This document shows, piece by piece, positions 1-64,000 of a DNA stretch of 64,000 nt. The translations under genes and the position numbers were made by a program. This stretch comes from Diadema antillarum (Eukaryota): contig NW_027271014.1 in assembly GCF_040938485.1 (NCBI RefSeq), forward strand, positions 2,294,001 to 2,358,000, read 5' to 3'. A model generated the notes under the pieces. The model did no database searches, was not told the DNA's origin, and worked only from the letters and a program-made list of their open reading frames with translations. Every line of letters begins with the position of its first letter. Positions within the stretch are counted from its first letter, which is position 1.

Positions 1-12400: not shown

Positions 12401-15400
12401 TCAGATTTCTATGCAACCTGCCCTCTCTCATTAACGTTTGACCTTTGCAGAACACATCCTTGACCTTTACCTCAGACACGTTGGCCAGGACCAGAGTGTT
12501 GAGCATGGACCTGAGACTCTTCAGACAGGTCTGTTTGAGTCCATCCAGGACCAGGGCATCCATGTGGTCCACGTATTCCTCCCAGGCAGGGGAGGCCCGG
12601 CTGATCTGGACGACCTCAAAGCTGTTCTGGAGCAGGGCGTGGATGCGCAGGCCTGACGGCTTGATCAATCGCTCAATCTCGTCATCAAGCTCTCTGTGTG
12701 TGTAGTCAGAAAAAGGACAGTTAGAGAAGTGATAAAAGTACATATTATAAACAACAATATGGCAATGAAAGTAAAGATTAACAGAAAGATAATAATCACT
12801 TACCACCATCAGCAGCAGCAGCATTTTCATCAGAACAACAAAATACAATAAAACACAATATGGAATTATCAAACATGGCAAAATTGTTAAACTAACATGA
12901 CTTCAAGAGGCAAAAGCTATATGTCCATCCGCCCCCTTCTTTTTTTCTTTTCAATGTAAAGGGATAATGTGACTCTGTTAAGAAGATATGGGTTCAATGG
13001 TTGTGTAGCAATAACATCCTTTCAGTCTTTGAGAAGACATGTGGGGTTCCAAGTTTAATGACATACAATGCATTGAGAATGAAGCACAGTTTCAAAAAGC
13101 AAAATGTAATACTCTTCAAGTATTGTCCCCTGACCTTTGCCAATCCAGGAGTCTGTTCATGGAGTAGCTCAGCGAGGGCAACCTGCACTCAAAGACGTCC
13201 AGCGCGCCGCTTGACCACTTCTGGGTGACCTCCACCATCTCCTGGCAGTTAGACTGGACAATGGCCAGTGTCCGGTGGAGGTCAGCACCGACCAGGGCTG
13301 AAGCCAGCTCGATGAAGTCAGCACTCTCTGTCGTCTTCCATGTGTAGTGGTTCAGGCCTTGCTCCAACAACTGAATGGAATTATAATTGAAAAGACATGG
13401 TAAAGTTGGTGGCCCATTCAAATATGTAAGAAACTCTTTTAACATTCTCTCGTGAACATTATGCCTCCTTATCTAGCAATATTGGTGGTGATTTAGAACC
13501 AAGTTTACAATTTTGTGAGGAGCATACGAATGGTGATGCATTCAAAAGACACATGCATTTCATATCATATGCGAGTTTTCATGCCTGCATTCATACCTAT
13601 TCTTTTTTTTTTTCAGTAAATATCATCAGAGCATTTCTTATTCCTAAACATTGTTCCAAAATTTCTTTTTACAAGAAAAACATTTCATGAAGAATTGTGG
13701 AAAAATAAAAAAACAAAACTGCCACTTATTATACATTATAGTATTCTGCTGATACATATGCCCTTCTGTGTTCACTAGAAACTTGCAAAGTGGGAAAGTA
13801 GGCAGCAAAACAAGATCTAGCTGGAAGGCAGTAATATAACTCACATGGTCAATCTTGCCCAGCTTGCGCTCAAACAGCGGCCTCTCAAAGTCCACAATGG
13901 AGCGCATAGCCTGGTTGTACTTGGAGACGATGGTCTCCAGACGGGCAGCCGTGGTGCGCAGCGTGGCCCCATCGGTGTGTCGCAGCAGCTCCCTGACGCC
14001 GTCTGGCAGCTTGACGTTGAAGGGCGCCTGGGCCAGGTAATGGACCTCACGGAGCAAGAGCAGGAGCTCTGGGTCCAGGTTGACGTGCAACACTTGGGGC
14101 CTGAGCTCAGTCTCTTCGTCGTAGTCCTCAGCAGTCTGTAACAGCACAAAGATTAACACATGGCACATATACATACCACCATACTTGTAAGCATCAATGC
14201 ACAGTTGAACACCTTTTAATGTTTTACAAAAAGTTCACTAAGTGCAAAAATTATCATTTCCTTTTCTACACATTGAGATAAAATTATGCCCTGTCCAAAA
14301 ATATTCTTCAAATTGCACTTTCTGTATTAAAAACTTGGTTTGTCCAAGTAAATGTGTTCAAAAAAGTAAGAATTCATCCAAAAGAGAAAAAATAGAAGAC
14401 ACTTGACTGTGATAATGCAGTATTCACACTAATCCAGCCACCCACCAAATTGTACAAGCTTATAATGTACTTAGAAGCAGAGTGAATGCACAAAAACTAA
14501 TCAAACTAAAGATTGCTAATAAGGAGAGCTTATTAACTGTTTTTTCCCAGTGGTACAATAAAATGCACTAACCAGTAAGGGCTGTTTCAGTCTGTCCCTC
14601 AGTTCAGCGTGTAACATACGCTGCCAGTCACTGACACTCTTTGCCTCGTACTTATCCAGGTCACTCATGGTGTCATTGAAGACGTCCCTCAGATGCCAGC
14701 CAGCATCCCCGTCCAGGGAGTGTGGACTGATCCTCCTCAGTTTCTCCATAGGTTCCTGAAGGAAAAACAAGATATTCCACTTCAGTTGAGGAGGGGGAAC
14801 ATATTGAGGGTGAGCATATTTCTACAGTGTGTACATCACTTGCGTGATTTATACTGAGCTTCACAGAAAAATATAAATGTGATCTTGCTGGAATAATGAA
14901 ACATTCAATTCCTCCTACTAAGACAGCACTAAAAAACCAACTTCAACGAAGTATTAACACTGTGGGAACTTAGATAAGTTAATGTTAATCATGAAAGCCA
15001 GCTTTAGAAGAGAAGTAAAGAAAGGATTGATCACTAATAACATCAACTAAGTGTTTGTTTTTCCCCTTTTCTTGTACACCAATTGGACAACAAATTAATA
15101 GCCAGGCTTGAATCTACACTTCTGCCTGAAAATTGGCATCCCTGATAAGATAATCTCACCTTTATCCTCTTCTTCAGGGCTCCGACCCAGGTCAGCTTAC
15201 AGACGATGGGAGGAAGGTTGGCATGGAGTGGAGGTTCCTGGGACTTGGCGATGAACATGGTGCGCACGGCGATCAGCTCATTGGTGAAGGAGCTGATCAG
15301 GGCCTGGTCCTTGTCCTTGAGGTATTCCTGGACCATCTCCCGACCGCTCACCCCCTCAAAGACCTCCAGGAGGCGTAGCTGGGAGCCGATGGTGGGGCAC

Positions 15401-16884
15401 TGGCAAAAGCTCTGCCGCAGCACACTAGCAAGCCGCCTCTCCAGGTCCTGTGGCAGTCAATTATCAAGAATTATTGCAACAACTCCAGAAGATTACAGCA
15501 AAGTAATTGTACACACATTATCATTTCCTTTAGTGAACAGAAATTACAGATTTCTAGCACCACTGTATAGCTGACATAGCAATGCTGTCATGTAATGTCA
15601 GCAATCAACTATTATCTTCAAACTACTTTTTTTCTTCTGTTTTTTTTAGGATACAGTGAAATTCCAACCACATACAATCTTGATAATTCCTGGTTCTGAG
15701 GGTTTTTTTTTCCATGAGTAGATAATAGTTTTGTTGTTGTTGTTGTTTTTCTTTTTCTTTTTTTTCCCCTTTTTTTTTAATTTGCAGTATTTATTTTCAA
15801 ATGTCCATTACAGCACTGATTATATGAATAGACTTTCTGTAAAACCACTACAGTGATATTTTTTTTCTGGTTCATTTTGCAAAAAGCTCAATGAAACCAT
15901 TCACACATTTGGCAAACATTAAAAAGTCTAGTTAAACACACCTGATTATGACTTATTAACCAAATCCCACTATGGTTCAATTATCTCGTAACACAAAAAT
16001 ACTGCTCAATCAATTGAAAACCAAAGAGGTAATGCTTAACATCCTGCTTCACAACAAATTCAAGGAGATGTCCTTGAAACCCCATCACAGTATCTCTCTC
16101 ACCTTGACCACAGAGCGGAACATGAAGAATGACTTCTCAAAGGCCTGGCTTTCAGTGATGTCCAGAATGTCGTTGACCTCGGACCCAAAGTGCTCCATGG
16201 AGGCGGTGAACTCTTGGTGGATCTCCCTGACGAGGGCGTCGAGGCTCTTGGTCCCGGCCCCGCCCACCTCAGCAGCCTTCTGCAGCAGGTTGAAGTGACG
16301 TGTAGTCTGCACCAGCTCTAGGAGGTCATTGCACCTTTGAAAGACAAAAGAAAAAGATCTTTATTATAGACCTGAAAGATTTCTGAGATGTCTACTGCAT
16401 TGGATAAAGCAAGAATTATACTTCTGAAAAGAAGTTGATAATACCAAATTAAAGATATTGGACGTAATGAACAGGCAAAATCAGAAGCGATAATTTTTCT
16501 TTTTTATATCAATGAGCAATATTTGCTACAGTCTTGAAGTGGAAGAAAACTTTCTCCAAAGTCAATTTGCAACACATTGTCTTGCAACACATTATCAGAC
16601 GACAACCATGCATATTCTCAACATTATTTTGTTATATAACGATCACAGTAAGTGCATTAGCGCATGAAAGTTTAAAGCCTTACAATCGTGGTGAGTGGTT
16701 TGTGTGGCACGGAGACTAACGCAACACGCTGCCTCCCCCCATTCTGTATCAAATGTCGTGACACCGAATGAGAATAGCGCTGGCTCAATGGGTCAGCAGA
16801 CACACACTGGTCTAAAAATCACCTGACCCAAAATGTCTGTCCGAGCCACCAGAGCTTCCGAAGGGATCCGAATGGACGCACACT

Positions 16885-16954
<70 letters not shown>

Positions 16955-18139
16955 TTGTGCACATTTCACTCATGGGCACAGAACCGGTTAAATCACATGA
17001 ACAATGTCTGAGACATGGGTCAAACAGTAATAGTACAGTCTGCTCCTCCATGCCGTCAATCCCTCGTTTGAGGCGAGTCCCCAACTGGGGTTACCCAAAG
17101 TGGGGTGCGTATATTTGTCGTTTGGGAGTTGGGAGTCGAAGTACTTGTCCATTGCAAATAAACTTTCTGCTCAGGCGTGACAAACCTGGAGGCCAAGCTA
17201 GGGTTTGATGACTCCAGCAGCTGTCGTATTACGTAAGAGCATGATAAGGATATCCGCCTGTGGCAGACCATTCAAAGTGAACTCAATTTTCTCTATCCTT
17301 TTTAAAGTTTTCAATTTTATATTCTATTGAGAAATTCTATGGTCATCCATTTTACATTTCGAACGGAAAAAATTGACCCGTAAATAACGAAAATACAGGA
17401 ATAAGAAGGAGAGCATTGCCAGTTTGCCGGTGCTATTTGGCAGTGAGTTACAACGGGGAGGTGAGACTACTCCCTGGTTACAATCAGCCTGCTGACTGGA
17501 TCGTTGAGAAAGCAGCTGTCGTATTACGTAAGAGCATGATAAGGATATCTGCCTGTGGCAGACCATTCAAAGTGAACTCAATTTTCTCTATCCTTTCTAA
17601 AGTTTTCAATTTTATATTCTATTGAGAAATTCTATGGTCATCCATTTTACATTTCGAACGAAAAAAATTGACCCGTAAATAACGAAAATACAGGAATAAG
17701 AAGGAGAGCATTGCCAGTTTGCCGGTGCTGACAATGTGCTATTTGGCAGTGAGTTACAACGGGGAGGTGAGACTACCTCCCTGGTTACAATCAGCCTGCT
17801 GACTGGATCATTGAGAAAGCAGCTGTCGTATTACGTAAGAGCATGATAAGGATATCTGCCTGTGGCAGACCATTCAAAGTGAACTCAATTTTCTCTATCC
17901 TTTCTAAAGTTTTCAATTTTATATTCTATTGAGAAATTCTATGGTCATCCATTTTACATTTCGAACGAAAAAAATCGACCCGTAAATAACGAAAATACAG
18001 GAATAAGAAGGAGAGCATTGCCAGTTTGCCGGTGCTGACAATGTGCTATTTGGCAGTGAGTTACAACGGGGAGGTGAGACTACCTCCCTGGTTACAATCA
18101 GCCTGCTGACTGGATCATTGAGAAAGAGAGAGAGAGAGG

Positions 18140-18170
<31 letters not shown>

Positions 18171-21100
18171 CGAGGGGGAGAGAGGGAGGGAGAGGGGGGA
18201 GAGATGGGGGAGGGAGAAGGGGAGAGCAAAATGGAATGACAATAGTTCCGGTCACTACAGTACAGGCATGCTCTGTCTGCATACGCTGAATGTCTACACT
18301 CACACACACACACGTACACACACACACGCACCATGGAGCTACATGGCCCATGCCAAAACCAAAACAATCTCCTCCTCTCGCGGTGCCCCCCCCCCCCCCC
18401 TCCTGTGGTGCTGTGGCGATGACTGATGCTTAGATTAGGCCAGGGTCAAGAAACAGGTGTTTTATATCTTTGACTTTAAGTCATTGATTGCCAAGATATG
18501 CACTGGCATTATTTACTGGGGTGTAGCCTCTTCAAACGAGAGATTTGCGTCATGCCCTCACCTCTCCATGAAGCTGTTGAGGAGGTTGAAGCAAGGGGCG
18601 TTGCGGGGCGGCCAGGGTGAGTCACTCCACTCCTCCTCGTTGATCACCACCGTGCTGTTGGCGCTGGCGTCCCGCCACACCTCGGCCGAGGAGCGGGCCT
18701 GGGGTCGCCGCTGGGTGGTGCTGTAGAGCCGGCTGCTGTACAGGACTCCCTTGGGTGGGTTCAGGTTCCTGGGAGATGAGACGGTTATCATCCAATGTTA
18801 CAGAAAGTAATCCTGCAAAGTAGCTATTTAAGTCTTAGATAAAAAAACTGGGGTATGCCAAAAGCAGCATTGAGCATTTAACACAAAATATATTCTTTTC
18901 ACACTTGTTAAAAAAAAGTATAAAAATAAAACAAGATAAGAAAAGCACATTCGGATAATACTTACTCAAGCTAGCAAGATCACAAATAAAACTGTGTACT
19001 TTAGCCTGTATACACAGAAAACATTTTGTTTCTTAAATCAATCCCTCTAGAAGAACTGCTGAATACACCAGTGGCACTTTCAGGGTTATATCTCACGAAC
19101 GAAGACATTGATTTCTTTGTCTCAGAGGTGCAGCAGTGAGCAATCTGGCCCCTCCCCCTCTGTTTGTGGGGGGGGGGGGGGGGGGGGGGGGGGAGACAAA
19201 AACAGCTAATTATTAAAGAGCCAATACAGGTCTACCATATTCCTACAGCATATTCAAGTAGGTTCTACAGAACAATCAGAGGTACTTGTGTGTAACATGC
19301 TCGTAAAAGTGTAGAATAAATATGTTAAATCATATATGTCATATTTAAAATGATACTGAAACATGAAAGCTTCTCTGCTCCTTTGTTAGACTTATGAAGG
19401 AATATTTATTCAGTTTGTTTTGCTTCTTTTTCTTTCTGTTTCTCCTAGAGCTCCTGCTCAAACGAGATAAGTTGGAGGCTCTGGGTAACATGGACACTGG
19501 ATACACTGATGTACTCACATGGCTTCTGCTGTCTCAGACACCCTCTCAGCATTAATATCATCTGCTCTGTCTTTGGTGTCCAGGTAAGTCCCCCTGTATG
19601 CCGCACAGACCTTGAGGGCCTCCTTCAGTCCAGCGTATGACTGTGTGTCACAGACATTGCTTAGATATTTAGCTCATCGTCTCATGACATGGACATTTTT
19701 TAAACGAGAGTGAGCACCACTACCCATCGCAGAATTAACCCATTCCGCACTGAATTCTGATATGCCCATAGACTTAATACGCAGGCTACCTGGTACCCGT
19801 AGGGAAAGGGTTAACCCTTGATTTCCCTGCAACAAGCCCTACATTTACAGGCGAATTTTGACTTGAAGAAACCCACTGGCATATCACAATTGAACAGTCC
19901 CACACAAACACCCTTATGCTGGTACTATAGCGATGTGAACAATTATGTACCTGTTGTGCAGTAATGTAGTTTTGGTTGGTTTCCCTTATAATACAATACA
20001 CTGTACCTTGATGACTTTTTGGATTCAAGTTTATTTCTCTAATATGAAGACCACAAGCTTGAAATTGCAGATTACCCAACAGGCAACCATTCCACCACAT
20101 GAGTAAATAATTCTTTTTCAAGATGACCTCAACCTCCTGCCTAATAAAGTTTCTTAATTGATCATACTTTTACTTTGTAAGACACTCAGATACCATAAAA
20201 AATAAAATATCAACTGATGCCTGAAATCGATGTAAGCAATAAAGAGAACACATTTAATACAAGCTAGAATGACAAGGTGACAGTAAAGGTTTGACTAGAC
20301 AAGTTGTTGTACCTGTATGGTGTTTTTCAGGATGTTCTCTCCGACCAGTGATTTAGCTCTGGATACCACCTCGTTGGACACTAGCTCCAGAAGGTTGTGG
20401 AACATGTCTGCATTGTGGTAATACCTATTGGTAACGAGAGCGGGAACAAAATGTAAAATCCTCATAGTTGATTATCCACATGCAATGCAGACTAATGGGG
20501 CTCAAGCACTGTTATTCCTTAACTACGCAGAGCTAACCTCTAGCCAATTACTGGGTGGTTACTGCATACACAGCTACATTTCATGCCTAGATATACAATG
20601 TACATTGATACAAAAATTTGTTAATGTACTGTATACATCGTACCTCACATGAGTAAGAACAATTAATAAAGGAAATCTACTAGTCTTTCAATAAACTCCT
20701 GCAAATCAAATACCTATGGATGTATGACAAAGAAACTACTACTTTGACACCAGGCACAAGTTGCCAACCTGTCATGCAATGATAAAAGTTTGTCCTGCTC
20801 TGTAAGCCAATGTCACAACATTCACAAAACACATTTCACAAAAGCCCAATAATGCTTTAAAATAAGAGAGATGAATAATACTCTGATGATATAGGTCTAC
20901 AGATCTATGGTTGATGCAGTTCAAGCCACTTTAATCATGCATCAAATACATCCCAGTTGTATTAAAACAAAAAAGTACCTTGAATGAGACCAAACCAGTA
21001 GCATGGTGTGTACGAGCGGGGGAAAGACTGTCATCAGTTCTTTCGGTGTGCATGCCACGTGCAGACGGTCAAACCAGGGAAGAAGGGTTCCCAGGAACAT

Positions 21101-24100
21101 CAAATTCTCATTAGTCTCAGCCAAAGCCTGAAACAAGCATTTAAAAACAAAATAAGGATCATGCAAACAGCAATCACTAGTTGATATACTGTAATGTATG
21201 TGTATATCTTGATGTGTAGTTTGAAAAAGTAAGAAGTGGTAAACAGATTCTATAGATTCAAAAAGATATGTACACTAGTTGAATAGAACAGAAAAAAAAT
21301 TAAAGAAATTTACTTATGTTGAAAATCTACATGCCAAAGAAAACTTAAAGGCAATGTTGCTCTTATTTTCTCATAATAAAATATATCAAACTAAAAACAG
21401 TTCAGAAAAAAAGTAAGAGGCAAGTCAGCAATTGCCTCCATTATAAGCTACAGGTCGTATTCCCCATCAACTGTCATTTGTGTCACTATTAATTTTTTTT
21501 CTTCTAATTTTGACTTCTCCAGATCTGCCCAATAACTCACCATGCACTCCACTTTCCAAATATCTGAATGTAAGTCTAATGGATTTAATGCCATTTTTGT
21601 TTTAACTGATATCAGAGTTTGAAAGTTAGTAACCAAGTCTTGAGTCAGTAGTGGTCCCCCTTCCCATCCACACAAGAAAATGGGCGAATGACGCCAACCC
21701 CTCGTGGTTTGCCCCAGGTGACTAGCAACAGTCAGCAAACGATATCAACCAGGCACATAGTGCCATGCCATACCGTTGAATGAAGTACAGACTGTAAACT
21801 GCAATATGTTACTCTTTTCTGTATATGTCTAATATCAGCCCCAGTTGACTACTTTCTTCAATCGTTTCACAAAGACTCCAACCTCAAGCACCTTATAATC
21901 TGGAGATTCTCCCGCCTGGAATCCCTAGTAAACAGGAGAGTCCAACTTGATGTGCGCTTTGCACACATCATGAACGCGAAGCGCGAAATTCCTTGCGGCC
22001 TGGGTCCAGCAACCGCTTCGGCCCTGGAAGCTCTAGGGTCCTAGATGCTCTCTTGTGCTATCTAAGGCTTAATTTTCAACATAGACGGTTTTACAATGAA
22101 ATCAAGTAAGAAATCATTTCAAGCGGGAGACACAGAGCCAGGGCGGGAGAAATTAAACCTCAAGCGGGAGAACGGGAGATTTTGCAGAACTGGGCTTTCG
22201 GCGGGAGATCTCCCGTCGAGGCAGGAGAGTTGGAGTCTCTGATTTCAGCTACAATTGATACCCACCTGACTGATCTCCCGCCTGACGTTGTGGAAGGAGT
22301 GGGAGTAGGTGCTGTTGGCATCATCCAGGTTCAGGAGGATGTTACTGGCGATGGCTGAGTCCAGCTGCCTGTTGATGGAGATGAGCTTGGCCTGACGCTG
22401 CCTCCAAAGCTCCACCTCATCCAGTGGGAAGGGACGCACGCCAAACTTGTCCCGCAGGTCGTAGAGGGGGTCGTGCCTCAGAACAAGCTACACCGGATGA
22501 AAAGGCCAATATAAAAATATGAGAGAAAGTGAAGTGCATTTCATTTACTGTAAACACCATAAATTCAACAAGTCTAATTTTTTACAAATTAGGCCTTCCG
22601 TCAATTTTGCCAGTGGTTAAATGCGCAATGACATCGTACAGTTTTATTATGCACCTTGTTTGTAATGTGCTGCATATTTGTAAATTTAATTATTATATTT
22701 CCATCTCAATCATGTCAAAACGTCTGGCCTGGATGAGAATTTACACATTTTTTTTTAAATTTGCGAAAGTCACTAGACTTTCCAAAATTGCAAAAATAAA
22801 AAACACAACGAAATATATGGCATATACAGTAGATACAAACTTCAAGAGTCTGCAGACTGTGTTAGCTAGCAAAAGTTTGATAGTCCACAGCGCAAAAGCC
22901 ATAAGAAATAAGGAAAGCTCAACACAGACAATTCTATGTTAGAAAGTGTCTCATGCATTGTAGGTTTTATACTGACCTTAATCTGCTTGATCCAACCAAC
23001 CACAGTAGACTCCAGAACATGTATGACCGCTGACCGCCGGTTCATGCTGGCCGCCGCCTCCGTCAGTACCTCAATGGATGGCAACGGCAGGCTGATTCGA
23101 CCCTGTCGAGGAAATTCATAACATAAAGCTTATAGAGTAAAGCAGGAATTTGTTCCTTCCTTAATCATAAAAGATATTACAAGAAGAACATTTTTCCCGT
23201 AGCTGTTGTTGTGACATATTTGTCAACCTTCTTGGCAATCCACAGTAAATAATTCTCCTATGAAAGATATTTCAGTCCTATTTGAATTAACCATATTTCA
23301 ATTTATTCAAATCTAAACTCAGGTGTGTGTAATCAGAACTCGGGTAACGTAAGTGCAGCAGTAATGGTGATTAACAAGCGGAGATATATATCATAATAAT
23401 CATCGAAGTGCCTTATCCCACAGTGAATGACCGATTCTGATTTTATTACACTGTATTAGATGGGACCCACAGACCGGCACAGTGAAATTGAAGATGTCCA
23501 TTACTCAAATGCGAGCTATCAGGGAACAGTTTCTGTATGAATGACAAAGATGGTGACTGACAATTCACTACACATCATTGTACTTTGTTTACATTAGCCC
23601 ACAAAGAACTGCTGTTTTTGTCAATACATTGTACAACACAAAACCAAGACAAACACAGTGATACTGAAGAGATCAATTATAAATGAAAACTACATACAGA
23701 GACATGCAAATCTTGGGAATCTAAAGAGCTCACCTCAACATGTCCCTCAGTGACATTTGTGTTGGCCATGAGGCGATGGAGAATGTCCATGAGTTTATCA
23801 GAGCTGACTCCTCCATAGGTCTGCACACCATCGGTGCAAAGCAAGGGGAGGTATACCTGATCGAGACAAATAGAGAAAGGTAAAAGAGCAAAATGTAAGA
23901 TATTGCCTGGTATATGCGGCAAGCTTTACTCACCATAATGCTTTCATAGGAGACTTCATTTCCAAAATGCATGCCTGTTATCAAGCATTACTTAATTGAA
24001 ATACACCAAGCAACAAAGGAAACATAAAAAGATGTAACGACACAAACCAAATTCTTGTACCAGTATTATACTGTCAAGGACAAGATATTCAAAGAACTAT

Positions 24101-33205: not shown

Positions 33206-35285
33206 AAATATCTTAGCTCTATTTTACAGAATACCCCATTCAATTGGTTAAGCGGGTCACAGAGAAAATTAATGTAGATTGTTGTAAAGCATGTCATGAG
33301 TCTAATTCTTTAAATCTTAGCAATTCAATGTTCTTGTGTCTGAATACAACAGACAGAATTTGGAGGGAAGACATTACCCTTATATTCCCCTATATTCTGG
33401 TAAATAGCGCTCTCGATGGGCGATGTTGAGAAATTTCTGATATGGCGTCATGTAGACTTTGTGTTGCTCCACCCATTGTGTCAAATATTGATAAGACGGT
33501 AATACATCAGAAAAGAAGTTATGAAAGTGGGGGTACGATGTGCCGCCCCCTTGGGCCTTGGTATAGGGTCGAAATAGCTTGGGTTTATAGGGTTAAGGGA
33601 ACCGGGAATACCATAAACTCTATTACGATCTACACAGTGTACCATATTTTGTAATTATAATAGAATGCTTAGTATGTATGGATGAGTTCTATCGCTCCAC
33701 TCTGCGCTCGGTCTAAAGAACAGGACCGATTAGATTGTTTTAGTGTGCTTGCAAATTGTGACCCTTTAACGCACTTATCCTTCCGCGGCCAGCGACGGCG
33801 GCGCTACCTGCGCACTAAAGACAAAATAGCGTCTGCAGGACCCGAAGAACTCTAAACCAATGATGAGTGGTCTCTGCCGCATTACTTTGCAGCTACCATC
33901 CATGGTCTTATCTGGAAGCAAATTAGTACAAGCAGATGGTCTGAAAGTGAGACTACTTCATTCTTGTACCGTGTATTGTCGCATGAGGGCGAAATCCAAA
34001 CAAAAGTTTACGGCACTGAAAACTTAGTGGGAAGGCATGCAAAGTGACTGCACGATCCATCATGAGACAATCATAAATATTCCGTAAAGTGGACCAGCGG
34101 CCCAGGCCCCGTCACCTGCTCGAAACTTTAGATATCAAAGTACACCTTGAAGTACAAAAACACAAGAAGAAGTCATATCATAGTGTCAAGAACACTGCAC
34201 AGGTGTCTCTTTACAAAATGCACTTACACGTGGTAATTAAATTGCTTTTGGAGGTTGAATGCGCAGCAGTCTTAAAAAAAAAAAAAACCAAACCCGAAAT
34301 TAGCACAGGTTAAATTATTGTGTTGGAAACACTCTTTCTTTAACAACCTCTGAGCAGAGACCAAAGTATCAGCCGATTCCCGATCCCCCTTGAAATTTTA
34401 GGGCTGAATGTTAATAAGTTGGTCTTTTGAAACACGGCAGACCCTAGCTGTTTTTGTTTTTTGTGTATTACTCGGAATATTATTGCACTTTTTCAAGACA
34501 ACATGTTTGACATGTTGTGTGTGTTCGTCGAGAATCAGTTGCAACAAGGGAGATCTGATCAGTAGCAGCAAAAAGAAGGCACAAAGTACGCCTATAATTT
34601 GTCACAGTCGCTTCCTCGGTGGCACATAAACACACGAACACAGAATTGAAGGGAAAAATATCATGTTTTCATGCTTCATCAAAGTCACTACGCTCAGATA
34701 ACACTATTCCTTTCTTTCGGTGAAATAGGGCACGTCGAAATATGTGGGAAGGATAAAAAAGGGGAAAAACTCCTGTATTCAATAATTCTCTATCCCATGA
34801 TTCTCAGGTTAAAACTCCCAGGTAAAAAACGAAGAGGCTGAAAAGACAGATTGTTGTCTAAATGAAATGAAGGGATGGGGATATTTATTTCTTATCCCCT
34901 AAAATGTGTCCCAACAATGGAACCGCACAAAATAGTTTGTACCGACCGTATAACCTACATGGATTAAGTAGCGAATTTTTGCGATACTCTGTGCACAACA
35001 ATACCGTTATGAACGTCGGCTAGTCCACCACAATCATACTAGACACGCGGACGGCACAGGCGACTTGGATGCGACCATCGCGAATGTTTCAATAATCATA
35101 TCCACACACCGTGTCCCTGGTAAGTTTAGCGGAAAGCGATAGCGATATGAATATCTGGAATCTCCTTGAGCTCCTCAGATGGTCTTATAGGTGTTCACAA
35201 CAAAGCAGCTTATTGTTATCATCATTATTATTTTATTCGACTAGATAAAGAGCATACAACATTGTATACGCATTTCAAACATTAA

Positions 35286-36202
35286 CCCTATTAAGCCCAA
35301 GCTATTTTGACCCCTCGCAGGCCCAAGGGGGGGCACATTGTGCCCTCCCCCCCCCCCCCCCCTATAACTTTTTTTTTGAATTTTCACAAGGTCACCCATG
35401 GAGGGCGCTATTTACCAAAATATAAAGAAATACATGGGAAATATGCTAAAAACATGATTTGTCTGTATAATTTCTTTATTCCCATTATATATGTCATATT
35501 ATACACCAATCATTTTCATATTTGCCACAAATGATAAGCAAGGGGAATTTTATTACTAGTATTTGTTATGGTTGAAATTTCTCAAGGTCACCACATGGGG
35601 GCGCTATTCATATCAACATAGAGATACATTATGAGACCTGAGATGAAATGTTTGGGATGGGTACATGTATTGTCATTTCATATTTGCATAATACTGGAAT
35701 TTTGAGATTGCACATTGATAATATGATAAACTAATGATATTAGAGGTATAACTTGGGTGAAGGAATCAAAATAACTCAAAATATAAGGGCAATCTTTAGA
35801 AAATATCATTGTTTTCAATTATCTCTATTATATCTATTGTTTTATGTCATTGTCACATTAAAACAAAGGAAATAATAAGAAAAACTTTCCAGGACCATAA
35901 TTACTTCGAATTTTGCTCCTTCAACAAATTTCAGCCAAGAAACACCCATTTCATACACCTTAAAATGCTGTTAAATGAAATGGGAACAGAAAAAAGATGT
36001 AAAATCTGACTGACATGGTTGTCAGTTTATGGTTGCCATGGCAACCAGCAACATCAAATATAGCTAAATTATATATCAAAATGTTCGCAATAAGATTTTA
36101 GGAAAAGTCACCAAATTTGGTTGAAATCGAATTAAGGGCGAAGGAGTGGCAAACGAAGATCTGGTGGGGGGGCACAATGTGCCCCCCTTGGGCTTTATAG
36201 GG
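35286..36202. mobile_element. 917-bp piggyBac-like non-autonomous element
   Basis: TTAA|CCCTATTAAGCCCAAG...CTTGGGCTTTATAGGG|TTAA with GGGGGCACAWTGTGCCCCC subterminal palindromes. Confidence 0.8.
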
Positions 36203-36254
36203 TTAAACAAAAATTGTGAACAGTATACATAGAATTAAGATAAGACTTATCATC

Positions 36255-36360
36255 TATGGAACAAACACTCACACAGTGTGGTTTATGTGGTAATGTCTCA
36301 ATTTTAAAATTGGGACATTACCACATAAACCACACTGTATGCCCATGTGTTTGTTCCATA
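36255..36360. repeat. ~106-bp near-perfect palindrome
   Basis: TATGGAACAAACAC...AATTTTAAAATT...GTGTTTGTTCCATA. Confidence 0.9.
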
Positions 36361-39300
36361 TAAGGAATATATCATGGTAGGGATAGGCCTATACAAAGAT
36401 GCAATATGTGAGCACAAAAATCTATATGGTAGGGATAAAGATGGTGACAACGTGCATGGTGTGGATAAGGGCCAACAGTAAAGTAAAGCCATCTAACGTT
36501 GCCAGGTAGGTATATGAACCCACACAATGTTGCTTCTAGAACATTGATGAAATAAAGCTTATACACCCAATGTGTCCTTTAATTTCGAATAGCGTGCGTC
36601 CGAAAAACACTGTAACGTATACTGCAAAGTCAGATTAATTAAAAAAGAACAGACAAAATCAGAGCCACAGTTGTAATTCTAAACAAGCAAACGCTTTAAT
36701 GGAGTGTCTGTGGTGAAATCCGCGTATAAAAGATAATCTTAAACGAAAGTAAGATATTATCAGCAGTTGCGATCTTACAAAATTTCATAGAGGAGACAAA
36801 TTATTGATGACACGAGCTCCTTAAAGATAATCTTATTGCACTATATAAAATAAATATAATCAAAATGACCTAATTCAGTTACATTAAAATCAATTTATAA
36901 AATAATCAGACATTTAGTTTATGAATACCAAGTCTCAAAAATAATGAGATAGTCTTGGTTACAAAAAACAAACCATACTATTACGTAATGTGTAATTTTT
37001 TGTTTTCGAGCAATTAAAATAAAACATCGTTGTGATTATGAGCAATCATTGTAATAATGGGAAAAAAATGGTATTTTTGTCTGTGGTGAAATGTAAAGAA
37101 AAAAAGCAAATTATAATGACATCATCATTACACGGTGTTACCAAATGTTCTATTGGCAAGAGGTCACAATATTCTTATTAGTTCAGTCTGTTGTGCATAA
37201 GGGTCCATGTGGCAATTGATGAGCAAGATATATTAGAAAAAAATCTTCTGCTTCGAGGGGCATAAAACTATTCACACAAAGGTGATTTCTCAACAGTACT
37301 TTGCCAAAAACGAAGTTGAGGGACATACGGCATGGTTGAAATACCGCTGAGGGCAAACAGTTTCAAGAGTAACCCGAAAGGAAGCAGTTGATATTTGTTT
37401 TATGTACCCCATCACACTTACCCAAGACATTGAAATGAAATTGTTATGAAGATGCGGGTGATATAGGGCGACTTGAGCATCTTGGAAAGCCGTTATAGCT
37501 GACTGCCTGACAGCTATAGCGAAAACTACTAGTATCAACTGTACACTGGGATTGATCAATCAGAATCTATGATTTATTAACATAGGGTCTAGGACCTACA
37601 CTATACAGAAGCGAAAACAAGAATCGACTAAAAGATTGTTTTTTAGTTGTCCTTTTCATTTAGAGCTGCATGCACCGTGTTTCACTTTAAGGACATTAAC
37701 AGTTCGTTCCATCTAGGCCGTAGCTTCAGGGCAGATATTATAGATACAACAAAAGCACATTTCCACCCATCTACATGCACATACGCCCCTTAAGTTCAAC
37801 TGTATCACCGTGATATGAAGTTTTGTCAAACTAAATTATCGCACTGGATTCAATAACGCTTCAGTTTGAACTGGATGGATGTCGACGACCAGGAAGAATG
37901 CATGGCTTTATCGTGTTTATCCTTTGTTCCGATCAAGCAATCATACGTCTCATGAGCCATCTATCAACTCAAAATATTCAACTCTGAGCTAGAGGAACTG
38001 AGCTACCTTATTTTATTTGGGTGCTCCAGCGTGAAAGCATTCATCAAGATAGTACATGCTGTTCTAAAATCATACATTCTATCCTTCAGCCATCAGCATA
38101 CACAGAGAGAAGAGGACTTGCTAGCACGGAGACATTGATGTCTGATATGCAATCGTACGCATGCAGTACTATCGAAAATAAGTTCTCTTACCGGCCATCT
38201 CTGAAATATTATATTGAAAAAAAATATTGTAATAATTGTCGTTAGAGAAAGTCGACACATGTAGAGCTGTGTCCGTCGTCTGGTAAGTACTCCTCATATT
38301 ATTCTAGTGACAGAGGTAAAGTCTTGTATCTCTTCGGAAGCTCTTACATTCAAGTTACTCCATCAGTTTCACGACTCATTCAAGTCGGTTTACTTCGTCA
38401 AACGCTTCTGAAGAAAGTGTTAGGCCTATATACTTTTCAAGCTGTTTGAATAGTTCATTTGCACGTAGCTACAATCTACAACACACACGTACATTTTATT
38501 TACACTTATTCTACCCGGTGGTTTCATATTCCCATTTTCCCGACACGAACAGGTGCTTATGTGAACTGCCAATCAGTGCAAAAAGCTGCAGCTTTTAAAA
38601 GGTATAATTTCATCGAAAATGGTATCGCTAAGAAAACGATCGATGAACTTGTTTTCATTTTCTAAATTAATGTTGATGTGATGACTGTGCACCATGTATC
38701 CTTGTATTGAAATAGGCTGTAATATTAATGGGCGTAATTGAGATATCTAAAGAGGAACATTATTAATCTATGATACACTTTCTCCCGCCTGTTTTTTAAT
38801 CATCAAAACATTGATACGTCGCATAGAAACAATGTGTCATGGTTTATTGATTTTGTATCCAAACTTTTACCTTCTCATGTTCAAGATCGACTTTACAAGC
38901 GTTCTTTGCTCTCTTTCTGATGTATATTCATAATATCGTACATGACAACAGCACTGTGGCTTAAAGTAAAAAGCTTTCTTTTACCCTATGAACATTATTG
39001 TAATGAATTACAGTAACTGCAAACTTTAAAAGACAATGCTATATTACTAAGCCTTAGAAATGAGTCTTCTGGAACTTAATTGGTTGATAGGGGAAGTATA
39101 CATCAATGACTAAATACTGCTTTAATGTACACAGAATACAAATCGGAAATTCGGTATAGGATCGATGGGATTCTTTTTGCCTTTGGTAACAAAAAATTCC
39201 AAGGAAGGGAAGCAGGGGCGAAAGAAAGAGAAGAAGAAAGAGGGAGGGGTGTTCAGGATTTTTTTGCTTTCACTTAGTGTCTGTTCCCTCAAAATTGACG

Positions 39301-39683
39301 AAAAAGAATGAAAAACGTGAAATGCAATAAACTATGGGAATATGGTGATCATTGTCGTTCTAGTACTAATGCAGTAAGACTGTGACGTAACGCATTGCAT
39401 CCTGAAATAAAATGTCGGGCTAGGGTAGCCCTCATACTGTTGTTATGCCATCGATTACGATTAGGCCACCTATGATGATTTTCGTTCTGTAAAGAAATAC
39501 ATAAACAGGAATTACAATATGTAAGAAACCGCAAAGCTTTGAACAGCTGGAGCAAGTTAAACATGAGGCCTCTATTAAAGGGATTATGTACATCGTATCT
39601 CCTGAAAAAAAAAAATTCTTATGTGCTCATTAGAACGTACTGAGGCTCAGGACAAGACATAAATAAAGGCCATGATATATTTA

Positions 39684-39824
39684 NNNNNNNNNNNNNNNNN
39701 NNNNNNNNNNNNNNNNNNNNNNNNNNNNNNNNNNNNNNNNNNNNNNNNNNNNNNNNNNNNNNNNNNNNNNNNNNNNNNNNNNNNNNNNNNNNNNNNNNNN
39801 NNNNNNNNNNNNNNNNNNNNNNNN
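39684..39824. other. assembly gap (141 N)
   Basis: N run, intergenic. Confidence 1.
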
Positions 39825-42199
39825 ACTATTTCCCCATTTCATTCATAATGATTCATAATTTTATAATTATTTATAATGATCATTTAAGCTTCTTTAAGTT
39901 CACATTACGCTTTTCTGTTATTTTTCTTCACTCTTTTGTTTGAAAGTCAACATCTGATTTAAAAAAAAAATGTCAGTAACATTTTTGATATGCTCTGAGT
40001 ATCTTTACTGCACGTCCAAAGCAAGTGAAACACACATAAGTATGACCCTACACTACAAAACCACAAATAATTGCCCCACCTGGATTTTTAATCAGGGACA
40101 GATTCGAAAACGACCATGTTTACGTCTTAGAATGACAAGTAATTAAAGGTACATGCACATTCTGGGATAGTGTGTGTTGAGAAAAGTACTTTGAAGACTA
40201 TAGGGTCTATACTCAAGTGCTTAGGCCTAATAACACCAAAATTATCAGTGGAGTTTGACTTGCCTCATAAGCTGGAGGGGGGGGGGGGGTGTTTAGTTTT
40301 TCCCAACAGTCCTCTGTACATTGGGTGGGAAAGTTGCCACGTGATGGGTGCATGATATATCCTATCACTCTACTCATAAGCTATAAGGCGGGATTATATC
40401 AAACTAAACTGAAAGTTTGCATACAAATTACGTTCATTCTATTCATGACTGATACTGATTTCCCATGCAATGTATACCATCATCCTAACGAAAGCTATTT
40501 GAGTTGAAAATAAAGAATGAACAGGAAATCAGTATCAGTCAATGTCTATTTAGAGATATAAAGACACTCAGATACCAGATGCTTGTTTCGAGTTCGCTAT
40601 CAGTAAACTATACATGTATAAGAGCATAAAATTTAATGCTCATTCAAGACTAGAAGACTTACTAAAGTTTTATAATATCCATGAACTAGAAACAGATATT
40701 CCTTTAAGGAGAACTCCAGCTGATTTTCAGATTTTTACACTGAGCAACTATAAATTGGTTATACTGGGTACAAAGTTTCAAAATTTGTGCTCCGAATCCG
40801 GAAAGCTAAGCAAGCCTCTACGCCAGACCGAAAAAAAAACCTGTCGTAGTAAAACTGAAAAAAAATCCCATTCATTTTATGCTATGAAATTATTCATCTG
40901 CTGGTAATATTACCTCATATCAATATCATGATTGTGCCAAAAAAAAAAAAATCCAAAGATGTAATTCAATTTCTGGAAAAAAAAAATGTGCAGGGTCAGT
41001 TTGTAGACCTATAAATAGCACAATCTGACTATGATCTCTATTGTGAGATCCAGCAAGTACTCATGAGAGTATTTTGTAAAACAAACTATGTAAGACTTTA
41101 CCATGCTCTTTCTTCCTATTTCTTCTCTGTCTGCTTTCAGCAAAAATAAGGTACATATTGATTTATAGTCATGTTTTGTTTGTTTTGTTTCGATACGGGT
41201 GAAATTAATTCATGTGATACATATTCAAATATATAATGGTCAGTATCCTTTAGCTGACGAATTCAGTTCTAAATTATTAACAAATTACGAGCACTCTTTC
41301 ACTGTATTACATGGCGATGCTCGCAGTATTGTAAGGAATCATTGACATGATTTATACGATATTGTTGTCTACAAGATATGAAGTTTTCAGCTGTTGGTGT
41401 CACAGAAACTTGACTTAACGATAAATCTACCCCACTGATAGATATTCTGTTGTTCGTTCTGATAGAAAATTTGGACAAGGAGGCGCAGTCGACTGTTCAT
41501 ATCACATTCAATGTAGTGTTTACGTTAGGACCTGATTTGTTATACAGTAATCGGAACTATTTTGATGGCACATGTGTTGTAATCAATATGTGCAATAGAA
41601 AAATACGATACAAGCTCCCTGATGATAGTAGTAATTCATTTTGGATAATTTTGATATGTCATTACACTTTATTAATCAAGAAAACAAATAAACTGCATTA
41701 AACAGAACCTATCAGAGAATAGAACAAAACTAAAAGTTGGCTATAGGCTGACCTTCTTTTTCATTGGTTTGTGATGCACGATCCCATAGAAGAGTATAGA
41801 ACGTATAATGTTTTATTATAAAATAAATAGTTTTTGCTATAGGTATTTTATGTATATGTCACATTTTACATTAACATCATGTAAATTAATCATATATACA
41901 TACATATATATATATACAATACATATGTTTATATTATATACTACATAATGTTGATTATGTTGCTGACTTAACATTAAGCTTTGACATAATTTGTGTTCAA
42001 ATAATGTAATACTTTGTCTCATTGTATCGATTTATTTGTTTGTTGTGTAAGAAATTTGTTGCTTTAATGGTTAAACAAGTAGCGCGACTTTAAAGACATG
42101 AGCTTGCATCAGCAGGACCAAATAAGGAGATTCTGTGGCGCAAAATGAAAGTAAAAGACAGTGGTTAGAATTCAGTGTTTCCGGCATGAAGACACCCTA

Positions 42200-42406
42200 C
42201 AGGGAAAAAAAATACGGGTAAGAACTGACCCGAAACTGGGTCCGTTAGGTTCACACACCGTTCTGGGTCAGAAATGACAAGGAATGGGGTCAGATATTAC
42301 CCCATCCTGAGTCATGACTTGGGTCAGGGTGACCAAACTCCAAGTCAGTTTTGACCCAGAACGGTGTGTGACTCCAACGGACCCAGTTCCGGGTCAGTTC
42401 CGACCC

Positions 42407-42452
<46 letters not shown>

Positions 42453-42455
42453 GTG
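42200..42455. mobile_element. EnSpm-like MITE with TA TSD
   Basis: TA|CAGGGAAAAAAAA...TTTTTAGAGTG|TA with ~80-bp inverted arms (GAACTGACCCG.AACTGGGTCCGTT). Confidence 0.7.
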
Positions 42456-42789
42456 TATACGTGTGACGTCAAAATACAGGGAAAGGGTATCACTGATGGT
42501 AGGTCTCATACTGTCTGGAATGTGGACGTCATTAAGGACGTCACAGAACAAGTTTGGTCAAGACAAGGTCATTTCAGAGAATCCATCTGGTTTCCGAGAT
42601 GGACTGGTAAACAAAGGGAATGACGTCATGCGGAGCGTTACCAATGCAAAACAAAATGGTTAAGAAAATGTTGACAGGCAGAAAACGCCAGCCAAAAAGG
42701 AAATGGGGGCAGAACTTCTGCAAGAACTTTCCAAGAAGCCACCTCATCTGACTAATTTTACATGGAGGCCTATAGTCTCATAACCTTAG

Positions 42790-43169
42790 AGGGATGGCAT
42801 AGTTTTGGTTGAAACCTGGCTTCAGCTTTTCAACGTTTTTTCGTGAGATAGTGAGAAACTGTTGCTAGATATGAAAGGGCATGTAATTCCACAAGGATTT
42901 CAACGTTTATGATATGACAATTTGATTTGTTAATGGCTGAGATATCCAAAACAAGTGTTACTCATGAAAGGTGGAACTCAACTTTTGTTAAGATATCCTT
43001 TTTATACCTTGTGTTTTGATATCTCGACCATTTAAAACTGATTTTCATCAAATAAAGCTTTGAATCCCTGTAAGAATGGTATGCTCGTAACATTTCATAA
43101 GTGGTTTCTCAGTATCTTGCAAAAAGTTACAAGCTCAATCCTAATCGCCACCAATACTATACCATCCCT
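42790..43169. mobile_element. Kolobok-like MITE, AGGGATGG family copy 2 (opposite orientation)
   Basis: ttag|AGGGATGGCATAGT...ACTATACCATCCCT|ttaa. Confidence 0.7.
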
Positions 43170-43600
43170 TTAATATATGAATATTAAATGTTTAGGCCCA
43201 AACTTCAGGTGCCGCGTACTATTGCTGAACACTCAGGATCAGGATACGTCAATTCAAATCGGGAACTTCAGTGTAGCAGAGTGTTGGAATCATGGTGATT
43301 CGAGAATGTAATGCATTTCTGCTCATTTTGGCACACTAGTTGCACAAGTCGAATGAGTTCATTTCATTAATGGTCTATTAACAATCTGCTGCATTCGGGG
43401 ATAGTCAACCATTGACTATAAAGATCCCAGTCTCAGGGAGGACTTTCATTCCCCATATCAAGAGAAAAGTCCCCAACTGTGACAACATAGACGAAAATAA
43501 TGAATGAGTGGAAGAGATATAGGAACACGAGAAAGCTAAATACAAACAAGAAAAATAGACAAACACACATTTATAAAGAACATATTGACATGTCCTAAGC

Positions 43601-43782
43601 CAGGGCTGCACACGTGCTTATACTAACCTTTTTTTTCTATTATAATTGGTCTAACCTGTCAGTCGGACAAGTAAGTACCCAATTTTCGCACATTTTACTG
43701 ATCCATACCTGAAAAAGTTACTGGTCCGACAGTGATTTTTACTGGTCAGGGACCGTCGGACCTGTGCCATTGTGTAGCGTTG
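43601..43782. mobile_element. degraded hAT-like MITE
   Basis: cctaagc|CAGGGCTGCACAC...TGTGTAGCGTTG|cctaagt. Confidence 0.4.
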
Positions 43783-44489
43783 CCTAAGTATTATTCATAA
43801 ATACCTATCACACACTTTTATTTCCTGGTTGCAATGCATGCGCACCCCGAGAAGAAGGAGCTTATATGACATTCTATATACACATCAGGGAACAAGATCA
43901 TGCATGCAGAAAGCTATAGTTTGCATGTTCTAAGCCAAGGTATACATAAGAAGATACAGTATGCATACCGCAGAGAAATGAGACCACGACGTGGATGATG
44001 CAAGCCTCTTTGTACCAGCAGGGAGGTGAGAGCTCACCTCCCTGGTACCAGCAAGTACAGACGATTGTATATCAATCTTTAGTGGGGAAGGGTGGGGGAT
44101 GCGTTTGTCGCGCAACAATAATTTATGTCTCGACAAAAGACGACATATTCATTGTCACATATACCGTTGGTGAACTTGTGCAGCCGCAGAAGCTTTCTAG
44201 ACACTCTTTTGAAGCTCAGTCGATAAAAAAAAAGAAAAAATCAATTTGAATCTTGCACAATGACGACGTGCAAAACTAAATCCTCTGTATGCCGGCCGCT
44301 GTAGCTCAGTTCCATAGTATTACTTGACATAATCTTCTTTGCGCTGCATTTATTGTGCTGAAGTTGATGTGGAAGCAGCCATGCAGTGTATAGTTCACGT
44401 ATGAACAATGCGATGTTATAGTGCATCTTGATAGCTTTACGGCAGATGGTCAAAATTTTTGGTCCCTCTTAATCTCTATGTTAAAGTGG

Positions 44490-44939
44490 TGCCAGGTAAA
44501 AAATGTCAGAGGTAAAAATGTCAGGAGTAAAAGAGTCAGAAGTAAAAATGGCAGAGGTAACAATGTCAAAGGTAAAAGTGTCAGAGGTAAAAATGTTAGA
44601 GGTGAAAAATGTAAGAGGTAAAAATGTCAGAAGTACATATGTCAGAGATTTTTACATCATTACAGTGACATTTTTACCTCTGACATTTTAACTTCTGATA
44701 TTTTTATCTCTGTCATTTTTACCTCTGTCATATTCACCTCTGTCATTTTGACCTCTGACATTTTGACCTCTGACATTATTACCTCTGACATTATTATTCC
44801 TCATATTTTTACTTCTGACATTTTTCCTTCTGACATTTTTACCTTTTACATTTTTACCTCTGACATTTTTACTTCTGACATTTTTACCTCTGACATTTTT
44901 ACTGCTGACATTTTACCTCTGACATTATTACACCAACCG
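44490..44939. mobile_element. Foldback element built from inverted arrays of a 15-bp unit
   Basis: (GTAAAAATGTCAGAG)n then its reverse complement; flanked by direct repeat TTAAAGTGG (44481-89, 44940-48). Confidence 0.7.
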
Positions 44940-45980
44940 TTAAAGTGGGTACCTGACAACGCTTAGCATAACGAGCCTCTCGAAGAACAGTGCTTGCTAG
45001 CATTAGCATTTAAAGGGATAATATAGGCCTAGTTGTGGTTGAGATGGGATTAAGGTTTTAACGCTTTGCGAGAGTTTATTTGATGAAAATCTGTTCTGAA
45101 ATGGCTGAAATATTATACAAAGATAGCGCAAACCAAATTAGTCCTAATAAAGTATGGGACCAACCTTTTATCAGCACACTGCCCCCCTTTTTTAATATCT
45201 GAGTCATTCAAAACCGATTTTCAGCCAAGACATTTTAGATTTAAATTTGTATACTTTCCAATATTTGAAACAAGTAGTTTTAAATCATGTCGTAAAGTGT
45301 TAAACCCGAATCGCCATCTCACCCTCAATTATACCATTACTTGGAGAGGCTACCCTGGGTGAGGCGGGCCATGACCACCGATACCTGGGGGGAGGAGGGA
45401 GGGGAGGGGTTCCTTTTCCTGATAAAAGAATCAAGTTGAATACGGTGAGCTGGGATCAAGGTACCCTCTTAACCCTATCATACACTGTATGTTATCTCCC
45501 TCCTGCTTCACTTCGATCGTTCCATTTCGTCGCGATAGTTTTTTTTTTTTACAGAGTCTATTGTTGTCATGTCATCAATACGATGTCAACAGGCAACTCA
45601 CATGATCACACAGGTGATACCATGGCTTACACCCACATATTGTGAAGTCCTTTTGCCTCCATATTCTATTCAGTGCTTCATGTAATAATTCTGGAATCAA
45701 TGCCTGTTTACAACATTATTTGTGTGTGTGTGTGAGTGTGTTCTTTCTCCCTCCCCCTCTCACCCTCTTCCAATGTATCCCAACAATGGAGCCAGGTAAA
45801 TCATTCAATCCATGCATGCATTTCTCAGTCTCTTTTTCCTTTATGTGTTTGTTTCCTTCATATCTACGTTTCCTGCTGGAAAGAACACAGTCTCTCACCC
45901 TGTGAGAAAAATAGTGTTTGTTTGTTCGTTCATTTTCCCATCTGAGAGATGGCTTGATAGCCCATATTCAGCTACGTTAA

Positions 45981-46359
45981 AGGGATGGTACAGTTTTGGT
46001 GGAGATGAGAATTGGGCTTTTAACTTTTTGCAAGATGCTAAGAAAACACTTAAGATAGTAGAGAAAATACCATTTTAAGAGGAATTCAAAGTTTATTTGA
46101 CGAAAATCGGGTTTGGAATGACTGAAACATTCAAAAACAAAGCTAAAACAAAGCGATCGTAGTAAAGTGTGGGTCCCACACTTTATTAGAATTGCTCTTT
46201 TTTTGATATCTCAGCCATTTCAGTACCAATTTTCATCAAATAAACGTTGAATTCCTCATATAATTACATGCTCTTTCAATTTTATAAGAGGGTTCTCATT
46301 AACTCACCAAAAATGTTAGAAACCTGAAATTAGGTCTCAACCATAACTGTACGGTCCCT
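45981..46359. mobile_element. Kolobok-like MITE, AGGGATGG family copy 3
   Basis: TTAA|AGGGATGGTACAGT...ACTGTACGGTCCCT|TTAA. Confidence 0.8.
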
Positions 46360-46380
46360 TTAAGCTGAACTTCCATGGGG

Positions 46381-46688
46381 TCCAGTTGCATGGAACACAA
46401 CGTGAACACAACGTGAACACATTGTGAACACACTGTGAAATCTCTTCATACTGTTAAAGTCGAGCGTTTTAACAGTGTAAACACATGTCACGGTCAGTCA
46501 TCAATTCACAGCGTGACACAGAATATTACCATATGAACACTTTGTGAAAACCACACCACAGTGCGAAATCAGCTCTATATGTACTGTTATATATATCTAC
46601 TATATATTCGAGCGTTTTCACATAGGCCTAGTCGACTATGTGACCACATTGTGACCACACTATGAGACACTGTGTTCTATCCAGTAGG
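46381..46688. repeat. Probable MITE with 11-bp GTGAACACAAC-type subrepeats
   Basis: Tandem 11-mers near both ends; right end GTTCTATCCAGTAGGG, left end degraded. Confidence 0.4.
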
Positions 46689-47618
46689 GTTTTATGACGT
46701 TATTATCCAGTACTTCTGCATAAACTGCGAGGACTATAGGAGAACGAGATGGACGACCCTATAACATCTGATATTGTGGTGGTTAAAAGAAGAGTAAATT
46801 TGTGCATGGAAACATGAAGGATTTTTTTTTTCCTGATAAAAATATATAAAGATAAGTATCCTTGCATTGGTATGGGCCGACTTGTATCATATTTTTGTGT
46901 TTTTGTTTTAATTGTCTTCTGGTGATCAGGGTAGGAGGCCTTGTGTACATGATCAGTTTAAATAAGGTATTCAAGTCTAATTTAAGCGCCCGATGATTTT
47001 ATCGCGTGTAATATTATTCCTTTTCAGAAATACAAGTATTACTACAACTATCATCACTATAATAGTATCATCATTATCATTGTCGCATACATTTGGTACT
47101 TTAAAAAAATGAACTAATCAAATCTTAGTACTGGGTGATAATCTGCTTGTTCTCCAGCCTTACCTACAAAAATTCAAATTCTACATACCCACACTTGAAG
47201 ACACAACAATGCCATTATACAAAAGAAACTATTGGCATTCTTCAGTTGAAAGAACCCTTGTCCTGACACGCTTCATTTCCTTTATTTAAAGGGTATTGGT
47301 GCCATTCTGTATCATGTTTTATATACGCCATAACTAATAGCTATCACATTATGCTCGAGAAGATGCAAAATCACAAGCAGCGTATCAAAATAACTGATTA
47401 GATAGCTTGTTATACGAAAGTATCAGACCAAGCGTTGATTGTTATAGCACACATGGTCATTTAATTTCATTAAAACAATGTTGACACTTATACTATTTTC
47501 TCTCTCTCCGAAATGACTGTCACGAAGTACGAATCTAATGAGTCATTGAAGTGCGTCCATCCTCTCCTGAATTCCATTTCCTTTCTCGTCTTGACTTCGA
47601 CATTGGATATCCGACAAA

Positions 47619-47666
47619 ATGGCACAAGAACTAACGGAAATGACATCAATTCAGGCTCTTGAGACG
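47619..47666 (+). CDS. ZU5-DD gene exon 1
   Basis: caaaATGG context, MAQELTEMTSIQALET /gtaaat, phase 0 matches the acceptor before 48499. Confidence 0.65.
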
Positions 47667-47929
47667 GTAATAATTGAAGTTCGAAAAGAGCTTTCATGTT
47701 CTTGATTTTTAAAGATTAAACATATTCTGAAATTTAAAAGCTGATACCTAAACAGAAATGCTGTTTCTGCTTCTCTGCTCATAACTTTTTTAGTATGTTA
47801 GCTCTTTGTCTGCAATCCACAATGAAATTATGACAGATTCCAAAGTTATGTGCATGTTTATACTGTTGATGGGTGTGTAAGCACTAATGTATATGTGTAC
47901 CCCAGTAGTGCAGTTTATACCTGTGTGTG

Positions 47930-47965
<36 letters not shown>

Positions 47966-50900
47966 GTGTGTTGTGTGTGTGGAGGACAGGGATACACGGA
48001 TACACTTACTGAAATACCGTGTCTTTGCGTTAGTTCCATTTGGTAAAGGTGTCTTTACACTTCTCATGAATCAATGTGAGCTTCTGAATTCGTTTATATG
48101 AATTGTGTAATTCCTAGAACATGCAAACAAAAGAAAATGATGAAAAATAATCAAAATATAGAATGAAGGCTTATCAACTCACCGCATCATTCTTATGTTA
48201 TCAGAGAATAAATGATAAATGCAATAAAGAACATGATTACTTTATTCTGCATGGAAAATAATGTTACAGTCAAATGATCACATTATGCGACCAAAATACG
48301 CTGCAGGCATGATGACATTATAGAAGATAAATTCTTCGACATGACAAAAAACTATACGAATGCATTAACGAGAGAGGTGTAGCATTGTTTGAAAACACGA
48401 TTGGAGTCTGAAGTATTCAGATGATGAATAACGCTCATTTTACAAACTGATAATGTCAATATTAAACTGTTCAACGTCAACGCTTCCTTCCATCACAGTC
48501 TTCGCTGCCGTTGGGCATCATACAACGCTTGGAAGATTTGGAGGACCGTCACCAGAAAATCATCCAGAATGCAAAATCTCAGCATCGTGCGTTCATAAGC
48601 AAGATAAGAAAGGAACATGCTGCCTTGATGAAGTATGACGTAGAGACATTGGTGGACGTCATCACCTCCAGCCTTCCGCACAGGGAAGACAGCGATCTGC
48701 AGGTCTTACGGGACAAAATGCGGCAGGACGGTGAAAACCTGCACTGGATGCTGCATGAAATTAAATGGTCTACCACAGCAGGTCCTACTAGTCCGCCAAG
48801 TGAGGAAGTTTCGCGAATTATGGATAACCTCCTTCACCTCGAGCAAGAGACCATCGAGGCGCTGATAAATAATCATTACGAAGTCATGAAAACAGAGCTA
48901 GGAAACGGAAAAGCCATCAGACACAAAATCATCCAAGGAAAAAAATCAGGAGTCGTTGAGACAGTGCCCGCCATGTCGAGATGGCGTATTTATCAGTGGG
49001 AGCTGTCTGTTCTTACGCGGCTGCTTGACGATCATCTGAAGTACCAGAAGGCCGAAGAAGCATGTGTAAAAACAATGAACACATTTCTACACATGCAATA
49101 CCATGCGCTCCAAAAGGACAGACGCCTTGCAGAAGTCGACTTAAAGCTGTACGATACATGCCTGAGAAGCCATTACGAGGTCATGCTACAGGTAATGACT
49201 TCACTAAACGACGTGTTTCAAGATTGCAGGAAAGGCCTTGACATGCCACCAATTTACTGGCGCCAGAAAGATTCTCCACTCAACGTCATGAGAGATATTC
49301 TTTGCTTAGGAAAGAGAGCACGAGAATACGTAATGAGGGCTGAGAGTGAGCATCGCGACGTCGTCATCAACTTCGATGCCAAGAACAAAGCTGTCGTGCA
49401 AGGTGAGCTGTTTCCGGAGAGCGCAAGTTACCGTAAAAAGTGGGACGACGTCCATTACGCTGAGCGGGAGGAGCAGTACCTGAAGGAGATGAAGAAACTC
49501 TCAAGAGACACGGAAAGGAATGTTCAGATGCTTTCCGAGAAGATTGCCGCAGAAAGGGCAAGTCCTCAAGGAGTACGTATGTATGATATAGGCCTATGTG
49601 CAAAGTTCTTTAATCAGATAATAACATAAGGTTCGTTATCAGGAAAATTCGTTATGCTGAAACATACAAATTACATATACCTAAGTGTTTGTAGCCCCAA
49701 AATGAAAAAAGGGGTTCTTTAATCCAAGTATTTGTAGCGTTATTCCGGAGGTTTCTCAATCTGAAAATGATACAAAAAAAAAGAAGAATCCGGAATTACA
49801 AACCCTATTAACGAACCTCTGGAATAACAATGTTTATTCTTTCATTTTTGGGATTAACGAATATTCAGACTTACTAACTGACGTTATTTCTGTTTCGGAT
49901 TTACGAACCTTCGGAATAACGAACTGTAACCTTCCTTACATTATCATCATAATTATGTAAAGGTTGTCAGTGGTAAACGAGATTTATCGGTGGTAGGGTA
50001 TTGATCACCTGTTCAATACCGATTGAGTATTCTCTCTGCATGACAAAGGCAACCAACAATTCAAAGAGAATTATGCCTAAATGTATAGGAAGACTCAGTT
50101 ATTGAAGCAACATTAGCATACATTCGTGAACTTTGAGGTAAATGCCAATTATTCGTTTAAAAGTTACAAATCTGCAGTGTTTTGGTGGTGCCATCGCTTG
50201 GTAAAAAGTCAGCAGTTCATGACGTCACTACAAGACAGTAAAACAAACAATATAGTCATAAAGAGAATTCTCTTTCACAAAATGTCATTTTGTTTTGAAA
50301 GATAAACGTTCCCCCGTCTTGCTATTGATAAGTGTTAGGGCAATAATCCTACTGCTTTCTTAAAGTGGTTGGTCAAGTGCTATTCCATTACGCCAGAAAA
50401 AAAAAAGAATATTGTTGTTTTGTATTGATAAAAAAAAAACTTTTTAAAAATTGTCACATATTCTTTACATATCTATTCGTTGAATTCGTGCACATTGGCA
50501 TCATCCCCCTCAATTATGTCAAGTCAAGAACAAATCCGCACATGTTGCCTGACATATAGGAGCAGAATATACAAATTCGTTTATTGCATGGTTCATTACT
50601 CCAGGTAAAGTAATCCCACTCCAATTTTGCACTCACAATTTCAAAACAACTGTGTGTTTTGTTTGTTTGTTTGTTTTGTTTTGTTTTTGTTTTTTTTTTG
50701 GGGGGGGGGGGAGGGAGGGCACAATGTTTTGAAGCTTCCGATCAATGTCTCCAGTGAAGTGAGCTTAGTCGTTTTGAGCTCACATAAACAAGCAACCCCA
50801 AATAGATAAACAAACAAATATAAAGACAACAAAACCAAGCAAGGATATAATTCACCAAACGCAAACGTGGATATGATTTTGCGTGGTTGTGCTCATGAAA

Positions 50901-53900
50901 ATAAATTTTGACGAGGATTGCTGTACAATTATTGTTTAAAGTGTGTACTTAGCAGTTCATGTGTTCTGAATTGACCTAAAGGATACCAAAGACTTGTACA
51001 TGAAACTAAGATACAGCATTTGTTCTGGTTTCACACCTCAGGTATCACGTGGATATGGCGGCAGCGACATAGCGGAGCTCTCTCTCGAAGACGGGCCGCT
51101 CGCTGACATCCTGGCCGAAGAATGTGAGAAATTTCCCGATCGCGTAGAGTTCGAAGTTGATATTCACGATCGCGATATCTCGTTGGACTGTCTCAACCAT
51201 GCTGTCGTTGCAAAGCAGCTTCCAGCTCTAAAGATCTTAAGTCTGAAGACAAACGCAGATCTCATGAGACTCGGAGATCTGATCGCCGCCCTCTCTATCC
51301 TTTGCCCCGGGATGACAGAGCTGAATATCGAAGCGAGTAAGATTAAGACACGGTACTCTCAAGCATTGCAGCTGCATGCTCTTTTTGGGCAGTCCTCATT
51401 GATGAATCTTCGCCTCAGTACCGAGTCTTTTCTCGACTACGTACACCTAATGAAGTTGATAGCATTTGTGTTGCCTACACTGTAAAAAATTTGTTTAGTT
51501 TCTAAACACCTAACTAAACACTTTTCTGTGACAGTTTAAAAACACTGCGACGTGTTTATATATTAAACATGTTTATGAACTAAACACATGCTGTGTTTAT
51601 TTTCAGCACACCCTAGGTGTTTATCACACACACATGTTTATGTTTTAAACGGTTCTGATGTTTAAAAACTAAACACCTGCTGTGTTTATAGCCTAAACAC
51701 CAAACGTTTACACCGTAATCACTCACAGTGTTTAAATACTAAACACCGCACAGTCACATAATCACCCACAATGTTTAAGATCTAAACACTGAACCAAAAA
51801 ATAAACATGACGCACTGTTTACGATGTAAACACTGCGACATGTTTATTCGCTGTGACAGATTAAAAACACTGCGACATGTTTATTTGCCATTCTAGTGTT
51901 TATTTTCAGAACACATGTCTGATTTTTAGATCGATCACAAAATTGCATACACTAAACATGTGACATGTTTACATATTAAACATCGCAATTTCTCAGTGTT
52001 TATATGATACATGTTTACACCTTATACATGCCGAGTGTTTATATGAGACATGTTTACACATCATACATGGTAATTTCCACGTGTTTATATGAGACATGTT
52101 TACACATCATACATTCATACATGCTAATTTCTACGTGTTTAAATGAGACATATCATCATGCATGTTAATTTCCATGTATTTATTAATGTAAAGTGGATTG
52201 TTTCCACTTTTTTTTGCATGGAATAAGATAAACGCATAACATTATATAGAATTTACCCAGTATGTACCAAATCATTAGCACACTTACATCGCATAATACC
52301 AGGGAAGACCTGGGTTAGCTTTCACAAACATTTTGGCTACAAGAGTTAAAGGCAATTCTCTGAATGCAAGTTATCAAAACATCAGTCAAAGCTTGGGCAA
52401 TATCTGATGAATAATATAAGTTAAAATCCTTTAAAGGGGAAATCGAGTCCAATAAACAAGTCTGATAAAAAAGAGTAAAACCTTACCAGTTTAACAGTAA
52501 AAATTTGAATGAAATTGGATGAAAAATAAGGAAGTTATCAAATGAAGATTTGCTAATTTCTGCCAAGCAGTTAAAAGTGGATATGAATATGCAAATGAGT
52601 GTGTTGACCATGCCATAACCTCACAATTTTCCATTGATCGCGTACCCCCCAAAAAACGATGAAATTCAATGTTTATGTTAATGAAATGTGAAACATTATG
52701 GTATTGCTGGTTGAATAACTTCAGAAAATTGATCAATTAGATATATCAGGACTTGAGCCTCGGGAATAATTGCGTTTGAATGAAAAACTTGAAATTAAGT
52801 AAGTTGTGAGGGAATGACATACCCACGTTGCCATTTGCATATTCATATCAACTATTCAAGAATTGTTTCCTCAAAAATTAGCGAAACTTCAAAATGTCAT
52901 AACTTCCTTATTTTACATCCGATTTCGATCAAAATTTTACCAATGAACTCTTAATATTTTATTTTTTCTTATCAGACTAACTTGTATTTGGACTGGATTT
53001 CCCCTTTAAATATTGCCATGTTATTGCTATACGACACAATACTGAGTTAAATGCAAGATACCTGGGAGTCACTGGCCTGTACGAAGACGTAAATGGAATT
53101 CTCTCCTATACACACAGTAAAGTTTGTATTTGCAGGAAATGACACATAACTCATTTTGGAGAAAAAAAAATATTGCATTTAACAATTACTTTTCAGTCAC
53201 ATGTAATTCTTAGCCTACTTTCAAGAATTGCCGTCTTTCTACTGTATTCAGAACTAATTCTTAGTATTGTAAAACAAACGAATAAACTTGTTGATTGTGA
53301 ATTGCAACTCAACGCTTCGGAAGCTTGACATGTATGTAACACCTCCAGGAACATAACTGCAGTCTGTGAACAAATCGATGTCGACCTTGAAGATTGCATC
53401 AATTATTGACAAAGTGCTTTGGGGTGTACCCGAACCAAATTAGGCTCACGGCAAATTATACAATGCACAACACTATGGTCGTATTGGTACTGATCAGGGA
53501 GTGTAGATGATGCACTCATCATAAAGAGACCCCCCCCCCCCCCACCAAAAAAATAAAATAAAAAAAATATAAAAAAAATAAATAAAAAATGTTTTCACTG
53601 TATTTAGCCTGTGGTGAACATCTGCACTCCCTGATCAGTACCAATAATGGAATTTAAATACATACATGATATTGTTCTTTTCACTGCGACGTCCACTGAA
53701 AGTACATGTAGGCTAACAGTACTGTATTGATTTTTCACTTTTGCTATTTCGGGAGAAATCTTAGAATGTTAGTGGTTTTCAAAAGGTGAGTGAGAAAAAA
53801 CTTCTACCTTGCTAGAACCTTGGAGAAAGAAGTCAAACTCAATGGGTATACATGAATAGTCTATTAGAGTCTAATCAGTCTCATCATACTCCACATAATC

Positions 53901-56900
53901 ATGGTATGGAGGGCTACTTTCAATCTCGACACAGCAGAATTTTTGGTAAAGACAAGAGGATATGAACAAAGAAAAAATAATGCATTGCAACTGGAGGGGG
54001 GAGGGTATGCAAGGCTGTCATGAACACGCGATGTGATCAGCAAGACTCCTCCCTTGTCAATTTGTCAGTCAGTTGCAAGACTCCTCCCTATTCTCCATGC
54101 ATGTTGTACTACATTTCTGATACCTCTCTCCATGTGACAGATTTCAAGAATATCTCAGAAAGAAACTATTAACTACCGAATGCTGCATTTCCTATCAGGT
54201 CTACAGGAAAATTGCAAAGAATTCCAAACAAATGCAACTACTGGCCTCTTATTTGCGTCCAATATCTGCTGATTGTATTTGAAGCACCTGAGGGAAAAAA
54301 AAGAAATGGCTGATATTTTGATTTGATTTGTTTTGATTTCTATATTCCTTTTTGCACAAGAATATAACAGAAAGCCAATCGAACAAAGTTCTTGAGTAAT
54401 ATATTAACAGTGAATTACAAGGATATTGGTTGATGAATAAAATGAAGTGAATAAAACTGTTTTTCTTAGTAGTGCAAAACGATTTCGAGCAAGTGTCTTT
54501 ACATAATAGATAACATTACAATTTTACGTACCAGCTGTTAAAATAAGACAATTACACATATCTATCAGCAATAAGAATACAGGTGACCATTATCGTAAGC
54601 ACAGAGGACAATAGAATCGCTTTGTTTTGGATATCCCTGCCATTTCAAAACCAATTTTCATCAAATAAGCATTGAATTCCTCTTCGAATTATATAGGCCC
54701 CCTACCTTCATATTTCTTTAGAGGTTCGTCATTATGTAATACACGCATACACGCACACGGAGAACTGAAGCCCCAGCACATTCAAACCCCTATCAACCCC
54801 CATATGATTTACTTTATTCTAGTATACAGGTTTAGATGCACACTGTCAGTGAAGAAAAAAAAAAACAATAAGAAGGTTGCTCTAACAGGTGGGATGCCTC
54901 CTAATAGGTCTGTAGTGCATCATGACGATGTGAGACATCACATGGCTAGCGGGAAAAAGATTGTTAACATTCAAAATCATTATCCATGGTTCATTTCCTT
55001 CATATGGCATGTAGGCCTATAGATATACTGTATATCAGTATATCTTGCGATGTCCTTGTAATCCTCAGATGTTTGCACTTTTAGACGGGTTGTATAGAAG
55101 TAAGCGCATGCATCTTTCATTCTAATCCAGACAGGTTTGGCGTGATCCCCGATCAATTCTTCCATGACGTACTGGTGCTGGTAAAAAGAAATGATTACAC
55201 AAGGAAAACAAATCAGTTGGCTTTGCAATACAATGGACTTAACTGCTCCCATAGATTCTGAAAATGAATGGATAGCAAAAAGTTGACTGAATCCATAAGC
55301 AAGTTCAAATTAAAAGGAATGACAGAATCCCTTCATCACATTAGCACATAGTGTCTTGCGTCAGTTTTTACTTACTCTGCTGAATTTTCTGGAAATAATT
55401 CAAGTCTTTTTGTTGTTGTTTCTTCTTTCTTATTCATCATCATTATCAAGCAGAGTTACGACCATACTGTATCCTTTGTCTCTTGGGTGAAGATTTTCAC
55501 ATCTGTAACTTACACTTTCAACAATATTTGCAATAAATAAAATTTCCATGTCTATTTTAGCTAATGGATTGAATTCGGGAGTCGGGAGTAGGTAATCCCC
55601 CCCCCCCCCCCTTAAAAAAAAAACACACACACACAAACAAAAGAAGTTAAAGCATCTAAAATCTGCATTTTATAGAAACTCATTTACATACTCTTTAAGT
55701 ACATAATATTCATTGATTTGGCCCTGCAATTTTGAGTACTGACTTACTTGATTTCCAATTTCCACATGGGCAGTATACAGTGATGTACTATCCCCAGTCG
55801 ATTTACTCTGCTGACTACACCATGCCTCGTTCTCTGCCAGCAGAGGTAATGTCTTGCAGGATTCATACAGTAAACGTCAGGACATCATCGTCACCCACTT
55901 TGGTGCCATCGCCATCCCCTTCCAAGACATCCTAATGGGCTTTACATTCAATTTTCACCACCTGTTGAGTGAAGAATTTACAGGGAATAAAACTGAATTT
56001 CACTCAAAATATAGTCACTAACCCATCGTCATTCACATGAAAGATACTTCATAACTTCGTAAAATTAAAGATACAGTGAGTTTACCCGCTGGGCCGAGTT
56101 TACCCATAACTACGGTACCGGTAATTTGCAGAGTGTAGGCCTAGATATTGTAACGTTAACAACACTAACACGTTACAGGTAGAGCGTTCCCCGTTCTAAC
56201 GTAACTTAGTCGTTAGATTTAGAAATAGAAAACTAAAACAAACGAGCAAAATCTTTAAGGGCGTAGCTTATTTCCACGCCTACAACAGTTTTACATTAAA
56301 CGAGGGCGATTTTGCAATAAATCTTGTTATTCACCGACTTAGCTGACTTAGCAGACTCACCGCTTTCATGCAGGCCGGCCAGGCTAGAACTTTATCCCTT
56401 CGACGCCATCTTAGCTAGATCCGCTCCTTTATGCAGTGCGGCATGCAGTCAGCAGTGCAGTCAATCGAGTCGTAAGTGCAGTGTGTGGACGACCAAGCCT
56501 AGAACGAATGCGCACGTACTGTAGGCCTACGCACATCACGCTGCTGGGGCATGCAATCGCAGCACCAGCCAGCCATTCAGACAGATCCATCCGTACAGGT
56601 ACGTACGCGCGTGCACATCTCCTTTCCCGCCAATTGTGCATTGATTATGGTCATAATCATGCATAGCACGAGTGGGCGCTAGAAGCGCACGCACAGGGCA
56701 CCACTGCGTGCGTTGTGGCCGCGGCCGTCATGTCACAATACATGCGCTGCTGACTTGTAGAGTACGAGTATAAGTGTTTATGTTAAACATGTGCGGTGTT
56801 TAGAACGTGTTTACGAGGCGTTCTAAATGTAAACGCGTCTGTTTAATCCTGACAGTAGAAGTGTTTAGGCCTAACCAACAAACATTTGGGTTATGCCCTA

Positions 56901-59900
56901 AACCATGAACGAAATCATTAACAAAGGCAACTCCCATTTTTTTCTAGCAGTTAAAATATAGGACTGTACATGCGAAACCAAAATATAAATTTATTACAGT
57001 TTTATTACATATTTTTAGGTTATCCTTTTTCCTTATTGATTAGGCATTTCCATGAAAGGCCTAAAACATGAATTATTTCATAGTGCATCTTGATGTCGTA
57101 ACAGTTTCCACTTTCTCGTGATAAAAGGAAACTAGAAATTGCAATTTACACACCATTTCCAACACTTCTCCATGTATATATGGACATATTGAGATTAACA
57201 TAACGTGACCAGAATAAACACTCCAACTAAACACTCCAAGCTAAACACTTTAACTCTCAATACTTTACACGTGCTATACACACCGGGTGTTTAGATGTTA
57301 AACAAAGTGTTTAGATTTTTAACACTGTGTTTAGTTCATAAACATGTCGCATGTCGCATTTTTTACAGTGTACTTTAAAGGTACTGGATATTCATGCCAA
57401 TTCACTGTTCCTGCATCCGAGCCAGGAATTCGCCGAGATACAGGCCACAGCAGTAAGGGTGCTTACGGTGTCTTGGCAGTCATACACTGATGGTTTGGAA
57501 CAACTCGTTCCTCTCATCCTGGCGGCGTGTCCGAATTTAGGGCTGCTTTTCCTGAAGGGTTCTGCCTTCTATCATCAATTCGTCGACTTTGAAGCCACTT
57601 CGCGCAGCCTGACCGGCCTCAACGTACTGTCAGTGACATCCAGTGAGAAGGAAATTGCAAAAGAGGTCCTTTCCAGACTCAGGACGTCATTATGTCCACA
57701 CCTACTGCCTCCGAAGCTGGTGGACAATGTGTACATCATGTGTGCCAAGTCAACAAGACCAGGTAAGGACAGTTGATAGTGCAGAGTTGGCGGGGTAAGG
57801 GATGATCTGGTTCATGATATCATTGTTCGTATTTCTCCTTCTATTACGTTTAAAGCACGCTTTAGATGTTGTTTTGAACAAGAAAGACACACGTTACACG
57901 CTTCGTCCAAACAAAATTTTAACCAGCATGTTAATTTCTGTACATCCAGAGATTCACGCTTTGGAACCGCATACGACTTTCGCAGAAACTTTCGATCAGA
58001 AGGGAGGAACCCTCGAAATATATCGTTACGGCTTCACTCTCTGTATTCCTCCCGGCGCTCTGGAAACAAGCACTGGCATTTCTATCAGGGTTCTGACAGA
58101 CCTTCCCCGTCAACTGGACTTGCCGGAAGACGAGATGGCGGTCAGTTTGGGCTTCGAGTGTTTTCCTTCGGATATTCACTTTCTCAAACCACTCAGACTG
58201 ACCATACCACACAATGCTGTACTCATCGACCCTGGCCGAGTTAATGCGGTGCTGTATTCTGGCAAGTCTAGTGAAGACAGTGAGTATAACACCAACATTT
58301 TTTCACCAATAAGTGCATAATAATGATAATATATCCATAGTGACATAGTGCAGCTTGGCTAAACTCTCACGATCATATATACAAAGGCCATCACTTCACA
58401 TTCAATATTCTCTTGCAATAGCTGTCTTTTTTGGTAAAAAGAGAAGAGATAAAAAAAGAGAGAATATATTGGAAGGGGATGCCTCTTAATTTTGGGCAAT
58501 TAGCTTTGAAAATTTTGTCTATGATGTGACCTGATGGTGTGTATTATGATTTTGTGTAATCAAAGATGGCGATTTGTCGAGGGAGTTGCTGCGCCCTCGT
58601 CGTTGTGTTGTAAAGAGAGATCATCTGGAGGTGATGCTCGACCACTTTTCCTTTGGATTCGTGACTATACTGTACGACTGGCTGTTTGTGAAGAGCAAGC
58701 GCATAGCTTGTACGCCATTCCTTCCTAAAGTCTGGTCAAGCAAGCAGGCGATCCTCCATTTCCGCGTTTACGACCAACTCCAAGGAATGTCGAAGGTTNN
58801 NNNNNNNNNNNNNNNNNNNNNNNNNNNNNNNNNNNNNNNNNNNNNNNNNNNNNNNNNNNNNNNNNNNNNNNNNNNNNNNNNNNNNNNNNNNNNNNNNNNN
58901 NNNNNNNNNNNNNNNNNNNNNNNNNNNNNNNNNNNNNNNNNNNNNNNNNNNNNTGATACGTCTATCTCAATCTCTTGAAATGTCACTCCTTCACGAAAGT
59001 ATTCACTTTTACTGTATCTGAAAATCAACGGAACAGTCATTAGGTCTACTGCCTCAAGGGATAATGGTTGTACTCACATGGTGGTGTCATTTTTCTTTCT
59101 TTTTTTTTGCATGGAATGCCCATGGTACCGCTAAATCATTCAAGTATACTGCAGTGATCATTCGACAATGTTTTTTTTTTTTTTCATTATTCAGCTAATT
59201 CTGAATCGATATCACAGAGCACTCATTCAAAAGACAACTTTTTCTGGAGAGCACTACGGGGTGGGATGTGGGTCTCTCCTGTTTGTTTGTTTGTTTGTTT
59301 GTTTGTTTGTTTTCTTGTCATCTCAATGGCTTTCCCGAAGATAAGACGGACCAGGCAGGCAACATTCAGTTAAGCCTCATTCTAGACTAATGTCATGACT
59401 ATGTGTTTTAGAAGATAAGACGCATTTCCACTTACGCATGATAATGATACAGTTAGACAGTGTTTTAAGGTCGATGATTTCTGCAGGATATTGTTGAGGA
59501 GGAAGAACAGATGGGATACAAAAAGGTGAGCCCCGAGGAGGAGATTCGTTTGAGTACTGATGGCAAGGATCTACGCATTAGATGTCAGCTGTCGGGATCT
59601 CCTCATGTGCAAGAGAAGGTATACATCTCTCTGTCAAAACAAAACAAAACAACATAAAACAAGACAAAGTATACAAAAAACAACATTTATTGGACAAAAC
59701 AAAGCATAACACAAAAATACATATCTATCAGATTATTTTTTCTCTTTTTGTCTTCCTTCTCATCGTAGTATTGCTAGTGGAAAAAATAAATAAATCGTGC
59801 TCATTTTTTTTTTTTGTCTTATGCCAACGTAGTGCACTGTGGCCTATGACTTATATTTGAATAAACTCACGTCATGACTTTTGAGTGTGCAATAATCTTA

Positions 59901-62900
59901 CATTGTAACATGAATAAAGATCATATCACCATGTAAGGAAATGCGAGATAAGGATTAATGACAAGAAAGAATTGGAACTGATTGACATGAATATGAAAAA
60001 CAAGAATTGTTTGATGAAAAAAAAAACTGTACACAGAGTAAATAAAATGATCATACGCGGCAAGTATTTTTTACTGTCTGTGTGCTAAGGGTCTGTTATT
60101 GTTCATAATTATGACACTACATCCTACGTCTCCTTTTTTATCATGTGTTTTATTATGGGAATTTGCGTATCTGCTGTCTTTCACAAACGTCTTGATACAA
60201 CGCAGATAATCAGTTACAGAGATCTCTGCGAAATCACCAAGCGAACTGTTTCTATCAACCTGGATGTGGCAGGATTAGAGCAGCCCAATGCTCTCGTCAC
60301 CCTAACTTTGGAACAGGACTCGTCACTTACAATCTTATTTCGGACAGGTTATGCAGGTACGATATACTCTGCCATATCATACCTAATTTTGCAAGTGTAA
60401 GAGGAGAAAAGGCTGGACAGGTTTGCTAGTTTCACCTTTGAATGTGAATATTCTTTCTCCGAGACCACGATAACGCAGACTATTATGTTAATTTCCCTCC
60501 GAGTATGCAAGACGGTTTGCACGCATCGATTATTGCTGTGTCGCTTGGTAATCGGGCAGACTTTCAAGGTGTTAAGTATACAGAACGTTTGAATATGTTG
60601 ATTAACCGGCTGTTAAATTCCTTACTTACTAGCAGTACTAAATTTGTAAACGTACATTTTATCAGGGGCCTGTATATATCGCCCAATTTTTTTTTTTTAA
60701 CGGTAAAGACCTTTTGCCCCTCTCTTTTTGGTATAAATCAAGCAAAGTTGGGGGATCGTGATTTTTCATACATGGACACAAAACTTTGGAATATCCTTCC
60801 AAAATCACTTCGACAAGCATCTTTTATTGATGCTTTTAAAAATAAACTCAACACCTACATTTTCAATTTAATTAGAAATATTTTATCCTGTATGTACCTA
60901 AATGGGCGTATATTGTTTGTTTGTTTATTGTTCTTATATCTTCTGTGCTACTATGTTGTAACGTGATACATTTTATGTATATTCTGTTCTACAGCGCCAT
61001 GAGTATCTTTTTGAGGTAGAACGAGCGCTTTATAAGAGTCTCTCTTTTATGATTATCTTAACTATAATTTCAATTTCAAAATTTGATTTCAATTTCAAAA
61101 TTTGATTTTAATTTCAAAATTTGATTTCAATTTCAGTTTGAATCTGTAATACCAAATCAAGTAAATAGTAATCTACTCTGACACAATGTGGTTTTGCTCC
61201 AGTAGCATGAACCAGCTTCAATATAATTAACCAGGATCCTTTCGTGTGTGTGTGTGTGTGTGTGTGTGTTTCATGAAAATTCATCAATTCCGGAATATTC
61301 GGGCAAAGATTGTCAGATGTTAATTTTCTTTTCGAAATCTGCCGACAAATTTTCAGCTTACCGTTAGAATCCTTCATATTTCTCAGGTTTTTTGCTCTGT
61401 TCATCACAATTATCAGCATTTATGACAGTGAAATTCCATTAAATCTGTACACGTATTCCTTTCGTTACTTTCGATACTTTGTTTTCAAGTTATGTATTTT
61501 ATATCATCGTATACTATAACAATGATGCTACCTTTGAGAATTCGGAAATAAACGAAAATGATAAACAGACTGAACTGAAACTGAACCTGATGTTTGTTTA
61601 TATGTGACTCTGCACCTCAAAACAAACAAAAAGTCGCCAGACATGAATTTTTAGTTAAGACCATATTCTGAAAGAGCAGACTTTAAGCTTTAAAATGATG
61701 TATAATTCAAATCAAATGGACTCTCCTAACATATCTAAATTTTGGAAAGAAAGCACAAACTCAGGAAAAGTGTGAACTGAGAAAAGAGGCTCTGAAGTAC
61801 AATGTTTATTCAAGCGCATAATCTTTACCAAACCGTGCTGGCTGTGCGATGAATGGGACAAAAAACAGGAAGTAAACCACCAGAGTAACAACAATGAAGG
61901 GATTATCAGATTAAGCTGAAATTAAGCATGCCTCATTAACACATTCTGTCCATAATTAATGCCAACTTTCAAAGCAGTAGCACTATCCTTTCAAAGGTTA
62001 TTAGAGTTGAAATTGAAGAGCGTGGACAAGGTTTTTCAGATATGAAAAAGGGATTCTAAAGACACACCTGATCACACTATTCTACCAAAAATGTTCGAGA
62101 TAAACTGCTAAAAAAAAACACACTTTCCTGCCCGTTTTATGATACCAAATTTTAGCATAATGTAAAAGAAGACCCGCTCTTTCAGAAAATATGAAAAAGT
62201 CAAGTTCGGCTAGGTTGACCCATTTCACTTAATTTCAGTCCTCACGCAAAATCAGTGTGTGCGACTTAATGTTCGTTTTGAGGTGCACTGTCACATATAC
62301 TCACCATAGTCTACACATATGGTTTGAGAGTGTTTAACTTTCACAAAAAACAAAAGAAAAGCAACAAAAAAAAAAACGGGTACTATAGTAAGTATATTGG
62401 TAAAGCGTGGCTGGAGTATTACGACACTGAAAACGTTTCATAGGGAGAAAAAAGCGATTACCATAATCAAACCAATTATGATCGTTGTTATCGAATAGTG
62501 ACGATTGACATTAGTTTTATCACGCCAAACTCTCTGTCTCAGCAATGCTTTTCTCCATGATTAAAAGTCCTTAAACCTCAAGTACTGTGACCTACACGCA
62601 TATTCTATGATGACATCTATCATTACTATTCTTCGTAACTTTTTTATTTCTTTACGTCAGAACCTTCACAGGCAACCAAAGAAGTCGATCGTAAAGGCTC
62701 TCTACATGTTCCATGGGATATCCAGGGAAGCGATAATTATCCATTGTCATGGGCAAGTTATATCGAAGACAAGAGGCTTCCAGAATCTCTCAGGCAGTTC
62801 CTTCAAGAACAACATCCACCGACGCCCGAGGCTGTAAAACTAGTTTCACCAAGGTGTGTCACAATGAAACAACATCTGTTGAGAGATGATGATGATGGTA

Positions 62901-63684
62901 GTAATGATTATATAACATCGATGATGGAATACTTGTAGCAGCAATAAAAACAACAGCATTTTGAAATATATAACGTATATTACAATATTGATAATGACCA
63001 TTAAATAGTGCCGATTTACCTATGGAAGCAAAATAATCACAAGCACTATTCCTTTACCATTTTCTCTTATCATTAAAAAAAAAATACCATCAAGGTATAT
63101 AGTGTAGATTCATTTCGGGTGATGAAGGCATTGGCCTTTTATACATAAATTAAGTAATCATTCTAAAACTATGCATTTTTGTCATTACGTGCAGATTTCG
63201 GATGTGAATATGCATCCCACTTTAATTGACGATGCTTTTTCATGATTTGGAGCGTCATAGGGTGGTTTCTACAGAAAGTTAAGACCTGCTTTTCATGTCG
63301 AAATGTCGCAAGCCTGCCCTACGATACAGAAACTGGTGCATGTCCTAACTATTGTCTTTCAGGAGATTATTAATGCCTCAAAACTTCGACCTTGTGACCG
63401 ATGCCGAAATCGCCGACTTGTCTCCGCGGCTGCCTTCCAACAAGTTCATGATGGTTGGCGTACACCTCGGTCTGTCCAACGTCGAGGCCCAAAACATTAT
63501 GGATCGGGCCGAGCTAAGTCCCGAACTACGCTACATGACCATGCTGAACAAATGGAAAAGTCGGTTTGGTGGAGACAAGGAAGAATTGATGGAGGTTTTC
63601 AAAAAAGTAGGCCTGGGCGGTCTTTGCAGAGATGTACTGCGGAAGCGATCTTCCAAGATCTTGTCAAAAGGTCTTGAAGATTAG
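47619..63684 (+). CDS. Helical domain - LRR-like - ZU5 - UPA-like - death domain protein (PIDD/UNC5CL-like layout), about 1100 aa in 9 exons; exon 3 interrupted by a transposon, so this allele may be disrupted
   Basis: Phase-consistent GT-AG chain: 47619-47666, 48499-49572, 51042-51477+57373-57762, 57950-58279, 58566-58795, 59487-59618, 60206-60347 (or 60356), 62661-62853, 63363-63684. ZU5 and death-domain motifs are recognisable. Confidence 0.82.
47923..47980. repeat. (TG)n microsatellite
   Basis: direct reading. Confidence 0.9.
48499..49572 (+). CDS. ZU5-DD gene exon 2 (358 aa, helical/coiled-coil, unassigned)
   Basis: Longest ORF in the window; ccatcacag/ SSLPLGIIQ...ERASPQG /gtacgt, phase 0. 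Confidence 0.85.
51042..51477 (+). CDS. ZU5-DD gene exon 3, 5' part (LRR-like)
   Basis: cctcag/ VSRGYGG...LKILSLK...MTELNIE...LIAFVLP(T), cut by transposon after TA 51476-51477. Confidence 0.8.
52435..53005. mobile_element. Kolobok-like MITE nested in the CACTG element
   Basis: TTAA|AGGGGAAATCGAGTCCAA...TTGGACTGGATTTCCCCT|TTAA. Confidence 0.8.
53482..53646. mobile_element. small MITE nested in the CACTG element
   Basis: 28-bp inverted repeat TATTGGTACTGATCAGGGAGTG(T/C)AGATG. Confidence 0.6.
57373..57762 (+). CDS. ZU5-DD gene exon 3, 3' part (LRR-like)
   Basis: (T)LKVLDIH...LGLLFLK...LNVLSVT...STRP /gtaagg; in frame with the 5' part once the element and one TA are removed. Confidence 0.8.
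57950..58279 (+). CDS. exon 4, ZU5 domain
   Basis: FDQKGGTLEIYRYGFTLCIPPGAL...FECFPSDIHFLKPLRLTIPH matches the ZU5 GG.L...IPPGA...P....F.KP..L.IPH pattern; phase 1-1. Confidence 0.9.
58566..58795 (+). CDS. exon 5, end of ZU5 (HFS) and start of UPA-like region
   Basis: ...HLEVMLDHFSFGF...LHFRVYDQ; donor gtt directly before N gap. Confidence 0.8.
58799..58953. other. assembly gap (155 N)
   Basis: N run just after the exon 5 donor. Confidence 1.
59487..59618 (+). CDS. exon 6, UPA-like
   Basis: tttctgcag/ DIVEEEEQMGYKKV...VQEK /gtatac, phase 0-0. Confidence 0.75.
60206..60347 (+). CDS. exon 7 (alternative donor after 60356)
   Basis: cgcag/ IISYRDLCEITKRTVSINLDV...LFRT /gttatg or /gtacga, both phase 1. 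Confidence 0.7.
60730..61056 (+). mobile_element. 5'-truncated L2-clade LINE, 3' end
   Basis: KLGDRDFSYMDTKLWNILPKSLRQASFIDAFKNKLNTYIF resembles the L2 ORF2 C-terminus; tail CAGCGCC...GCGCTTTATAAG. Confidence 0.7.
61068..61134. repeat. 19-bp minisatellite (TTTCAATTTCAAAATTTGA)x3
   Basis: direct reading. Confidence 0.85.
62661..62853 (+). CDS. exon 8, linker
   Basis: long pyrimidine tract then cag/ PSQATKEVD...VSP /gtgtgt; phase 1 in and phase 2 out fit both neighbours. Confidence 0.72.
63363..63684 (+). CDS. exon 9, death domain and stop
   Basis: DLVTDAEIADLSPRL...VGVHLGLSNVEAQNI...MTMLNKWKSR...ELMEVFKKVGLGGL is a typical death-domain pattern; TAG at 63682-63684. Confidence 0.9.
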
Positions 63685-64000
63685 AATGTCTCCACGTGGA
63701 TTTTTGATCCAACGTTGCGATGGATGCCGTAAATTGGCAGAGGCATTATTATCAATTAAACATTTACTCAGTTCTTTAAAGCAAACCAAAGCCTATATGA
63801 AAATGAGGATTGAGTGAAACCAGCATCAAAAGTAGGACACACCTTTGAAAGTTTGAAGAAAATTGGACATCCCATTCAAGGATCATAAACTTGTAACGTT
63901 TTTTTTTTGTTTTTTTTTTTTGTTTTTTCATTGCTGGCTATAAGACCACTACACTTTTGAACAACATCGTACAGAAAATATAGGGCCTATATATAAAAAG

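What the first reader, a model, noticed from the sequence alone, without database searches (positions are those of the whole stretch)
47619..63684. Unusual PIDD-like death-domain protein: helical domain + LRR-like + single ZU5 + UPA-like + DD
Seen: a phase-consistent 9-exon model of about 1100 aa with no obvious signal peptide or transmembrane segment. Known: ZU5-UPA-DD is the module of UNC5, ankyrins and PIDD1; PIDD1 has LRR-ZU5-ZU5-UPA-DD and nucleates a caspase-2-activating complex. Inference: a cytosolic sensor-adaptor with a new domain combination (360-aa helical N-terminus, degenerate LxxLxL repeats, one ZU5), possibly part of an invertebrate innate-immune or cell-death expansion.
Basis: partly seen in the sequence, partly recalled or inferred. 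Interest (0 to 1): 0.75.

Follow-up and report, generated by a model that had tools for sequence, protein, structure and literature searches.

The report
Transposon-split LRR-ZU5-death-domain gene
This is a real but lineage-restricted animal gene for a cytosolic PIDD/NLRP1-style signalling protein (leucine-rich repeats, one self-cleaving-type ZU5 domain, a death domain, perhaps an orphan helical head). In this assembly it is cut in two by a 5.9-kb transposon and also crosses an assembly gap, so it is a new variant of a known kind rather than a new kind.

Summary
The exon blocks are real and phase-consistent. With the transposon removed they give 1084 aa, or 1057 aa with a stronger exon-8 donor.

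- **ZU5:** solid (Pfam E 2e-13; PDB ZO-1/UNC5B/ankyrin), with an HFS motif at its end.
- **Death domain:** supported by three lines: Pfam E 1e-3, 39 of 40 Atlas look-alikes, and an AF2 six-helix model whose top 26 PDB matches are all death domains.
- **LRR:** seven LxxLxL motifs spaced 27-29 aa (0 of 3000 shuffles), FBXL/RI-like, no Pfam hit.
- **UPA:** inferred from position only.
- **N-terminal exon (358 aa):** coding-like, single-copy and all-helical, with no relative among 1.84 billion proteins.

Two corrections:
- "Intron 3" is a 5.9-kb TA-flanked TIR transposon inside one LRR exon. Excising it restores the frame. Contigs from two other individuals leave the reference exactly at its left end, so an empty-site allele probably exists.
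- Exon 6 runs into the N gap, so its join to exon 7 cannot be verified.

No RNA run was available, so the link from the helical exon to the LRR exon is untested (about 60%).

The scan had already noted the transposon and the HFS motif on this stretch, and other ZU5-death-domain genes elsewhere in this genome.

The parts
47619..47666 (+). Exon 1: start codon in a good context (A at -3, G at +4) plus 16 codons; donor ACG|GTAATA, phase 0
   Evidence: donor score 4.5; an in-frame stop lies just upstream of the ATG
48499..49572 (+). Exon 2: 358-aa orphan all-helical region (aa 17-374); acceptor after a pyrimidine-rich tract and CAG; donor GGA|GTACGT, phase 0
   Evidence: 387-codon open frame; coding-type codon-position composition, GC3 0.55 against intron GC 0.35; single-copy depth in DNA runs; no Pfam hit; 0 hits in 1.84e9 proteins; AF2 all-helix, pLDDT 47
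51042..51477 (+).
51478..57372 (.). 5.9-kb non-autonomous TIR transposon inserted in the LRR exon. 13-nt TIRs CACTGTAAAAAAT at 51478-51490 and 57358-57370, TA duplication at 51476-77 and 57371-72, subterminal TGTTTA/TAAACA repeats, nested high-copy MITE-like element at about 52418-53023
   Evidence: 2 matches, 0.04 expected; no transposase domain in its ORFs; multi-copy depth, and contigs of other individuals diverge at 51476
57373..57762 (+).
   Evidence: donor score 12.0; Atlas look-alikes weakly FBXL/RNI-type LRR
57950..58279 (+). Exon 5: main body of the ZU5 domain
   Evidence: Pfam ZU5 E 2.2e-13, 50.7 bits against GA 21; PDB ZO-1, UNC5B and ankyrin ZU5
58566..58798 (+). Exon 6: C-terminal strands of ZU5 and the start of the UPA-position segment; open frame runs into the gap; possible donor AAG|GTT at 58795
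58643..58651 (+). HFS motif (aa 786-788) followed by a long hydrophobic strand: candidate autoproteolysis site between F and S
   Evidence: position and context as described for PIDD/Nup98 HFS and CARD8/NLRP1 SFS in PMC3210808
58799..58953 (.). Assembly gap (N). Continuity and frame across it are unknown. Not filled.
60206..60356 (+). Exon 7: 50 aa, middle of the UPA-position segment; donor CAG|GTACGA, phase 1
   Evidence: donor score 8.5; no profile or PDB hit
62661..62934 (+). Exon 8: end of the UPA-position segment plus linker.
   Evidence: no profile or PDB hit
63363..63684 (+). Exon 9: death domain (six helices at about 63400-63645) and the stop codon
   Evidence: Pfam Death E 1e-3, 19.6 bits, below GA 22.6; 39 of 40 Atlas look-alikes are Death families; AF2 pLDDT 82, pTM 0.72; Foldseek top 26 hits all death domains, TM 0.6-0.7

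Best explanation
This is one lineage-restricted gene for a cytosolic protein of about 1060-1085 aa. Its layout is an orphan alpha-helical N-terminal region (aa 1-374), seven FBXL/RI-like leucine-rich repeats (about aa 434-640), one ZU5 domain ending in an HFS motif (aa 655-800), a segment of about 130 aa in the UPA position, a linker, and a death domain (about aa 990-1075).

Inferred mechanism, by analogy with PIDD1 and with NLRP1/CARD8:
- The ZU5 cuts its own chain between F787 and S788.
- The N-terminal helical-LRR-ZU5 part stays bound and holds the UPA-DD fragment in check.
- A signal acting on the N-terminal part frees UPA-DD.
- UPA-DD then oligomerises through its death domain and recruits death-domain adaptors towards caspase or NF-kB outputs.

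Shown here: the exons, ZU5, the HFS motif, the DD fold, the LRR periodicity and the absence of a membrane segment. Inferred: UPA, self-cleavage, partners, output, and the splice that joins the helical exon to the LRR exon.

In the assembled haplotype the LRR exon is interrupted by a 5.9-kb non-autonomous transposon. Read-through stops after aa 521. A cryptic in-frame splice would give 1073 aa. This copy is therefore a null or weakened allele, while other individuals probably carry the uninterrupted exon.
For: - The phase-consistent model has a single stop at its end.
- ZU5: Pfam E 2e-13 and PDB ZU5 matches.
- HFS lies at the ZU5 end and is followed by a hydrophobic strand, matching the description in PMC3210808.
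- DD: Pfam, Atlas, AF2 and Foldseek agree. The best structural hit is a chain of the PIDD/RAIDD death-domain complex 2of5.
- LRR: a chain of 7 motifs at 26-30 aa spacing, reached by 0 of 3000 shuffles.
- Exon 2 is open for 387 codons. It has coding-type composition like exons 3-9 and single-copy depth.
- Excising the transposon restores a clean LxxLxL motif and the reading frame.
- 2.1-kb contigs from 3 runs (2 samples) stop matching at 51476 and run on for about 1440-1470 nt at single-copy depth.
- Exon 1 has a good start context. The exon 1-2 and 2-3 junctions are phase 0/0 with a pyrimidine-rich CAG acceptor at 51041.
Against: - No RNA run holds the locus, so no splice is verified. The exon 2 to exon 3 link rests on phase and signals only.
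- An in-frame ATG upstream of the exon-3 acceptor could start a separate LRR-ZU5-DD gene.
- Of the 10 listed variants in exon 2, 9 are non-synonymous. That means little purifying selection there.
- UPA, LRR and the helical region have no profile hit.
- The exon 6/7 join crosses a gap.
- The assembled allele is interrupted.
- No homologue of any part was recovered from the protein databases. For the C-terminal half, the tools' length limits prevented a fair search.
Confidence: 0.55

Rival explanations
1. There are two adjacent genes on the same strand. The first is an orphan helical protein of about 392 aa (exons 1-2, ending at the stop at 49627-49629). The second is a separate PIDD-like LRR-ZU5-UPA-DD gene of about 700 aa, starting at the in-frame ATG a few codons upstream of 51042.
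For: The exon 2 frame continues 18 codons past the proposed donor to a stop. The exon 2 donor is only moderate (score 3.3). The open frame of exon 3 extends upstream of the acceptor and contains an ATG. The helical region has no relatives and evolves differently. LRR-ZU5-UPA-DD alone is a complete known architecture (PMC3210808).
Against: That ATG has a weak context (T at -3, A at +4), whereas a strong pyrimidine-rich CAG acceptor sits right at 51041. The best-scoring exon-2 donor is the one in the matching phase. Codon-position composition of exon 2 matches exons 3-9. Both lie on the same strand only 1.5 kb apart.
Confidence: 0.3
2. This is a decaying locus. The gene is a pseudogene, or is being lost in this species. 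It is knocked out by the transposon, evolves neutrally and is not expressed.
For: The transposon sits in a coding exon, with a stop 6 nt inside it. The non-synonymous to synonymous ratio in exon 2 is 9:1, as expected under neutrality. No RNA holder was found. No relative was found in the databases. An earlier scan note reports a fossil ankyrin-like ZU5-UPA gene elsewhere in this genome (untested).
Against: Apart from the insertion, all nine blocks are open with intact splice signals and no frameshift over about 3.2 kb of coding sequence. Contigs of two other individuals leave the reference at the insertion point at single-copy depth, which suggests an intact allele. GC3 is still coding-like. 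The absence of RNA runs reflects what data are served, not silence.
Confidence: 0.15
3. It is the true orthologue of vertebrate PIDD1, the nucleator of the caspase-2 PIDDosome, with a lineage-specific N-terminal extension.
For: LRR, then ZU5 with HFS, then DD in that order. The best structural match of the DD is a chain of the PIDD/RAIDD complex 2of5.
Against: Only one ZU5 and one HFS were found, against two in PIDD1. The LRRs are 27-29 aa FBXL/RI-like rather than the short typical repeats, and hit no Pfam LRR model. The DD matches FADD, FAS, ankyrin and TNFR1 about equally well. No sequence-level similarity to PIDD1 was shown. One survey found no PIDD outside vertebrates among lophotrochozoans (PMC11463336).
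Confidence: 0.08

Closest known systems
PIDD1 (LRDD): LRR-ZU5-ZU5-UPA-DD
   Same: Cytosolic. LRRs lie N-terminal to the ZU5 module. An HFS motif sits at the ZU5/UPA boundary. The death domain is C-terminal, and the DD model superposes on the PIDD/RAIDD complex (TM 0.67).
   Different: One ZU5 and one HFS instead of two. The LRRs are of the 27-29 aa FBXL/RI-like class with recurring 'CP.L' motifs, not 23-24 aa typical repeats. There may be an extra 374-aa orphan helical head. No sequence-level orthology was shown.
NLRP1 / CARD8 FIIND (ZU5-UPA) proteins
   Same: The LRR, autoproteolytic ZU5-UPA and death-fold order is the same (PMC3210808). The likely logic also matches: an N-terminal sensing part restrains a C-terminal UPA-death-fold fragment.
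   Different: DD instead of CARD. HFS instead of SFS. No NACHT or PYD. UPA not demonstrated here.
UNC5A-D and UNC5CL (ZUD)
   Same: A single ZU5 followed by UPA and DD. To my knowledge UNC5CL also has an HFS self-cleavage site.
   Different: No Ig/TSP1 ectodomain, no transmembrane segment and no membrane anchor. LRRs and a helical region lie upstream instead. UNC5B has Leu in place of the cleavage-site Phe (PMC3210808).
Ankyrins (ANK-ZU5-ZU5-UPA-DD)
   Same: The ZU5 matches ankyrin ZU5 in the PDB, and the DD matches ankyrin DDs.
   Different: No ankyrin repeats. One ZU5. Ankyrin ZU5 domains are binding modules, not known to self-cleave.
Lineage-specific ZU5-UPA / death-domain fusions of marine invertebrates
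   Same: Variable N-terminal partners are fused to a constant ZU5-UPA-death-fold module (general theme in PMC8195603 and PMC8260672). Earlier scan notes report propeller-ZU5-UPA-DD genes in this same genome (untested).
   Different: I did not find this particular partner set (orphan helical region plus FBXL-like LRR) described.

Membership tests
ZU5-UPA-DD supramodule proteins | ZU5 domain | tested here: met
   Pfam PF00791 E 2.2e-13, 50.7 bits against GA 21; phmmer hits to ZO-1, UNC5B and ankyrin ZU5 structures
ZU5-UPA-DD supramodule proteins | UPA domain between ZU5 and DD | tested here: inconclusive
   About 130 aa lie in the right place, but the segment is split over three exons and a gap. 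The pieces give no Pfam or PDB hit. The joined sequence has no reference, so it could not be searched or folded.
ZU5-UPA-DD supramodule proteins | C-terminal death domain (six-helix bundle) | tested here: met
   Pfam Death E 1e-3, below GA; Atlas 39 of 40 Death; AF2 six helices, pLDDT 82; Foldseek top 26 hits all DDs, prob 1.00, TM 0.6-0.7
PIDD1 | Two tandem ZU5 domains with two HFS sites | tested here: not met
   Only one ZU5 hit and one HFS in the model. No further ZU5-like open frame lies between 57.7 and 63.7 kb. Content of the N gap is unknown.
PIDD1 | N-terminal leucine-rich repeats | tested here: inconclusive
   Seven LxxLxL motifs at 27-29 aa spacing, 0 of 3000 shuffles, but no Pfam LRR hit. 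Atlas look-alikes are only weakly LRR_6/FBXL-type. The repeat class differs from PIDD1's (my knowledge).
PIDD1 | Orthology by sequence or phylogeny | not tested
   No full-length relatives could be fetched. The length window of the homologue search excludes them for single-exon queries (one search found none among proteins of 95-300 aa).
Autoproteolytic ZU5 (PIDD1, NLRP1, CARD8, UNC5CL) | H/S-F-S motif at the C-terminal end of ZU5, before a long beta strand | tested here: met
   HFS at aa 786-788 (58643-58651), followed by a 13-residue hydrophobic stretch; criteria from PMC3210808
Autoproteolytic ZU5 (PIDD1, NLRP1, CARD8, UNC5CL) | Actual self-cleavage | not testable with these tools
   Needs expression of the wild type and a Ser788 mutant
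UNC5 netrin receptors | Signal peptide, Ig/TSP1 ectodomain and transmembrane helix | tested here: not met
   The N-terminus is polar. No Ig or TSP1 Pfam hit. The strongest hydrophobic window lies inside an LRR.
Dynein heavy chain N-terminal region (DHC_N1), as a source of the helical exon | Profile or sequence similarity to DHC_N1 | tested here: not met
   Atlas features point to DHC_N1 (low recognition of 1530). Against that: no Pfam hit at E up to 1, 0 phmmer hits in a library that must hold many dyneins, and no tblastn match to the neighbouring dynein gene, whose N-terminal exons all lie at 16-25 kb on the other strand.

The most novel reading that the evidence does not exclude
The orphan helical region plus the LRRs form a fast-evolving bait or sensor arm of a self-cleaving ZU5-UPA-DD switch. 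The switch would fire by loss of its N-terminal fragment, as in NLRP1/CARD8 'functional degradation', but with a death-domain output. It would be one member of an urchin family that hangs different sensor heads (helical-LRR, beta-propeller) on the same module. The transposon insertion would then be a segregating presence/absence null allele, of the kind seen at immune loci under balancing or fluctuating selection.
Probability: 0.15. Interest if true: 0.65.

Novelty: new variant of a known kind. Interest (0 to 1): 0.4.

Why it matters
If transcribed as one gene, it adds an invertebrate example of the LRR, self-cleaving ZU5-UPA and death-fold design known from PIDD1 and NLRP1/CARD8. It would have a death-domain output and an N-terminal region that has no relatives. 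That bears on how this switch module was recombined with different sensor heads outside vertebrates, and on whether PIDD-like platforms predate vertebrates (one survey found none in lophotrochozoans, PMC11463336).

The transposon-split exon is also a practical warning. Gene predictors will either break this gene or call the transposon an intron. The locus offers a natural null or hypomorphic allele for genetics, if the insertion really segregates.

Tried and rejected
- **N-terminal exon, whole-library phmmer:** 0 hits. It stays an orphan.
- **N-terminal exon, single-sequence AF2:** pLDDT 47, all helices. Too poor for a fold search, so none was run.
- **N-terminal exon, Atlas lead to DHC_N1/WASH helical proteins:** intriguing because the neighbouring gene is a dynein heavy chain. 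Rejected because there is no Pfam, phmmer or tblastn support, and the dynein's own N-terminal exons are all found at 16-25 kb on the minus strand.
- **ZU5 exon, homologue search:** no hits among proteins of 95-300 aa. The tool's length window excludes full-length relatives, so this says little.
- **Exons 6, 7 and 8 and both LRR halves, piecewise Pfam at E up to 10 and PDB phmmer:** nothing.
- **DD exon, phmmer against the PDB:** only chance methyltransferase hits. The DD was recovered by profile, features and fold instead.
- **RNA evidence:** the run search returned only three runs, not on record as RNA, whose contigs cover introns and exons alike (so DNA). No splice junction could be tested.
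- **Transposon:** no transposase domain in its ORFs.
- **Other:** no paralogue in the window. No Rfam family in 46-64 kb.
- **Left out:** the whole spliced protein, or exons 5-9 joined, could not be given to Pfam, HH-type or structure tools.


Full report
**What is there**

On the + strand between 47619 and 63684 there are nine open blocks. Their candidate splice sites join in consistent phases:
- exon 1: 47619-47666 (ATG in a good context, 16 codons)
- exon 2: 48499-49572
- an LRR exon now in two pieces: 51042-51477 and 57373-57762
- exon 5: 57950-58279
- exon 6: 58566 to the gap
- exon 7: 60206-60356
- exon 8: 62661-62853 or -62934
- exon 9: 63363-63684

With the transposon described below removed, the model is 1084 aa with a single terminal stop. 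It is 1057 aa if the much stronger exon-8 donor at 62853 is used; both donors are phase 2 (scores 9.3 and -1.1). The N-terminus is polar, and the only hydrophobic peak lies inside an LRR. The protein is therefore cytosolic by prediction.

**The gap, tested first**

Exon 6 is open right up to the N run at 58799-58953. The only donor in view is AAG|GTT, with three intron letters readable, so it cannot be scored. After the gap all three frames stop within 21 codons. The exon 6 to exon 7 join used in the model is phase-compatible, but continuity and frame across the gap are unknown. Up to one exon's worth of sequence could be missing.

**Domains**

- **ZU5:** firm. Pfam PF00791 gives E 2.2e-13 and 50.7 bits against a cut-off of 21. 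phmmer matches the ZU5 domains of ZO-1, UNC5B and ankyrins in the PDB.
- **HFS motif:** the ZU5 continues into exon 6, where HFS (aa 786-788; 58643-58651) is followed by a 13-residue hydrophobic stretch. This is the place and context of the self-cleavage motif of PIDD/Nup98 (HFS) and CARD8/NLRP1 (SFS). [quoted passage not shown]
- **Death domain:** below Pfam's curated cut-off (E 1e-3, 19.6 bits against 22.6) and not found by phmmer against the PDB. Three other lines support it. In the Atlas, 39 of 40 look-alike clusters are Death families. A single-sequence AF2 model is confident (pLDDT 82, pTM 0.72, six helices). Its 26 best Foldseek matches are all death domains (PIDD/RAIDD complex 2of5, FAS/FADD, ankyrin, TNFR1, RAIDD, RIPK1; prob 1.00, TM 0.6-0.7).
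- **LRR-like region:** no Pfam hit even at E 10. It does contain seven LxxLxL motifs at 27-29-residue spacing. A chain of that length was reached by 0 of 3000 shuffles. Three repeats carry a 'CP.L' motif just before the strand, which I know from FBXL/RI-type repeats. The Atlas look-alikes that have names are LRR_6/FBXL-type, but weakly so.
- **UPA:** not demonstrated. About 130 residues lie where it should be. They are split over exons 6, 7 and 8 and the gap, and the pieces hit nothing. The joined sequence has no reference, so I could not search or fold it.

**The N-terminal exon**

Exon 2 is open for 387 codons. It has G-rich first and A-rich second codon positions, and GC3 of 0.55 against 0.35 in the introns, like exons 3-9. 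It sits at single-copy depth in DNA runs. So it is coding sequence, not chance and not a repeat.

It has no Pfam family and no hit at E 1e-3 among 1.84 billion representative proteins. AF2 predicts nine long helices at low confidence (pLDDT 47).

The Atlas feature search pointed to dynein-tail DHC_N1 and WASH-complex helical proteins, with recognition below the useful level. That was worth a check because the neighbour is a dynein heavy chain (DHC_N1 E 1e-14). However, that gene lies on the other strand with all its N-terminal exons at 16-25 kb, and tblastn of the model finds nothing there. I take the resemblance as generic helical-bundle character.

Of the ten exon-2 variants listed against contigs of other individuals, nine change the amino acid. 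That is as expected without constraint, since 21% of random changes would be silent. The list is partial, but strong purifying selection is unlikely. This fits the lack of detectable relatives.

**The 'intron' that is a transposon**

Earlier scan notes on this stretch suggested it, and I tested it.
- A perfect 15-nt inverted repeat lies at 51476-51490 and 57358-57372. It has 2 matches in the window against 0.04 expected. I read it as a TA duplication plus 13-nt terminal repeats beginning CACTG.
- Many subterminal TGTTTA/TAAACA repeats follow on both sides.
- Deleting 51478-57372 joins the two blocks into one frame and creates a clean LxxLxL repeat at the junction.
- The element has no transposase domain. 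It carries a nested element of about 0.6 kb of very high copy number.
- In the only public runs found (three runs, two samples, one study; not on record as RNA, and their contigs cover introns as evenly as exons, so I take them as DNA), 2.1-kb contigs at single-copy depth match from 50840 to exactly 51476. They then continue for about 1440-1470 letters that are not the transposon, while the transposon's ends have 10-60 times higher depth. The simplest reading is an empty-site allele in those animals. The extra length would carry the contig from 57373 to about the position of the N gap. I could not see those letters, so this is inference.

In the assembled allele, read-through stops after aa 521. 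The transposon's own GT/AG-like ends would shift the frame.

**One gene or two**

What remains open is the link between exon 2 and the LRR exon.

For one gene:
- same strand, 1.5 kb apart
- phase 0/0, and the best exon-2 donor is the one in the matching phase
- a pyrimidine-rich CAG acceptor at 51041
- similar codon-position composition
- a strong start context at exon 1 and a weak one at the alternative ATG near 51.0 kb

Against one gene:
- no transcript data at all
- exon 2 could end at its own stop at 49629
- its evolutionary behaviour differs

I put one gene at about 0.6.

**How it probably works**

[quoted passage not shown] The most likely mechanism is therefore as follows:
1. Constitutive self-cleavage at F787/S788.
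2. Non-covalent retention of the UPA-DD fragment by the N-terminal part.
3. Signal-dependent release.
4. Death-domain oligomerisation that recruits DD adaptors.

Only the parts list is shown here. Cleavage, partners and output are inferred.

**Comparison and novelty**

It is not a PIDD1 orthologue by the tests available. It has one ZU5 rather than two, a different LRR class, and no sequence-level link. It is not an UNC5 (no ectodomain or membrane segment) and not an ankyrin. A single ZU5 is normal for UNC5 and UNC5CL.

Fusions of ZU5-UPA modules to many partners in marine invertebrates are a described theme (PMC8195603, PMC8260672). Earlier notes of this scan report propeller-ZU5-UPA-DD genes and about 150 death-domain notes in this same genome. 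Follow-up notes call the genome the sea urchin Diadema antillarum. I did not verify the species.

I therefore rate it a new variant of a known kind. It is of moderate interest for the orphan head, for the PIDD/NLRP1-like switch outside vertebrates (a survey found no PIDD in lophotrochozoans, PMC11463336), and for the apparently segregating transposon knock-out.

**Limits**

- There is no RNA evidence.
- There are no homologues. For the C-terminal half the homologue search cannot reach full-length relatives from single-exon queries.
- UPA is untested.
- One join is hidden by the gap.
- The empty-site allele is inferred from where contigs stop matching.

Noticed in passing
window 2000-25000, minus strand: A multi-exon axonemal-type dynein heavy chain gene. 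DHC_N1 hits at 13644-14174 and 15043-15423 (E about 1e-14), and a DYH2-5-8 coiled-coil hit at 7750-8088. Further N-terminal exons lie at 16-25 kb. It points away from the ZU5 gene (head-to-head arrangement, about 22 kb apart) and has its own N gap near 10.4-10.7 kb.
   Followed up: partly
window 52418-53023 (inside the transposon): A nested MITE-like element of about 0.6 kb with 23-nt TIRs (52430-52452 / 52988-53010, 96% complementary). Its depth is 1e4-3e5 in the DNA runs. Some contigs of the carrier transposon family skip exactly 52418-53023, meaning copies without the nested insert exist.
   Followed up: partly
window 49800-49999 (intron 2): A short, extremely high-copy repeat (word depth 1.4e5-3.5e5 against about 25-55 for flanking single-copy DNA). 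It includes a 16-nt tandem unit at 49894-49924, and many contigs break there.
   Followed up: no
window 62853 against 62934: Two phase-2 donors could end exon 8. The upstream one (AAG|GTGTGT) scores far better than the one needed for the longest open frame. If the upstream donor is the one used, the 27 codons between them, including an acidic DDDD stretch, would be intronic rather than coding.
   Followed up: partly
window 47600-51476 against contigs of runs X1-X3: About 1.7-2.2% of letters differ between the assembly and two other individuals over single-copy sequence, plus indels. This is high heterozygosity, typical of broadcast-spawning marine invertebrates.
   Followed up: no
window 47922-47981 and 61244-61269: (TG)n/(GT)n microsatellites in introns 1 and 7. 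They produce the spurious Cys/Val- and His/Thr-rich ORFs in the ORF list.
   Followed up: no

What the first reader, a model, noticed from the sequence alone, without database searches (positions are those of the whole stretch)
51476..57372. 5.9-kb DNA transposon inserted in a coding exon, with the empty site exactly reconstructable
Seen: removing 51478-57372 gives TTG CCT ACT TTA AAG GTA = LPTLKV, so the two ORF halves (...IAFVLPT and LKVLDIH...) form one LRR-like exon. With the element present, the TIR supplies a stop (CTG TAA, 51480-51485), predicting a protein of about 521 aa lacking ZU5-UPA-DD. All other exons remain open. Inference: a recent or still polymorphic insertion into a functional gene, or one tolerated by splicing. 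The nested MITEs more likely pre-date the jump.
Basis: partly seen in the sequence, partly recalled or inferred. Interest (0 to 1): 0.8.

Follow-up and report, generated by a model that had tools for sequence, protein, structure and literature searches.

The report
Polymorphic transposon insertion in coding exon
A 5.9-kb "jumping gene" copy with no enzyme of its own sits inside a protein-coding exon on one chromosome copy, while the other copy, another individual and a sister species have the unbroken exon. It is a young, segregating knock-out allele, which is well documented here but an ordinary kind of event.

Summary
Window 51478-57370 (5,893 bp) is a cut-and-paste DNA transposon with 13-bp perfect terminal inverted repeats (CACTGTAAAAAAT) and a TA duplication at 51476-77 and 57371-72. 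It carries about 44 copies of a 7-nt subterminal motif and no protein domain.

It belongs to a young family. The genome holds 266 left ends, copies differ by 1.85% on average, and the nearest copy differs by 0.61%.

A natural empty site exists in the same assembly, on contig C311, which is collinear with the window for at least 50 kb and is probably the other haplotype. There the exon is one 303-codon open frame.

Public contigs show:
- the empty site in one run of the same species;
- the empty site in two runs of a close relative;
- a contig in a second run of the same species that stops exactly at the junction.

The element puts a stop two codons in, upstream of the ZU5 and death domains. 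Splice-like signals in its ends would leave 8 extra bases and a frameshift. No RNA data were available.

All 27 frame-shifting indels between the two haplotypes lie outside the inferred exons, so the gene looks functional. The element's superfamily is unresolved (CMC-like or Tc1/mariner-like).

The parts
51476..51477 (.). Left copy of the TA target-site duplication
   Evidence: Read directly. TA precedes 13 of 16 left ends of other copies.
51478..51490 (+). Left 13-bp terminal inverted repeat CACTGTAAAAAAT. It holds the in-frame stop TAA at 51483-85.
   Evidence: It is the perfect reverse complement of 57358-57370. The 32-nt terminus occurs 266 times in the genome, control 0.
51491..52200 (+). 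Left subterminal region with 32 copies of the 7-nt motif TAAACAY/RTGTTTA (44 per kb, against 0.2 per kb in the element's middle and 0.4 per kb elsewhere in the window). Presumed transposase-binding sites.
52201..56750 (.). Internal part with no protein domain. It is a patchwork with MITE-like inverted repeats (for example 52430-53010 and 53482-53646) that is common to the family.
   Evidence: None of the 30 open frames of 51 aa or more has a credible Pfam match: 29 have none at E <= 0.1, and one has only a chance-level hit (Sox17_18_mid, E 0.019, 15.4 bits against a cut-off of 25). Full-length alignment to copies at C433, C1006, C87, C1148, C104 and C137.
56751..57357 (+). Right subterminal region with 12 copies of the same 7-nt motif (19 per kb)
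57358..57370 (-). Right 13-bp terminal inverted repeat (ATTTTTTACAGTG on the + strand)
57371..57372 (.). Right copy of the TA target-site duplication
   Evidence: TA follows 11 of 14 right ends of other copies.
51000..51477 (+). 5' half of the interrupted coding exon (...LMKLIAFVLPT)
   Evidence: Open frame 50970-51482. It is continuous with the 3' half in the empty allele, as a 303-codon frame at L057:1099-2007:-.
57373..57762 (+). 3' half of the interrupted exon (LKVLDIH...STRP), ending at the donor CAG|GTAAGG
   Evidence: It has no difference from the empty allele.
48466..49572 (+). Upstream large exon of the same gene (helical region, about 369 codons), with donor GTACGT
   Evidence: No Pfam match.
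57951..58279 (+). ZU5-domain exon downstream of the insertion
   Evidence: Pfam PF00791 ZU5, E 2.2e-13, 50.7 bits. Splice sites read.
63349..63681 (+). Death-domain-like exon downstream of the insertion
   Evidence: Pfam PF00531 Death, E 0.001, 19.6 bits, below the curated cut-off of 22.6.

Best explanation
A non-autonomous cut-and-paste DNA transposon of 5,893 bp inserted at a TA inside a coding exon of a ZU5/death-domain gene. It has 13-bp CACTG... terminal inverted repeats and dense subterminal binding-site repeats, and it has no transposase. It belongs to a recently amplified family of about 266 copies, which a transposase encoded elsewhere must mobilise. The insertion is on one haplotype only and is still segregating. 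The other haplotype in the same assembly, another run of the same species and two runs of a close relative carry the uninterrupted exon.

On the filled haplotype the reading frame runs two codons into the terminal repeat and meets TAA. That allele can at best make a protein lacking everything from the second half of the leucine-rich exon onwards (ZU5, UPA, death domain). Its message is probably removed by nonsense-mediated decay, so it is a loss-of-function allele carried in the heterozygous state.

Shown: the structure, the copy number, the TA duplication, the empty allele and the in-frame stop. Inferred: mobilisation in trans, nonsense-mediated decay and loss of function, and that the two contigs are alleles.
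For: - Terminal repeats, TA duplication and stop codon were read directly.
- The genome holds 266 termini with 2 or fewer mismatches, against 0 for the control. At least 40 copies are 97-100% identical at each end.
- Eleven other copies share the full internal structure. Mean pairwise divergence is 1.85% and the nearest copy differs by 0.61%. Only 12 substitutions in 5,845 are unique to this copy (0.21%). Non-coding divergence between the two haplotypes is 1.54%.
- Flanks of other copies give TA with a preference for C-TA-G.
- No credible Pfam domain in any of 30 open frames; the only hit at E <= 0.1 is a chance-level one, E 0.019 and far below its cut-off.
- The empty allele lies on C311, which is collinear with the window at four test points over at least 50 kb. 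It has a 303-codon open frame across the site.
- Contigs laid on the empty allele: X1 (same species) spans the site. X3 and X5 (close relative, two studies) span it at about 2% divergence. An X2 contig (same species, other study) aligns up to the base next to the site and then has 25 unmatched letters, as expected for a k=31 contig running into a high-copy repeat.
- X1 shows two 139-nt allelic contigs at depths 7.9 and 8.2 beside a 16.6-depth flank, one with C126 letters and one with C311 letters. This fits two alleles.
- Of 27 frame-shifting indels between the haplotypes, none lies in 2,543 nt of inferred exon (P about 5e-4). The one exonic indel is 3 nt.
Against: - No RNA data exist for the gene, so truncation and nonsense-mediated decay are inferred.
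- pN/pS between the two haplotypes is about 1 (10 non-synonymous against 3 synonymous changes). Purifying selection on the protein is therefore not shown by substitutions.
- The empty allele has TT where a TA target is required, so it is not the exact progenitor haplotype.
- That C311 and C126 are alleles rather than a recent large duplication is not proven. One test point (window 11400-12900) is only 78% identical.
- The letters of the X2 overhang were not displayed, so the filled state in X2 rests on the position of the break alone.
- The filled junction could not be seen in X1 because the loose-end table was truncated.
Confidence: 0.85

Rival explanations
1. C126 (filled) and C311 (empty) are not alleles. 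They are two paralogous copies from a recent large segmental duplication, and the transposon has hit one redundant paralogue. The insertion would then be fixed, not polymorphic.
For: Both forms sit in one assembly. One collinear test point is only 78% identical, which is unusual for alleles. pN/pS of about 1 would fit a redundant copy.
Against: - The 1.75-Gb assembly in 2,963 contigs is about twice the size I recall for sea-urchin genomes. If they hold, they suggest that both haplotypes were assembled.
- X1 shows allelic contigs at about 8 each beside a flank at about 16.6.
- The relative's runs X3 and X5 show a single contig path across the region.
- The X1 contig mixes C126 and C311 variants, as expected of alleles collapsed or recombined at one locus.
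- X1 lacks the insertion on the contig shown and X2 appears to have it, so the state varies between samples.
Confidence: 0.1
2. The empty TT site on C311 is an excision footprint. The element once sat there too and left, so the empty form is derived from the filled form.
For: The empty site differs from the expected target at exactly one of the two duplicated bases. The X1 contig carries the filled haplotype's variants along the whole right flank up to the site and the other haplotype's variants on the left. Repair of a break from the homologue could produce that.
Against: - Trimming or hairpin-type repair of CCTA / TACTTT ends cannot simply give CCTTCTTT. Known footprints keep parts of both duplicated copies or element ends (established knowledge of Tc1/mariner and hAT/CACTA excision).
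- Two further substitutions lie within 52 nt of the site (51425, 51439), and five substitutions, including the one at the site itself, lie in the 5' half of the exon. A plain polymorphism at the site is therefore unremarkable.
- The close relative has the empty state in two studies, so empty is ancestral.
Confidence: 0.05
3. The insertion is tolerated because the element is spliced out as a new intron. It would use the GT in the left terminal repeat (or a cryptic exonic donor) and the strong TTTTTTACAG acceptor in the right terminal repeat, so the filled allele would still make a near-normal protein.
For: The left end reads CACT|GTAAAA and the right end reads TTTTTTACAG|TG. A cryptic donor TTT|GTGTTG at 51468 joined to that acceptor would be in frame, replacing VLP by C (my reading). 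Maize Ds and dSpm exon insertions are known to be spliced in this way (established knowledge).
Against: The splice pair supplied by the terminal repeats leaves CACT+TG+TA, which is 8 extra bases and a stop after five codons (sequence). The donor lacks G at -1 and at +5. The in-frame cryptic donor is weak. No RNA run holds the gene.
Confidence: 0.07

Closest known systems
En/Spm (CACTA) and the wider CMC / CMCT group (Mirage, Chapaev, Transib, and fungal ESTA = EnSpm-like transposons with TA duplications)
   Same: Termini 5'-CAC...GTG-3'. A short perfect terminal repeat of 13 bp, as in maize En/Spm from my own knowledge. Many short subterminal motif copies in both orientations over several hundred bp. 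A duplication within the 2-5 bp range quoted for the group, and specifically TA as in ESTA (PMC12730594; Chapaev hallmarks in PMC4079192).
   Different: No transposase is present, so the defining C(2)C / H(3-4)H DDE domain cannot be checked. Classical CACTA and Chapaev elements make 3-4 bp duplications. ESTA is described from fungi, not animals.
IS630-Tc1-mariner superfamily and its non-autonomous derivatives
   Same: TA duplication. Preference for C-TA-G, the target known for bacterial IS630 (my own knowledge). Ends begin CA and finish TG.
   Different: Tc1/mariner ends usually hold one to three transposase-binding sites within longer terminal repeats. This element has a 13-bp repeat plus about 44 subterminal motifs. 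No DD(E/D) transposase was found to link it.
Transposon-insertion null alleles in exons (for example maize Ds/dSpm alleles of wx, bz and adh1, or Drosophila P-element alleles)
   Same: A non-autonomous element lies in a coding exon and gives a premature stop. The allele segregates beside an intact allele. The element ends carry splice-like signals.
   Different: Here there is no phenotype, no expression data and no evidence of excision or splicing. It was detected only because both haplotypes were assembled.
Introner-like elements (DNA transposons that create new introns)
   Same: A DNA transposon in an exon with a GT near one end and a polypyrimidine-AG near the other.
   Different: Introners restore the frame exactly by using the duplicated target as part of a splice site. 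Here no GT...AG pair removes the element plus one TA. The available pair leaves 8 bases.

Membership tests
Class II cut-and-paste (TIR) DNA transposon, non-autonomous | Terminal inverted repeats | tested here: met
   13-bp perfect repeat, 51478-51490 against 57358-57370.
Class II cut-and-paste (TIR) DNA transposon, non-autonomous | Target-site duplication of constant length at independent insertions | tested here: met
   TA on both sides here. TA at 13 of 16 left and 11 of 14 right ends of other copies. Paired loci (C433, C1006, C87, C1148) reconstruct a single TA.
Class II cut-and-paste (TIR) DNA transposon, non-autonomous | Many dispersed copies with the same ends, and an empty site | tested here: met
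   266 termini, control 0. Empty site on C311 and in runs X1, X3 and X5.
Class II cut-and-paste (TIR) DNA transposon, non-autonomous | Absence of a transposase gene (non-autonomous) | tested here: met
   The longest open frame is 117 aa. None of 30 frames has a credible Pfam match; the single hit at E <= 0.1 (Sox17_18_mid, E 0.019) is far below its cut-off. Longer copies owe their length to nested unrelated elements.
CMC / CMCT (EnSpm-Mirage-Chapaev-Transib, incl. ESTA) | 5'-CAC...GTG-3' termini and a 2-5 bp duplication | tested here: met
   CACTG...CAGTG with a TA duplication. Criteria from PMC12730594 and PMC4079192.
CMC / CMCT (EnSpm-Mirage-Chapaev-Transib, incl. ESTA) | DDE transposase with C(2)C and H(3-4)H motifs | not testable with these tools
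   No autonomous copy was found among 14 copies fetched.
IS630-Tc1-mariner | TA duplication | tested here: met
IS630-Tc1-mariner | DD(E/D) transposase with paired-like helix-turn-helix domain | not testable with these tools
   No transposase is linked to these ends in the sequence available.
Introner-like / self-splicing-out transposon | Splice sites placed so that the element plus one duplicated copy is removed exactly | tested here: not met
   The GT at 51482 and the AG ending at 57368 leave 8 extra bases. No GT...AG pair spans exactly 5,895 bases at the junctions.
ZU5 / death-domain protein (host gene) | ZU5 domain | tested here: met
   PF00791, E 2.2e-13, above the cut-off.
ZU5 / death-domain protein (host gene) | Death domain | tested here: inconclusive
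   PF00531, E 0.001, 19.6 bits against a cut-off of 22.6.
   Neither exon half has a Pfam match at E <= 0.1. The L-rich periodicity is seen by eye only.

The most novel reading that the evidence does not exclude
The family may be an animal counterpart of the EnSpm-like lineages that make TA duplications, so far named ESTA in fungi. It combines CACTA-style ends (13-bp CACT... repeat and dozens of subterminal motifs) with a strict TA duplication and a C-TA-G preference. On this reading it is still active in this echinoderm and is currently generating knock-out alleles in fast-evolving death-domain genes. Finding its transposase would define a new animal branch of the CMCT group.
Probability: 0.15. 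Interest if true: 0.45.

Novelty: new member of a known kind. Interest (0 to 1): 0.25.

Why it matters
The case shows, with both alleles in hand, that a DNA transposon family has been mobile within the coalescence time of present-day haplotypes in this animal. The copy's own divergence is at most 0.21%, against 1.54% between the haplotypes. The family creates segregating loss-of-function alleles in a ZU5/death-domain gene, a class that is much expanded in echinoderms.

It gives a ready PCR marker (filled against empty). It also gives a family of about 266 near-identical copies with which to look for ongoing transposition and for the missing transposase. As biology it is expected: exon-disrupting transposon polymorphisms are common in highly polymorphic invertebrates.

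Tried and rejected
1. Transposase search inside the element. None of the 30 open frames of 51 aa or more has a credible Pfam match; the only hit at E <= 0.1 is Sox17_18_mid at E 0.019, far below its cut-off.

2. Longer copies as candidate autonomous elements. Their extra length is nested, unrelated elements:
   - C557 (13 kb) holds a 6,565-bp transposon with its own terminal repeats, an AATT duplication and an 896-aa open frame that has no Pfam match.
   - Three copies (C557, L052, L041) hold a TTAA-flanked MITE or a longer insertion bounded by the same MITE ends.
   - C12 holds a fragment with a 313-aa open frame, apparently a retrotransposon.

3. A 557-bp segment missing from the C330 copy was tested as a late nested MITE. 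It is a deletion between short direct repeats.

4. RNA evidence. Two run searches found no run on record as RNA, so expression, nonsense-mediated decay and splicing stay untested.

Collinearity was therefore tested by four coordinate-only searches.

6. A look-up of the open frame that starts in the right terminal repeat (57351-57773), tried as a marker of the filled junction in public assemblies, found nothing on record. That collection may leave out this genome.

7. Earlier scan notes were searched for the same ends or a matching transposase. Nothing usable came up.

8. The excision-footprint reading of the TT site was considered and judged unlikely (see rivals).

9. No consensus of the family was built or printed. 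Only counts of differences were computed.
Full report
**What is in the sequence**

The junctions read ...GTGTTGCC-TA|CACTGTAAAAAATTTGTTTAG... and ...GCATTTTTTACAGTG|TA-CTTTAAAGG. The element proper is 51478-57370 (5,893 bp). Its terminal inverted repeat is 13 bp and perfect (CACTGTAAAAAAT). TA stands on both sides, at 51476-77 and 57371-72.

Taking out 51478-57372 joins two open frames in phase, giving TTG CCT ACT TTA AAG GTA. With the element present the frame reads ACA CTG TAA, so the stop at 51483-85 lies in the terminal repeat.

**It is a member of a young, abundant, non-autonomous family**

- Each end finds about 300 candidate places in the window's own 1.75-Gb genome. The 40 scored are 97-100% identical.
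- The 32-nt left terminus occurs 266 times with 2 or fewer mismatches. The reversed control occurs 0 times.
- Fourteen copies were fetched. Six align to the window copy from end to end. The others differ by one or two nested insertions or one internal deletion.
Those pieces pre-date this jump.
- Twelve copies differ pairwise by 1.85% on average. The nearest copy, on C433, differs by 0.61%.
- Only 12 of 5,845 positions are unique to the window copy, which is 0.21%.
- Flanks of other copies show TA at 13 of 16 left and 11 of 14 right ends. C precedes in 10 of 16 and G follows in 6 of 14, so there is a preference for C-TA-G. By my own binomial estimate at a base frequency of 0.2, the C excess has P of about 2.5e-4.
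- The 7-nt motif TAAACAY/RTGTTTA occurs 32 times in the left 720 bp and 12 times in the right 620 bp. Its density is 0.2 per kb in the middle of the element and 0.4 per kb in the rest of the window. These are presumably transposase-binding sites.
- The longest open frame is 117 aa. None of 30 frames of 51 aa or more has a credible Pfam match: 29 have none at E <= 0.1, and one has a chance-level hit (Sox17_18_mid, E 0.019, 15.4 bits against a cut-off of 25).
- The longer copies are long because of unrelated nested elements.
- The element must therefore be moved by a transposase encoded elsewhere, which I did not find.

**A natural empty site**

The 528 bp left of the insertion match a second place in the same assembly, C311, at 99% identity. 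There the left flank runs straight into the right flank and the exon is a single 303-codon open frame.

The site reads CCT TCT TTA (LPSLKV). It has TT where the filled allele has the duplicated TA. This is one of five substitutions in the 5' half of the exon, counting the one at the site itself, and two of the others lie within 52 nt of the site. A target of TA is needed to give TA on both sides. The haplotype that was hit therefore carried TA, and the C311 haplotype is a different, never-occupied allele. Simple end-trimming or hairpin repair of CCTA / TACTTT cannot give CCTTCTTT, so I rate an excision footprint as unlikely.

**Alleles or paralogues**

C311 is collinear with the window at four test points over at least 50 kb, and the spacing agrees once the element is subtracted. 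Three of the points are 98-99% identical and one is 78%.

An earlier agent's note (s1-215047) calls this a sea-urchin genome. I did not verify that. If it is right, 1.75 Gb is about twice the size I recall for sea-urchin genomes, also unverified here, which would fit both haplotypes having been assembled.

**Public runs**

Contigs of four public runs were laid on the empty allele.

- **X1** (same species, the best holder and possibly the source sample): a 2,105-nt contig crosses the site. Beside it, two 139-nt contigs at depths 7.9 and 8.2 carry the C311 and the C126 letters respectively, next to a flank at depth 16.6. This is the pattern of two alleles.
- **X1, unexplained detail:** that contig carries all 12 C126 variants on the right flank, but the C311 letters at the site and on the left flank. 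It is either a recombinant haplotype or a product of bubble-popping in contig assembly. I leave this open.
- **X2** (same species, another study, low depth): a 719-nt contig aligns from 2194 down to 1501, the base next to the site. It then has 25 letters that do not fit the empty allele. A k=31 contig running from unique flank into a high-copy repeat would look like this. Nothing in X2 covers the 84 bases on the other side of the site. The overhang's letters were not displayed, so this is indirect evidence for the filled allele in a second sample.
- **X3 and X5** (a differently labelled organism, two studies, about 2% diverged): each has one contig crossing the site without the element. The empty state is therefore ancestral and the insertion is derived.

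**Age**

The copy's unique divergence is at most 0.21%. Non-coding divergence between the two haplotypes is 1.54%. The insertion is therefore younger than the standing variation around it.

**The gene**

- Downstream exons match ZU5 (E 2.2e-13) and, weakly, Death (E 0.001, below the cut-off). The interrupted exon and the large upstream exon have no Pfam match.
- Donors and acceptors read off the two-allele alignment place all indels in introns.
- Of 29 indel events between the haplotypes, the 27 that would shift the frame all lie outside 2,543 nt of inferred exon (P about 5e-4). The single exonic indel is 3 nt. The frame is therefore being kept.
- Substitutions say nothing either way: pN 0.0050 and pS 0.0052, from 10 non-synonymous and 3 synonymous changes.
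- The figure of 'about 521 aa' is plausible but unverified, because the first large exon lacks a start codon near its 5' end.

**Consequence**

The filled allele ends at ...IAFVLPTL-stop, far upstream of later exon junctions. A truncated product or nonsense-mediated decay is expected, but this is inference.

The ends do look like splice signals (CACT|GTAAAA and TTTTTTACAG|TG). That pair would leave 8 extra bases and a stop after five codons. A weak exonic donor at 51468 could give an in-frame product. No RNA run holds the gene, so none of this could be tested.

**Comparison with known families**

TA duplications occur in Tc1/mariner-IS630. They also occur in EnSpm-like ESTA and in PIF-related PHISTA elements. 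The CMCT group is described as having CA..TG termini and 2-5 bp duplications (PMC12730594). Chapaev has CAC/GTG termini and 3-4 bp duplications (PMC4079192).

The 13-bp CACT... repeat with dozens of subterminal motifs is the En/Spm architecture (my own knowledge). The C-TA-G preference recalls IS630 (my own knowledge). Without a transposase the superfamily stays open. My odds are roughly 45% CMC-like, 35% Tc1/mariner-like and 20% other.

**Verdict**

This is a real, young, segregating exon-disrupting insertion of a new non-autonomous family. It is unusually well documented because both alleles were assembled, but it is an ordinary kind of event.

Noticed in passing
L042:3604-10168 (G000:C557, nested inside another copy of the family): A 6,565-bp transposon of a different kind. 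It has terminal repeats GGCCCAAAACCACTATTTCGG..., a 4-bp AATT duplication and an intact 896-aa open frame (L042:5652-8342) containing the motif QMDFAENY. No Pfam match. The Atlas feature search gives a mollusc 'hypothetical protein' cluster at 0.95 and DUF7869 clusters at 0.82.
   Followed up: partly
Element position 4216-4221 (window about 55693-55698); L041, L052 and C557 (L042 joined to L055): These three copies carry an insertion at this TTAA. In C557 (576 bp) and L052 (571 bp) it is a MITE with ends AGGACAAGTTCACCTTCATAAAC. L041 has a 4,149-bp insertion bounded by the same ends. This is either a TTAA hot spot or a sub-lineage that spread after the MITE landed. L053 also has an insertion at this position, of 831 bp, but with different ends (AGGGGAGAGCGGGG...), so that one is a different element.
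   Followed up: partly
L057:66-2167 (window 50810-51477 plus 57373-58806): The contig of run X1 that crosses the empty site carries all 12 variants of the filled haplotype on the right flank. At the site and on the left flank it carries the empty haplotype's letters. It is either a recombinant haplotype with a breakpoint within 415 nt of the site or an artefact of contig assembly.
   Followed up: partly
window 11400-12900: This stretch, with minus-strand open frames of 163-176 aa, matches the collinear position on C311 at only 78% identity. Other test points are 98-99%. It may be a highly divergent allele or a different member of a tandem family.
   Followed up: no
window about 61600-62295: A 695-bp segment present in the window is absent from the C311 haplotype. 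It is a second structural difference between the haplotypes, inside the same gene's intron region.
   Followed up: no
L044:2125-3592 (G000:C12 copy): A 1,468-bp nested insertion with a 313-aa open frame on the minus strand and a CAGTT-repeat end. It looks like a 5'-truncated non-LTR retrotransposon.
   Followed up: no
window 48466-51477: Ten of the 12 exonic substitutions between the two haplotypes in the upstream exon and the 5' half of the interrupted exon change the amino acid (the one at the insertion site, Thr/Ser, would make eleven), and there is one in-frame codon indel at 48947. The 3' half of the interrupted exon and the ZU5 exon have none. The variation is uneven along the protein.
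   Followed up: partly
window 60736-61070: A repeat of about 330 bp in the gene's intron region has more than 800 candidate copies in the genome at 79-86% identity. It is an older, unrelated repeat family.
   Followed up: no
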